Source of the DNA: an uncultured delta proteobacterium
GTDB taxonomy: Bacteria; Desulfobacterota; RBG-13-43-22
Length of the DNA stretch: 64,000 bases
Direction: 5' to 3'
Assembly (NCBI GenBank): GCA_963711835.1
Contig: CAVQFQ010000011.1
Coordinates: 12,667 to 76,666 of the forward strand
A program made the position numbers and the translations under genes. Below are positions 1 through 64,000 of the stretch, one piece after another; positions within the stretch are counted from its first letter, which is position 1, and each line of letters begins with the position of its first letter. The notes beneath the pieces are model-generated. The model was not told the DNA's origin, made no database searches, and was given only the letters and a program-made list of their open reading frames with translations.

Positions 1-286
1 TTGGGTCGCCCTGAGAAGAACAAAGCAGGCCGTTGACTACCTCGTTAATGGTCCCGTCCCCGCCATGAACCCCGATAGTGCTGAAACCCAAATCCCTTGC
101 CTTTTGGGCCAATAGCCGGGCATGGCCGGGATATTCCGTCAGCCAGGCCTCAAATTTCGGCAGCAGGCCTTCCAACAACGACTGATTACGAAGCCAGTCT
201 CGTCCGGTGCGGCCGTTGGCGCTGGCCGGATTAACAATGATGACCCAGGAAGGACGGCTTTTTATGGCAGGGCTGGCAGCGGGCAT
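1..286 (-). CDS. Diacylglycerol/lipid kinase family protein (YegS-like), N-terminal part; runs off the window edge
   Basis: Manual minus-strand translation from ATG 286: MPAASPAIKSRPSWVIIVNPASANGRT...GGDGTINEVVNGLL (DAGKc NPxS and GGDGT motifs). Not in the ORF track. Confidence 0.85.
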   Translation of the reverse strand, partial: MPAASPAIKSRPSWVIIVNPASANGRTGRDWLRNQSLLEGLLPKFEAWLTEYPGHARLLAQKARDLGFSTIGVHGGDGTINEVVNGLLCSSQGDP

Positions 287-420
287 GAGAGTATTCCTAA
301 CAGAAATGCCCAACGGGTGCAAGCCCCCTAATATCTTATTGATCTTCAACCCGATTTCTTTTATGATTCGGACTATTGACCGTAATAAAAAATGCTAAAC
401 TTTTCTCAGGAGGCTTTCCC

Positions 421-2169
421 ATGGAAAGACAAATATGGCATCAACACAAGTGGCCGCCGGAAGCCCCGATTTCTTTGGATTATACCCCCCAGCCGCTTTT
501 TCAATTCCTCGACGATCGTGCCAAACAGTCTCCTAACCAACCCTACACCATCTTTGCCGGCCTTCATCAGACCTACCGGCAAACCCAGGATATGGCCAAT
601 CGGGTGGCCACCTTCCTGGTCCAAAAGGGTATCAAGCCGGGTGAGCGGGTGGCTTTATTCCTGCCCAACCTGCCCCACTTCCCGGTCTCATTTTTTGGTA
701 TCTTGAAGTCCGGTGCCGTCTGTGTCACCTGCAACCCTTTGTACAAGGCCAATGAACTCAACTTTCAATTGAAGGATTCGGGGGCCACGGCCCTCTTTGT
801 CCTGGACCACCCCATTTTTTACCCCACCGCCCTGGAAGCCATTAAAGGGAGCGATGTTAAAACGGTGGTCATTTGCAGTGTGAAAGATTTCCTGCCCGGA
901 TTTAAGGCCTTTCTGGGCGGGCTGTTGGGAAAGATCCCCAAGGCCCCCGCCTTGGATCCCAGCCATAGCTTGTTCCGGGATGTTTTAAAAACACCGGCTT
1001 CCCCGCCGACCTTGACCATAAACCCCTTGCATGACTTGGCCTTGATTTTATACACCGGCGGTACCACCGGTGTTCCCAAGGGCGCCTCCTTGACCCATAA
1101 TAATATCGGATCCAATTTGAAAATGCTGGATGAGTGGGCCCTCCTGGAACAGGAAGACGGGAAGCCGGCCGTCAAGTTCTCAACTGCAGGCCAACAAACC
1201 TTCATGGGGGTTCTGCCCTGGTATCATTCATACGGCCTGACCCTGACCCTGCTTAACGCCTGTGCCGGCGGTTTTGAAGTGGTCTGTGTGCCGGATCCCC
1301 GGGCCGGAAAGCCACCTTTCACTGAAGTATTAAAATTGATCCAAAAACACAAAGTAACCATACTCCATGGGGTGCCTACCCTCTACAGTGCCATTATCAA
1401 TCATCCGCTGGTCAATAAATTCAATCTCCGGTCCATTAGGTATTGCGCCTCCGGTGCCGCGCCTCTTCCATTGGAGGTGGCCCGAAAATTCGAGGAATTG
1501 ACCGGGGCCATCTTGGTGGAGGGCTACGGCCTCAGCGAGACCTCGCCGGTTACCCATAGCAACCCGAGCAACAAGAAAAATCGAAAGTTCGGCAGCGTCG
1601 GGCTTCCCATGCCGGACACCTATGTCAAGATCCTGGATATTGAAACCGGCACCCAGGAGCTCCCCTTGGGTGGGGACGGCGAAATTGCCGTCAGCGGCCC
1701 GCAGGTCATGCAAGGTTATTGGAATAAGCCGGAGGAAAATGAACAGGTCTTCCGCATGATTGACGGAAGACGCTACTTCCTGACCGGAGACATCGGCCAC
1801 CTGGACGAAGAAGGCTTTACCATCATCACTGACCGAAAAAAGGATATGATCATCGTCGGCGGCCTCAAGGCCTTCCCCAAGGAAGTGGAAGAGGTCCTTT
1901 ACACCCACCCCAAAGTGGCCAATGCAGCCGTCATCGGGGTGCCCGATCCTAAAAGCGGGGAAAAGGTCAAGGCCTTCATTCAGCTCAAACCGGGTGAAAC
2001 CGCCACCGAGGAGGAAATCATCGCCTTTTGCCAGGACCGCATGGCCCCTTACAAAAGACCGCACCTGGTGGAATTCAGAGAGGCCCTGCCCATGACGCCG
2101 GTAGGCAAGATCCTCCGCCGCGTCCTAAAGGACGAAGAGAAGGAAAAGGCCAAACTGGCCGGGAAATAG
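421..2169 (+). CDS. Long-chain fatty acid-CoA ligase (FadD-like)
   Basis: YTGGTTGVPKG AMP-binding motif, EGYGLSE, TGDIG, C-terminal GKILRR; SD AGGAGG before ATG 421. Confidence 0.92.
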   Translation: MERQIWHQHKWPPEAPISLDYTPQPLFQFLDDRAKQSPNQPYTIFAGLHQTYRQTQDMANRVATFLVQKGIKPGERVALFLPNLPHFPVSFFGILKSGAVCVTCNPLYKANELNFQLKDSGATALFVLDHPIFYPTALEAIKGSDVKTVVICSVKDFLPGFKAFLGGLLGKIPKAPALDPSHSLFRDVLKTPASPPTLTINPLHDLALILYTGGTTGVPKGASLTHNNIGSNLKMLDEWALLEQEDGKPAVKFSTAGQQTFMGVLPWYHSYGLTLTLLNACAGGFEVVCVPDPRAGKPPFTEVLKLIQKHKVTILHGVPTLYSAIINHPLVNKFNLRSIRYCASGAAPLPLEVARKFEELTGAILVEGYGLSETSPVTHSNPSNKKNRKFGSVGLPMPDTYVKILDIETGTQELPLGGDGEIAVSGPQVMQGYWNKPEENEQVFRMIDGRRYFLTGDIGHLDEEGFTIITDRKKDMIIVGGLKAFPKEVEEVLYTHPKVANAAVIGVPDPKSGEKVKAFIQLKPGETATEEEIIAFCQDRMAPYKRPHLVEFREALPMTPVGKILRRVLKDEEKEKAKLAGK

Positions 2170-2217
2170 GTTCTTATAGTCTTATTTCGAATTTGAAACC
2201 AAAACTTCAATTACTTT

Positions 2218-2386
2218 GAGGTTCTTGCAAATCTCTCAAATTTCGTCACACCGGCGAACCCCGGATCAGATCCGGGGCAGGCGCCGGTAATCCAGACGTC
2301 GTCCCGGTGGAAGCCGGGAACCATGACAGAGAACCTGGATTCCGGCTTTCGCCGGAATGACATCACTGGACTTTTGCAAAAGGCTC
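2218..2386. repeat. Nested palindromic REP/MITE-like element
   Basis: Outer imperfect IR GAGGTTCTTGCAAA / TTTTGCAAAAGGCTC; inner GTCACACCGGCGAA..GCCGGTAATCCAG versus CTGGATTCCGGCTTTCGCCGGAATGAC; inserted hairpin CCCCGGATCAGATCCGGGG. Confidence 0.75.
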
Positions 2387-2448
2387 CTTTGGGTTCGTAT
2401 TTTGTCATAATCTTTTCACCCGTCACTTGAATTCGTAGGAGGTTTTCA

Positions 2449-3090
2449 TTGATTGTTGAACAGATGCTCGTCGGCCCCATGGCCGTTTTCTGTTATATAG
2501 TGGGCTGTGAAGAAACGCGGGAAGGGGTCCTGATCGATCCGGCCGGCAATGAAGACAGTATCCTCCGCAAATTGGCCCGATTGAATTTGCGGCCCCTGTA
2601 TATCATCAATACCCACGGCCATGCCGACCACACCTGCGGCAATCAACTACTAACTGATCGCACCGGGGCCCGGATTGTCATGCATGAGGCCGATGCCAAA
2701 CTCTTTGACCTGCCCAGCGCCAAGATCATGGCCGGCCAGATGGGTTTCCGGCCCTCCCCGCCTACCGATATGAAGGTCCGGGATGGAGACCGGATTCAAT
2801 TTGGAAACGAGTTTCTGGAGGTGATTCACACCCCTGGCCATACCCCCGGCAGCATGTGTCTCTTCGGGAAGAAAAACCTCTTTACCGGCGACACCCTCTT
2901 CGTCGGGGCCGTGGGCCGGACCGACCTTCCGGGCGGCTCTTTCGATGTACTTCTCAATTCCCTGCGGCACAAGATCCTGCCCTTACCGGATGAGACCATC
3001 GTCTGGCCGGGACATGATTACGGGGAAACGCCGACCTCGACGATCGGCCGGGAGAAGAAAACCAACCCCTATCTGACCGATTTTTTTTAG
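2449..3090 (+). CDS. MBL-fold metallo-hydrolase (glyoxalase II-like)
   Basis: THGHADH, HTPGHT, FTGDTLF, PGH motifs; SD AGGAGG before TTG. Confidence 0.9.
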   Translation: MIVEQMLVGPMAVFCYIVGCEETREGVLIDPAGNEDSILRKLARLNLRPLYIINTHGHADHTCGNQLLTDRTGARIVMHEADAKLFDLPSAKIMAGQMGFRPSPPTDMKVRDGDRIQFGNEFLEVIHTPGHTPGSMCLFGKKNLFTGDTLFVGAVGRTDLPGGSFDVLLNSLRHKILPLPDETIVWPGHDYGETPTSTIGREKKTNPYLTDFF

Positions 3091-3099
3091 GTGCGAACG

Positions 3100-3954
3100 A
3101 TGCCGTCAAAACCTAAACGACCCTTTCGTTCCTTCCTTTTCTTCCTGGCCCTGGTGGTCTTTATCCCGGGACCGGCTTTTGGAAAAATGTTTCCCCTCTG
3201 GGAGATCGGTGTCGGCGCCGGTGGTCTCTATATGCCGGACTATCGCGGCTCCGATGAATCCCGGGGTTATGCCCTGGCTTATCCTTATCTGGTCTACCGT
3301 GGAGAAACCATTAAGATCGATCGAGAAAGTATCAGTGGTCTCCTGTTCAAGACCGACCGCCTGAAATTGGAATTCAGCGCCAATGCCTCCGTACCTGTTA
3401 AAAGCTCTGAGAATAGAGCCCGCCGGGGTATGCCGGACCTGGACCCCACCTTTGAGTTTGGTCCTTCTCTGGAATGGCTTTTATCCGAGAATAAAAATAA
3501 GGGCTACAAGTTAACCTTTAATTTTCCGGTGCGGGCCGTCTTTTCAACCGATTTACGCCAAATCATCCCCCAGGGTTGGACCTTCAGCCCGCGCCTGAAT
3601 CTGGATCTCTTTGACACGGGACCCACCAAAGGCTGGTATCTGGGGATGGGCCTCGGGCCGGTCTTTGGGGATCAAACCTTTCATGATTATTATTACCGGG
3701 TGGACCAGGCCTATGCCGCTTCAGATCGGCCGGCTTACTCGGCCTCAGGAGGATACAGCGGGATGCAGTTTGGCGCCTCTTTTGGCAAATATTTCGGCAA
3801 ACTCTGGGTCGGCCTATTCGGCCGGGCCGATTTTTTGAACGGGGCAGCCTTTGCCGACAGCCCCCTGGTCAAAACCAACACTAACTTCCTGGTCGGCCTG
3901 GCCGTTTCCTATATCTTCTGGGAATCCAAAACCCTGGTTGAAGCGGACAAGTAG
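3100..3954 (+). CDS. MipA/OmpV family outer-membrane protein
   Basis: Signal peptide; WEIGVGAG..PDYRGSD, RGMPDLDPTFEFGP, YYY..RPAYSASGGYSG motifs. Confidence 0.8.
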   Translation: MPSKPKRPFRSFLFFLALVVFIPGPAFGKMFPLWEIGVGAGGLYMPDYRGSDESRGYALAYPYLVYRGETIKIDRESISGLLFKTDRLKLEFSANASVPVKSSENRARRGMPDLDPTFEFGPSLEWLLSENKNKGYKLTFNFPVRAVFSTDLRQIIPQGWTFSPRLNLDLFDTGPTKGWYLGMGLGPVFGDQTFHDYYYRVDQAYAASDRPAYSASGGYSGMQFGASFGKYFGKLWVGLFGRADFLNGAAFADSPLVKTNTNFLVGLAVSYIFWESKTLVEADK

Positions 3955-3968
3955 CCGGAAGAAGTCCC

Positions 3969-4559
3969 CTAGGGCGGGCATCTCCCCTGAACCTCATCAG
4001 GCGAATAAGCCTTGGCCTTGAACACCACCGCCGGCCGGGTGCGGCTGGAATACCTGAATCCCTCGGCCTCCCTGACCGTCCCGTACCTTTCCTCCAGCTC
4101 TTGGAGAGGGCCCGCATCCAGGGCCCGCACCGGACAGGCCTCGATACAATTCGGCAGCTTCCCCTGGACGACGCGGTCCAGACAATAGTTGCACTTGCGC
4201 ATCCTGGCCCCCTTCTCCGGGCCGAATTGCGGTGCATCATAAGGGCAGGCCTTGCGGCACTTTTCATCGCAGGCTTCATTTCCAAGACAGACCTGGCTGT
4301 CGACCAGGACGATACCGTCCTGTTCCCGTTTGGTAATAGCGCCGACCGGACAGGCCAAAACGCAGACCGGCTCAAGGCAATGCCAGCAGGGGGCGATCAT
4401 ATAACTGACAAATACCTTCGGGAACGTCCCTTTCTCGTTGTAAAGGACCCGCATCCAGTTTTCGGGTCCGGCCGGAATGTCATGCCAGTCCTTGCAAGCC
4501 ACGCGACAGGCGCTGCACCCGGTGCAGCGGGTCTGGTCGAAGTAAAAACCGATCTGCAT
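3969..4559 (-). CDS. DmsB-like 4Fe-4S electron-transfer subunit
   Basis: GFYFDQTRCTGCSACRVACKDW, CWHCLEPVCVLACP, KCNYC..PNCIEACP. Confidence 0.9.
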   Translation of the reverse strand: MQIGFYFDQTRCTGCSACRVACKDWHDIPAGPENWMRVLYNEKGTFPKVFVSYMIAPCWHCLEPVCVLACPVGAITKREQDGIVLVDSQVCLGNEACDEKCRKACPYDAPQFGPEKGARMRKCNYCLDRVVQGKLPNCIEACPVRALDAGPLQELEERYGTVREAEGFRYSSRTRPAVVFKAKAYSPDEVQGRCPP

Positions 4560-4621
4560 ACCCTTACCCTCTTAGATTCCTTTTTTATCCAGTTTTACAA
4601 TTTGTTTCTTGACAGGTTTTT

Positions 4622-4740
4622 AAATCCGAAATTCGAAGCACGAAATCCGAAACAAGCACGAAGGTCCAAAACTTTATTGACCAAAACAAAAACTTTTAGA
4701 TTTTGGAATTTGATCATTTGAAGTTTCGTTTCGAATTTTT
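4622..4740. repeat. Heptamer-repeat inverted element
   Basis: AAATCCG-AAATTCG-AAGCACG-AAATCCG run with a complementary TTTCGTTTCGAATTT arm. Confidence 0.55.
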
Positions 4741-4764
4741 AGCCAAAAATTTAAAAATTTTTGG

Positions 4765-6984
4765 CTATGTTTTCTCCACCTGCACCAGGGAGGTGTTCAT
4801 GACACAGGCGCCGCCCGGCGAATACGCATCATTGGTCAAGGTGTTGGCGCAGGCCCCTTGATCGATGCCCTTTTCGTCCGGGGCATACCAGGCCCCTTCG
4901 AAGATACAGACAACCCCGGGAATAATCCTTTCGGTCAGCCAGGCGGTGATGGCCACCCGGCCGCGGTCGTTGAAGACCTGGACCTCGTCCCCGTCCCGGA
5001 TCCCCCGGGAAAGGGCGTCATCGGGGTTGATCCAGACCCGGTGAGGCTCCACTTCCCTGAGCCAGTCCACCTTGTACAGCTCCGAGTGCACCCGGTTTTT
5101 GGGGTGAGGAGTGAGGAGCTGCAAGGGGTATTTCTGTCGCAGGGGATCGTATTGATCCTCCGGGGTGCCCAGGTATTTTGGGATAGGCGGGCAGAGCGGA
5201 TTGTTCAGGTCCGCAGCGCGCTGGGAAAAGATCTCGATCTTACCGGACGGGGTGGGAAAAGGATTTTTATCCGGGTCCTCAATCTGCTCCCTGAAGGCCA
5301 CAATGGGCTCGGCCAACCGTATCCGATGAATCCCTTCCTGCCGGAACTTTTCATAATCCTTGATATGGGACGACAGGTCCGGGGTCTTTTCCCAAAACAT
5401 CCTGAGCCATTGGTCCTCTGAATAGGGATTGAAATCCTTGAATCCCAGGCGGCCGGCCAGTTCGCTGACGATATCCAGGTCGGATTTGCATTCGCCCAGG
5501 GGCTCAATGGCCCGGTTGACAAAGGTGAAATAGGGACCGGAAGGCCAGGGACGGGTCAGATCGTTTCTTTCGGCGGCGCTGGTCACCGGCAAAAGCAAGT
5601 CGGCGTAGCGGGCCTGGGGGGTCATGAAAAGCTCATTGACGGCCAGGAACTCCAGCCTTTTCAAGGCCTGGGCCGCCTTATTGCTGTTTCCGGTCTGGTT
5701 CAGATAGTTGTTGCACATGGACCACATCAGCTTGATGTCGGAAGGATAGCCGCCGGCCTGGCCCCGAAGGATGGCGTCGAAGATCTTGTTGATATGGACC
5801 CGTTTGACGACCCGGAGCTTGATATCCAGGGTCCCCTTGACGTTGGGACCATCCTGCTCGAAAGGGTTCTTGCCGGGCGGGATGGCGGGCATGCGGAACA
5901 TGTGGCCCACGGGAAGGCCCATCAGGCCGCCGCCGGCGCTGCCGCCCGGGCGGCCCACGTTGCCGGTCATGGCGCACAAGGTGGCGGCGCAGCGGTTGTA
6001 CTGTTCTCCCATGGCGCTCCGGGCCGGGCCCTGGCAGTCCATCAGGGCGGCCGGCCTGGTTTGGGCATATTCGCGGGCCAGGCGTTCGATGGTGGATGCG
6101 CTGACGCCCGAGATCTCCGCCGCCCAGGACGGGGTTTTGTCCTGGCCGTCCTCCTGCCCTAGGACATAGGCCTTGAATGGTTCAAAACCGACCGCGTACT
6201 TGTCCAGAAAGGCCTGGTCCTGGAGGCCCTCCTTGATCATGACGTTGGCCATGGCGATCATGACGGCGGTGTCGGTCCCGGGACGGATGGGGATCCATTC
6301 CTGGGCTACGGTGGCCGCCGTATCATGGTAACGGGGATCGACGGCAATGATCCTGGCCCCGTTTTCCCTGGCCTTGATCAGGTGATACATGGTGTTGGTG
6401 CCGGAGATCATCCGGGCCGGATCCCAGCCCCAGAGGATGATCAACCGGGAGTTGAGCATGTCCTCCCGGCTGTGGCCCACCATCACCGACCCGTATTGGG
6501 TCAGCGAGGCCCAGACCGCTCCTTCCGAGGAGATGTTGCCGTAATGGGTCACATACCCCCCGAACTGCCCCAGGAGCCTGGAGGCCGCCAAACCGCCGTT
6601 GTGCAGGCTGGCCAGATAGCCGCCTCCGGTGGCCAGGAATATCCCCTGGTTTCCGCAGGTCTCTTTTACCCGGATAAGCTCCCTGGCCAGCAGATCCAGA
6701 GCTTCATCCCAAGAGATGCGTTTGAACCGGCCTTCACCCTTTTCGCCCGTCCTTTTTTGGGGAAACATAAGGCGTTCCGGGTGGTGGACCATCTGGCGGT
6801 AGGCCCGGCAGCGGAGACAGGTTCGGAGCTGTTCCGGCTCCGGACCCTCGTCGCCTTCGACGCGGATGATCCGATTATCCCTGACGTGCAGTCTCAGCGG
6901 GCATCTGCCCCCGCAATCGAAGGTGGAAGTGGCCCGGACAATCCTGACCTGGCTGCTATCCTGGTTTAATTCGGCGCTATCCAT
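4765..6984 (-). CDS. Molybdopterin oxidoreductase catalytic subunit, DmsA/BisC-like
   Basis: DCGGRCPL Fe-S motif, RISWDEA, IRPGTD, TPSGKIE, C-terminal molydopterin-binding domain; no Tat signal. Confidence 0.9.
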   Translation of the reverse strand: MDSAELNQDSSQVRIVRATSTFDCGGRCPLRLHVRDNRIIRVEGDEGPEPEQLRTCLRCRAYRQMVHHPERLMFPQKRTGEKGEGRFKRISWDEALDLLARELIRVKETCGNQGIFLATGGGYLASLHNGGLAASRLLGQFGGYVTHYGNISSEGAVWASLTQYGSVMVGHSREDMLNSRLIILWGWDPARMISGTNTMYHLIKARENGARIIAVDPRYHDTAATVAQEWIPIRPGTDTAVMIAMANVMIKEGLQDQAFLDKYAVGFEPFKAYVLGQEDGQDKTPSWAAEISGVSASTIERLAREYAQTRPAALMDCQGPARSAMGEQYNRCAATLCAMTGNVGRPGGSAGGGLMGLPVGHMFRMPAIPPGKNPFEQDGPNVKGTLDIKLRVVKRVHINKIFDAILRGQAGGYPSDIKLMWSMCNNYLNQTGNSNKAAQALKRLEFLAVNELFMTPQARYADLLLPVTSAAERNDLTRPWPSGPYFTFVNRAIEPLGECKSDLDIVSELAGRLGFKDFNPYSEDQWLRMFWEKTPDLSSHIKDYEKFRQEGIHRIRLAEPIVAFREQIEDPDKNPFPTPSGKIEIFSQRAADLNNPLCPPIPKYLGTPEDQYDPLRQKYPLQLLTPHPKNRVHSELYKVDWLREVEPHRVWINPDDALSRGIRDGDEVQVFNDRGRVAITAWLTERIIPGVVCIFEGAWYAPDEKGIDQGACANTLTNDAYSPGGACVMNTSLVQVEKT

Positions 6985-7111
6985 AAAAATCTCCCCAAGG
7001 GACCTGGTTAAATAATTGAGGTTGCCCCAAAGCCCAATGGCTCGTTTTTTTTAATAGACCAGCTCCATGAGCTCTAAATCACGTTACGTTGGGACTACCT
7101 CGAATAATTTT

Positions 7112-7987
7112 TTATTTTTTCTTGGTATAATCGTACCAGCCTTTTCCGGTTTTCTCCCCGTAGCTGCCCTGGGTATATTTTTCCGCGAGGCTCGGAACCG
7201 GAAGGTCGGCTAAATCGCCGGTCTTCTTGAACCGTTCCTTGGCCATGATATAGGCCAGGTCGATTCCCGTCAGATCCATCAGCCGGAAGGGTCCCATGGG
7301 ATGGCCTGCTCCATAGACGCAGGCCTTGTCTATGTCTTCGGCACTGGCAATGCCCATCTCCAGCATCCATAGGGCTTCCCGGCTTATTACCCGGAAAATT
7401 CGGTTCAACAGGAATCCATCCACTTCTTTTTTAATCAGAACCGGCACCTTATCCAATTTTTCACTCAGGTCCATCGTTACCTTGGCGGTCTCTTCCGAAA
7501 CATGGGGTCCCTGGACCACCTCGACGAGTTTCATCACCAGCGCCGGGTTGAAGAAGTGCATGTTGACGACCTGGTCCGGTCTTTTGGTGGCGTCGGCAAT
7601 GAGAGAGCTGACAATGGCCGAACTATTGGTCGCCAGGACGGCCTGAGAAGGGGTCAGCCGGTCGAGATCGGCAAAGACCTTTCTTTTGATATCGAGAACC
7701 TCTATGGCGGCTTCGATGACAAAGTCGGCGTCTTTGGCCGCCTCCTTCAAATCGAGGCTGAAGGAGAGTTTCCGGCGGGCCGCCTCGGCCTGCTCCTTGG
7801 TCAATTTCCCTTTCTCCACCCTTCCGGGCAAGTAGGTGTCCGCAAATTTTTCGGCCTTCTTTAAGGTTTCCGGGACTACATCCGTACAGGCGGTCTGGTA
7901 CCCATGGATGGCGCAAAGAATGGAAATCTGATGGCCCATGTTGCCGGCCCCCACTACACAAACCTTTTTAATGTCATTGACGTTCAT
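7112..7987 (-). CDS. 3-hydroxyacyl-CoA dehydrogenase
   Basis: VGAGNMG Rossmann motif, ATNSS, MHFFNP, GHPMGPF, GEKTGKGWY. Confidence 0.92.
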   Translation of the reverse strand: MNVNDIKKVCVVGAGNMGHQISILCAIHGYQTACTDVVPETLKKAEKFADTYLPGRVEKGKLTKEQAEAARRKLSFSLDLKEAAKDADFVIEAAIEVLDIKRKVFADLDRLTPSQAVLATNSSAIVSSLIADATKRPDQVVNMHFFNPALVMKLVEVVQGPHVSEETAKVTMDLSEKLDKVPVLIKKEVDGFLLNRIFRVISREALWMLEMGIASAEDIDKACVYGAGHPMGPFRLMDLTGIDLAYIMAKERFKKTGDLADLPVPSLAEKYTQGSYGEKTGKGWYDYTKKK

Positions 7988-8185
7988 TTCTTTTCTCCCT
8001 TCCTGAGGCTTAAAAAAAGAGGCTGCGTCTAAGATAACTGATAACAGGACATCGCGGTCCTTCTGTTTTCAAGCTCGTTTGATAATCGAGCGCAGTATCC
8101 TTTCGGCATGGAAATAATATAAAATATGCCCGGATAAGCGTCAACAGGAAAGAACCGTAACCCCCATTCTCGTATCTAATGGCTA

Positions 8186-9277
8186 TTATCTCGAATGAAG
8201 GGTTAGATTTCTCAGATAGACCCCCTCTTCCAGAAACCAATCCCGAAGCTGGTTGAGTTTTTTTAGGGCCTTTCCTGAATCGACCGCTTCCCTCGCCAGA
8301 TCCAGGCCCCCTTTAAGGTCCTTCGCCTTCCCGGCGATGTACAGGGCCGCCCCGGCATTGACCAGTACGGCATCCTTTCGAGGTCCCGGCTCACCTGAAA
8401 GGATAGCCTCGATGATCCGGGCATTTTGTTTGGCATCGCCTCCTTCAAGTTCTTTGGCCTCCGCCATTTTGATTCCCAGATCCTCCGGTTTAATCTGATA
8501 GGTCTTGATCCGGCCATTTTGGAGTTCACTGATCTGAGTCGTTCCGGTGACGGAAATCTCGTCCATGGTATCCTGACCATGAACTATCAGAGCCCTTTCC
8601 GCACCGAGCCTGGCCAGGACTTCAGCTATCAAGGTAGTCTGGTCGGGTTGATAGACACCAAGCACTCGAATCCTGGCACCCGCCGGATTGGCTAAGGGTC
8701 CCAAAAAATTGAGTAGGGTCCGGATACCCATTTCCTCGCGGATGGAAAGCAGCTTCCCCGGTCCGTTTTGAATAGCCGAAGAAAAGAGAAAACCGACGCC
8801 GACCTCTCGCAGGCACCTTTCCAACTGGGAAGGGGTGAGATCTAACAAGATCCCGAGGTTCAGCAGAACCTGTTCACTTCCACAATAAGCTGAAGCGGAG
8901 CGCAGTCCGAATTTGGCCACCGGCACTCCGACCCCGGCCACTACAAAGGTTGCGGCGGTCGAAATATTAAAGATACGAGTAACCCCCTCCCTCCCGGAAG
9001 TACCCAGGATCGTTTCCTGATCCAGGTGGATCTCTTCCCGATCCAAGGCCATCACAGAGGGAGGGCCGTTAATCCCCTGAATCCGTTTACGAACGGCTTT
9101 GGCCGCCCCGGTTAGTTCATCGGCGGTGAGCCCGTTGATCCTCAAGGCGGTGAGAAAACCTCCGGTCTGCGCTGCCGTGGCGTGCCCATCCAGAACCTCC
9201 CCCAGGACTTCGAAGCTCTCTGCTTCGGTCAGCGACCTTCCTCCAACCAGTTTCATAATAGCTTCCTGAATCTTCAT
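8186..9277 (-). CDS. trpD: Anthranilate phosphoribosyltransferase homologue with degenerate motifs
   Basis: TrpD fold motifs FNIST, GPLANPAG, GVY, DEIS, NAGAAL; SD AAGGAGG upstream; GTGGD and KHGNR motifs altered. Confidence 0.75.
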   Translation of the reverse strand: MKIQEAIMKLVGGRSLTEAESFEVLGEVLDGHATAAQTGGFLTALRINGLTADELTGAAKAVRKRIQGINGPPSVMALDREEIHLDQETILGTSGREGVTRIFNISTAATFVVAGVGVPVAKFGLRSASAYCGSEQVLLNLGILLDLTPSQLERCLREVGVGFLFSSAIQNGPGKLLSIREEMGIRTLLNFLGPLANPAGARIRVLGVYQPDQTTLIAEVLARLGAERALIVHGQDTMDEISVTGTTQISELQNGRIKTYQIKPEDLGIKMAEAKELEGGDAKQNARIIEAILSGEPGPRKDAVLVNAGAALYIAGKAKDLKGGLDLAREAVDSGKALKKLNQLRDWFLEEGVYLRNLTLHSR

Positions 9278-9290
9278 GGCCATCCTCCTT

Positions 9291-9330
9291 AAAAAAAATT
9301 AGGCCGGGGAATCATAATTCCGCGGCCTTT
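9291..9330 (-). terminator. Second (gene-proximal) intrinsic terminator of the trp leader
   Basis: Minus strand AGGCCGCGGAAT-tatg-ATTCCCCGGCCT followed by AA and a T run, directly before the SD. Confidence 0.7.
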
Positions 9331-9334
9331 TAGC

Positions 9335-9369
9335 AAAAAAAAACCGCGGGCCGTTGGGGACCCGCGGTT
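9335..9369 (-). terminator. Attenuator terminator
   Basis: Minus strand AACCGCGGG-tccccaacgg-CCCGCGG followed by T9. Confidence 0.85.
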
Positions 9370-9394
9370 AAAAGTTTAGTCAGTTAGGAATTCA

Positions 9395-9478
9395 TCAGGA
9401 GGGCGGATATACCTCAACGGTCTGGAGGCTGTGCCACCACCACTGCCAGTTCATTTTCGGAAGGTCAATCTTACGCAT
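9395..9478 (-). CDS. trpL: Trp leader peptide MRKIDLPKMNWQWWWHSLQTVEVYPPS
   Basis: 27-codon ORF with four TGG codons directly upstream of terminator hairpins and trpD. Confidence 0.9.
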   Translation of the reverse strand: MRKIDLPKMNWQWWWHSLQTVEVYPPS

Positions 9479-9626
9479 AGTGGCTATCAATTTAGTCCCG
9501 GCAGTCTCCTGTGTCAAGTAAAAATCACCAGAAAATGTTTCCCTTATAGGGAATCATTTGACAGGGGTTTCGGCAAGGCTTATCATTTTCATAAATTTCG
9601 ATTGTTTTTCTTTTGGATACAATTCT

Positions 9627-10798
9627 ATGTTTTTTCGATATCTGAGATTCTTTATGCTTGGTTGCTTATCCTTCCTGGTAATGGCCTGTTCCGCCTTGAG
9701 GCCGCCTCAACCGCTGACCCTGGAAGGATACTCACAGTCGTTGCGGCCCGGTGATATCATCGAGACCGCCACCGGGGCTGTTATTCCCTTTGAAAGGTTG
9801 ATCGAAAAGTTGTCTTCGGTCCGGATGGTCTATGTCGGGGAGACCCACACCAGCCTGCCTGATCATCGCATCCAGCTTGAAGTCTTGAAGGCTTTATCCG
9901 CTCGAAATCCTTCCTTGGTTCTGGCCCTGGAAATGCTGCCCCGAGAGGTGCAACCGGTGCTGGACGATTACTCCCAAGGAAAGATCTCTGAAGAAATTTT
10001 TTTAAAAAAAGCTGACTGGGAAAAGAATTGGGGCTATCCTTTTCAGCCTTATCGGGACCTGTTCAACCAGGCCAAAGAAAACCGGCTCAGGATTATCGGC
10101 CTGAACGCCTCCATCGACGCGGTCAACCGGATTGCCCAGGGCGGCCTCGCCTCTTTGACTCCCGAAGAAAGAACACGAGTGGCCCGGATTTTCCACCCGG
10201 CCAACCCTGAACATAAGGCCTATGTCGAGGGTCAGTTCAACCAGCACCCCCCGGGAAAAATTAAAAACTTCGAGACCTTCTATGAGGCCCAATTGGCCTG
10301 GGAGGAAACCATGGCCGAGACCCTGGCCCAAACTCTAAAAGAAGGGCTCGAAGGATGCCAAATTTTGGTGCTGATCGGCAAAGGCCATATCCTGTCCAAC
10401 CTGGGGGTTCCCAGGCTGGCTCGATCTGAGAATCGATCATTCCCATAAGACCATCCTGCCTGTTCCGAATGACTTCCCTGTCCGGAATCTTGATCCGAAG
10501 ATGGCCGACTATCTCTGGATTACCGAAAGCATCGGAGACCCCGCACCGCCCCAGGCTGGGTGTCTCCCTTCGCCCCCATGCCTCGGGGGAGGGACTGGAG
10601 ATCATTTCTATAGTTCCCGGGAGCGCTGCCGAAAAAGCCGGCCTGAAGGCGGGGGATATATTGCTGAAAATTGATGCAGTGGCCCTTTCAACCCTTGAAG
10701 ATCTTCCCAGGGTTTTTTCACAAAGAAAAGGCAGCTACGTCTTGCTCATCAAAAGACAGGGACAGGTCTTTTCAGAAAAGATCTCCCTCACCCCTTAA
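9627..10798 (+). CDS. ChaN/PhuW-like lipoprotein with C-terminal PDZ domain (frameshifted near 10430-10500)
   Basis: Lipobox VMAC; VYVGETH, LALEM, AQLAWEETMA, GKGH; PDZ motif PGSAAEKAGLKAGD. Confidence 0.8.
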
Positions 10799-10934
10799 CT
10801 GCCCATACCGGAAACCCGAACCATCTTCAAAGCACCTCAACGCCGGAGTCAGCTATGAGAAAGGGCAATTAAAGAATCAGGATTCCTGTTAACGGAATTA
10901 ACGGAGCTACGTCCCCTTGCCCCCGCATTTCCCT

Positions 10935-12717
10935 TTAAGAAACCGGCACCGGCTCAAAGGGCCGCTTCATCTTGGGCTGTTCAAAGAGCTTCAGGAATTT
11001 TCCGAAGGCGATGGCATTGCCTTTCTCGTATTGGAAGCCGGCCAGGGTCTTCAGCGGGTTGCGGATTTTTGCCAGCATCTCCTTCCAGGCCCTCGAATCC
11101 GCCCTGACCCTGAGATCCAGGTTCAGCCCGTCCAGCTCCTGGAGCGACCGCGGCCTGATTTCAGCCACACCATAGCGCACCTGAATGGTGAAGGCCTCCT
11201 TGGTATCGGGGAAGATCATACCCACCACTTGATTCACTTCGGCGCCGGCCTTTGGGTCCAAGTTCACCTTCATCGAGTCGAAAAAGACCTGCAAGGGGAT
11301 ACCCTGCACGGCCTCCGGAGAGGGCTTGGCTTTGGATAAGGAGACGAAACCGTCCCGGATTTCCAGGGCCTCGGTAAGATAATAGTGCCGGGCATTGGGG
11401 TTCTGTTCTTTTTCCCCCAGCGCGACCAAGGCCTTGATTCGGATATTTTTTGCCTCGGTATTTTCGGGATTTAATTGAATCAGGTGGCCGCTGAGCTCCA
11501 GGGCTGCCTGAAAGTTTTTCTCTTCCAGGAGTTCCTTAGCCTGCCGGATCAGTTCCTTTTCTCCTCCGGCCACCCTGGCCATCAGGCGGGCCTGCTCCTG
11601 GCGGTTCAGGGGCTGGAGCCTGGCCGCATCGCCGTCGAACCAACCGAGAGTACCCGTAAACATGGATCGCGCCGACCAGGAGACCTTGCCGTAGAAAGGT
11701 TGCAGATAGGGCGCCTCGGCCAGGTGCGGGGGAAGTTTGATCCGCTCGGCCAACTCATCCGGCGTCCATCCGGCGTTGATACCCCGGATGGACTGGTCAT
11801 GGACGTACTGAATGGCGTCCCGGTAATTGGTGAGGATTTCCTGGATCTTGTCGGCGCCGACGATCGGCCGCGTATGGCAGGGTACCAGGTATTCCGGCTT
11901 CAAGTCCCGCATCTTATCCAGGCTTTGGTACCACTGCTTCAAGTTGCGGAAGCTGGTCCCGCGAATGGTGTAAAGATTGGGAAAGGCCCAGTAGAAGTCG
12001 TCCGCCGGTATCAGGGCCTTTTGTTTGGGCAGCCAGACCACAATCTGATCCTCGGTTTCGCCGGGAGCAAAGATCAGCTTGAAAGTGATGCCGGCGGCTT
12101 CCGCTTCCAGGGTTTCGGAAAAGGTCTTGGTGGGCCGCACAAAACCGAGTTTGCTGTCCGGCTTCATGCCCACCTGGGGCCCGATGCCCACATTGAGCAC
12201 CTGGCCGGGCGCCAGAAAATTGCCGTACATCCGCAAGGACCGGGAACCGATGATCGGCCCGATCTCGGTGAACAACCGGCTGACATAATATTCGGTGGTT
12301 TGGTGGGCATAGATCTCGGGCCGGCCGCCGGCTGTGAAGACCTGGGCGCCGAAGACATGATCGGGATGGGAATGGGTATAGATAATGGCCTTGATCGGTT
12401 TGGCTGTTATCCTCCGGAATTCAGCCAGGACCTCGGCGGCTTCTTCCATAGTGGTCATAGTGTCGACGATAATTACACCATCATCGCCCTCGATCATGAT
12501 GGAATTGGCAATGCCGTAACCGATGGCCGCGTAGATATTGTCCCCGACCTTTTCTACGCCTTTTTTAAATAGCTTGCTGTGCTCCGCCAGGGCCTTGTTG
12601 GCGCCGACCGGCAGCGGGCGGAGACGATTTCTTCAGGGCTCGGCCGGAATAAAACCAGAGCCCGCCAAGTCCCGCGATCAGGATGACAATGATGCCGATA
12701 ATTATCTTTCTAAGCAT
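10935..12717 (-). CDS. Alkyl/aryl sulfatase (SdsA/BDS1-like MBL fold with dimerisation and SCP2-like domains); N-terminus frameshifted
   Basis: THSHPDH, APGETEDQ, FPNLYTIRGT, GWFDG, NARHYYL; hydrophobic N-terminus from ATG 12717. Confidence 0.85.
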
Positions 12718-12850
12718 GATAGAGTCCCCCTTTATCCTGGACGGTCAGGAGATCCTTCTTAAATCCTTGTTTTTTCTTCCGGGATACGATACAGATACCC
12801 TTGACCCCGTGTAGGAATTAACTTCACCACCCAACCCTTTAACCCAAAGC

Positions 12851-12914
12851 GAGGTGGTTATGGAAGCAAAAAGTTGAGCCCCATTCTTTTTAGGAGAATG
12901 GGGCTTGTTTTTTT
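12851..12914 (+). promoter_or_regulatory. Leader element A: SD, mini-uORF MEAKS* and terminator
   Basis: GAGGTGG-ATG GAA GCA AAA AGT TGA, hairpin AGCCCCATTCT/AGAATGGGGCT, then TGTTTTTTT; divergent context, so it cannot terminate an upstream gene. Confidence 0.6.
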
Positions 12915-12956
12915 ATGGCTGGAACCAAAAGAAACGAAAATAAAAAGGAGGGGATC

Positions 12957-13892
12957 ATGAAAAAAAGAAACATCGTCTTGCTGGTTCTGGTTTTACTGGT
13001 CCTGTTTTTTATTCTATTTCCCAAAGTATACCATAAGGACACCATGGCCTACGACGACGCGGTGGCCAAGTGGGCCAAGGGCAAATTTGTTTTGGTGGAC
13101 AACAAAAAGGTCCACTATCTGGAGCAGGGGGAAGGCAAACCGATCATCCTGATCCACGGCTTCCTCTACAACACCGTCATGTGGAAAAAGAATATCGAAG
13201 ACCTGGCCAAAAAGTTCAAGGTCTATGCCATTGACCTCTGGGGCTGGGGTTACAGCGAGCGCCTGAAAGAACTGAATTACTCCTATGAATTGTATGGAAA
13301 ACAGATTGTCGGCTTCATGGACGCCTTAAAAATCCCCAAGGCCTCCCTGGTGGGCCAGTCCATGGGCGGCGGCATTTCGGTTTATGTAGCCGCCCATTTT
13401 CCGGACCGGGTTGACAAACTGATCCTGGTGGACCCGACGGTCCTCCCCTATCCCATGACCACCACCGGCCGGGTTTATCAACTCCCTTATGTAGGTGAGT
13501 TTCTTAACGCCATCCCGGGTAACGCCTTGTTCAAAAAGAACATTCAAACCGTCTGGTTTTATGATCCTAAAAAAGTGACCGATGATTATGTGGAAGAGGT
13601 TGCCCGGCCGATGACTATCAAAGGCTCCCTTGAAGGCATGATGTTTATTTTACGCAACGTCCTTAAGGAGCCTTATGTTGAAGCCGAGGCCCATAAGCTG
13701 GCCCAGCTTAATAAACCTATCCTGATCATCCATGGCCGGGAGGACAAGGCCATCCCCCTGGACCGATCGCAGAAAGTGAATGCCCTCTGGAAAGGATCGC
13801 AACTGGTGATCTTCGAAAAGGCCGGCCATACCCCCCAGGAGGAGTATCCGGAAAAATTTAACCCCCTGGCCGTAGATTTTTTATCAAAATAA
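12957..13892 (+). CDS. Membrane-anchored or secreted alpha/beta hydrolase
   Basis: N-terminal hydrophobic helix, HGF, GQSMGG nucleophile elbow, GH; SD AAGGAGG. Confidence 0.88.
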   Translation: MKKRNIVLLVLVLLVLFFILFPKVYHKDTMAYDDAVAKWAKGKFVLVDNKKVHYLEQGEGKPIILIHGFLYNTVMWKKNIEDLAKKFKVYAIDLWGWGYSERLKELNYSYELYGKQIVGFMDALKIPKASLVGQSMGGGISVYVAAHFPDRVDKLILVDPTVLPYPMTTTGRVYQLPYVGEFLNAIPGNALFKKNIQTVWFYDPKKVTDDYVEEVARPMTIKGSLEGMMFILRNVLKEPYVEAEAHKLAQLNKPILIIHGREDKAIPLDRSQKVNALWKGSQLVIFEKAGHTPQEEYPEKFNPLAVDFLSK

Positions 13893-13927
13893 ATCATTAA
13901 GCCTAAATTTATAAAGGAGGCTTGCTT

Positions 13928-14965
13928 GTGAACACGCTAAAAATTGACCCTGAATTATGTCGTCAGTGTCAGACCATCGACTGCCTGACGAAGTGCCAGC
14001 ACATCCGTCTGGACCTGGAATCAGCCAGAAAAGAGCGGCTGAAAATCCTGGCGGGCCAGGACTCGCCGGTCCTGAAGGACTGCCTCACCTGTTATGCCTG
14101 CGAGGAATACTGTCCTTACGGCAATCATCCCTTTTACCAGATTGTCGAGCAGCAGGAGCAAAGGGGGATCTGGCCGGTGCCTGTCCCCCTAACCAAGCAG
14201 CAGGTGGTCATGATGGCCCCCAAGGGAAGGGCCGCACCGGAAAAGCTTCCCGGACCGATCCTGGACCTCTGTTATTTCCCCATGCTCACGAAGACTATCC
14301 GGGGAAAGCTCTACGAGGGCGTTTCGACCGTGGTAGGCAGCGACATCTTCTGCAACATTATGTGGCTCCATTTCGCCAAGAATTCCGTCATCCGCGAACG
14401 CCTGCCCAAAGTCATCGACACCCTCTGGAACTGCTATCTCAAAGAAAACGGTCGGGAGGAAGTGATCTGCTATCACGATGAATGTTACGGTACTTATACC
14501 CACCTGGCCCCGGCCTTCGGCATCACCGTCCCTTTCAAGCCGATCCACCTTTTCGAATACCTGATCCAGAGGCTGGAGGCACTCAAGGATCAGATCCGTC
14601 CCATCGGCATGAAGGCCGCCTATCAGCGCCCCTGCTCCAACCGCCTGATCCCCGAAACCCAGCCCCTGGTGGATGAGATCTTCAAACGGGTCGGTGTGGA
14701 GCGGGCCCAGCGGCAATACGACGGGGAAAACGCCCTCTGCTGCGGTGGCGTTCTCAGGGCCATGCAGCGGGACGATCAGGTGGAGGATATTCAAAAAAGA
14801 AACCTGGATGATATGCAGGCCTCCGGCGCCAGCCTCTGTGTCTTCAATTGCCCCTTTTGCTTCTTCACCCTGGGGGAGGCGGCGGCCAACCGGGGCATGA
14901 TGCCCCTCCTGATGAGCGAATTGTGCCAATATGCCTTGGGCGAAAAAATGATGATGGGAGGATAA
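13928..14965 (+). CDS. Fe-S binding protein with CCG domain
   Basis: CLTCYACEEYCP, CCGG, CPFC. Confidence 0.8.
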   Translation: MNTLKIDPELCRQCQTIDCLTKCQHIRLDLESARKERLKILAGQDSPVLKDCLTCYACEEYCPYGNHPFYQIVEQQEQRGIWPVPVPLTKQQVVMMAPKGRAAPEKLPGPILDLCYFPMLTKTIRGKLYEGVSTVVGSDIFCNIMWLHFAKNSVIRERLPKVIDTLWNCYLKENGREEVICYHDECYGTYTHLAPAFGITVPFKPIHLFEYLIQRLEALKDQIRPIGMKAAYQRPCSNRLIPETQPLVDEIFKRVGVERAQRQYDGENALCCGGVLRAMQRDDQVEDIQKRNLDDMQASGASLCVFNCPFCFFTLGEAAANRGMMPLLMSELCQYALGEKMMMGG

Positions 14966-14969
14966 GGGC

Positions 14970-16349
14970 ATGGAAAAAATCTATGATGAACTGGTCAAAA
15001 TAGTCGGCCCCCAGTATGTTTCCAACCATCCTGAAGAGCGCTTTATCTACTCCCGCGACCCCGGAACCATGGAGGCCCGCCAACCGGACTGGGTGGTCAT
15101 GCCCAATGCCACCGAAGAGGTCCGGCAGATCGTCCTCCTGGCCAACCGGGAAGGGGTCCCCATCGTGCCTATGGGCGGCGGGCTGGTCCTGTCCGGCCTG
15201 ACCCGGGCACTGAAAGGCGGTATCCTAGTGGACATGAAGCGCCTGAACCGCATCCTGGAAGTCAATGAGGCCAGCCGCTATGCCCTGGTCGAGGCCGGCG
15301 CCTCGCAGGGCATGCTTCAGGCCTATCTCAAGAAGCACCACCCTAAACTTAAGCATTCCATTCCCGATGCCCCGCCCATTGCCACCCTGGCCGGCAACAT
15401 CCTCATCCACGGCTCCGGCCACCTCTCCCATGCCGCCGGTTTTCATTCCGACATGCTCAACGGGCTGGAGGCCGTGCTGCCCACCGGCGAGATCGTCCGC
15501 ATCGGCTCCTGCTCCGCGTCACCCTACTGGTTTGGCCGGGCGCCTCTGCCGGACCTGGCCGGCCTTTTCTTAGGGTGGTTCGGAACCACCGGTATCGTGA
15601 CCAAGCTGGCTGTCAAGCTCTTCCCCAACCGCTCCCTCAACGACGTCGAAATGTTTGTGGTTGAGGACCCAGAACTGGTGCCGGACATCCTGCAGCGCCT
15701 TTCAGGCCTCCAGGTGGCCGAGGACCTGACGGCCTGGATGGCCCCGAAGCCGGACTGGGCCCGCGGGTTTCAGCACGTCAACATCAACTACGGAGCCGAC
15801 AGCCGGGAGGAATTGGCCTGGAAGCAAAAGTTGATCCGCGCCTCCCTGCAAAAATATCGGGATGAAAAGACCGGTGGCTTCATGCCCATCCCGCCGCCGA
15901 TGAAGAAGGGTTTGCTGGAGGCGCCCCAAACCGCCTTGACCCGCTTTGCCGATGTGAAAAAGGGCGGCGGATTCGAATATGTGGGCGGTATCATGCCCAT
16001 CGAATGTTTTCCCCAGGCCTACCGCAAGGGCATCGAGGTTGCCGAAAACCACGGGACCACCTATTCCACCGGCGCCCGCATCATCGGACCGGGGCACTGC
16101 ATGATGTTTTACTTCTCCTATCCCTTCAACCGGGCCGATGCCTCGGATGTCAAGAACGCCCAGGAGGCCCTGGAAGAAACCAACCGGGTCGTTCTGGAGA
16201 TGGGCGGCATCCCCTGGAAGGCCGAGGCCCCGGCCCAGAAGCTGATCCTTCAGAAAATGGATCCTAATACGATAGACCTGATGAACCGCCTGCGGGCCGC
16301 CCTGGACCCCAAAGGGATCATGAATCCGGGAAACTGGGAGGTGGACTGA
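14970..16349 (+). CDS. FAD-binding oxidoreductase (GlcD/D-lactate dehydrogenase-like)
   Basis: PMGGG, GTTGIVTK, DPKGIMNPG. Confidence 0.88.
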   Translation: MEKIYDELVKIVGPQYVSNHPEERFIYSRDPGTMEARQPDWVVMPNATEEVRQIVLLANREGVPIVPMGGGLVLSGLTRALKGGILVDMKRLNRILEVNEASRYALVEAGASQGMLQAYLKKHHPKLKHSIPDAPPIATLAGNILIHGSGHLSHAAGFHSDMLNGLEAVLPTGEIVRIGSCSASPYWFGRAPLPDLAGLFLGWFGTTGIVTKLAVKLFPNRSLNDVEMFVVEDPELVPDILQRLSGLQVAEDLTAWMAPKPDWARGFQHVNINYGADSREELAWKQKLIRASLQKYRDEKTGGFMPIPPPMKKGLLEAPQTALTRFADVKKGGGFEYVGGIMPIECFPQAYRKGIEVAENHGTTYSTGARIIGPGHCMMFYFSYPFNRADASDVKNAQEALEETNRVVLEMGGIPWKAEAPAQKLILQKMDPNTIDLMNRLRAALDPKGIMNPGNWEVD

Positions 16350-17502
16350 TGGAATACGCTGAAATCCTGCACCGCTGTTTTCGCTGCGGCTACTGCAAGC
16401 TGCCGGGCAGTTACCTGGACCTCAACTGCCCCTCCTATCTGAATTACCGCTTCGAGACCTTCTCCCCGGGCGGACGCATGTGGCTATTGAAGGGCTGGCT
16501 CGATGGTGAAATCCAGACCAGCCCCCGCCTGGCCGAAATCCTCTATTCCTGCGCTACCTGCGGCAACTGTGTGGAGCATTGTGTCTTCGACAAGTTTAAG
16601 GACAACCTGGTCAAGGCTTTCATTGCCGGACGGGAGGAACTGGTTGACCAGGGCCTGGTCCCACCCATGGTCAGGGACACCTTTAAGTCCATGCAACTTT
16701 ACGGCAATCCCTATAAGCTGCCCGAGGCCGACCGGGGGAACTGGGCCAATGGCCTGGGCCTGGAGCTTTATGCCGGGCAGGAATATCTTTTTCTGGCAGG
16801 TTGTGTGGGCGCCTATGATGAACGAGGCCAGAAGATGGCCCGGGCCGCAGCCGGCCTGCTCAAGGCCTGGGGGGTTGACTTCGGGATCCTGGGTCCGGAC
16901 GAGCATTGCGACGGCAGCGAGATCAGGGAACTGGGAGAAAAAGGGCTTTTTCAACGCCTGGTCGAGCGGAACATTCAACAATTTCAGGATCTGAAGACAA
17001 GAAAAATTATCACCCTTTCCCCCCACGCCTATAATGCATTCAAAGAGGACTATCCTGCCTTCGGGGGAACATTCGAAGTCTATCACTACAGCCAGATACT
17101 GGCCAAACTGGCCCGCAAGGCCCCCCTTAAACCCCTAAGCACACCCTGGCGGGTTGCCTTCCATGACCCTTGTTATCTGGGAAGATATCAGAAGGAATAT
17201 CAGGCCCCGCGTAAACTCCTGAGCGCCATTCCCGGTTTGCAACTGATCGAACTGGAGCGCTCCCGGGCCGATGCCCTGTGCTGCGGCGGGGGCGGAGGCA
17301 ACTTTTTCACCGAGATCCTGGGCCAGGAACGGACAGCCCGGCTCGGGTCCGGGTCCGGGAGGCTGCGGCCGCCGGGGCCGAGATCCTGGCCGTGGCCTGC
17401 CCCAACTGCGCCAAGATGCTGGACGATGCCGCCAAGACCGAAGGCCTGGAAGAAACCCTACGGGTCATGGACCTGGCCGAAATCGCCGGCCTGGCTTGTT
17501 AG
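16349..17502 (+). CDS. GlcF/HdrD-like Fe-S/CCG oxidoreductase (frameshift near 17330)
   Basis: CFRCGYC, CATCGNC..C, HDPCYLGR, CCGGGGG; C-terminus ACPNCAKML in another frame. Confidence 0.85.
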
Positions 17503-17685
17503 TTCTGCGAGCCAAAAACGTGGAGTGGTCTGTGGGTGGTCCGCCGCGGGAGGGAATGGAGGGCTGGGAGACCTGTAATTCGTTTTGTTCATGATGCCCT
17601 GTCCCAGAATGGAATAATTGACGGCCGACTTAAAATGTGCTACCAAATAAAATTGTAGGAAATAATTATTTTATAGGATGATATT

Positions 17686-17919
17686 ATGAAATCAGTCAAG
17701 GTTTTGCCGAAGGGACAAATTACCCTTCCCAGGGACATCCGGAAAAAACTGGAAATAAAGACCGGGGATACCCTGCTTTTAGAGGAAAAGGACCAGCAGG
17801 TGGTGATCAAAAAAGGAAAGACGATCTTCGATTACATCGGACACCTGCCCGATCTCAAGTTGTCTATCGAGGAAATAAGAGAAAAAGCCCTCAGGGAGGC
17901 TGCTAAAGATCATGCCTAA
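17686..17919 (+). CDS. vapB: AbrB/MazE/SpoVT antitoxin
   Basis: KGQITLPRDIRKKL motif; overlaps the PIN gene. Confidence 0.85.
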   Translation: MKSVKVLPKGQITLPRDIRKKLEIKTGDTLLLEEKDQQVVIKKGKTIFDYIGHLPDLKLSIEEIREKALREAAKDHA

Positions 17920-18322
17920 GGCTTTTGTGGACACCAGCGTCATCCTGCGTATCTTGATAAAAGACGATGAACTGAAGGCCAAGGCCTCAGTCAATCTCCT
18001 CAAAAGCGCCGGAGAGAGAGATCTGATTCTCTACCTCCTTCCGGTGGCCGTCCTGGAAACCGTCTGGGTCCTGGAAAAGGTGTATGCCTTTCCCAGGAAA
18101 GCCGTTCGGGAAGTGGTTGAGGCCATTTTAAACACACCGGAACTGAAGGTAGAACGGGAATCGGTTTTTCGAAAGGCCCTGAAAACCTATGACGAAAAAA
18201 ATACCAAATTTGCCGACGCGGTTATGGGTTATTGGGGGCTGGATAAAGGCTATTCCACCGTTTTCACCTATGACGAAAAAGACTTTAAACGGATTGAGGG
18301 TCTAGATACCCGAAAGCCCTGA
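17912..18322 (+). CDS. vapC: PIN-domain toxin
   Basis: VDTSVIL, E, FADA, TYDEKDF acidic PIN residues. Confidence 0.85.
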   Translation: MPKAFVDTSVILRILIKDDELKAKASVNLLKSAGERDLILYLLPVAVLETVWVLEKVYAFPRKAVREVVEAILNTPELKVERESVFRKALKTYDEKNTKFADAVMGYWGLDKGYSTVFTYDEKDFKRIEGLDTRKP

Positions 18323-18534
18323 GATTCTATCCCCGGTTATACCGAGCCGTTGCTGAATGGAATGAACTGGCGAACAAAGCGGCGGACGGCGGGCCGATGG
18401 TCGCCAGCAGAGGGCGACCTTTGGCTTTAAAAGCCTGTAACATGATATTTGTACTGTAATATTCCAATGGAAAATTACATTATGGGCCAAGGATCAAATG
18501 GGGCAAAGAAATTGGCTCTTTTTAGGATGGCCCC

Positions 18535-21500
18535 ATGAAATGCCCCCAATGCGGATTTGATAATCCGGAAGGAATTAAATTCTGCGGGGAATGCGGCGCC
18601 CGATTGGAAAAACTTTGCCCCCAGTGCCGCGCCGCCAACCCGCCTCAATTCAAATTCTGTGGGGAGTGCGGGCAGGCCTTGTCGGAACCTTCGGAAATGC
18701 CTCCCCCAAAATCCTTCCCGGAAAAGCGACCGGTCCCATCCCTGCTCTCGAAGGAATTGACCGAGAAGATCCTGGCCCAGAAGGGCCGGATCGAAGGGGA
18801 GCGCCGGCAGGTGACGGTCATGTTCTGCGACCTGGAGGGCTCCACGGCCCTGACCGAGAAACTCGGGGATGAAAAGGCCTTTGCCCTCATCGATGAGGTC
18901 TTCGGTATCCTGACGCAGCAGGTCCACAGGTATGAGGGGACGGTCCAGGAGTTCCGGGGGGACGGCATCATGGCCCTGTTCGGCGCCCCGGTCGCTTTGG
19001 AAAACGCCGCCCAGCGGGCCGTCAATGCGGCCCTGGCCATCCAGCAGGAAGTGACCAAATTCAGCCACCGGATCCAGGAAGAGGCCAGAGGGCCGGCCAT
19101 CCGGATGCGGATCGGGATCCACACCGGTCCGGTCGTCCTGGGCACTATCGGCAGCGACCTGCGCCTGGAGTTCCAGGTCATCGGGGATACGGTCAACCTG
19201 GCGGCCCGGGTGGAAAGCCTGGCCGAACCGGGGACCACCTATGTGACGGAAGAAACCTTCAAACTGACCGAAGGGTTTTTCCGGTTTGAGAGCCTGGGGG
19301 AAAAACCGGTCAAGGGCAAGGAAACGCCGGTTAAGGTCTATCGGGTGATCGCCCCCAGCAGCCAGAGGACCCGCTTCGATGTCAGCGCCGAGCAGGGCCT
19401 GACGCCTTTCGTGGGCCGGCAGCGGGAACTGGAGCTCCTGCTCGACGGCTTTGAACGGGCCAAGGCCGGAAAGGGCCAGGCCTTTTCCATTATCTCCGAG
19501 GCCGGGTTGGGTAAATCCCGGTTGCTCTACGAATTCCGGAAGGCAGTAAGCAACGAGGAGATCACCTTTCTGGAAGGACGGTGCATCTCCTATGGCCGGG
19601 GACTGGCCTACCATCCCTTCATCGCTATCCTTCGATCGAACTTCAATATCCAGGAAGGGGAGGATGATATCCGGGTCAGGCGAAAGGTTCAGAAAGGGCC
19701 TGGACCTCATCGGGGCTGGATGAGGAGCGCCACCCTCCCCTATCCTGCTGGAGTTTCTCTCGGTCAAAGACAGCGGCCTGGATCAGCTCTCCGATGAGCC
19801 CGGAAGCCAAAAGGGACGAGATGCATCGAGGCCCTAAAGCGGATCATCCTGAAAGGTTCGGAGATGCGGCCGCTGGTCATCGCCATCGAGGACCTCCACT
19901 GGATGGATAAAAGCTCCGAAGAGGCCCTGAAAACTATTCTGGAAAGCATACCGGGCTCAAGGGTCCTGACCATCTTCACCTACCGGCCGGAATTTATCCC
20001 CTCCTGGGGCGGCAAGTCCTTCCACAGCCAACTGATGCTGCAACGGCTTTCCAACCGGGAGAGCCTGGAGATGGCCTCTTACCTGTTGGGCGCCAGGGAA
20101 ATGGAAAAGTCCCTGGAGGAACTGCTCCTGGAAAAGACCGAAGGGATCCCCTTCTTTCTGGAGGAATTTGTCAAATCCCTGAAGGATTTGAAACTGATCG
20201 AAAATAGAGGAGCTGTTTACGGTCTTTCCAAAAGCATTCTGGAGATGACCGTACCGACAACCATCCAGGAGGTGATCCTGGCCCGGGTGGACCCGCTGCC
20301 TCCCGGGGCAAAGGAAGTGCTTCAGACCGGCTCGGTGATTGAGCGGGAGTTCGACTTCCAACTTAATCAAACAAGTTATGGGATTCCCGGAACCGGAGTT
20401 GCTTTCTTACCTTTCCCTTTTAAAGGACTCAGAGCTTTTATATGAACGGGGGGTTTACCCGCAATCAAACTATATTTTCAAACATGCCCTGACCCGGGAG
20501 GTGGTTTATGACTCCATCCTGACCGACAGGAAGAAGATGCTCCATGAGAAGATCGGCGAGGCACTTGAAACTCTCTATAAGGATCAATTGGGGGAATACT
20601 GCGGGCTCCTGTCCGAACATTTCATTAAAAGCGGAAATTACCAAAAAGGGTCTGAATATTCCAAGTTGGCAGGCCAGAGGGCAGAAAAAACCGGATCGAT
20701 AAATGATGCTATCGGCTTTGCCCTAAAAAGACTGACCTGTCTTGAGAATTTACCCAGGTCGGTGGACATTGAGGAGAAAATAATTGATCTCAGAACAATA
20801 ATTGGGGTCTTCATGATTGAGATGAATTACTTTAAAAGAGCTCAAGAAATCATCGCACCGATACGTGAGTCGGCTCTCAAAGGTAAGGCGAAGAAAATTA
20901 CTCAACTACTTACGATCATTGGGACATTGGAGTTTGCATTAGAAGAAGATTTGACATCAGCCTTCAGCCATTTGGAAGAGGCATTAATGATCTCCCAAAA
21001 AGTTAAAGACCCGAGGATCTTTGGCCATGGTCAGTTATTGGCTTGGATGTACCCAAGCATTTAATTGCGAGTTTGAAAAAGCGCGCATCAATATGGAGAG
21101 GTCGGAAGGAATCCAACGGAAGTCCAAAATACCCTGGCGAGAGGCAACGCTTAAGAGCCTCTTGAGTCATTTTGTCTACTATTATCAGGGGAAGATTGAC
21201 CTGGCCATTAAGACCAGTAGCGAGGCAGTCAGGATCGCCGAAGAGAGCGGAGACATTTATTCAAAGACCTTTGCCTATTCCTGTCATGGGATTTCTTGTT
21301 TTGGTATAGGCTCGTTTCAAGAGGCAATTGATTTCCTTCTTCAGGGTAGAGACTTCAGCGAGAAACTCGATCAATATTGGTGGCACCCCTGGTCCAATCA
21401 TTTTCTTGGGGAGGTCTTTTATGAAATACAGCGATACCCCGAGGCAATTGAAAGTTATAGTAAGGCCGCTTCTCTTTTTGAACTCTATGGCAATTGGCCT

Positions 21501-21903
21501 TCAAGTGCCATTGTCAGCAAGATTGGGTTAGACCGGGCAAAAACAAAACACAAGGGGGAACAAATCAATTTAGAAAGCCTCTACAGCACGGTATCCAAAG
21601 CGAAGCAGAAAGCTTATGAAGGATGGATTCAGCGCTATGTCTCTGAGATCCTATTGAATATGCCTGGAGACCGCATAACAGATGCGGAGCACTGGATTCA
21701 GAAGGCTATTGAGGCCGATCAAAGAAACGGAATGAACTGGCATTTAGCTAGATGATTATCTCTCCTATGCCGACCTCCTGACAAAAAAAGGCGACCGGCT
21801 GACGGCCAAAGAAAATTTGGGTAAGGCCATAGAAACCTTTAAGGAGTGCGGCGCCGACGGCTGGGTGGAAAAGGCGGAAAGGAAACTGGCTAAAATCCAA
21901 TAA
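18535..21903 (+). CDS. Double zinc ribbon - class III nucleotide cyclase - AAA ATPase - TPR protein (several frameshifts)
   Basis: CPQC/CGECG, VTVMFCDL, GDGIMALFG, GDTVNLAAR, EAGLGKSRL, EDLHW, FKHALT, C-terminus ECGADGW ending at TAA 21903. Confidence 0.85.
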
Positions 21904-21911
21904 TCATTTCT

Positions 21912-21942
21912 GCCAAATTTAAACTTGAAGTTTAAATTTGGC
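21912..21942. promoter_or_regulatory. Perfect 15-bp-arm palindrome (operator-like) upstream of the AAA-DUF4143 gene
   Basis: GCCAAATTTAAACTT-G-AAGTTTAAATTTGGC followed by TATGAT and ATG 21963. Confidence 0.6.
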
Positions 21943-21962
21943 TATGATAATAACTTCAATAT

Positions 21963-23202
21963 ATGATCCCCAGAACTCTGGAAAAAACCATACGGTCGGC
22001 CATGAAGACCTTCCCAGCGGTCCTGGTAACGGGTCCCCGTCAGTCCGGGAAAACCACCTTGCTAAAGGAAAGGTTCGGCCGGTCGCACCTTTTTATTTCT
22101 CTTGAAGACCCCGACCTTCGCCGATTGATCGAAGAGGACCCCCGTGGATTTTTAAGAGATAATCCTCCACCGGTCATTCTGGATGAGATTCAGTACATTC
22201 CCCAATTGCTGCATTATATTAAGTCTGCTATTGATCTGAATCGCCGCCCCGGACATTGGCTCCTTTCCGGTTCCCAGAGTTTTCCTTTGATGCAGGGAGT
22301 GAGCCAGTCTCTCTCCGGGCGGGTGGCGGTTTTGTCATTATTACCACTTTCTTTGGGCGAAAGTCGGGAATTGGGGGGAAATCCAGCCGATTTGGAATCC
22401 ATCCTTGAAGGGCTGTTTTCCAAAATCAACCAGAAGGGCACGAACGAAACCGCATCCGCCGCCTACCCCCCTGGAAAACTGGATTCTTCGGGGTGGGTAT
22501 CCGGAAATTCGTTTGGATCCGGAAGTCGACCGACAAATCTGGATGGCCGGTTATATCCAGACCTATCTGGAAAGAGATGTCCGCCAAATGGTGAATATCG
22601 GCGACCTGAATACTTTCCATCGCTTTTTACGGCTGATGGCTGCCCGGACCGGCCAGATCTTGAATATGTCCGATCTGGCCCGGGACGTGGGCATGAGCGT
22701 TCCTACCATTAAAAAATGGATAAGCATCCTGGAAGCCAGTTATCAAATATTCCTCCTGCACCCCCACTTCAACAACCTGGGCAAAAGGGTGATCAAAAGT
22801 CCCAAAGTTTATTTTTTGGATACCGGGATTGCCAGCTATTTGATGGGACTCCATTCAGAGGAACCGTTAAAGAGGGGACCGATGATGGGGCCTCTCTTCG
22901 AGACGTTGGTGGTTTCGGAGTGGGTCAAGGCCTTTTGCCATCGGGGCGAGCACCCTGAACTTTATTATTGGCGGTCAAAGACCGGGTTGGAGGTGGATCT
23001 GCTTATTGATCGCAACGGCCGCTTGTACCCCCTGGAGATCAAGGCTACCGCAACGCTGCTTCCCGGTCATGCCGAATCGCTGCTGAAATGGAAGGAATTG
23101 GCCACTGGATCCGCCGACGGCGGTGTCATTGTTGCCAATATTGAACAACCCTTTGCCTTTAAGGGCCTGAAGGCAATTTCCTGGCGGAACGTATTGGATT
23201 AA
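21963..23202 (+). CDS. AAA ATPase with DUF4143 C-terminus (frameshift near 22440-22470)
   Basis: GPRQSGKT, LDEIQ, GGYPE, KSPKVYFLDTG, EVDLL..PLEIK. Confidence 0.88.
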
Positions 23203-23391
23203 ATTCGGCTTCCTTGATCTCGGGATTCTCCATCGGGCCAAACCCCGATGGGACATGGAGCAACTGGAACGGGTGCGGGCGGGCCAGCAAATATAAAAGG
23301 CGACCTGCCGACTCATTTACCGAAGGATTGCCATCTCCGAATACGTTAAGTAAAATTACTCAACGTATTGAGATAATTGTAGGGAGATGAA

Positions 23392-23687
23392 ATGTTCCTT
23401 AGACCGGTTTATCAGATTATTTCTGCCCGATTAAAAGAGCCTCGGAGGTTTCTGCAGGTCCTATCAGGCCCGCGACAGACCGGGAAGACCACGCTTATTC
23501 GCCAGGACATGGAGTCGCTCACTATTCCAAGCCATTATACCTCCGCCGATGAGCCGACATTGCAGTATCGGGCCTGGATTGACCAACAGGCAGGATATTC
23601 AAACCGAAACGTAAGCTGTTGGTCGGAGGAGACGGCATTTTTCTTGAGAAGTTTCTCTCGCATCCAGGGGAAGAATGGTTTGATTAG
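23392..23687 (+). pseudogene. Internally deleted AAA-DUF4143 paralogue
   Basis: N-terminus GPRQTGKTT..SADEP joined out of frame to a C-terminal-like FKPKRKLLVGGDGI..WFD*. Confidence 0.7.
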
Positions 23688-23787
23688 CCGGCGGGAAAAA
23701 GAGATAAAGACCGCCACCCTGTCCTGTTTTTGTTTGTAGCAAAAAAATATTTTTTTAATTTTGCAGGTTTGAAGAGGAAGACCTTCT

Positions 23788-25275
23788 ATGACTGATGAAC
23801 TGATTGGCTATGATGCTATCGAGCTGGGAAATCTAATACGAAAAGTCGAGATTACTCCCCTGGAGCTTCTGGAGATCACCATCGAGCGGATCGAGCGGGT
23901 GAATCCCAGGCTCAATGCCGTGATCCACAAACTCTACGACCAGGCCCGCGCAGAGGCAAAGCAGTGGTCGGAAAAGATTAAAAACAAAAAAACGAACCGA
24001 GCTGTCTTCGCCGGTGTCCCCTTCCTGTTGAAGAACCTTCTGGCCGAATATGAAGGGACGCCTTTTGACGAGGGATCCCGCGCGGTCAGAGGCTATGTTT
24101 CCAAACTGGATACCGAGCTGGTCAGACGCCAGCGGGCCGGGGGACTGATCATCCTCGGCAAGACGAACACCCCGGAGTTCGGGCTCCTGCCCACCACCGA
24201 GCCGATCCTTTATGGGCCCACACGCAACCCCTGGAATCCGGCCTTAACCCCGGGGGGTTCCAGCGGCGGGTCGGCCGCGGCCGTGGCGGCCGGGATCGTA
24301 CCCATGGCCCATGGAAACGATGGCGGGGGATCCATCCGGATCCCGGCTTCCTGCTGCGGGCTCTTCGGTCTGAAGCCCACCAGAGGACGGAATCCCTTGG
24401 GACCTCTCTTCGGTGACCTGGGGAGTGGACTCACCCATGAACATGGGCTAACCCGGACAGTGAGAGATTCGGCCGCCCTTCTGGATTTGACCTCCGGACC
24501 GGACCTGGGGGATGCCTTTGCCTCTCCGGCGAAGGAGCGCCCTTTCCTTGAGGAGGTCGGGCGCGATCCGGGAAGCCTGAAGATCGGGTTTCTGGCCTCT
24601 GTCCCGGAAGGATGGGATCTTGAAGCCCATCTCCACTCGGACTGCCTGGAGGCGGTAACGGATGCCGCCCGGCTTTGCGAAAACCTGGGGCATAGAGTTG
24701 AAGAAGTCCGTGCAGACCTGTTCGCTTATTCGAATATCGCCGTAACCTTCGGCAGCGTTTTCTCCTGCCTGGCCGGGTATTTTGTGACCGATTGGGAAAA
24801 AAAACTGGGCAGGAAGATCACCCAGGAAGAGCTGGAGCCTGTCACCTGGGCGGTTTATCAGGCCGGCCTGAAACGCACCGGCGCCGATTATTTGGTTGCC
24901 TTGGAAGGAATCCAACGCTTCTCGCGAAAGATCGCCCGGTGGTATCACGACGGCGGATATGATCTACTCCTTTCCCCGACCATGAGGATACCGCCTACCC
25001 AGATTGGGGCCTTTCATTGGAATCCGGAAGATCGGAGAAAATGGCTTGAAGTAACCAATGCCTTCGTGGCCTTCACCCGGGTTCAGAACATGACCGGCCA
25101 GCCGGCCATGTCAGTGCCCCTCTTCTGGAATAAAGAGAATGTGCCTATCGGTGTTCAATTTGCCGGCCGCTTCGGCGACGAAGCCACTCTCTTCCGGCTG
25201 GCAGGCCAGTTGGAGCAGGCCAGACCCTGGTCCCGGAGAACACCGCCAATACATTGCAGCATGACAAAAGATTGA
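23788..25275 (+). CDS. Amidase (amidase-signature family)
   Basis: [27 protein letters not shown]. Confidence 0.92.
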
Positions 25276-25590
25276 GAAAGGAGAATCCGCCTTGCGTGAT
25301 TCTCCTTAGGACCTCAGGCCTACGGCCATCATACGCTTTAGGATGGATCTACTGAGACGAATTTATTCGAGGGTCTCGCACCGAGTAGTTCCCGATTTTG
25401 ACTTCTTTGGGTAAGTTTGTTACTATTTTAACTTCTTGTTTAACAAAGATTTTTCACCAAGGAGGCACAGAGAACTCAGAAAATAAAATTTTAAGTTGGC
25501 GGGGAGGTACCCGCCAATTTAAATGCATTCCGCCTTAAGGGATGGGGGGATTTCAATCTTTGGGAAGTCATCGTAACTGGAGGATCATTT

Positions 25591-27345
25591 ATGGAGCCGG
25601 TAGAACAAGAGATAGGATTTAAGATAGGGTTTTGTGTTACCTCCGACAAGGTCCGCATCGCCTACAGCACGGCAGGCCAGGGACCTTCTCTTGTCATCCC
25701 TCCGGGATGGGTCAGTCATTTACAACTATCCTGGGATCATCCGGCAGCCAGGGATTATTTAGAGAAAGGAACAAAGAACCATACCTTTGTGACCTATGAC
25801 AAACAGGGCTGCGGCCTCTCTGAACGAAGCCGGACCGACTTTTCCCTCGAGTCTGAAATCCGGCCCCTGGAAACGGTGGTGGATCACCTCAAACTAAAAC
25901 GCTTCGCCCTGTTCGGCTATTCTCAGTCCGGTCCTGTTGCCATAGCCTATTCCGTCAAGCACCCCAAGCGGGTTTCGCATCTCATTTTATTTGATACCTA
26001 CGCCTGTGGCAGCGCCTTGGCCCCCGATGAATTTAGGTCCTCCTTTGTCGCGCTGGTCAAGGCGGCCTGGGGAATCGGTTCCAAGACTATGGCCGACATG
26101 TTTTTGCCCGGAGGTAGTGCTTCTGAGATTGAATGGTTTGTTCGGTTGCAAAGAGAGTCGACTACCGCCGATATGGCATCAAAATTATTGGGTTCGGTTT
26201 TTTCATTTGATGTCACTGACCTCCTACCCAAAATAAAAGTACCCACTTTAGTGATTCACCGTCGTGGAGATAAGGCTATGCGGTTTCATTGCGGCCGGGA
26301 CATGGCGGCCATGATCCCCAAGGCCCGGTTTGTTCCCCTGGAGGGAAACATGCATATCCCTTTTTTTGGAGATGCCACTGCCGTACTTAGGGCCACCGCT
26401 GAGTTCCTTGGCGATCCGGCTCAAATCGCTCCAGCAAAAAAAACCGAAATGACTTCGGTGATGGAAGACCCAGCGGCCTTAAAAGCCCAGGTCCTCCTCA
26501 ATGGCCTGGATAAGGTGGCCTTGTCGCAATATTGCATCATCGGAGGATACAACAGATATGAGGAGGACGTCCGAAACACCTTAAAAGATATTAAGCAAAA
26601 AATCATATCCGGCTTTGGCCACTCTACCCTAAAACGGGAAAACCACCTGATCTGGGCTCCGCCCGGGACCGGGAAGACCTACTTCGTTCAACAGGTGGCG
26701 GCTTCCATATCTCCATCGGTTCAATACCAGGAAATCAATCTGGCAAAAATGGATGAACCCGAATTTCGATCGAGACTTTCCGAAATACTCAATTCGGAAC
26801 AGCCCTGCCTTTCCTTGATCGATGAGGCGGATGCCAAACCAAAGGAACCCTGGCCCTATGAGCTTCTCCTGCCCTATCTGGATACAGCCGTTAAAAAAGC
26901 CGGCAAGTTCGTGTTTGTCCTGGCAGGAAGCTCAGGTTCAAATCTACCCGAGATGAAGGAGCGGATCGCATCCCGCCCCAAGGGATCGGACCTGATGTCC
27001 CGCATTCCATCTGAAAATGAGCATACCATTGGCACCATGAGCCTTGGGGACCGCCTTCTGGTTGCCCTGGTCCAATTCAGGCAGGCCGGGGTGGAGGTAG
27101 GCAGGAAAGTGCGCGAAGTTGAGAAACTGGGACTCTTTTATATCGCCCTCAGCCCGCATTTGTTAAATGCCCGCCAGTTGCGCGAGTTTGCCGTCCGGGG
27201 TGTCGAGCGCATGCCGGCAGGTGATGACCGGATTAAATACGACCATCTCTTCAGCCCCGGGGATCCCGAAAACAAGGCTTTCTGGATGAAGGTTCTCCCC
27301 AGTGCTAAGAATTTTGAGAGAAAATTTATTCTAATTGAGGATTAA
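25591..27345 (+). CDS. Alpha/beta hydrolase domain fused to a P-loop/AAA ATPase
   Basis: N-terminal WVSHL, GCGLS, GYSQSG; C-terminal APPGTGKT (Walker A) and LIDEAD (Walker B). Confidence 0.75.
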   Translation: MEPVEQEIGFKIGFCVTSDKVRIAYSTAGQGPSLVIPPGWVSHLQLSWDHPAARDYLEKGTKNHTFVTYDKQGCGLSERSRTDFSLESEIRPLETVVDHLKLKRFALFGYSQSGPVAIAYSVKHPKRVSHLILFDTYACGSALAPDEFRSSFVALVKAAWGIGSKTMADMFLPGGSASEIEWFVRLQRESTTADMASKLLGSVFSFDVTDLLPKIKVPTLVIHRRGDKAMRFHCGRDMAAMIPKARFVPLEGNMHIPFFGDATAVLRATAEFLGDPAQIAPAKKTEMTSVMEDPAALKAQVLLNGLDKVALSQYCIIGGYNRYEEDVRNTLKDIKQKIISGFGHSTLKRENHLIWAPPGTGKTYFVQQVAASISPSVQYQEINLAKMDEPEFRSRLSEILNSEQPCLSLIDEADAKPKEPWPYELLLPYLDTAVKKAGKFVFVLAGSSGSNLPEMKERIASRPKGSDLMSRIPSENEHTIGTMSLGDRLLVALVQFRQAGVEVGRKVREVEKLGLFYIALSPHLLNARQLREFAVRGVERMPAGDDRIKYDHLFSPGDPENKAFWMKVLPSAKNFERKFILIED

Positions 27346-27365
27346 TTCTCCTTGGATATTACGAT

Positions 27366-28136
27366 ATGAAAGAGCTATTTAAAGCGGGTCTGGCTTTTAA
27401 GGCCAACAATTGGCCGCTGGATTCCCGAAAACCAACGCTGTTCTTTATCCATGCCTCTGGATTCTCGAGCATTATATGGGATAACCAATTAAAGGGCCTT
27501 GGCGATCGGACAAATACAATTGCCCTGGACCTTCCCGGGCACGGGCGGAGCCTTGGTGTGGGGTACCAAACCATACCGGAATATACCCATGCGGTCATGG
27601 ATTTTATTAGCCGCTTGAATCCTCCACGACCCATTCCAGCCGGCTTGAGCATGGGCGGGGCCATCACCCTGCAATTGCTTCTGGATTATCCCAAAAACTT
27701 TTTAGCCGGCATCCTCCTCTGTACCGGTGCCAAGATGAAGGTTACTCCGGTAATCTTTGAGCCCATAGAAAAAAATTACCCCGCTTTCGTTGAATCATTT
27801 AAACAGTTCGCCATATCCCCAAAAACCGACCCGGCCATTATCCAACCCATACTGGATGACAACCTGAAATGCCTACCATCCGTGGTTTACGGCGATTATC
27901 AGGCCTGCGACCGGTTCGATGTTCGGGAACGGCTACCTGAAATCAGAGCCAGGGTCCTGGTGGTTACCGGTGAGGATGACCTGCTCACGCCGCCTAAGTT
28001 CGGAGAGTTCCTGGCCGACAAAATCAAAGGGGCCCAACGAGTCCACATCCTGGCTGCCGGCCACCTGCTGCCGGTGGAAAAACCGGCTGAACTCAACCGA
28101 GCCATCATTGAATTTTTGGATCAAACTGGTCTTTAG
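27366..28136 (+). CDS. Alpha/beta hydrolase
   Basis: DLPGHG, GLSMGG, GEDD, AGH. Confidence 0.88.
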   Translation: MKELFKAGLAFKANNWPLDSRKPTLFFIHASGFSSIIWDNQLKGLGDRTNTIALDLPGHGRSLGVGYQTIPEYTHAVMDFISRLNPPRPIPAGLSMGGAITLQLLLDYPKNFLAGILLCTGAKMKVTPVIFEPIEKNYPAFVESFKQFAISPKTDPAIIQPILDDNLKCLPSVVYGDYQACDRFDVRERLPEIRARVLVVTGEDDLLTPPKFGEFLADKIKGAQRVHILAAGHLLPVEKPAELNRAIIEFLDQTGL

Positions 28137-28241
28137 TGCCTTTGGAATTTTTTTGTTTTATTTGGCAAAGAAAGTTTCTTGCATACCCGCAACTCCTTAT
28201 CAGCTAAGGATTTGCGACAAATGAATGGCTGTTCAACTTTT

Positions 28242-28413
28242 TTTGCCACAGACAAAGGCGGATCCCGCCAGGCGGGACTGGCGCGAACAGAAAAGCTCGT
28301 TAGATGGATATTGCTTGTTGGCCCAAGTCTTTAGTGCCCGAAGGGCGGACGGTTAGGGTAGCGGCAGGTCGCCGTCCCGCTGCAAGCGGGATCCTGGAGT
28401 TGTCTGTGGCAAA
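28242..28413. mobile_element. MITE-like element with perfect 14-bp terminal IRs
   Basis: TTTGCCACAGACAA / TTGTCTGTGGCAAA; internal mirrored hairpins GGATCCCGC..GCGGGAC and GTCCCGC..GCGGGATCC. Confidence 0.7.
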
Positions 28414-28502
28414 TATCTTTTCCGAATTTTTCGGGTTGGGAAACAAATGCTTTTTAAATCCCTCCCGGCAAAGTCGGGGACTTACCCGAAGGAGAATTAC
28501 CA

Positions 28503-29930
28503 ATGGCTAAATTTAAAGAGTATGCCTCGTTCGACGCCACAGGACTGGCTGAATTGGTCCGAAGGAAGGAAGTTACCCCTCTTGAACTGGTGGAGGCGGC
28601 CATAGAGCGTATCGAGCGCCTGAACCCTGCCCTCAACGCAGTCATTACGCCTATGTTTGACCAGGCCCTAGCCCTGGCCAAACAGGACCTGCCCCAGGGC
28701 CCTTTCTCCGGCGTCCCCTTTCTCATTAAGGATATCGGGGCCATGGTTAAAGGCGTCAGGATGTGCCTGGGCACGGCTTTACTTAAGAATTTCGTACCGG
28801 ACCATGACAATGAACTGGTTCTTCGCCTGAAGCGAGCCGGCCTGATCATGGTCGGGAAGACCAACCTGCCTGAATTAGGCATTCTTCCCACTACCGAACC
28901 TCGTCTATTCGGAGCCACCCGAAACCCCTGGAACCCTGAGCGGTCGCCAGGAGGTTCGAGCGGCGGCTCGGCCGCGGCCGTGGCTGCCGGGATGGTGCCC
29001 ATGGCCCATGCCAATGACGGCGGCGGTTCGATTCGCATCCCCGCCTCCTGTTGCGGGCTCTTCGGTCTAAAACCGACCCGGGCCCGAACTCCCCTGGGAC
29101 CGGACTTTGGTGATTTGTTCAGCGGACTGATCTCCGAACATGCTGTGACCCGGTCGGTGCGTGACAGCGCTACCCTGCTGGATGCGACCTCCGGCCCGGA
29201 TGTGGGCGATCCCTACTGGGCCCCTCCTCCGGCCCGTCCTTTCCTCCAGGAGGTCGGCGCCGACCCGGGGAAACTGCGCATTGCCTTTACCGCTTCCAAT
29301 CTCTCCGGGGCGACCATCCATGCCGACTGCCTCCAGGCCGTACGCGATGCCGCCTCGCTTTGCGCTGCCTTGGGCCACGAGGTGGAGGAGGCGGATCCAC
29401 CCCTTAACCGCGACCTGATCAGCCAGGCCTTCATGGTCCTCTGGTCTTCCGGGTGTGCCTGGACTATCGACGGTATGGCCATGGTAACCGGCCAGGCCGC
29501 CACAGCAGATCATTTTGAACCCCTTACTTGGGCCCTCTATGAGATGGGGAAAAACCAAAGCGCCCCCACGTATTTGTTCTACCTGACTTTGCTCCAGAGG
29601 ATCGCCCGCGAGATTGCCCGGTTCTTCCTCCGCTATGACCTCTGGCTGGCGCCTACGGTCGCTGAACCGCCTCCCCTTTTGGGTAGCTTTGATCCCCCCC
29701 CTGACAACCCCCTTCAGGGATTGAAGCGGGCGGAGGACTTTGTTCCAATCACCCCCATCGCCAACTTTACCGGCCAACCCGCCATGTCCCTGCCCCTTTA
29801 TTGGAATGCCGAAGGTCTCCCCATAGGCGTCCATTTTATGGGTCGTTTCGGCGATGAAGCCACCCTCTTCCGTCTGGCAGCGCAATTAGAGCAAGCCCGT
29901 CCCTGGGCCCAGCGAAGGCCGGAGATATAG
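28503..29930 (+). CDS. Amidase (amidase-signature family)
   Basis: [25 protein letters not shown]; paralogue of 23788-25275. Confidence 0.92.
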
Positions 29931-30010
29931 GGATTTCCATGTGACTTTAAGAAAAATTGAGATGGAGCGGCTTGCTGTTCACCTTTAAACCCGCGAAAGG
30001 GAGGAAAATC

Positions 30011-30724
30011 ATGAGTACCTATGTGCTGGTTCACGGCGCCTGGCATGGAGCCTGGTGCTGGAAAAAAATCATCCCCTTATTGGTAAAAGAGGGGCACAAG
30101 GTTGAGGCCCCGGATCTTCCCGGGCACGGAAACGACAAAACTCCAATTTCCCAAGTCACCCTGGAGGCCTACACCAATCGAATTTGCCAGGTTCTGGACG
30201 CCCAGTCCGAACCGGTGATTCTGGTCGGCCACAGCATGGGTGGTATCGTTATCTCCCAGGCTGCCGAGTATCGGCCGGAAAAGGTCAAAAAACTGGTTTA
30301 CCTTTCAGCCTTCCTGTTGAGAAATGGGGAGTTCCTTTTGCAGCTTGCTCAAACCGATCCCGAAAGCCTGATTCTACCCAATCTCATGATGGCTGAGGAT
30401 CAAAGCCAGGCCACCGTAAAGGAGGAGTCCCTCAAGGAAGTCTTCTACGGCAGTTGTTCCGACGAAGACGTTGCCTATGCCAAAGCGCATCTCGTCCCTC
30501 AAGCGGCGCCTCCTTTCGCAACCCCCGTAAACATAACCGATCAAAACTTCGGCCACATACCCAGGATTTATATTTCTTGTCGGCGGGACAGGGCCATCGG
30601 TCCTTCCCTGCAAGATAAGATGATTGCGGCCCTTCCCTGCGAAAAAGTGATAACCATGGATACGGATCATTCACCCTTCTTCTCGGCTGCGGTGGAATTG
30701 GCCGCACACTTGTTGTCAATATAA
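30011..30724 (+). CDS. Alpha/beta hydrolase (methylesterase/SABP2-like)
   Basis: LVHGAWHGAWCW, GHSMGG, DHSPF. Confidence 0.88.
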   Translation: MSTYVLVHGAWHGAWCWKKIIPLLVKEGHKVEAPDLPGHGNDKTPISQVTLEAYTNRICQVLDAQSEPVILVGHSMGGIVISQAAEYRPEKVKKLVYLSAFLLRNGEFLLQLAQTDPESLILPNLMMAEDQSQATVKEESLKEVFYGSCSDEDVAYAKAHLVPQAAPPFATPVNITDQNFGHIPRIYISCRRDRAIGPSLQDKMIAALPCEKVITMDTDHSPFFSAAVELAAHLLSI

Positions 30725-30784
30725 TCAAAACTCTAACCGGATTTTTGTAAAAGGGTGGGTGTCACCAAAATTACTGGAGGAATA

Positions 30785-31925
30785 ATGGAAGAAATTTCCT
30801 TTGAAAATCTGAAACGGGAGGTCATTGACACCCGTCTCTGCATCTCTTGCGGGGCCTGCATAGCCGTCTGTCCGGTGAGCTGTCTCTCCTTTAAAGGTGA
30901 TGGCCCGGAGTTGGTGGAGGAGTGCACCAGTTGCGGCCTTTGTGTACAGGCCTGCTCCGGATCAGGTGCTCCACACGACGAGCTGGACCGGCGGCTTTTC
31001 GGACGAGTTAGAAATGAAAATGAGGATTCCGGCGGTTTTGGAATCCATCTTTCCGATCGCAACCTGATCAGCAGTGATCACGACCTGGCCCGAATCGGTT
31101 ACTCGGGCGGGAAGGTCACCTCGCTCCTGACCTATCTTCTGGAAAAGGGAGAAATCGACGGCGCCATCATCTCACGCTGGGGCCGGACCTCCCCCTATCC
31201 CTGGTTTTCCTGGCCGGTTATCGCCGCCACCCGGGAACAGATCATCGAAGGGGCGGGCAGCAAGTATGTCTTCAGCCCGGTACTCATGGCCCTGGAGGAG
31301 GTGGCCCAGCGAAACGACCTGGGCTCGATGGCCCTGGTGGGCCTCGGCTGCCATGTCCAGGGTTTCCGCAAGCTCCAACTGATCGGAGACAGCTTCGACG
31401 AGGTTGACCCGGAAGGTGAAATACGTCTTCGGACTCTATTGCGGTTCCCCCATAGTCCAACACCAGGACTTCATGGATTATGTATCGAAGCTGTGCGGGG
31501 TTGCCCCGGAGACGATCGCCAGCATCGACTTCCGAAGGGTATCAACGGAATTCGATGTCCTCTTCCAGATTGTTCTAAAAGACGGCGGGAAGACCGAGAA
31601 ACGTCTGAACCTTATGGAATTGTTTCCGGTCATCGGGAGTTATCCGAAGTGGCATCGATGCAGCCTCTGCACCGATTATTCAGCCGAATTCGCCGACATC
31701 TCCTTCGGCGGGTCCCACGTAACGGCCAGGACGCAGGCCGGCGAGGACCTGGTAAATCAGGCCCTCAAGGACGGCCGGCTGACAGAGTTTGAACCGATCG
31801 CCTACCTGCAGGAAATGGCGGAACAGATTGACCGGTTCAATATCAAAGTCAAAAAGAAACGCAACCGGGCCAGGATAGCTGAACTAAGGGCCAAAGGAGA
31901 AGCGGTTCCAAAATACGACGGATAA
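30785..31925 (+). CDS. FrhB/FdhB-family (F420 hydrogenase beta subunit-like) Fe-S flavoprotein (frameshift near 31400)
   Basis: CISCGAC, CTSCGLC, SGGKVTSLL, GSKY, VGLGCH, GLYC, CSLCTDYSAEFADISFG. Confidence 0.82.
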
Positions 31926-32049
31926 AGAGGCTTCCAGCATCTAAACCGGGGTGCCGACATTATCCGGTTCCGAGTTGTAGACGACGGTGTGAAAAATGAT
32001 ACCCTGTCCAAATTGATCTGCTTGAAATAAAAACAATAGGGAGGCAATC

Positions 32050-33801
32050 ATGGACAAACCCTGGTACAAGCTGTGGCCCGATGTGTATCCGAAGTCGTTG
32101 ACCTACTATGAAGGCAGCATTTGGGATTTCATGGAGGCCAGCGCCAGACGCTTTCCTGAACGGGCGGCTTTGATCTTCATGGGAAAACCCATGAGCTTCG
32201 GGGAACTCCACGACCAATCCCTGCGCTTGGCCACCGCCCTGGCCGACCTGGGGGTGAAAAAGGGAGACCGGGTGGCCCTGTTCATGCCCAACTGCCCCCA
32301 GTTCGCCGTTTCCTACTACGCGGTCCTTAAGATCGGAGCCATCCTGACCATGTGCTCGCCCCTTAACAGCGAAGCCGAGCTCAAATACCAGATTAACGAC
32401 TCCGGGGCCGAAACCGTCATCACCCTCAAGCTTAATCTCCTGATGGACAAGCTGCTCAAGGTGAAGGATCAGACCGGCCTCAAACGGGTCATCGTCTCCG
32501 GTCTGGAGGAAGCCCTTCCGGCGGTTAAGAAATACGGTTTCCTGCTTCTAAAAAGAAAGAATATCGCCTCCATTAAAAGCGATCCGGCTGCCGGCATTTA
32601 CTTTTTCAAAGACCTCCTGTTGAAATATCCTCCCAACCCTCCCCTCGTAACCATCAACGGCAAGGAGGATATCGCCGTCCTGGCCTATACCGGCGGGACC
32701 ACCGGACTCCCCAAGGGGGCCATGATCACCCATTACAATACCATCGTCAATGTCGCCCAAGTGGCCAACTGGAATGCCCCAGCCTTTGGAAATCAGATCG
32801 TAAAAGATCTGTCACCGGAAAACTGCAATCTCCAAGGCTCGCACTTTACGGCCGTCAATGTGGTGCCCTGGTTTCACGCCATGGGCACCATCGCTTACCT
32901 GAATTATCCTATTTTCGTCGGAACCACCACAGTTGTGCTTCCGAAATTCGATCCTGGTGAATACTTGAAGGTTCTCGAAAATTACCCGATTGACGCCATG
33001 GGCGGGGCTCCTCCTATTTATACCGCCCTGCTTAATCATTCGGATTTTTCGAAATATGCCCCCCAATTCAAGAAAGTCAAGGTTGCCGCCAGCGGCGCCG
33101 GGCCCTTACCCGTTGAATACCTGAATCGGATGAAGGAGGTGATTGGAGGGGTCTTTATCGAGGGCTATGGGATGACCGAATGCACCATGGCTGTTTGTCT
33201 TAATCCGACCCCGGAGGCGGCGGTCCGCAAACCGGGTTCGGTCGGCATACCGATTTTCGATTCCGAAGTCAAGATCGCCGACCTGATGGACGACACCAAA
33301 GAGATGGCCATCGGCGAAGAGGGCGAGATCCTCCAGAAAGGTCCTCAGGTCATGAAAGGCTACTGGAACAATCCCGAGGAAACGGCCAGGACCCTGAAAG
33401 GCGGTTGGCTTCATTCGGGCGATATCGGCAAGCTGGATGAGGACGGCTATCTCTTCATAGTGGACCGGATTAAAGACATGATCAAGTACAAGGGTTATAA
33501 TGTCTTCCCCAGGAACCTGGAGGAGATCCTCTACCAGCATCCCAAGATAAAAGAAGCCGCGGTCATCGGGATCCCTGACCCGGCCGTCACCGAGTATCCC
33601 CGGGCCTACGTGGTCTTGAGAGAAGGGGAAACGGCCACGGCAGAAGAGATCATGAATGACGTAAATCCGCAGGTCGCCGGCTACGAAAAGATCCGGGAAG
33701 TGGTCTTCAGAAATGAACTGCCCGTGAGCCTGGCGGGAAAGGTTTTAAAGAGGGAATTGAAAAAGGAGGCCTTGGCCGAGAGGGCGGCGAGGCCGAAATA
33801 G
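32050..33801 (+). CDS. Long-chain fatty acid-CoA ligase
   Basis: YTGGTTGLPKG, EGYGMTE, SGDIG. Confidence 0.92.
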   Translation: MDKPWYKLWPDVYPKSLTYYEGSIWDFMEASARRFPERAALIFMGKPMSFGELHDQSLRLATALADLGVKKGDRVALFMPNCPQFAVSYYAVLKIGAILTMCSPLNSEAELKYQINDSGAETVITLKLNLLMDKLLKVKDQTGLKRVIVSGLEEALPAVKKYGFLLLKRKNIASIKSDPAAGIYFFKDLLLKYPPNPPLVTINGKEDIAVLAYTGGTTGLPKGAMITHYNTIVNVAQVANWNAPAFGNQIVKDLSPENCNLQGSHFTAVNVVPWFHAMGTIAYLNYPIFVGTTTVVLPKFDPGEYLKVLENYPIDAMGGAPPIYTALLNHSDFSKYAPQFKKVKVAASGAGPLPVEYLNRMKEVIGGVFIEGYGMTECTMAVCLNPTPEAAVRKPGSVGIPIFDSEVKIADLMDDTKEMAIGEEGEILQKGPQVMKGYWNNPEETARTLKGGWLHSGDIGKLDEDGYLFIVDRIKDMIKYKGYNVFPRNLEEILYQHPKIKEAAVIGIPDPAVTEYPRAYVVLREGETATAEEIMNDVNPQVAGYEKIREVVFRNELPVSLAGKVLKRELKKEALAERAARPK

Positions 33802-33872
33802 GGGAGCGGCTACAGGAAAAAAAGGCAGGAGCCATTACGACGAGCCGATCGCTTAACGTGTTGAAGAAAAGT

Positions 33873-33910
33873 GAAAAAGGACTGTTGATTTAATATCAGC
33901 GGTCCTTTTC
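33873..33910. terminator. Bidirectional terminator inside the IS end
   Basis: AAAAGGACTGTTGAT-ttaat-ATCAGCGGTCCTTTT with A and T tails. Confidence 0.7.
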
Positions 33911-33963
33911 TTTTTAGAAGAAATCTTCCGCAGGGGTATGACTGAAAAATTCTAAGCAGCTTG

Positions 33964-35738
33964 TTACTGATAATAGATAATGTCCTCAACAGTTATCTTG
34001 CCCTTTGCCAGTCCCAACCGCATTGCCGGGGTCTGCTTGTTCTTGCCAACTTCCACAAAATTATAAAAGACACGGAAGATATCCAGTAGTTTGCCAACCA
34101 TAACCGGTTTATAGGGACCATAGCCAAACCAGCGGCGGCCCAAGCTTGCCGAACTGCTGATCGGTCTCTCTAGTAATGATAATCTCCTTCGAACTTGCAT
34201 GAAGAAGCAGTCAATCGCATGGAGACTTGCCTTGTTGTAGAGCCAGGCAAGATGGTCTTCGTCATACGCTTGGATATCCGTCAGAGTAGCACATGGCCTT
34301 TTCGGGTTCTCCCATATTCGGGAATGGATGTTCCACCCAACGATCCTGCCATTTCCCGATGTTGACCATCTGGGCCATCTTCTCCTTTATCATCAGGAGC
34401 TTTACCTGCCAATCCTTCATATCCGGATGCAACTGCTTCATTGCTGCCATGCAGCGCCGATTCTCTGCCAGTATCCGGCGCTTTTCGTCAATGGTCGCCT
34501 CGGTGTTGATCCGAACATAAAAGGCATCGCAGCGTCCCTCCTTGATCCTATCAGAAAATGCCGACAGACAAGCAGCCCGGAAGGCTGAGTCCTGATCGAG
34601 AAAAAAACGGATCTTCTCTGTGTTATCGAGAAGTTTCCTAAGAAAGAAGAAGTGCCCATACATGGTGTATTCTCCACGGACCTGCATCCCATCTTTCGGC
34701 AGAGCAAGATCGTCATCCAGATTGTCGAACACTTCGACATCGTCCCTCTTGTCAACGTCCTCATAGGTGGCAGCTATATTATCCCTCAGAGATCCGGCAT
34801 GGTATGCCAAATCTTTGGGCTCGGGTCTTCTTGATGGCCTCGATGTAATCCCCTCGGAGCCAGAGACGGGCATATTGCCTGTAGGCCGGCCTTACTTCGT
34901 AATCACCTGAGGCAATCGCATCCCTCTCTATGTCGTCCGGATTCAGTGAGGGGTCAAAGTTGAGATGCAGGCCGAGGACATAACCGGTCGTGTTGTCAGC
35001 GCTGCCGACAGCACGGAAAATGATGTTTCTCCGGTCGTCGGCGTCCGACCAGTTGATCATATAGTCTTGCCGGTCAACTCCAATATAGAGGCGGGCGAGT
35101 GGCATGGTGGAAAGATTGCGTTCCCTCTCAGCCGCAAAGGAAAGGCACTGCCGATGAATAAAATCGATCTTCCGATAGAGAGTCGACATGGTGATCCCTT
35201 CCACCTCGCAGATACGACGGAAAGGCACCTTGTTGACGAGAAGACGGAAAATAGCAGCATTTTTGTGGGGTTTTCGGTGCCGGATCGTCGGCGACGAAGC
35301 GGTAATGAATGTTCTGCCGCACGCCTTGCAACGATAGCGTATAGATCCTGCTTTTGTCCGTCCGAACGAGTGATAGTGAGTCTTGCCTTTCTCTGTATCT
35401 ATATGGTGGTTCGGGCAGTCCTGGTTTGGGCAAGTCGGGATAGCTATGGTATCAAAAGGCTTCCAAAAGCGGCTCAGCTCTTCATGGATGGCTTTGTTGC
35501 TCTTTATCGTTGGATATTGGCCGCAAAAACCACACCGAAGCATGGGCGTGCCTCGGCCTGAACCAACTACGTTATATGTATCCCTACCACGTTCCGCTGC
35601 TCCCTTCCCTCTGGGCTGTCTCTTTGTGCTCGCCGGAACACCGAAATTCTGGCACTGTGGATTCTTGCAGAAATTGACCTGAATCCCGCCGACTTCTATC
35701 GGGACACGTTCATCAAGCTGGCTTGGTCCTTTGATCAA
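33964..35738 (-). CDS. ~590-aa Zn-finger transposase-like protein (two frameshifts)
   Basis: GIQVNFCKNPQC, CGFC, CPNQDC..RYRCKACGRTF (InsA-like), HTH, putative acidic triad GVDRQD / FLDQD / AIDCFF, C-terminus TPAMRLGLA. Confidence 0.75.
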
Positions 35739-35888
35739 AAAAATCCCCCTACCAGATTCTACCTCGTAGGGGGACAAATGTTAAGCACTTTTTCAACACG
35801 TTAAGCGATCGGCTCGCCTGACCTGACCCTGCCTTTTTTGTGCACACTTCGAATGTTAATCGTTAATTTTCGGGTAGTTTCTTTAGAA

Positions 35889-36075
35889 TAGTAGGTGTAA
35901 GTCCCCAAGCGGGAAGGGTCTGCGACTTCTTTTTCCTGATCCTTTTCTATTCAAAAGTCCAAGACCTGCACAGTCCTATTAACATCGTCGGAAGATCCCC
36001 TTTATTCCCTTGCCTCCAACCTGATTTTATCCTTGACGGTGTTCTTTTTCTTGTTTTATAGTCTTACCATCAAAA
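35889..36075 (+). repeat. ~180-bp direct repeat, copy 1, containing a sigma70-like promoter
   Basis: Homologous to 42433-42615; identical core CCTTGACGGTGTTCTTTTTCTTGTTTTATAGTC (TTGACG-18-TATAGT). Confidence 0.85.
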
Positions 36076-36092
36076 AGCAACTTCTATAAAAA

Positions 36093-36743
36093 ATGATGAT
36101 TATCAGCTTGGTTAACCAAAAAGGCGGGGTGGGTAAGACAACGATTGCGATCAACCTCGGTATCGGTCTGGCCAGGAGGAACTTTAAGGTAGGGTTTCTG
36201 GACACGGATCCTCAAGGCACCGCTTCTCAATGGCAGTCGATTGAAGGGAATTTAGCTTTTGAGGTGAGGCATCACCCCTCTCCGGTCTCTTCCGTGGACC
36301 TAATGGACGCCAACCGGAATTATGGCTGTCTTGTAATTGACACACCCCCTGCAATGGGAGACATTATGTTGTCTGTTCTGGCCTACTCTGATCTTGCCAT
36401 AATTCCTTTAGCCCCAAGCGTATTGGACATCTGGTCCAGCAGAACCACGATTGAAATGATCGAAGAGGCAAAGATAGTCAACCCAAAACTGCAGGGTAGA
36501 CTCCTCGTCAGTCGAAAGGTCCCAAGGACCAGGCTGGCCCGTGATGGAAGAGAAGCCATAACTGCCCTGGAAATGGATGTATTCGAAACTGAGATATCTC
36601 AAAGAATTGCCTATGTCGAATCAATGATTGCCGGAGTCTCCGTGTTTCAGTATGCGCCAAAAAGTGAAGCATCGAAGGAGATAGAAGACCTCTGTGAGGA
36701 AATATTGCAAGAAATGCAGCTGAAAAGCCGACCCAATTGGTGA
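36093..36743 (+). CDS. ParA/MinD family ATPase (short type Ib-like)
   Basis: NQKGGVGKTT, DTDPQG, IDTPP. Confidence 0.9.
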   Translation: MMIISLVNQKGGVGKTTIAINLGIGLARRNFKVGFLDTDPQGTASQWQSIEGNLAFEVRHHPSPVSSVDLMDANRNYGCLVIDTPPAMGDIMLSVLAYSDLAIIPLAPSVLDIWSSRTTIEMIEEAKIVNPKLQGRLLVSRKVPRTRLARDGREAITALEMDVFETEISQRIAYVESMIAGVSVFQYAPKSEASKEIEDLCEEILQEMQLKSRPNW

Positions 36744-36848
36744 TTGATGTGACCGGCCAGGGTTATGTCCGGGATAATTGTTAACTCAGGATTATTTTCG
36801 TTTATCATTTGAAACATCGTTACTGTTGCTGGATGGAGGCTAAGAAGA

Positions 36849-37283
36849 ATGGCAAAGATCAAAAAGAGGAAACTTATCTGGGAGCCTTCGACCTCCCCAA
36901 ACGTCATTGGTTATAAACTCTACTGGGCGGAGGAAGGAGAAGTCAATTATAACTCTCCCAGCGCCATGATTGGAAATGTGACCGAGGTGGTCTTGCCGGA
37001 GCAAGTACCCTCATTTCCTATTGTCAAAGGGTCTATTCAACTCGGCCTTACCGCCCTGAACGAAATGGGAAATGAATCAGACATGATGATAGTGGCCGCC
37101 CCTTTTCAATTTTCCGCTCCAGATGCCCCAATAGGCCCAAGGCTTGAAACGTTAAAAGAGTATCATTTCTGCCAAGGATCAAACACCGGAGATAACAAAT
37201 CGGCGACAGACATAACAGGTCCAGATCTCAGAGCTGATTTATCTCTGGGAAGAATTTCGGATCATTTACCTATCCAAAGATAA
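36849..37283 (+). CDS. Hypothetical protein with fibronectin-III-like beta domain
   Basis: LIWEPS..VIGYKLYW..GLTALNEMGNESD pattern; SD GGAGG. Confidence 0.6.
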   Translation: MAKIKKRKLIWEPSTSPNVIGYKLYWAEEGEVNYNSPSAMIGNVTEVVLPEQVPSFPIVKGSIQLGLTALNEMGNESDMMIVAAPFQFSAPDAPIGPRLETLKEYHFCQGSNTGDNKSATDITGPDLRADLSLGRISDHLPIQR

Positions 37284-37632
37284 CCGGCAAGAGAAAATCT
37301 TTGATGCTTTAGACTGGTTGGGGGTTTTTGCTTCTCATATCCCTGACTAGCCTGAACAAATGATTCGTTATATGTTTTTCATAGTAACGCTTCCAGGAGA
37401 CTTCGTTAAAAAGATATGGATCTCCTTAAAATTCCTTCCTGGTTCTATTGCCTCCTAATAAGAAAGTTCTTAAAAATAGGAAAAAATTAAAATAATAATT
37501 CGCTCAGACATGTATGAAATATCATACATTCCTTTCTGAATTCCGTAGGAAAACTCATTCATTTAACCCTTTTCAAATATCCTCTATCCTAGAAAAACTT
37601 AGTCATTCCATGAGATATAAAAAATAAAAAAA

Positions 37633-37647
37633 TGGCACATCTTTTGC
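37633..37647 (+). promoter_or_regulatory. sigma54 -24/-12 promoter
   Basis: TGGCAC-ATCTT-TTGC consensus match. Confidence 0.7.
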
Positions 37648-37675
37648 GTGAAGAAAAGAAAAAGCTTTATAAATC

Positions 37676-37761
37676 TTTTCTTGTGCCATTTATTTTTCCC
37701 TGAAGGTAAGTATACATAAAAACTTGGATTATCAGTAATCTGCCCGCCCGATCTAAATCCC
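37676..37761 (+). repeat. ~85-bp direct repeat, copy 1
   Basis: Matches 38768-38852 (shared ATTTTTCCCTGAAGGTAAGTATACA..TTATCAGTA..CCGCCCGATC). Confidence 0.85.
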
Positions 37762-37843
37762 GCCCAATCGGCAGGCTGTTTTTAAAAAAAGAGCCCATAT
37801 CATTTGAAAACATGGGTGTAAAAAAAACAAAGGAAGATATTTC

Positions 37844-38746
37844 ATGCTGTTAAACTTTTATGGTTTTTCGGATAAACCTTTCGAATTATCGCCAGACCTC
37901 ACGTTTCTTTATCTGACCAAGAGCTACAAGAAGGCCCTGGAGACTATATTAACAGGAATATATGAAAAAAAGGGGTTGATGGTCCTTATAGGTGAAGTTG
38001 GAACAGGGAAAACCATGTTGATTCACGAGGTCATGGAGAGGCTCCCCCAAAAAGTAAAAACGGCTTTTATTTTCCATTCCACTTACGAATTTAACGAATT
38101 GCTCCAACAGATTTTATTTGAGTTGGGAGAACCGGCGGCTTGTGAAGAGACCCAAAAGTTCAAAAAGCCATTCTTGGTTTATTTGAGAGAGCTCAGGGAG
38201 CAGGGGGAGTTACTGGCCGTCCTGATCGATGAAGCCCATTTACTCCCAAAGGATGTGGTCGAGGATCTGTTCTGCCTCTTCGAATTGGAACCCTGGATTT
38301 CCGAAACCCTCCAGCTTGTCCTGGTTGGGCAGCCAGAGCTCGAGGAAACCTACGTTGCCGCTTTCTATAAGTACCGGCTCCCGAAGACCCCTCTAGGGAT
38401 AAAGATTAAACCTCTGTCAGCGAAAGAATCGCTGGATTATATCGAGCATCGACTGAGAAGGGTCGGAAAGTATTCGATTGAAATTTTTTCCCCTCAGGCC
38501 GTTTCCCTGATAGTTGAAAAGGCTGAAGGAATCCCCAGGGTGATCAACAACATCTGCGATAATGCCCTTTTTACCGGTTATAATGCCTCTGTGAAAATAA
38601 TCGGTGCCGATATTATCCAAAAGGTCATCCGAAATCTTGATGGGCCGGACTATAAGCCTACCACTGAGGCAAAGCACTTCAGGAATGTAGCTTTTCGATA
38701 TATCTATCGTAAATGGCATCAGTATCCTCGTACCCAAATGCCATAG
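37844..38746 (+). CDS. ExeA/GspA-like AAA ATPase
   Basis: FYGFSDKPF..PD..FLY, GEVGTGKT, IDEAH, LVGQPEL, GIPRVINNICDNAL. Confidence 0.88.
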   Translation: MLLNFYGFSDKPFELSPDLTFLYLTKSYKKALETILTGIYEKKGLMVLIGEVGTGKTMLIHEVMERLPQKVKTAFIFHSTYEFNELLQQILFELGEPAACEETQKFKKPFLVYLRELREQGELLAVLIDEAHLLPKDVVEDLFCLFELEPWISETLQLVLVGQPELEETYVAAFYKYRLPKTPLGIKIKPLSAKESLDYIEHRLRRVGKYSIEIFSPQAVSLIVEKAEGIPRVINNICDNALFTGYNASVKIIGADIIQKVIRNLDGPDYKPTTEAKHFRNVAFRYIYRKWHQYPRTQMP

Positions 38747-38767
38747 CAATAAAGCAATGGGGTTCTT

Positions 38768-38852
38768 TTTTCTTGTACCATTCATTTTTCCCTGAAGGTA
38801 AGTATACAGAAAGCTTGGGTTATCAGTAGTCTGACCGCCCGATCCAAATCCC
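38768..38852 (+). repeat. ~85-bp direct repeat, copy 2
   Basis: Matches 37676-37761. Confidence 0.85.
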
Positions 38853-39308
38853 ACTTACGCCTTCTTTTTTCCGTACTTCCTCTTACCACTATTTTGGTTT
38901 TTCCTTTTCAGGGGACATCCTATATTACGGTTCTTTGTTGAATTTAGAAACGGCAATGGCATGATTTAGCCCAACTTAGTTATATCGAGCAAAGGAGATA
39001 ATCAGAAACTGAATAACAGTAAGAAAGGTGTATTCTCCAGCCTTACAAGTATAATTAACTCAAGTAATTACGTTAAGTATACTTTCTATTTTGTAGAATA
39101 TGCTGAAACTTTTTGATATTATCCGGAAAATTATTCAACAATTTGTTAGGCGGCGAGTATCCCATCCTTAATTACTGATGAAAGTGAAGGGAATAAAATC
39201 CTCTTTTTCCTCCAATCTGTATGAAAATGCCTTCATGATGAGAAAATCAGGAGGTGAAAAAAAATAAATATCTCCTTATTCCAAAGTGTTATCTCTGATG
39301 GCCCTATC

Positions 39309-39323
39309 TGGCATACCTTATGC
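39309..39323 (+). promoter_or_regulatory. Putative sigma54 promoter of the LDT/lipoprotein cluster
   Basis: TGGCAT-ACCTT-ATGC, 45 bp upstream of ATG 39369. Confidence 0.55.
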
Positions 39324-39368
39324 TTTTAGATAGAGTAAAGCTACTCTTCAGCCCTGTTCGATACCACC

Positions 39369-40708
39369 ATGCGCCGAATCATTGACTTGTCACTCTTATC
39401 CAATAGGCTTCGTCCTATAGTTCTTTTTATCGTCATCTTATATCTCCATGGATGTGCTACAACGAAAAGCGTTCATGAGGAATATCGGCCCATTCCAAGA
39501 CCTCTGGAAGAAAATATCGAACGAAATGAGTTTTCAGTTGCAAAAGGAGATGATGTCATTGGCCGGTTGGCTTTCATCAGTCTTGAAAAGGGGGATACGC
39601 TACCGGATATTGCGAGGCACTTCAGCCTGGGAATCAATGGAATCAGTGCAGCTAATCCAGGGGTAGATATATGGGTGCCTGAGGCCGGAGAACGTATCCT
39701 GTTGCCTCTGAGTTTTATCCTGCCGGACGCTCCTAGAAAAGGCATCGTGATCAATTTAGCCGCAATGAGGCTTTTTCAATTTAAAGGAGATAGTGAGTCA
39801 ATGACGGTGTTGACCTACCCGGTCGGTGTCGGTACCGAAGAGCGACCCTCGCCCACAGGTCAAATGGTTGTGGAGCGCAAGGTAATCCGGCCGACCTGGC
39901 ATGTACCTGCCTCAATTGCTAAGGATCATCGAAAAAAAGGAGATCCTCTGCCCGCTGCACGTTCCGCCGGGACCTCAAAATCCCTTGGGAGAATACGCGC
40001 TATATTTAAGTAAGTCGAGTTATTTGATCCATGGCACTAATAAACCGGCCAGCATTGGTCTCCGGGCAACCAATGGCTGCATAAGACTCTATCCGGAAGA
40101 CATGAAAAAACTCTATGAGAACACTCCGGTTAAAACACCGGTAACTCATCGTTAACCAGCCATATCTCCTGGGTCAAAGTAATGGAGTAATTTACCTGGA
40201 GGTTCATGCGTCCCCGGAAGACTTGGACGTTGTTGAGTTTGATAAGATATATGCAAAATTGAGAAATATTGAAAAGGAATCGGGGCGCACGCTTGACTGG
40301 AGCAAGGTTAAGAAAGTATTGGCCGAGGCCCGGGGGATTCCAGTTCCCATATTCGAGATCAGCCAGGGAAGCGGAAAAGGGGTTGCGGAAACCATAGAAG
40401 TCAAGCACCCGGACGAATTATATGGCAGACCGGAAATACCGGAACTGAAAACAGAGGCCTGGTCTGTTTTGGCTGCTGACGTGCGTGACGAGATTGATGC
40501 TGTAAGACTTGCCGCCATTATCAACCACCAGGGTCCACAAATCCCGGCCAGGGTGTTATCAAAGAATGGTAGCTACCGTGTTGTCGCTGGCCCTTTCAAT
40601 GATATCAGAGAGGCCAAAGATGCAATCAAACGCTTGAAAATTGATTTGGAAATAGAGGGTATATTGATTGAACCTGTCAAGAAGAGACAGTCGAGAGAAA
40701 GGAGGTGA
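39369..40708 (+). CDS. L,D-transpeptidase (ErfK/YbiS-like, LysM + YkuD + SPOR), lipoprotein; two frameshifts
   Basis: Lipobox LHGC, ANPGVDIWVP, PPGPQNPLG, LIHGTN..GCIRL, YRVVAGPF. Confidence 0.85.
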
Positions 40709-40715
40709 TTAGACG

Positions 40716-41081
40716 ATGAAGAAGAGTCTTTTGATGATCTCAATGATGCTTGTTCTTGCTGTTATTGTGGGAGGTTGTGCAACAAGAGGCGACCTCGCGA
40801 AAGTTCAGTCGCAGCAAAACATGACTAATGCGAAAGCTGATCAGGCAACTCAGGATGCGCAGGCTGCCAAGGCGGCATCTGATGCGGCCACTTTAAAGGC
40901 AAATGAAGCCGCAGCCCGTGCCGAAAATGCTGTAAAGATGGCCGAGGAAAGGGCGAAGATGGCCGAGGAAAAGGAGAAGATGGCAGAGGAAAAGGCAAAG
41001 CTCGCCGATGAAAAGGCGAGAATCGCCGATGAAAAGGCGAAGAAGGCTGAAACCGTTTTCCAGAAATCAATGAAGAAGTAA
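40716..41081 (+). CDS. Lpp/OprI-like alanine-zipper lipoprotein
   Basis: Lipobox VGGC, Ala-rich heptads, C-terminus FQKSMKK resembling OprI. Confidence 0.85.
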   Translation: MKKSLLMISMMLVLAVIVGGCATRGDLAKVQSQQNMTNAKADQATQDAQAAKAASDAATLKANEAAARAENAVKMAEERAKMAEEKEKMAEEKAKLADEKARIADEKAKKAETVFQKSMKK

Positions 41082-41125
41082 GTCAATTTTATGGGTAGCC
41101 GTTAACTTTGCCTTTAGCGCTCCGG

Positions 41126-41163
41126 AAGGAAGTGGCAGGGTTTTGAGACCCTGCCGCTTCCTT
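41126..41163 (+). terminator. Hairpin downstream of the lipoprotein gene
   Basis: AAGGAAGTGGCAGGGT..ACCCTGCCGCTTCCTT. Confidence 0.6.
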
Positions 41164-41418
41164 ATGCTTCCACCATTCAAGTCTGTCTGGACCATTCATT
41201 TATTATGGTTAGTGTCCGGCTAATCAGTCACCGGTCTAGTATAACGGAATTTCAAACGAGGTATAGTTTCAGGATTGACAAAGGATGTCTGCACGCAACT
41301 TTGAGCGTTTGACATGACCGGTCAGATCTGTCAATCTAGGGATCAGGCTCTCATCAGCAAGAGAGATCATGAAACTTCTGCGATCATCAAACATATTATA
41401 ATGAACACGAAGGCGTAT

Positions 41419-42406
41419 ATGGGTAAAAAGCAAAGTAGGATAGGTCGGCCTCTTTACCTTTTCTTTGTCTGCATCATAATAACACCAATTCTAATAGGCG
41501 GGTGCAGTCACTTTAATGAGGGATTTCAGGCCAGGTCAACCTTCAAAGAAGCGAATGATCTTTTCAACCAGGGAAGCTACCAGGCCTCTCTGGGCAAATA
41601 TGAGCAGATTATTGAAAAATATCCCACGGCGGGAGACAGGGTTCTTTTCGAGATGGGTATTATCTATGCCTATCCTGGGAATGAGCAAAAAGATTATCAG
41701 AAATCTCTGGAATGTTTTCAGAAACTCATAAAGGATTACCCGGGGAGCGGGTACAGGAAGGACAGTGAGATGATGATATTTCATATCAAAAATGTCATTA
41801 TCAAGGATAAGACGATTGCTGCGCAGCAAACACAGATTGAGACTCTCCAACAAGAGGTTAAAAGCAAGGGGAATGAGATTATTACCCTGCAAAAAAAGAT
41901 TGAAGCGCTTGAACAAGAGGTTAAGAGCAAAGAGAATGAGATTATTACACTGCAAAAAGAAGTTTCTGCACTCCAGACGGGACCGGCAGATAAAATTCTG
42001 ATAGAAAAGAAAGAACGACGATTGACGTTGATCTCAAAGGGCAAGGTGCTCAAGACCTACAAAATAGCCTTGGGGGGAAACCCGAATGGTCCAAAAGAAA
42101 GGCAAGGCGATAACAAAACCCCGGAGGGAACCTACGTTATCGATTCAAGAAACAAGGACAGCCGTTATCACCTGTCTCTTCATATTTCCTATCCAAACGA
42201 GAAAGACAAAAAGCGGGCAAAAGAACTTGGTGTTTCTCCGGGCGGAGACATCATGATCCACGGCATTAAGAATGGTTTCTCGTGGGCTGGTGATTTTCAC
42301 ACAGAGGTTGACTGGACGAAAGGGTGTATTGCCGTTACAGACGAAGAAATAGAGGAAATTGACAAGTTAGCGCCCAAATGGTACGATTGTTGAGATAAGG
42401 CCATAG
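41419..42406 (+). CDS. YafK/DpaA-like YkuD-domain lipoprotein with TPR and coiled-coil stalk (frameshift at extreme C-terminus)
   Basis: Lipobox IGGC; GPKERQGDNKTPEG, SLHISYPN, GGDIMIHG, WTKGCIAV. Confidence 0.82.
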
Positions 42407-42432
42407 AAGGCCGCATAACTTATCGTTCCGCT

Positions 42433-42615
42433 TAGTAGATGCAGCTCACAAAGCAGTAAGGGTCTTCCACTTTTTCCCCTGATCCTTTTCTATTCAAAAA
42501 ACCCAGACCTGCACAGTCACGTTTTCTTCAGAAGACCCCCGTTGTCCCCTTGCCTTTGACCCCATTTTCCCCTTGACGGTGTTCTTTTTCTTGTTTTATA
42601 GTCCTACCATAAAAA
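42433..42615 (+). repeat. ~180-bp direct repeat, copy 2, containing a sigma70-like promoter
   Basis: Homologous to 35889-36075. Confidence 0.85.
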
Positions 42616-42758
42616 ATATTATCATTTAATTCCATCTGTTTCAATGCCCGGAAGCAGGTGAAAAATGGTCGGTTTTTTTCGTTAATGTTCTTGTGGAGAG
42701 AAATGTACGGAGAATAAGTTCAATCTTTCGGTGACCAAAAGCAGCGGTTTGGAAAAAC

Positions 42759-43583
42759 ATGAAAATATTCATCATCGCCGACATCGAAGGCGCCGTCGGA
42801 GTCAGTAAGCGGAGCCAGTGCTATTTCATGAAGCCGGATTTTCAATACGGAAGGCGATGCCTGACTGACGATGTGAACGCCGTCGTCAAGGGCGCGATCG
42901 AAGCCGGAGCGGACAGTATCGTTGTTCGAGACACACACGAGACAGGGCAGAATATCATCAGGGAGAATCTGCCTCCCGGAGTCGAATATATCGGCGGCCA
43001 ACTGGATCGACCGTTCCCGATCCTTGGCGATCCCAGCGGCGCGGATCTGGTTTTTCTGGTGGCCTCCCACGCGCGTTCAGGCAGTCCCGGCGGTTTCTTC
43101 CCGCATACTTTTTTCGGTGGTTTCAGCGAAGTGCGGATAAACGGGAATCCCGTTGGCGAGGCTTCCATTTACGCCGCCACCCTTTCCGAGTGGGGCATCC
43201 CGATAGCCTTCAACTCCGGGGACAGACAAGCGATTCGTGAATCCCTGTCCATAATGCCCTGGCTCAAAACCGTGGAGGCTCCGAAGGAGGAAGAGTATTA
43301 TTCCCTTCCCCAAGCGGAGGAAAGAATCTCGGCCCTGCGGGAGCGGCTCCGCGCCGGCGCCTTCGAAGCCGTGAAAGGCGCCATGGAAATGAAATGCCTG
43401 GAATTACAGCCGGATTCATTCTGGGAAGTGGATATTAAAAATCCTGATTTAGCAGAAAAAATAAAAGTGGCGGAGGCATCACTGGCCGGCAGTACCCTGA
43501 GCTGGCGCGCAGGAACCTATCTGGAGGGATTCGACACCTTTTTCAGGCTGGTTCAGGCGGCCTTCCTGGCCTACAGTTCATAG
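42759..43583 (+). CDS. M55 family metallopeptidase (DppA D-aminopeptidase-like)
   Basis: IADIEG, RDTH, HAR, PHT, GE, SGD. Confidence 0.85.
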   Translation: MKIFIIADIEGAVGVSKRSQCYFMKPDFQYGRRCLTDDVNAVVKGAIEAGADSIVVRDTHETGQNIIRENLPPGVEYIGGQLDRPFPILGDPSGADLVFLVASHARSGSPGGFFPHTFFGGFSEVRINGNPVGEASIYAATLSEWGIPIAFNSGDRQAIRESLSIMPWLKTVEAPKEEEYYSLPQAEERISALRERLRAGAFEAVKGAMEMKCLELQPDSFWEVDIKNPDLAEKIKVAEASLAGSTLSWRAGTYLEGFDTFFRLVQAAFLAYSS

Positions 43584-43777
43584 ATTAAATATTGGCGTTC
43601 TTAATCTTTTCTCGGCATCCCTACACTACAATGCAATTATTTTAATATTTCATGATTTTGCCGCTGATAACGCGGATTGCGAGGATTCTTTAAAAATCTT
43701 GAATACAGCGGCGGACATTAAAATTTCCCCGGCGATCCTTTGATCTCGAAAAAATAGTGTTGTATCTTATTTGAAAT

Positions 43778-44638
43778 ATGAATCAAGAAAAAGAAAACAT
43801 GCCCGCGGCCGGGGATCTTTCCCCCTTTGAAGGCATCCGGCGAAAAAATTCAGCCGGTGTTGAATACTGGTCCAGCCGGGACTTTGCCCTGGTACTGGGT
43901 TATAGTGACTATCGAAACTTTGAGACCGTCCTGGGAAAGGCCCGGTTGGCCTGTTTCAACAGCGGCCACCGCATCGAAGACCATTTCGTTGAGGTCACCG
44001 AAATGGTCCCTATCGGCAGTGGTGCACAGCGGCCCATTAAGACCGTTTTGCTTTCGCGTTACGCTTGTTACCTCATCGTTCAAAACGCAGACCCCTCCAA
44101 AGAAATCGTCGCTCTGGGTCAAAATTATTTTGCCCTTCAAACCCGGAGGCAAGAGCTTTCCGAAAGGACGACCGAGGAAGTTCGGCGCTTGCTTTTACGT
44201 GAAGAAATGAAGCTGCATAATATCCGGCTGGCGGGTACGGCCCGGGTCGCCGGCGTCATCGAGTCCAGGGATTATGCCATCTTTCAGGACCACGGCTATC
44301 GCGGCCTCTATGGCGGGTTGGGGGCTAAAGATATTCACCTTCGCCGAGGCTTAAAGAAAAGCCAGCATATTCTCGATCATATGGGCAGTACGGAACTGGC
44401 CGCCAATCTGTTCAGGACTACTCAGACCGAGGAAAAACTCCGTCGTGACAAGGTCAGGGGTAAAGAAAAGGCTAACCTGACTCATTGGGAAGTCGGCGAG
44501 AAGGTTCGGAAGACCATTCAAGAGCTGGGCGGGACCATGCCTGAAAATCTGCCACCGGCCGAAAACATCAGGAAACTGGGAACGAAAAAAAAGAAGCAAC
44601 CCAAGGCCTTGAAAAATCGCAAGCCCGATGCAAGCTAA
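43778..44638 (+). CDS. dinD: DNA-damage-inducible protein D
   Basis: EYWSSRD, LSRYACYLIVQNADP, YFALQTRRQE, LDHMGSTELAANLFR. Confidence 0.9.
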   Translation: MNQEKENMPAAGDLSPFEGIRRKNSAGVEYWSSRDFALVLGYSDYRNFETVLGKARLACFNSGHRIEDHFVEVTEMVPIGSGAQRPIKTVLLSRYACYLIVQNADPSKEIVALGQNYFALQTRRQELSERTTEEVRRLLLREEMKLHNIRLAGTARVAGVIESRDYAIFQDHGYRGLYGGLGAKDIHLRRGLKKSQHILDHMGSTELAANLFRTTQTEEKLRRDKVRGKEKANLTHWEVGEKVRKTIQELGGTMPENLPPAENIRKLGTKKKKQPKALKNRKPDAS

Positions 44639-44674
44639 CCCGAATCAGGCCAAGAAACCTGTCTGCCTTTGACT

Positions 44675-45608
44675 TTAATTAAGGGTCTCCTCCGGAACGG
44701 AAGCCATTTTCCCCAACCATTCCCGGAGTGGTTCTTCGATAGGCAGGATAGACCGCCAATCCTGTTTTTGGAAAAAACGAAATTCGTCATACCTGCAGGT
44801 CAAAAGTTCGTTCAAGGTTGTGGGACGGTGAGCAGCCGGATAACGGCTGTGAAGGAACCAAGGGTAGTTGACCCGGGAGGAGAACAACTGAATTTCAGAC
44901 CGGCTCATTCCGGCGATTATGGTCGCAGCCAGAATCGCCTGGTGGATGAAGAGGTGGTACAAGAAGTCTTGTTTATAAAAGTCATTCCATTGCGGGTCCC
45001 GATATAATCGCCGAAAGTTGGCGCTCCAGGTGCGCAGTATTTCCTTCTCCGGGCGAACGACCAGCAAGCCCGGCATTGAACTGGGCCCGGATAGGCACCT
45101 CATCCACAACGGTCGTCAAAGGAAAAACGTTTTCGGCGGGTGTTTGGCAACCGCGATAAATTAACTCCCAAAAATGATTGACCGGTTCTTCATAAAGGGA
45201 ACTGATATTTTTCAGCATGACCGGGCAGCCTCCAAGCTGCTTCCCGGCTTTCAGCCGAAACTCGGTGGGTTCGTTGAGGACCAGGGTGTCCGAATCCATC
45301 CAGACCAGCAGGTCGGCTTGACCATGAGCCAGCGATTCTGCGGCGGCGGAGGCGATGACTTTAGCGCCGAACCAAAACTCCAGAGTCTTCTGATCAACAT
45401 CGAAGGGAATGAGTTCCGCGCCCAGGTCGTTTAATTCCTTAAGCACGGGCTCGGAAAGGGTTTCAAGTTTCTGCGGGATCAATGCCCAAACAGGATGGTT
45501 TCTCAAATTGCCGGCCAACCGGCGAATGCTCTGCACCAGCAAAAGCGACTCTGTTTCCGAACCCCGATAGGCGGGCATAAAAGCAAAAATCAAATCCTGT
45601 CGTTTCAT
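44675..45608 (-). CDS. Hypothetical protein, glycosyltransferase-like DxD motif (frameshift near 45070)
   Basis: WMDSDTL, FNAGL, HQAIL, NYP across two ORF-track frames. Confidence 0.55.
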
Positions 45609-45633
45609 TATAGGCCTAAGGAATTAGAGTTTT

Positions 45634-46431
45634 TTATTCTAAATACTCAATCTCTCCGAACAATAAATCATTTTGTCCATGGGAAATAAAAGCCCCGGTG
45701 TATTCTTTGACCTTCAGTTGATTCAAGCCGGCCATAATATGAGCCGATAAAGGGGCTTCTTCCCATTTCGGGGTAAAGAATTTATGAGTACCCTGGGCCA
45801 CCCAGGCGGAATCAAGTTTAGACTGGCTGCGCAGAGTGGTCGGAAGGCTGAGGTCCGGACCTTTCTGGTCGGCATTCGATATATATTTCCAGCAAAACCA
45901 GTTGCCGTTTTTGGATTCGGCATCGATCTGGGCCAGGTTTTCAGCCGGAATCGGATTCAGGTCGGTAACGGTGGCTTCGACCAGGGTCATTCCTTTTTCA
46001 GAGCAGAGGAAACGGCGTCCCTGGTCTTTAGTAATCTGGAGGTCAGGGATATCCGCGTACAATTTCGGAGCGCCGAGATGCTCACGCCCGATCATAATGG
46101 GCAGGAAATCGTTCTCCCAAAGGACCGCTGAAAAGGCGCCGCTGTAGGTCTTTTTCTTGCCGACCCAAACCGCAGAAAAATTCACACCCACGATGTTGTA
46201 GCCGAAACCGGCCAGGAAGCTGACCTCGCGGCAATATTGGGCCCAGACGGTGACGGTGGGGACATCGGGCGGTTCAAAACCGGGAGCCAACATCGAAGCC
46301 AGGACATCTTTATCGGTAATATAGGTGACGTATATCCCGGTCAGGTCTCCATAATGGAGCACCGGGGTGACCGGGGCCGGCCCGAAGTGAGCCGGTTGAA
46401 AGTAGGGTTTGGCTTGAAAATCATAGGCCAT
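45634..46431 (-). CDS. Acetoacetate decarboxylase family protein
   Basis: PAHFGP, GREHLGAPK (conserved Lys); SD GGAAGGAG. Confidence 0.8.
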   Translation of the reverse strand: MAYDFQAKPYFQPAHFGPAPVTPVLHYGDLTGIYVTYITDKDVLASMLAPGFEPPDVPTVTVWAQYCREVSFLAGFGYNIVGVNFSAVWVGKKKTYSGAFSAVLWENDFLPIMIGREHLGAPKLYADIPDLQITKDQGRRFLCSEKGMTLVEATVTDLNPIPAENLAQIDAESKNGNWFCWKYISNADQKGPDLSLPTTLRSQSKLDSAWVAQGTHKFFTPKWEEAPLSAHIMAGLNQLKVKEYTGAFISHGQNDLLFGEIEYLE

Positions 46432-46479
46432 TATAATTCTCCTTCCAAATTGAGATGTCTGAACTTCTTTTCTTTCTAA

Positions 46480-46509
46480 AGTATATGAAGATTGACAGGG
46501 GAGTGTCAA
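46480..46509 (-). promoter_or_regulatory. sigma70-like promoter within a TTGACA-N6-TGTCAA palindrome
   Basis: Minus strand TTGACA-18-TATACT upstream of ATG 46431. Confidence 0.5.
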
Positions 46510-46698
46510 AAGAATTTTAAACCATTTAGATATGGGGTATGGTATTGTTGAGCATGACCTGATAATAGGCAACTGAAGCGGCGATAGCCGGTCAAGTCCA
46601 GGCAAAGCCTGAGCCACATTCCGAATATTCACCTGATTTTAGAGCTTTTCAGCCAATAACCCGGGATTAGACAAAAAGAAAATAATCATGGAGGATGA

Positions 46699-47502
46699 AT
46701 GATGCACCCGCTGATCAATGAACAGATGGTCGAGCATATCCGGGTCACCGGCCATGCCCTTGAGGATCAACCGAACCGGGTGGAGATCATGGACTCGCTG
46801 GGCCTTCCTTACGATCGCCCGGCAGAAAATATCGTCATCATGGGTTGCCAGAATCTCAGGCTCATGCCTTCGGTGATCCAAACCTTGGCCCGTATCCTGG
46901 AGCGGGGCGGGATGGATTTCACCTTTCTCTCCCGGGAATACTGCTGCGGCAACTACCTCTACCGCCCGGCCATCCAGGCCAGGGACGAAGAGGCGATGAG
47001 GGAATGCCGTTCTTATTCGAAAGAATTCACCAGCCTGAATATTAAGCAGATGAAAAAACTGGGGGGCCGGAGGCTGATCCTCTTCTGCTCCCCCTGCTAC
47101 CCCATTTACAAACAGGCCTTTCCCGATGAGGACGTTATCTATTATCCCCAGGCCCTTTCCGAAGTGGTCGGCGCACTGCATTGGCCTAAAGAAATCGACT
47201 ATTACGCCGGCTGCTACAAGCTTCACCGGAAATTTGCCGACCTCCCCATGGATCTGAAATCAACCAATTCGGTCTTTAGCCAGATCGAAGGGCTTTCCAT
47301 CAACCGGATCAGCGCCCCCGCCTGCTGCTACAAACCGGAGGGCCTGGCCCATATGATCGGTCAGGTCAAAACGGACTGTATGGTCCATATCTGCACGGGA
47401 TGTTATGGCCAGGCGACCCTCAACATGCCCAAGGAAAAGCAGGTCAAGATCCTCATGCTGCCGGAGTTCATCGACATGATCCAGCAAGGAGACATACGGT
47501 GA
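46699..47502 (+). CDS. CCG-domain (Fe-S)-binding protein
   Basis: MGC, EYCCG, CSPC, AGC, CC, CTGC. Confidence 0.7.
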   Translation: MMHPLINEQMVEHIRVTGHALEDQPNRVEIMDSLGLPYDRPAENIVIMGCQNLRLMPSVIQTLARILERGGMDFTFLSREYCCGNYLYRPAIQARDEEAMRECRSYSKEFTSLNIKQMKKLGGRRLILFCSPCYPIYKQAFPDEDVIYYPQALSEVVGALHWPKEIDYYAGCYKLHRKFADLPMDLKSTNSVFSQIEGLSINRISAPACCYKPEGLAHMIGQVKTDCMVHICTGCYGQATLNMPKEKQVKILMLPEFIDMIQQGDIR

Positions 47503-47564
47503 GAACTGCAGCCGAAGCACCAAAATATAAAGAAACCAAGAAATCCTAAAGGAGAACGGACGTT

Positions 47565-48653
47565 ATGACTTATCCCAAACTGAGTGCTCCCCTGACCATT
47601 AAAAAAACCACATTTAAAAACAGGGTTGTTTTCCCGCCGGTTCAAACCAACTACGCGGCCTCTGACGGGAAGACAACCCAGCGGCATATCAATTTTTACC
47701 AAAATATTGCCAGAAATCATGTGGGCCTGACGATCGTGGGCGCGACAGGAATAAACCCATATTCAAGACTTGGAGATCATGCCTTCTGCCTATATGATGA
47801 GCAGCAGACTGAGTCGGGAAAAACACTTTTTAAGGCCATCAGGAATGCCGGTTCGATCCCGGCAGTCCAGATCAATCATGGCGGTCGGGTGATGAATCCG
47901 AAGCTGGCCGGGGATAAGCTTATTGGACCATCGGCGATCGCTTCACCGGCAACCAAAAGAATTCCCCATGAACTAACGGTTGAAGAGATACAGGAAATCA
48001 TACAGCAGTTCGTTCGAACAGCAGGGAATGCCAAGAAGGCAGGCGCCTCAATGGTGGAATTGCATGGCGCTCATAGTTTCCTCCTGAATCAATTCCTGTC
48101 TCCGGCCGCCAATAAAAGAACCGATCACTACGGGGGCAGCACAGAGAACAGGGCTCGTATTGTAAGGGAAATTCTCAAACAGATACGTGAAAAAGTAGGC
48201 GAAGAGTATATCCTGGGCCTCCGCCTGAGTGTGGTTGAGTTTGTGGACGGCGGTTTGACCTTAGAAGAAAGCTGCGACCTGATCAAGATGTTTATTGATG
48301 ACGGTCTTGATATTATACATGTGTCTGCCGGCGGAATCGATTCCGGTCCCAAAATGATTGAGGCAGCGGCCAGTGGTGAACTTATACGGCTGGCCGGTGA
48401 AGTAAAAGAAACAGTCAACATCCCGGTCATAGCCGTAGGGGGGGTGCTCAACCTTGATCAGGCCGAAAAGGCCCTTGAACAGGGGCTGGCTGACATGGTT
48501 GCCATTGGTCGTGGTCTGATCGCCGACCCCGAGCTTGTTACTAAGACGCTTGAGAACAGGCTTGAGGAGATCGTTGAATGCCAGCTCTGCCTGCAGTGTT
48601 TCATGCCGACTGAAGTTCCAGGCATGACCTGTACGGTGAATGAAAATATTTAA
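47565..48653 (+). CDS. NADH:flavin oxidoreductase (old yellow enzyme family)
   Basis: QINHGGR, ELHGAHSFLLNQFLSP, NKRTDHYGG, GRGLIADP, CxxCxxC. Confidence 0.9.
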   Translation: MTYPKLSAPLTIKKTTFKNRVVFPPVQTNYAASDGKTTQRHINFYQNIARNHVGLTIVGATGINPYSRLGDHAFCLYDEQQTESGKTLFKAIRNAGSIPAVQINHGGRVMNPKLAGDKLIGPSAIASPATKRIPHELTVEEIQEIIQQFVRTAGNAKKAGASMVELHGAHSFLLNQFLSPAANKRTDHYGGSTENRARIVREILKQIREKVGEEYILGLRLSVVEFVDGGLTLEESCDLIKMFIDDGLDIIHVSAGGIDSGPKMIEAAASGELIRLAGEVKETVNIPVIAVGGVLNLDQAEKALEQGLADMVAIGRGLIADPELVTKTLENRLEEIVECQLCLQCFMPTEVPGMTCTVNENI

Positions 48654-48935
48654 TGTTCATAAATTAGCCTGCCTTTTGCCTGAATGAAAAAGAGAGATAA
48701 CGAGGATAGACTTCTTTCAAGCCCGTCGTCCCTAACGACTAAATAATGAGGAGGTTCTACCAAATCTCAAGTTCTGGAGATTTTTGGAAGCAAGTACCAA
48801 TCATCCGGGAAACCGTTTTTCTGGCCTCGGAGGAGAGCCCGGCCTCCCGGGAGTTGTCAGGTCCGGGCAATTATGGTAAAAAAAACAGGTACCTGATCAG
48901 AATTCAGGCAAAAACAATAAAAGGAGAAAGACGAT

Positions 48936-49694
48936 ATGAAATTCATCGATTTGTCGGCTTTGATAGAGCCCAGTCCGGAAGAAGTGCCGGAGTTTTTACG
49001 AACGGATATTGAGTATCAGTCCCATGCCGCGGGTGCGGCCGGAATTCAGGGCATGTTTAATGTTCCCCCCGATCTGCTTTTTCATGGGGAAGGTTGGGCC
49101 GTGGAAAGGATAACCAATCTGGGGACCCATAGCACCACCCACATTGATGCCCCCTGGCATTACAACAGTCAGATCCAGGGAAAAAGATCTGAAACCATTG
49201 ATGAGCTTCCTTTGGAATGGTTTTTTAGTGACGGGGTGATCCTGGATATGACCCGCAAGGCCGATGGGGAGGGGATGACCGCCGAGGATGCCCAAAAGGA
49301 GCTTAAGCGTATCCAATATACCTTGAAACCCCTGGACATCGTCATGGTGCGTAGCGGAAGAGATGCCTTTTATGGACAACCCGACTATATGTTCCGGGGC
49401 TGCGGGGTTACCGCCGAGGCCACCCATTGGTTGTTTGATCAAGGGATCCGGGTTATGGGAATCGATGCCTGGGGTTGGGACACTCCCTTGGACCGGCAGG
49501 CCCAGGAGGCCTTGAGCAGCGGAAAACCGAGGGTATTCTGGGCTGCCCATCAGGCTGATTTGCCTTATGCCCAGATCGAACGATTGATGAACCTGGGAGG
49601 ACTCCCCCCCTATGGATTCAAAGTGTCCTGCTTCCCCTTGAAGATCAAGGGGGGCAGTGCCGCCCCGGCCCGGATTGTGGCCATGGTACCGTAG
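48936..49694 (+). CDS. Cyclase family metal hydrolase (kynurenine formamidase-like)
   Basis: HSTTHIDAPWH, GIDAW, E, FPLKI..GSAAPAR. Confidence 0.88.
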   Translation: MKFIDLSALIEPSPEEVPEFLRTDIEYQSHAAGAAGIQGMFNVPPDLLFHGEGWAVERITNLGTHSTTHIDAPWHYNSQIQGKRSETIDELPLEWFFSDGVILDMTRKADGEGMTAEDAQKELKRIQYTLKPLDIVMVRSGRDAFYGQPDYMFRGCGVTAEATHWLFDQGIRVMGIDAWGWDTPLDRQAQEALSSGKPRVFWAAHQADLPYAQIERLMNLGGLPPYGFKVSCFPLKIKGGSAAPARIVAMVP

Positions 49695-49735
49695 TCATCT
49701 GAAGAACTTAATCTTAAAACATCTTCAGACAGAAA

Positions 49736-49881
49736 GGTTGACTTTAACCGAATCCTATGTTTTAAAGTTAACCTAAATCGGCTTCGTAAAAGATGGAAAT
49801 CCAAACCCTGAGAGGATGGTCCATGAAGCAGCTCAACAAAACCCCATTGTTCTGAAAAAGGAAGATGGGGTTTTGTTTTTT
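49736..49881 (+). promoter_or_regulatory. Leader element B: operator-like IR, uORF and terminator
   Basis: IR GGTTGACTTTAA/TTAAAGTTAACC; AGAGG-ATG uORF MKQLNKTPLF*; hairpin AACAAAACCCCAT/ATGGGGTTTTGTT followed by T run. Confidence 0.55.
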
Positions 49882-49940
49882 AGGTTGGAGGATAAAAGGG
49901 AGGAGAAGGATCGGATTCTCGGCCGGGAAAGGAGATTTTG

Positions 49941-50792
49941 ATGAAGAAGACGATCTGCATTCTGCATCCCGGGGGCTGGGATGAATCGAGCTCTTACGCC
50001 ATCGCCTTCGTCGAGGCCCTCAACCGGATCAAAAACCCGGACACGGATTATTTCGTCAAGGCCTGCCCGCCCGGTCCGGGAAAATATCCAGTCGTTGATT
50101 ATTTTATGAATGCGCTGGAGATACCGAAACTTTGTGCCGGGGCCCTGGAGGCCGAAAAAGAGGGAGCGGATGCCATTGTCATCGCCTGCACAGACGATCC
50201 GGGGCTTAGAATTATCAGGACATTAGTGGATATACCCGTTATAGGTGAAGTCGAATCATCCCTGCATCTGGCCTGTATGATGGGTCACAGGTTCGGCCTG
50301 GTCTCCTGGCCAACGCGGGCCTTTATGAACCGAGGAGAAAACCTGATCCGGCTGTATGGATTGGAGGGAAAAGCCGTCGGTCAACCGACTGAACCGGTCC
50401 TGACTCCATCTCCCACAGCGGAAAAGGAGGCGAGAAAAGGGTTTCTGGACCCGGGCGGGTTCTGCCGACAGTATGTCGTTCCCGCTGCCAACAGGCTCAT
50501 CAACAGGGGGGCGGACGTCATAGTCATGCACAGCACCGGCCTCAGCCTTTTGGCTGAGGCCGGTGGTCTTTCGAGAATTGATGAACCGGATGCCCCGAGG
50601 GATACCATAAAGGCAGGGATTCCCGTTCTCAGCGTAGTATCGTCAGCACTGAAAATGGCCGAGATCAGGGTTGATTTGCACAGGATTCTGGGTCTGCCGA
50701 GTGCAAGCCGGTTCGGTATCTATCAGCTGGCCAGAGAAGTGGTCGGAGAGACCAGTTTCAAAACGATGGTGGAGTCATTCGGATCAGGTTGA
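49941..50792 (+). CDS. Asp/Glu/hydantoin racemase family protein
   Basis: GADAIVIACTDDPGL..DIPVIG; second Cys motif reads MHSTG. Confidence 0.78.
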   Translation: MKKTICILHPGGWDESSSYAIAFVEALNRIKNPDTDYFVKACPPGPGKYPVVDYFMNALEIPKLCAGALEAEKEGADAIVIACTDDPGLRIIRTLVDIPVIGEVESSLHLACMMGHRFGLVSWPTRAFMNRGENLIRLYGLEGKAVGQPTEPVLTPSPTAEKEARKGFLDPGGFCRQYVVPAANRLINRGADVIVMHSTGLSLLAEAGGLSRIDEPDAPRDTIKAGIPVLSVVSSALKMAEIRVDLHRILGLPSASRFGIYQLAREVVGETSFKTMVESFGSG

Positions 50793-50928
50793 AATTGTGA
50801 TCGGACCAGACGAGGGGTTGAATTGCTGGAGAATACATTAAAAACGAAGCTGAAAAAAGGTCTAAAACCGGTCTTTGAGCATAGTTAAAATTGTCCCATT
50901 AATTAACGATCTAATTGAGACTTACAAA

Positions 50929-52329
50929 ATGAACGATAACAGGAAGACCCAAGAGCAACTGATCCAAGAGTTGGAATATCTTCGCCGGAGGATTGCTGAA
51001 CTTGAAAAATCAGAAACCGAGAGCAAGCGGGTGGAGGAGGCGCTGCGGGCGAGCGAGGAATTATTCAGGAGCTACTTGGAGTATGCCCCGGATGGCGTCT
51101 ACATGAGCGATTTGGAAGGCAACTTCCTTTACGGCAACCGCAAGTGTGAAGAGATTATCGGTTACCGGCGTGAAGAGCTAATCGGTAAGAACTTTTTGGA
51201 ATTGAACCTCCTGTCTGAAAATAGTCTAAACAAAGCCGCCCAGTTGCTCCAGGCGAGTATCGAGGGCAGGGCCACCGGCCCGGATGAGATTGAACTGACC
51301 AGCAAAGAAGGGCGCCTCATACCCGTTGAGATCAACACCAGCGTGTTTCAACGCATGGGTCAAGGAATCGTCCTCGCTTTCGTTCGCGACATCACCGACC
51401 GCAAACAGGCAGAGGAATTGCTTCAGGAAAGTGAAAAGCGATACCGTGAATTGACCGATTTCCTACCATTATCAATATCAACTTTTGAAGTTGATGCCAC
51501 AGGCAGGATTATCTCCTTTAATCGTACTGCCCGCGAAGTCTTCGGATATAATGAAGAAGATTACAAAGAGGGTATGAACGCACTTCAGTTCTTTGCACCT
51601 GAGGAATGGCAGAGAGTTAAAGAGAATATGGAGAAGGTAATCCAGGGGACATCTACCCCCGGCCAGGAATTTACCTTTATTAGGAAAGATGGCAGAAAGT
51701 TTATCGGACTCATCTATGCCTCGCCTACTATTCATCAGAATAAAACCGTGGGGATAAGAGGGGTCATTATAGACATCACCGAGCGCAAGCGTACCGAGGA
51801 GGCATTGAGGGAAAGTGAAGACAGATACCGTGAGCTCAGTATTGTCGATGATCTTACACAGCTTTACAATTCCCGGCATTTTTATCATCAGCTCAAAATG
51901 GAGATCGATCGGGTGGACCGCTACGGACAGCCCTTGACCTTGTTGCTTCTCGATCTTGACGATTTCAAGACATTCAACGACACCTATGGTCACGTCGAGG
52001 GAGATCGGGTTTTATCAAGGCTCGGCCGAGTCGTAAAAGGTTGTTTGCGCCAGACGGATTCCGCCTATCGTTACGGCGGCGAGGAATTCACCATCCTCCT
52101 GCCCATGACAGTAAGCGCGGACGGCGCTGTTACAGGGGAAAGACTTCGGACGGAATTCAAGAAAGAGATTTTTTCGCCTGCGCCAGCTCAAGACGTTCAT
52201 TTGACATTGAGCATCGGTCTTGCGCAGTACAAGCCGCAGGAGGACATGAAGGTCTTCGTCCACCGGGTTGACCAGCTCATGTACCAGGCGAAAAAAAACG
52301 GGAAAGATAGTGTCTGTTATGAGCCATAG
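50929..52329 (+). CDS. PAS-PAS-GGDEF diguanylate cyclase
   Basis: DITDRK/DITERK PAC ends, DLDDFK..NDTYGH, RQTD I-site, RYGGEEF. Confidence 0.92.
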   Translation: MNDNRKTQEQLIQELEYLRRRIAELEKSETESKRVEEALRASEELFRSYLEYAPDGVYMSDLEGNFLYGNRKCEEIIGYRREELIGKNFLELNLLSENSLNKAAQLLQASIEGRATGPDEIELTSKEGRLIPVEINTSVFQRMGQGIVLAFVRDITDRKQAEELLQESEKRYRELTDFLPLSISTFEVDATGRIISFNRTAREVFGYNEEDYKEGMNALQFFAPEEWQRVKENMEKVIQGTSTPGQEFTFIRKDGRKFIGLIYASPTIHQNKTVGIRGVIIDITERKRTEEALRESEDRYRELSIVDDLTQLYNSRHFYHQLKMEIDRVDRYGQPLTLLLLDLDDFKTFNDTYGHVEGDRVLSRLGRVVKGCLRQTDSAYRYGGEEFTILLPMTVSADGAVTGERLRTEFKKEIFSPAPAQDVHLTLSIGLAQYKPQEDMKVFVHRVDQLMYQAKKNGKDSVCYEP

Positions 52330-52377
52330 TTTCAAGCAAAGTTCAAATGATAATCAGCAATAAGAACTTGAAATTTA

Positions 52378-52516
52378 TTGACTTTTACCAAACAACAAGT
52401 TATATTCTTCTCTTAATGCTTGATTAAGTTTTCTTGATGGCAACCTTTTATGAAGGAACCTCAATGGAAAAATAATAGACCCCATTTCTCAAAAGAGAGA
52501 TGGGGTTTTGTGTTTT
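52378..52516 (+). promoter_or_regulatory. Leader element C: sigma70 promoter, mini-uORF MEK* and terminator
   Basis: TTGACT-17-TATATT; AAGGA..ATG GAA AAA TAA; hairpin AGACCCCATTTCTC/GAGAGATGGGGTTT followed by TGTGTTTT, 30 nt before ATG 52546. Confidence 0.65.
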
Positions 52517-52545
52517 AAGCATCCCATCTAATAACAGGTGACTTT

Positions 52546-54715
52546 ATGAAAGATGATAAGAAGACAAAAAAGCAGCTCGTTCAAGAGCTAACGGAATTGC
52601 GCTCGCAAAATGACGTTCTGAAAAAATCAGAAAGCGCAGAGAAATATCGGAGTCTGGTGGAAAACATCAGAGAGGTCATCTATGAATTGGACAGTCAGGG
52701 TGTTGTCCTTTATATTAGTCCGGCTATCAGGGATATGTTGGGATACGACTCGGCTGAAATGGTCGGGAAGAACTTTATCGAGCTTTCGCATAAAGATGAT
52801 AAGAGTAATCTGGAGGAATGGTTTTCTGAACTCCGCAAAGGTCAAGAATACCCATCTGAGTATAGAGTCATCAACAAATCCGGTGAGTTCAGATGGGCGC
52901 GGACGAAAACCAGACCCATCATGGAAGAGGGCCAGTTTAAGGGCGCCCAGGGAATACTCATAGACGTTACGGAGCAAAAGCGGGCGGAGGAAAAACTCAG
53001 GGAGACTGAGAAAAGGTATCGTGACCTGTATGATTTTTTGCCAATCCCAGTCTATGAGATGGATTTGGAAACCAATATTACTTCTGCTAACCGCGCTATT
53101 TATGAAACTTTTAGAGGTACTGAAGAGGATTTAAAAAAGGGCGTTAAAGGATGGCAGCTACTTTCACCTGAGGAGATTGAAAAATCCAGCAAAAACATTG
53201 AAAGGCTGTTAAAGGGGGAGCCGGTAGAAGGTACTGAATATACTTTAATGAGGTTAGATGGGTCTGTCTTTCCTGCCATTGTAATTTCAAGGGTTATTTA
53301 CAGTGATGGCAAACCTGTGGGGCTCAGAGGTGCTATCGTAGATATTACGGAGCGCAAGCGGGCGGAGAATGCGTTAAGAGCCAGCGAAGAGTGGTTCAGA
53401 AAAATCTTTGAAGAGGCGCATCAGGTGGGTATCGTCATTGCCGCGCCATCATTTGTATTTGAGAAAGCTAACCCCGCATTTTGCCGCATGATGGGATACT
53501 CAGCGGATGAACTCCGTTCCATGACCTTCGCCAATATAACACACCCCGATCATCTCAAGCAGGACATGGAGAATGTAAAGAAAGTAGGACGTGGAGAAAT
53601 ACCTTTTTACCAAACCGAAAAACAATATATCAACAAGAGCGGCAAGGTACTATGGGGTAATCTGATTGTTTCAAGCATCCGCGATGAGCACGGCGCATTA
53701 CAGTATTTTCTTTCTATGGTAATCGACATCACAAAGCAAAAGAGGGCGATGGATTTATTGCTGGAGGCCACCGATAAATACCAAGGACCTCGCCGAGAGT
53801 ATCTCTGATGTATTCTTTGCATTGGACAAAAATCTCAGATACACCTACTGGAACAAGGCGAGTGAAAAACTTACGGGAATTTCAGCGGAAGAGGCTCTCG
53901 CAAAATCTCTTATGGAAATATATCCGGACAATGAGGCACGAAAACAAGTGAAAGATATGTATCTACTGACTATTGAAGAAAAAAAGCCACAGCTGTTGAT
54001 AGTCAATTATCCGGGTGATGAGCTCATTGTTCATGAAATTAGCTCTTATCCGACCATAGAAGGTGTTTCCGTGTTTGTTAAGGACGTCACCGACCGTAAG
54101 AAGGCGGAGAGGCAACTCCAAGATACCCTAGAGAGTCTGAGGAAGGCATTTGGCTCGATCATCCAAGTCTTGGTTTCCGCTGTGGAAACTAAAGATCCCT
54201 ATACCGCCGGTCACCAGACCCGGTCCGCAGACCTTGCCCGGGCCATTGCCACCGAGATGAAAATTCCCAAGGAAAAGATCGAGGGTCTCCGCATGGCCGG
54301 TTCCATCCATGACATTGGAAAACTATCCATACCTGCTGAGATATTGACCAAGCCGACAAAACTGTCTGAACTCGAATTTTCCCTGATTAAAGAACATGCT
54401 CAAAAGGGGTACGAGATTCTCAAGAATGTAGAATCCCCCTGGCCCCTGGCAGAAATAGTCTACCAGCACCATGAGCGGATGGATGGTTCCGGTTATCCGA
54501 GAAATATGAAGGGGGATGACATTATCATGGAGGCCCGCATCCTGGCCGTCGCCGACGTGGTCGAATCCATGTCCTCTCACCGACCTTACCGCTCGGCACG
54601 GGGGATTGAAGCCGCCCTGGAGGAGATTGAAAAAAACAAAAGGATTCTCTATGATCCCGAGGTGGTGGATGCCTGCCTGAGGCTTTTCAGGAAGAAGGGG
54701 TACAGTTTCAATTGA
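52546..54715 (+). CDS. Multi-PAS HD-GYP c-di-GMP phosphodiesterase (frameshifts near 53770-53825)
   Basis: About four PAS domains; DPYTAGH, HDIGK, HHERMDGSGYP, VADV, HRPYR. Confidence 0.88.
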
Positions 54716-54905
54716 TCGGAGGCATTTCTGCCATCCTGCCATCAGAATTGTGTCCCGGAATTCGGGAAGTTTCTATCGTACTCGGAGGCCGGACTGTAAT
54801 AGGTGAAAGACCCACAGCTGGCAATGACCGAAAACGGCGGCGGTAGCTGAGCAACGGTGAAATGGCCATAACCGACCATTTCTTGAAGAATACATAATTA
54901 ACCTA

Positions 54906-54941
54906 GTTTCCATCCGGAAATTCGAATTTCCGGATGGAAAC
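54906..54941. repeat. Perfect 36-bp palindrome
   Basis: GTTTCCATCCGGAAATTC|GAATTTCCGGATGGAAAC. Confidence 0.85.
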
Positions 54942-55140
54942 ACCTGGATTTCCGCACGAAGCTCTCGCCAGAAACCCTTTTTCGAATCGGTCGATTTCAT
55001 CGACCTTAACAGAAGCTCGGCTGATCGGCCCCTGTACGGGGGCCTCTTGAGGAGCTCGGCGAAGCCGAGCGGACTGAGGTGGTCCCCAAAAACTGGACAA
55101 TGTGATAAGCTCTGAGTCAACCCAAAGAAAGGAATTGACC

Positions 55141-55422
55141 ATGAGCAAGAAACGTAAACAGCACTCCCCCGAATTTAAAGCAAAAGTTGCCCTGGCGGCC
55201 CTAAAAAATGAGGCAACTGTCTCCGAATTGGCCACCCGCTTTGGCGTTCATCCCACTATGATCACCAAATGGAAACAAGCCCTGGTGGAAGGGGCGGCAG
55301 AACTTTTCGACAAGGGCCAAAAGTCCCACCAAGATCAAGAAGCCCGAATCGACGAATTGTATCGTCAGATCGGAAAGATTCAGGTGGAACGCGATTTTTT
55401 AGCCAAAAAGCTCAATCTCTAA
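55141..55422 (+). CDS. IS3 OrfA (HTH)
   Basis: FKAKVALAA..ELATRFGVHP..LYRQIG..ERDFL. Confidence 0.9.
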   Translation: MSKKRKQHSPEFKAKVALAALKNEATVSELATRFGVHPTMITKWKQALVEGAAELFDKGQKSHQDQEARIDELYRQIGKIQVERDFLAKKLNL

Positions 55423-56276
55423 GTCGAAAACAACGGAGAGCCATGATCGACTTTAAGAATCCAAGATTAAGCGTCTGCAGGCAATGCCGGTTATTGAATC
55501 TCAACCGGTCTTCCGTCTATTACCAGCCAGCGGAAACCTCATCTCAGGACCTGGCCTTAATGCGGTTAATCGACGAGCAATATCTGAAGACGCCTTTTTA
55601 CGGATCAAGGTCAATGACGCTTCATTTTCGGAGGTTGGGCTATAACGTCAACCGGAAACGGATCCGACGGCTGATGCGACTTATGGGGATAGAAGCGGTC
55701 TACCCCAAACCGAAAACCAGCCGGCCTCATTCGGATCATAAGATCTATCCTTACCGGCTTAGAGAAATCATCATTGATCGACCTAATCAAGTTTGGGCCG
55801 CGGACATCACCTACATCCCCATGGCCCGGGGTTTTATGTTCCTGGTAGCGGTCATGGACTGGTATAGCCGAAAGGTCCTGTCCTTTAGGCTGTCCAATAC
55901 CCTAGACACGGATTTCTGCCTGGAGGCGTTGGAAGAGGCGATCCGCATCTACGGATCTCCGGAAATCTTCAATACCGACCAGGGAGCCCAGTTTACCAGC
56001 CGGGCCTTCACCGGCTTATTAGAACAACACCAGATTCTGATTAGCATGGACGGTCGAGGACGGGTCCAAGATAATATTTTCATCGAACGACTCTGGTGGA
56101 CTACCAAGTATCAGTACCTGTATCTGCGGAGTTTCGACAATGGTTCCGCGTTACGTATTGGGCTGGAGGAGTGGTTCCGGTTCTACAACCAGGAACGCCC
56201 CCACCAAACATTTGATATCCTAACCCCGGATGAGGTATATAATGGTTTAACTGCTCCATTAATCCAGGCAGCCTGA
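55400..56276 (+). CDS. IS3 OrfB (DDE), probably expressed by programmed -1 frameshift
   Basis: WAADITYI, NTDQGAQF, DNIFIERLW; TTTTTT/AAAAAG slippery runs at the end of orfA. Confidence 0.9.
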
Positions 56277-56463
56277 AGCCTGTAAATAAACACAAGACTC
56301 AAAGCTTATTCTCATGTTCAGGTTGTCCAACTACTGGGGTCCACCCCCGACCGAGCGGGAGGTTTCTGGTCATAGATGATGCCGGTATCGGAGTGTTCTC
56401 ATCCGGAAAGGTCTTTTCCGGATGAGAACTAACCCGGCAGGTTTGGAGGCTTGAGGATATCAA

Positions 56464-56878
56464 ATGCCCATTTACGAGTACGAGTGTCAGTCTTGCCGAC
56501 GGATCATCAGCACCCTGATCCTCAAGAAAGAAGAAGAGAAGGAGGTTCGGTGCGCCGTTTTGCGGCGGCAACCGGCTGACCCGGGTGCTGTCCACCTTCG
56601 TTCTGCACAAGACCGAGGGCCAACGCCTTCAGGACTTCGACGCCCGCGCGCCACAGTCCAATTCCTTTTACAACGACCGTCGTAACATCGGGTTGTGGGC
56701 CAAGAAGCGGGCTAAGGAGCTTGGCGCGGATTTGGGCGCCGGGTTCGATGAGGTAGTGGAGAAGGCTCGGACGGCCCGGACTCCCAGAGGACCTCAATCT
56801 CTAAATCAAGACGCAAGTCTGGGTCCTCGGAGCGAAGAACGCTCAGGTTTTGACGGACCGGCCAACAGGCCGGAATAA
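56464..56878 (+). CDS. FmdB-family zinc-ribbon regulatory protein (frameshifted; end uncertain)
   Basis: MPIYEYECQSC; continuation in another frame. Confidence 0.7.
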
Positions 56879-56916
56879 CATCATTAATTTCATAGGTATT
56901 TGGAAAGGAGGATATC

Positions 56917-58152
56917 ATGGGTATTGCCGAACTGAACCTTGATTTGACTGAAGAGCAGAAAGCCCTCCGGGATTCGTCCCGGAAGTTCTTCATGGAGGTC
57001 TGGAGGCCGGCCGCCATCGCCTTGGACAGGATGCCCCGACCCGAGGACGTCGTGGCCAAGGGGTCCGTCTTCTGGGACGTGCTGAAAAAAACATACGAAC
57101 TGGGGTACCACCGCATGGGCTTCCCTCAATTGGTGGGCGGTATGGAACTGGATCCGATGTCCGTGGCCCTGGTCACCGAGGCCATGGGTTATGCCTCGCC
57201 CGGCCTGGCCGTGGCCTGGGGGGTCTGCACTACGCCTTACAACTACGCCATGCTCTCGCCTGACCCCTCCGTGCAGAGATGGACCCAAGCCTTCTGCCAA
57301 GACACCGAGGCCAAGATGACCGGCTGCTGGGCCATTACCGAACCGGACCACGGCTCGGACTGGCTGCTCCTGGACAACGAGATGACCTCCAATCCGGCCT
57401 GCTCCCCCCAGGTGCGGGCAACACTTCAGGGGGACGAATATGTCATCAACGGCCAGAAGGCGGCCTGGGTCAGTATGGGGACCGTAGCCACCCATGCCGC
57501 CCTGTTCGTCAATCTGGACCCGGCTAAGGGGCCGGGCGCCGGAGGTATCGCCGCCATCCCCCTCGACCTGCCCGGCGTCTCGCGCGGCAAGCCCCTGGAC
57601 AAGATCGGGCAGCGGGACTTGAACCAGGGTGAAATCTTCTTCGATAACGTGCGGATCCCCAAATCAATGATGGTGGTAGCCGATCCGGAGATGTACAAGG
57701 TCATGATTGACATGCAGTTGACCGGGGCCAATGGTTGGATGGGGGTCTGCTTCACCGGTTGCGCCCATTCAGCCTATGACGAAGCCCTTAACTATGCCAA
57801 ACAGCGCATCCAGGGGGGGAAACCTATTATCGAGCATCAGAATATCAAGCTCAAGCTTTTCGAGATGTTCACCGCCGTCGAGGCCTCCCGTTCTCTATCC
57901 CGGCGGTCCATGATCTATAACAGCACTCTGTCGAAGGCTTTGCAGCCCCCGGCCCTCGAGTACGCCATTGCCTCCAAAATTTTCGGCACCGAGACCGCCT
58001 TCCGCACGGCCAGTCAGGCCATCCAGATTTTCGGCGGGAACGGCCTGACCCGGGAATATGTCATTGAAAAAATATTCCGCGATGCCCGGGCGGCTATGAT
58101 CGAGGACGGAGTCAATGAGACCCTGGCCCTGGGCGGGGCCAGCCGGCTCTAG
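56917..58152 (+). CDS. Acyl-CoA dehydrogenase
   Basis: AITEPDHGSD, INGQKAWVS, YAKQRIQGGKPI, QIFGGNG, RDAR. Confidence 0.92.
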   Translation: MGIAELNLDLTEEQKALRDSSRKFFMEVWRPAAIALDRMPRPEDVVAKGSVFWDVLKKTYELGYHRMGFPQLVGGMELDPMSVALVTEAMGYASPGLAVAWGVCTTPYNYAMLSPDPSVQRWTQAFCQDTEAKMTGCWAITEPDHGSDWLLLDNEMTSNPACSPQVRATLQGDEYVINGQKAAWVSMGTVATHAALFVNLDPAKGPGAGGIAAIPLDLPGVSRGKPLDKIGQRDLNQGEIFFDNVRIPKSMMVVADPEMYKVMIDMQLTGANGWMGVCFTGCAHSAYDEALNYAKQRIQGGKPIIEHQNIKLKLFEMFTAVEASRSLSRRSMIYNSTLSKALQPPALEYAIASKIFGTETAFRTASQAIQIFGGNGLTREYVIEKIFRDARAAMIEDGVNETLALGGASRL

Positions 58153-58161
58153 GGAGGCAAC

Positions 58162-59574
58162 ATGAAAGATCTGGCGAAACTCAGTCTGGTTAAACTTGCT
58201 GAAGCGATAAAGAAAAAGAAAATTTCTCCTGTGGAGCTTATGAAAGCAACCCTCAGGCGGATCGAACAAACCAATACCGATCTTAACACCGTCGTGGCCA
58301 GGTATGATGAGAAGCTCCTTCTTTCTCATGCTAAAAAATCAGAAGGAAGGGTCATGCGGGGGGAGGCCAGGCCCCTGGAAGGGATTCCCCTGGGGGTCAA
58401 GGATCTGGAAGAGGCCAAGGGACTGGTGACTTCCATGGGGTCAATTCCTTTCCGTGACCAGGTGGCCCAACAGGACTCCACCCAGGTACAGCGCCTTCGA
58501 GCAGCCGGTGCCATCGTGGTCGGCAAAACAAACGCGCCGGAGTTCGGTTATACCGCGATTACCAAAAACCTGGTCTATGGGATAACGCGGTCCCCCTGGA
58601 ACCTGGAACACACCCCCGGGGGTTCAAGCGGGGGCTCGGCCGCCGCCTTGGCCGCCGGGGTTCTTCCCCTGGTAACATCGAGCGACGGGGGGGGGTCGAT
58701 CCGAATCCCGGCCAGTTTTGTCGGCGCCTTCGGACTTAAACCATCCTTCGGGCGAATCCCCATCGGGCCTATCGCCCGATGGAATTATGGAGATACCACG
58801 CATTATGGTGCCCTGACCAAAACGGTCGAAGATGGGGCCCTTTTTTTGGACCAGGTAGCCGGACCCTCGCCCTATGACCCGAACTCCCTTCCCGCTCCCG
58901 GCCTTTCTTACTTTAAAGCGGTAAAAAAACCTCTTTCCCAAAAATTGCGCATTGGTTTTTCTCCGGACCTGGGTTATGCCGTTGTCCAATCTGATATCGC
59001 CTCCGCCGTTGAGGAAGGGGCCAAGGTCTTTGAGCAGATCGGACACCGTCTCCAAAAGATCAAGGGAGGCCCCCCTATGCTTCTCTCGGAATGGGGAATG
59101 TTCGGAGCCTTTGAACTGGCCTCCAGGTTATGCCATCTGTTTGAAGAACACGAAGAGGAATTCGGACGGTCTTTTCTGGTCGGGCCCAAGAGCACCAGGA
59201 ACCTGACCTGCGAGCAGTTTGGTCAAATGGAAGTCAAACGGGCGCAGCTCAATCGCTGGTGCGCGGAAACCTTTGAGAAGGTGGACCTGCTGGTAACCCC
59301 TACGGTTCCCTTCGACCCGCCTCCTGCGGGTGGACCTTTTCCGGAAGAAACAGAGGGTCGCCAACAGTTTCCGGCAGCCGTGGCCTCTTTTACCGTCCCT
59401 TTTAACCTTTCCTGGCATCCGGCGGCAACCGTTAGAGTAGGATTATCAAAGGCCGGCTTACCCATTGGACTCCAGATTGTGGGACCCCGGTTTCGGGAAG
59501 ACCTGGTCCTTCAGCTGGCCCGGGCCTTCGAAGTGGAAAAACCCTGGCACCCGAACTGGCCGACATCATGGTAG
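58162..59574 (+). CDS. Amidase (amidase-signature family)
   Basis: [32 protein letters not shown]. Confidence 0.92.
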   Translation: MKDLAKLSLVKLAEAIKKKKISPVELMKATLRRIEQTNTDLNTVVARYDEKLLLSHAKKSEGRVMRGEARPLEGIPLGVKDLEEAKGLVTSMGSIPFRDQVAQQDSTQVQRLRAAGAIVVGKTNAPEFGYTAITKNLVYGITRSPWNLEHTPGGSSGGSAAALAAGVLPLVTSSDGGGSIRIPASFVGAFGLKPSFGRIPIGPIARWNYGDTTHYGALTKTVEDGALFLDQVAGPSPYDPNSLPAPGLSYFKAVKKPLSQKLRIGFSPDLGYAVVQSDIASAVEEGAKVFEQIGHRLQKIKGGPPMLLSEWGMFGAFELASRLCHLFEEHEEEFGRSFLVGPKSTRNLTCEQFGQMEVKRAQLNRWCAETFEKVDLLVTPTVPFDPPPAGGPFPEETEGRQQFPAAVASFTVPFNLSWHPAATVRVGLSKAGLPIGLQIVGPRFREDLVLQLARAFEVEKPWHPNWPTSW

Positions 59575-59799
59575 GGGGCAGGCCCATCTCTTTACAAAAA
59601 GTTAGAGAAGACCTGCCGGTTCAAACCAATGCCGAATTAGTAGACCGATTAAAAGCAGGACTTCGGCATTAAGGGCCTGAATGACAGACGCGGCTTGATC
59701 CGGTCAAAGGTAAGGTCGTGCGCGATAAAGGGGGAAGTATCTGGTTTTTGCCGGTAAAATGCGCTATACTGAAAAATATGATGTTGATTGGTAAAGGCA

Positions 59800-60675
59800 A
59801 TGCCCCTCTCCGAAAGTAAACCCCCCTGGCTCCGACAAAGGATGCGGGATTCCGGTTCCCTGTCGGAAGTCTTATCGACCGTCCGGGAAAACAAGCTTCA
59901 CACGGTGTGCGGCGAAGCCCTCTGCCCCAACCAGCTGGAATGTTTCGGCCGGGGTACGGCCACCTTTCTGTTGTTGGGCCCCGGGTGCACCCGGCGGTGC
60001 ACCTTCTGCGCGGTGGATAAGTCGACCGTCCACCCCCCTGATTTGAATGAGCCGGTCCATACGGCCCGGGCCGTGGCGCGGCTGGGCTTGAAATTCTGTG
60101 TCTTGACCATGGTGACCCGTGACGATCTTCCTGATGGTGGCGCAGGCCATATAGCTCAAACGGTGGAGGCCCTGCGCCGGAATTGCCCCGGCGTGGGAGT
60201 GGAGCTGCTTATTTCCGATTTAAACGGCAACTGGAAGGCGCTGGAGAAAATACTTAATACCTTGCCGGAAGTTCTCAATCATAATCTTGAAACCGTACCG
60301 AGATTATATCCAGCGGTTCGCCCCCAGGCCGACTATCAACAGTCACTGAAGCTGTTGACCCTTGCCGCCCGCCATGTTCCCCCCCTGGTTACCAAGTCGG
60401 GAATGATGCTTGGACTGGGAGAGAAAAAGGAAGAAATCCTGCGGGTGATGGAGGATCTGAGAGAGGCCGGCTGCCGGATCCTGACCCTGGGTCAGTACCT
60501 GGCTCCCTCCAACCGGCACCATCCTATCGTCCGTTATCTTCCCCCGGAAGAATTTTTTGAGTATGAAGAAGAGGCCCGGGCCCGGGGTTTCTCCGGGGTG
60601 GCCAGCGCCCCGTTGGTCAGGAGCTCTTACCAGGCTGAACAGCTTTTTCTGTCCGCCCGCCCTCGCTTTCCATAA
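59800..60675 (+). CDS. lipA: Lipoyl synthase
   Basis: CGEALCPNQLEC, CTRRCTFC, HNLETV, GQYL, RSSY. Confidence 0.95.
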   Translation: MPLSESKPPWLRQRMRDSGSLSEVLSTVRENKLHTVCGEALCPNQLECFGRGTATFLLLGPGCTRRCTFCAVDKSTVHPPDLNEPVHTARAVARLGLKFCVLTMVTRDDLPDGGAGHIAQTVEALRRNCPGVGVELLISDLNGNWKALEKILNTLPEVLNHNLETVPRLYPAVRPQADYQQSLKLLTLAARHVPPLVTKSGMMLGLGEKKEEILRVMEDLREAGCRILTLGQYLAPSNRHHPIVRYLPPEEFFEYEEEARARGFSGVASAPLVRSSYQAEQLFLSARPRFP

Positions 60676-60710
60676 CCTGGGGAGGCCTCGAAACATGGGA
60701 AAAAATCAGA

Positions 60711-60848
60711 GTTCAAAGTTCAAAGTTCAAGGTTCAAGGTTTAGGAAAAATCACAACATATCTTTACTAACGGCTTCTCCGGAGAGTATCGATCGGCATT
60801 TTCCCATTGCTTTTTTCCTCTCGCCTCTGGCCTCGCGCCTCTGGCCTG
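60711..60848. repeat. Heptamer tandem repeats between lipA and lipB
   Basis: (GTTCAAR)x4 at 60711-60738 and (NNGCCTC)x~4 at ~60816-60848. Confidence 0.7.
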
Positions 60849-60863
60849 TTTTTAAGTGTTGAG

Positions 60864-61523
60864 ATGTTTCCCACCCGGTTTCTCAATCTTCCCCACCTGG
60901 CCTACCTGGAATCGCTTGAATTGATGCGAAGACTGGTGGACAAAAAACGCCGGGGCCCTTTCCCGGAAGTATTGATTCTCCTTGAACATGAACCGGTCTT
61001 GACCATGGGCCGGCGGGCGGAATCATCCGATATCCTGGTTGCTAAAGAGGTCCTCATCAAAGAAGGGATCACGGTCCATAAGGTAGAGCGGGGGGGGCTC
61101 ATCACCTATCACGGTCCCGGTCAGTTGGTGGCCTACCCCATTTTCAACCTTCGGACCCTGGGAGTGACTGTTCTCGATCTGGTAAACGGATTAGAGGAAA
61201 TTGTCCTTAATACCTTGTCTGATTTTAATATCGTCGGAAAGCGGAACGCCGGGCAGCGAGGGGTCTGGGTGGAAAGGGAAAAAATTGCTTCCATCGGAGT
61301 AGCCGTTCAGGGAGGGATTTCTTTTCACGGCCTGGCGCTTAATGTTGATCCGAACCTGTCCCATTTTGACCTGATCAATCCCTGCGGTCTAAACGGGGTC
61401 CGGATGACCTCCATGCGAAAGATCCTTGGAAGGCCGATACACACTTCAGACCTCCGGCAGATTATGGCCGGATATTTCGCCCAGCAATTTAATCTGGATT
61501 TAAAAGCAGGGTCCCTCGATTAG
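60864..61523 (+). CDS. lipB: Octanoyltransferase
   Basis: LEHEPVLTMGR, RGGLITYHGPGQLVAYP, KIASIG, HGLALN, PCG. Confidence 0.95.
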   Translation: MFPTRFLNLPHLAYLESLELMRRLVDKKRRGPFPEVLILLEHEPVLTMGRRAESSDILVAKEVLIKEGITVHKVERGGLITYHGPGQLVAYPIFNLRTLGVTVLDLVNGLEEIVLNTLSDFNIVGKRNAGQRGVWVEREKIASIGVAVQGGISFHGLALNVDPNLSHFDLINPCGLNGVRMTSMRKILGRPIHTSDLRQIMAGYFAQQFNLDLKAGSLD

Positions 61524-61655
61524 ACAACCATTGGGAAATGGGTCGTTTGATTCCCCCCCTCCCAGAGGTCTTCCTCTTGAATTGAATCCTGAACTTCCCC
61601 TTGGCTTGGTAACCCCGAGGTTTTTTGTTTTTTGCAGCCAGGGTCATTTTGAATT

Positions 61656-62496
61656 CTAAAACCCGGTGATCCCGGAATCAACGGCCAGTGTTTGGGCCGT
61701 GATATAAACGCTTTCTTCGGATAGAAAAAACAAGACCGCATAAGCGATCTCCCAAGCCGTTGCCTGACGTCCAAAAGGGATCCTGGCGACACTGCCGGCA
61801 CGAGAAGCGCGACCCGCACCGGCCGCACGACCATTAGGGGTATCGACCATTCCAGGCATGACGATATTGGCCCGGATACCTCTCCGGGAGCCTTCAAAGG
61901 CCACATGACGCATCAACCCGGCCAATCCCGCTTTGGAGGCATCATAGGAGACGAGCCGAGAGCCGGCCCTGATGGCGGAAATCGATGAGATAAAAACGAT
62001 TGAAGATCCATTCTCCAGCTTGTCCAAACCTTCCCGGCAGCAGAGCATTGGTCCTCGAAGATTTGCCGCCAAGATATCATCCCAGTCTTCTTTTACCCGC
62101 AGCTCAGCCAGTCCGGTTTTACCAAATATCCCGACCACCAGCACCATGCCGTCTAAGCCTCCTAGGCCTGACCTGGCCTGTTCGATCATCCGGGTGACCT
62201 CCTCTTCCCGGGAAATATCAGCCTGAAGAGGAACAGCTTGACCTCCTTCAGAAATGATCTGCTCAACGGTATTCCGGGCACTTTGAAGATTCAAATCAGC
62301 GACAGCAACTTTGGACCCTTCCCGGCCAGGAGCATTGATATGGCACGGCCATTGCCAATGGGCACCGTTGTGGCGTCAAATGTGCGTTGACCTCCACCGA
62401 CTACAAGAATTCTTCGGCCCTGAAGGCGACCTCTGGCTGGTGCTTCTCCCTCGGATCGGAGCTTAACGGCCGCAGATAACGTTCTTTTTCAGACAT
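61656..62496 (-). CDS. Short-chain dehydrogenase/reductase (N-terminus frameshifted)
   Basis: YDASK, RANIVMPG; upstream VVGGG..GNGRA Rossmann motif in another frame. Confidence 0.82.
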
Positions 62497-62554
62497 AATT
62501 TTCCAGGCCCACCTTTACCTTTGTATTATAAATTTTCGATTCAATCAAAAAGCG

Positions 62555-63796
62555 TCATTTCTCCATAGCGGTTTTTAGAAGACAATGCAGCAGAACGTTG
62601 CAGCCGGATTCACAGTCCTCCCATCGGGTATTCTCGATCTCGACATGACTGCGGCCGCCAATGCTCGGGACAAAGATCATCGCCGTGGGACAGACATGGT
62701 TGATGTAGCCGGCGTCATGGCCGGCCCCGCTGACCCAGAGCATGTTGGAGTATCCCAACTCGTTGGCTATGTCCAGCACCCGCTGAACCAGTTTCTCGTC
62801 GAAGGCTACATGGCTGAAACGCCAGGTCTCCTCGATTTTAATCCGACAGCCGTGTTTGGCGGCGATATTCTCAAAATCCTTCCGCAACAGATCCCCGGAG
62901 TTCTGGATAAGGTCGTCTATCCCAAGAGCGGAGGTCCACTGTAAAGTCCACCTGGCCCGGGATGACATTACGGGAGTTGGGATGGTTATGGATCATACCT
63001 ACTGTAGCCACCAGGTCCCTCCCATTCGGACCGGCAGCTGGTTGACCCTGAGAATCATCTCGGCAGCGGCCACAAGGGCGTCCTGGCGTCCCTCCATGGG
63101 GGTGGACCCCGCCTGGTTGGCCTCTCCGGTGAGGTGGATATCAAACCAGTGCATACCGAAGTGCCTTTCGGTGATCCAATGACTTTCTTCTGGACGTCAA
63201 GTACCGGACCCTGTTCAATGTGGAACTCGTAATAGCAATGGACAGGAAATTTCCGGCAAGGTGCCGTCCCCTTGTAGCCGATACGTACCAGTTCATCCTC
63301 CAGACGCTTGCCGATAATATCCCTGCGGTCATAGGCCCAATCAAGTTTGAGGTCCCCGGCCCACACGCCGGAACCCACCATGGCCGGGGCAAAGCGGGAT
63401 CCTTCTTCGTTAGTCCAGTCCACGATTACCATTGACCTCTCGGTCTCAATGTCGTTTTCCATGCAGGGTCCGCATGACCTCCAGTGTGCCCATGACCCCC
63501 AGAATACCGTCGAAGCGGCCGCCTTTGGGTTGTGAGTCGATATGCGAGCCGCTCATCACTGGGGCCAGGGCCTTGTTCCTCCCGGGTCTGCGGCCGAAGA
63601 TGTTGCCCATCGCATCAATGGTGATCTCGCAGTCGATCTCTTTGAGCCACTTTAGGAAAAGATCTCGCGCCTGCTTGTCCTCGTCACTCAGCGTCAGGCG
63701 TTGGACGCCACCACCAGGAGTGCCGCCGATTTTGGCCATTTGCTCCAGAGAGGATTGCAGCCGTTTCCCGTTCACTCGCAACTCCTTCAAATCCAT
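62555..63796 (-). CDS. M20 Zn-dependent hydrolase (N-carbamoyl-amino acid/allantoate amidohydrolase), frameshifted
   Basis: GSHIDSQPKGGRFDG, NEEGSRF, EFHIEQGP, SGAGHDA, SH..E. Confidence 0.88.
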
Positions 63797-64000
63797 CTTT
63801 AGGCTCCGTTCCTCGCCAATGCTTTTTCATAGGTTTTACATGATGCCATAAATATCAGGAAAAGGGGACCAATTTAATTGTTGATTGAAATGGTAATCCC
63901 CGATCATCAATCTTCTGCCTGACCGCTCATCTTGGCCTCCAAAGGGCCTATCTCTTCTCTTGTTTTTTCATTTTGACGAAGTCCCCGGGAAACGTTATAT

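Follow-up and report, generated by a model that had tools for sequence, protein, structure and literature searches.

Downstream of an acyl-CoA ligase-type gene in the window (the whole 64,000-nucleotide stretch analysed here) lies an insertion sequence (IS) bounded by two sets of inverted repeats (IRs), and the locus raises the question of which of these belong to the element and which to the host. A sequence-only reading had described perfect 25-bp terminal IRs, a second perfect 12-bp IR (33818-33829 / 35828-35839) beyond 11 non-matching nucleotides on each side, and the absence of a direct repeat flanking either boundary. We found all of this at the present copy, with the two 11-nucleotide spacers matching poorly (Table 1). 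That reading had offered two explanations, bipartite ends or insertion at the exact centre of a terminator hairpin, and had proposed a poorly described IS family with structure-specific targeting and no target duplication.

Table 1. Features of the insertion sequence and its surroundings (positions in the window)
Feature	Position	Strand	Remarks
AMP-binding (acyl-CoA ligase-type) gene	32050..33801	+	its terminator was hit; 99.8% identical copy on contig C9
Left half, host hairpin A	33817..33840	+	arm 33817-33829, 1 nt, target half 33831-33840; 16 nt past ligase stop
Insertion sequence	33841..35816	-	1976 bp, 50% GC, sole copy in assembly
25-bp terminal IR	33841..33865	.	end distal to transposase start
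Terminator-like hairpin within element end	33875..33909	+	-22.7 kcal/mol, z -5.8, 0/200 shuffles as good
Transposase gene, ~590 aa	33964..35738	-	start codon inferred from homologue; two frameshifts
Hairpin over likely ribosome-binding site	35744..35774	-	z -5.3
Candidate sigma-70 promoter of transposase	35756..35784	-	10/12 match; weak, 3 such sites vs 2.5 expected
25-bp terminal IR	35792..35816	.	end proximal to transposase start
Right half, different host hairpin B	35817..35839	+	target half 35817-35826, 1 nt, arm 35828-35839

The outer repeat occurs in the host without the element

The outermost base of the IR was near-invariant in the close branch of relatives (C in 90/91 left ends and G in 81/81 right ends), and we therefore take the true IR to be 25 bp with this terminal C/G included. 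When sought in 401 genomes of the phylum, this IR was present in just 6. We retrieved 157 loci encoding homologues for flank comparison. The sequence-only reading had suggested aligning such flanks and finding the empty allele downstream of the ligase, and both were possible. In the alignments the 25-bp IR is kept, and the outer arms vary among near-identical elements. The empty allele is on contig C9, where a second ligase copy (region 67289) is followed by a complete hairpin with both arms, a 12-nucleotide spacer and no element; identity between the window and C9 stops precisely at the IS end. Together, these two results contradict bipartite ends. Insertion into a hairpin fared better, in that a terminator-like hairpin after the ligase stop was indeed targeted, but the halves that now flank the element come from two hairpins rather than from the centre of one. 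Each 11-nucleotide spacer consists of a 10-bp target half plus 1 nucleotide, and the left target half matches the C9 hairpin at 9/10 bases.

The arm sequence CTGCCTT (≤1 mismatch) begins 9-14 nucleotides outside 161 of the 187 distinct ends of the branch, compared to a background of 1.2% at random positions (248/20000). Empty palindromes that fit a strict pattern were present in 13/41 genomes and in 12/40 relatives, with none in this genome; at 0-4 strict copies in each of the 41 genomes, an abundant REP was ruled out. The scarcity of the host palindrome is a point against the main reading given below; a relaxed form of it had 7 matches in this genome, compared to 1-4 at other spacings. Most ORFs next to insertion sites (54/71) point towards the site, an orientation that fits with the targeted palindromes being predicted terminators. 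No single gene class adjoined the insertion sites (PEP-CTERM proteins accounted for 5/91), nor was tRNA targeting seen at 40 loci of the window branch; tRNAs lay near an element end only in L025 and L040.

We also noted two repeated sequences around the locus. Window 23711-33841 and C9 67289-76844 are two versions of a 10-kb acyl-CoA ligase/amidase cluster with 91-95% identity, rising to 99.8% between the ligase start codon and the IS end; either a recent conversion or a strain haplotig could account for this. An intergenic sequence of ~190 bp that lies upstream of parA occurs at window 35889-36076 and at about 42433-42616 (80% alike); it has many copies in genomes of the same family, and sometimes begins at the target hairpin.

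Target duplications in relatives and MITEs

The lack of a target duplication turned out not to be a trait of the family, as duplications of 9-10 bp are the norm in MITEs, in genome G017 and in Tn7491, a transposon that confers trimethoprim resistance through dfrG. Perfect 9-10-bp duplications flanked 10 of 55 distinct two-ended loci, compared to a shuffled mean of 0.5 and maximum of 4, although in three rows of this count (L069, L106 and L141) the two ends may belong to different elements. A later count, with a length filter and more loci, comprised 53 full-length elements and 15 MITEs. Perfect duplications were found at 11/53 full-length relatives and 13/15 MITEs; within one mismatch, these numbers were 15/53 and 14/15 (Fisher p 7e-6). 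The MITEs, of 184-196 and 313 bp, have the same IRs and internal hairpins as the element (G042, G044, G046 (= G020), G001, G017 and G418; L201-L256). In G017, where contigs break at the element, each of 3 IRL ends has a perfectly matching partner among 3 IRR ends.

Among the 24 perfect sites, 11 have duplications of 10 bp and 6 of 9 bp, with both cuts 2 nucleotides inside the arms, while at the remaining 7 the arm is irregular or unrecognised. Duplication length tracks the length of the hairpin spacer. From these sequences we infer that each transposase subunit may measure its cut from its own arm. A transposase dimer would dock one subunit per arm (in this branch AAGGCAG...CTGCCTT), and the cuts would fall 2 nucleotides inside each GGCAG, so that a 12-nucleotide spacer gives 10 bp and an 11-nucleotide spacer mostly 9 bp.

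Why this copy lacks a duplication

Our main reading, to which we give a probability of roughly 0.6, is that the element belongs to an unnamed family including Tn7491 whose members enter the middle of a host palindrome, likely a transcription terminator, and as a rule duplicate 9-10 bp there, and that this copy likely lost its duplication through a later rearrangement that joined the flanks of two hairpins. The mismatched flanks would come from intramolecular replicative transposition (an adjacent deletion, IS26-like) or from recombination between two copies. According to the accessible text of PMC7986276, intramolecular transposition of IS26 removes the flanking repeats. An exchange of flanks was seen in a closed plasmid, where L276 has the left flank of L280 and a different right flank. 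A point against this reading is that the partner half of hairpin B was not found in the assembly; when the empty right-hand hairpin was sought at the parA orthologues of G016 and G017, the upstream sequences differed. The locus was not covered by the source sample's public runs, and other runs contained relatives only.

The mismatch could instead be an assembly chimera across the 2-kb repeat, with two strains or copies joined through the IS, in which case the element and its targeting would be the same. The assembly has 91-99% duplicated segments on several contig pairs, resembling strain haplotigs, and 6.41% contamination. In G017 the assembler broke at the element and all 3 pairs match, and the far higher match rate of MITEs than of full-length copies points the same way, MITEs being easily spanned by reads. 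Furthermore, L145 and L146 have one flank in common, at opposite ends, and most of the full-length relatives stem from short-read contigs. However, 5/8 full-length relatives from presumed long-read assemblies (judged by names and contig sizes) mismatch too, as do the 2/12 Tn7491 sites in plasmid or phage records that have no duplication, and no leftover IS ends were found elsewhere in the assembly. Because relatives from presumed long-read assemblies also mismatch and a flank is swapped in the closed plasmid (L276 compared to L280), we favour a real event, and consider a chimera less probable but still a serious possibility.

A real event could also be the primary product of transposition, if the autonomous element routinely attacked two hairpins, one per end, and deleted or inverted the DNA between them in a single step. 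In 38/53 full-length copies the flanks mismatch and yet are both still target halves, as this would predict, but the ordinary duplications in MITEs with the same ends, in G017, in Tn7491 and in alphaproteobacterial copies make such a mechanism improbable. Bipartite ends, in which the outer 12-bp repeat belongs to an element that makes no target duplication, would account for arms that are perfect and equidistant in the window copy, and for an arm kept beside most relatives. This explanation is very hard to reconcile with the two arms standing together without an element on C9 and in the 12/40 relatives, with arms that differ between near-identical elements, and with an 11-nucleotide spacer that is duplicated at 24 sites, and we give it almost no weight.

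At one relative, L022, the same 351+ bp lies on both sides of the element in inverted orientation. Either two opposite insertions in a repeated target have recombined here, or this is a read artefact.

The transposase

The protein described in the sequence-only reading is present with all its elements, a length of ~590 aa, Cys clusters, an InsA-like finger, an HTH and TPAMRLGLA. Its domains comprise extra Cys clusters, an IS1-like zinc finger with the HTH, and a predicted RNase H fold with insertions. Two 1-nucleotide insertions near 34802 and 34285 disrupt the frame (with L081 as reference), and an intact protein of 593 aa shares 87-90% identity with the three resulting pieces. The copy looks dead through these frameshifts, unless they are assembly errors. 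Two further genes in the window (30755-31925 and 39369-40155) also seem to be interrupted by frameshifts, a hint of indel errors in the assembly.

A structure model (pLDDT 86) predicts an RNase H (DDE-type) fold, with the best structural matches to ISCth4 (Z 12.6, rmsd 3.8, 241 residues aligned) and Tn5 (Z 11.0, rmsd 5.5, 265 residues aligned). Foldseek with this model gave no match at E 0.001 or better (E 1.4e-3 was seen), and a Pfam search of the protein gave no transposase family. A PDB sequence search returned C2H2 zinc-finger matches only, and the look-alikes in the ESM Atlas had no Pfam family common to them.

We then assessed residue conservation in 110 proteins, made up of 107 of 540-700 aa (P0001 and matches among the 150 listed) and three added ORFs. 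Position 222 is D in 110/110 and position 381 is D in 105/110, whereas position 509 is D in 93/110 and N in 13/110; R516 is kept in 108/110. In the model, the three positions correspond to strand 1, strand 4 and the catalytic helix. The D-D-D triad proposed earlier is thus present as D222/D381/D509, and by position we assign a putative D-D-D/N triad, with catalytic roles that are likewise putative. E523, conserved in 97/110, is an alternative candidate for the third catalytic residue.

A profile search returned 2654 protein clusters at 50% identity, of which 676 had E below 1e-30, and no Pfam or NCBIfam family passes its transposase cut-off. Distant homologues with 23-25% identity occur on Vibrionaceae replicons, where two are annotated, probably wrongly, as ‘lactate dehydrogenase’.

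Relationship to Tn7491

A plasmid search for homologues gave 133 records, 90 of them from Enterococcus, and in a Staphylococcus aureus plasmid the homologue adjoins dfrG. The IR of this plasmid element is the IR published for Tn7491, a transposon of Listeria, Enterococcus and Staphylococcus that is said to have been first seen in Tn6198 (in work of Bertsch in 2013). The 650-aa ORF of Tn7491 is a full-length homologue of the window transposase (HHalign 99.9%, E 1e-36, 538 columns). Its terminal IRs of about 27 bp and ~9-bp duplication are similar to those of our relatives, whose IRs are 24-27 bp, the window copy having no duplication. On the other hand, the two proteins are only about 21% identical, the IR sequence is different, and Tn7491 has N at the third catalytic position and no fixed stem sequence, as well as a passenger gene and one more small ORF. 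No passenger gene or small upstream ORF was found inside the window element. Within the IRs of four relatives (L015, L030, L038 and L051) there is cargo of 1.4-2.2 kb, and in the plasmid loci L260 and L261 a DNA methylase or AAA-domain gene lies directly behind the transposase.

To describe the Tn7491 sites we used 15 records (L272-L286) from 93 near-complete or two-ended plasmid/phage records. These represent 12 distinct sites, 10 with a perfect 9-bp duplication and 2 without. Of the duplicated sites, 8/10 are strong hairpins (z -3.4 or lower) whose stems are unrelated, and the other 2 are not hairpins.

In its accessible text, PMC10763498 gives Tn7491 a length of 3.3 kb and a duplication of 9 bp; none of the terms terminator, hairpin, stem and transposase occurs in that text. 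The ORF is called hypothetical in the accessible text of PMC4432960, and the accessible part of a 2026 preprint (10.64898/2026.03.26.714560) considers it functionally uncharacterised and closest to IS3, with no circles detected. The accessible portions of PMC5247709 and PMC12540322 give context on the Tn7491 topic only. One phage record annotates the ORF as an IS1-superfamily transposase.

Sequence and structure in target choice

The structure-specific targeting that had been proposed stood in part. Tn7491 enters hairpins with unrelated stems, but the window branch keeps one arm sequence and exhibits no covariation between arms (pairing of 5.7 of 8 compared to 5.5 in shuffles, p 0.12, in a low-power test). 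Since one arm sequence is kept without excess pairing, sequence readout is favoured in the window branch, whereas the Tn7491 sites favour recognition of shape or of flanking A/T tracts. Of 20 distant proteobacterial loci chosen for visible duplications, 11/20 fold well (z -2.4 or lower) and 9/20 do not; five further two-ended loci have no duplication (L017, L022, L044, L047 and L056).

Several of the well-folding distant sites resemble domain V of group II introns. A distant branch with 45-50% identity and 9-bp duplications enters the loop of an apparent domain V, at L019, L020, L024 and L049 in one alphaproteobacterial genome (G041) and at L031, L033, L035, L051 and L054. Rfam D1-D4 matches were found near L019, L031, L035, L051 and L054, and the L024 flank matched RF00029 positions 16-77 (E 0.019), its truncation keeping the match below the cut-off. 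When domain V sites were rebuilt, BLAST did not match them to the two intact Rfam hits of G041. Insertion into domain V would inactivate the introns. The simplest reading of these data is dyad recognition with a branch-specific sequence preference, and hairpin extrusion at the target is possible.

Comparison with known IS families

IS4 targets terminators, and there are IS1595 subgroups with N-containing triads. The zinc finger, HTH and first catalytic strands of the window transposase align with those of 22 IS1-family proteins (HHalign 95%, E 1.9e-8), a match that is N-terminal only, as the second and third catalytic regions gave no significant alignment. For the zinc finger and HTH, the profile NF050000 scored 22-31 bits compared to a cut-off of 28. 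The IR lengths are similar as well, and so, broadly, are the duplication lengths, with 9 or 10 bp duplicated in relatives (none in the window copy) compared to 8-9 bp for IS1, which has a 232-aa InsAB' and 768 bp in the accessible text of PMC12428005. An invariant R at +7 after D509 is also like the E...R spacing of the IS1 sequences retrieved. However, the window transposase has 2.5 times the length, its N-terminal part carries additional Cys clusters and its catalytic domain is interrupted by two large insertions; D or N stands where IS1 has E, and intact family members are single ORFs. The IS1 profile NF033558 scored 33-43 bits compared to a cut-off of 100, and PF03400 gave no match at E 0.5. 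IS1 membership thus fails on size (1976 bp and ~590 aa compared to about 770 bp and 230 aa), on profile and on the D-D-E triad.

Other known families were compared as well. Members of the IS6/IS26 family, in which MITEs are known, are about 800 bp long, with IRs of 14 bp and duplications of 8 bp (accessible text of PMC7986276); the window element differs in these respects and has no profile match, and the likeness to IS26 is by analogy, as a model for how flanking repeats may be lost by intramolecular replicative transposition. The accessible text of PMC8101967 characterises the IS1595 family by a DDE_Tnp_IS1595 domain together with an 8-bp duplication, whereas we found no match to this Pfam domain at E 0.5 and duplications of 9-10 bp. 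ISCth4 (IS256) and Tn5 resemble the modelled transposase in having an RNase H fold that is interrupted by an insertion ahead of the third catalytic residue, but identity is 9-11%, and an IS256-associated profile matches the zinc motif only, below its cut-off. IS1272 and TnSha1 (IS1182 family) are similar in that terminator hairpins are targeted. However, IS1272 deletes part of the hairpin, with no duplication and no sequence preference in the accessible text of PMC4923244, whereas the Tn7491-related family cuts around the loop and duplicates 9-10 bp, and the window branch keeps one arm sequence. Blunt target deletion of the IS1182 type without duplication is ruled out by the 24 perfect duplications. 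Terminators are not mentioned in the accessible text of PMC2266710. Membership fails for IS1, IS6 and IS1595. The earlier view of a poorly described IS family is supported, and no description of the family's targeting was found in the literature searched, which lacked ISfinder and most subscription journals.

Internal hairpins

The sequence-only reading had suggested that the element supplies its own replacement terminator, and folding and conservation of the hairpin inside the distal end, on the strand of the ligase, predict that it does. An alignment of 32 ends, from the window and from 31 of the 40 listed relatives, shows this hairpin kept, with both sides changed in 5 pairs. It would replace the split host terminator, restoring termination for the upstream gene, and insertion would therefore be nearly neutral. 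Terminator-like sequences inside or upstream of ISs are generally common, according to the accessible part of 10.1101/2025.07.22.666184. At the other end, the hairpin over the likely ribosome-binding site is predicted to damp translation from read-through transcripts.

Discussion

We tentatively put forward a broader hypothesis, to which we give less than even odds, of a new transposon family with an enzyme in which the canonical glutamate is missing (D-D-D/N). In such a family, extra zinc modules would read an extruded hairpin or dyad, the nearest arm would set each cut, and the branches would have been retuned, one to a single deltaproteobacterial terminator repeat, another to domain V of group II introns and another, that of Tn7491, to any terminator. 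A DDE-type enzyme with a symmetric ~26-bp target, arm-measured cuts and possibly no catalytic glutamate would be a testable case of target capture, and the same enzyme is a candidate tool for safe-site integration.

With 2654 clusters and no Pfam or NCBIfam transposase cut-off passed, this is a widespread mobile family that is mostly annotated as hypothetical. For a resistance transposon that is common in the clinic, the comparison with Tn7491 provides a likely transposase together with a target rule, and with such a rule new dfrG insertion sites should be predictable. If the broader hypothesis is true, full-length copies would be hot spots of rearrangement at which terminators are spliced together, and the targeting of terminators would account for the spread of dfrG at little cost to its hosts.
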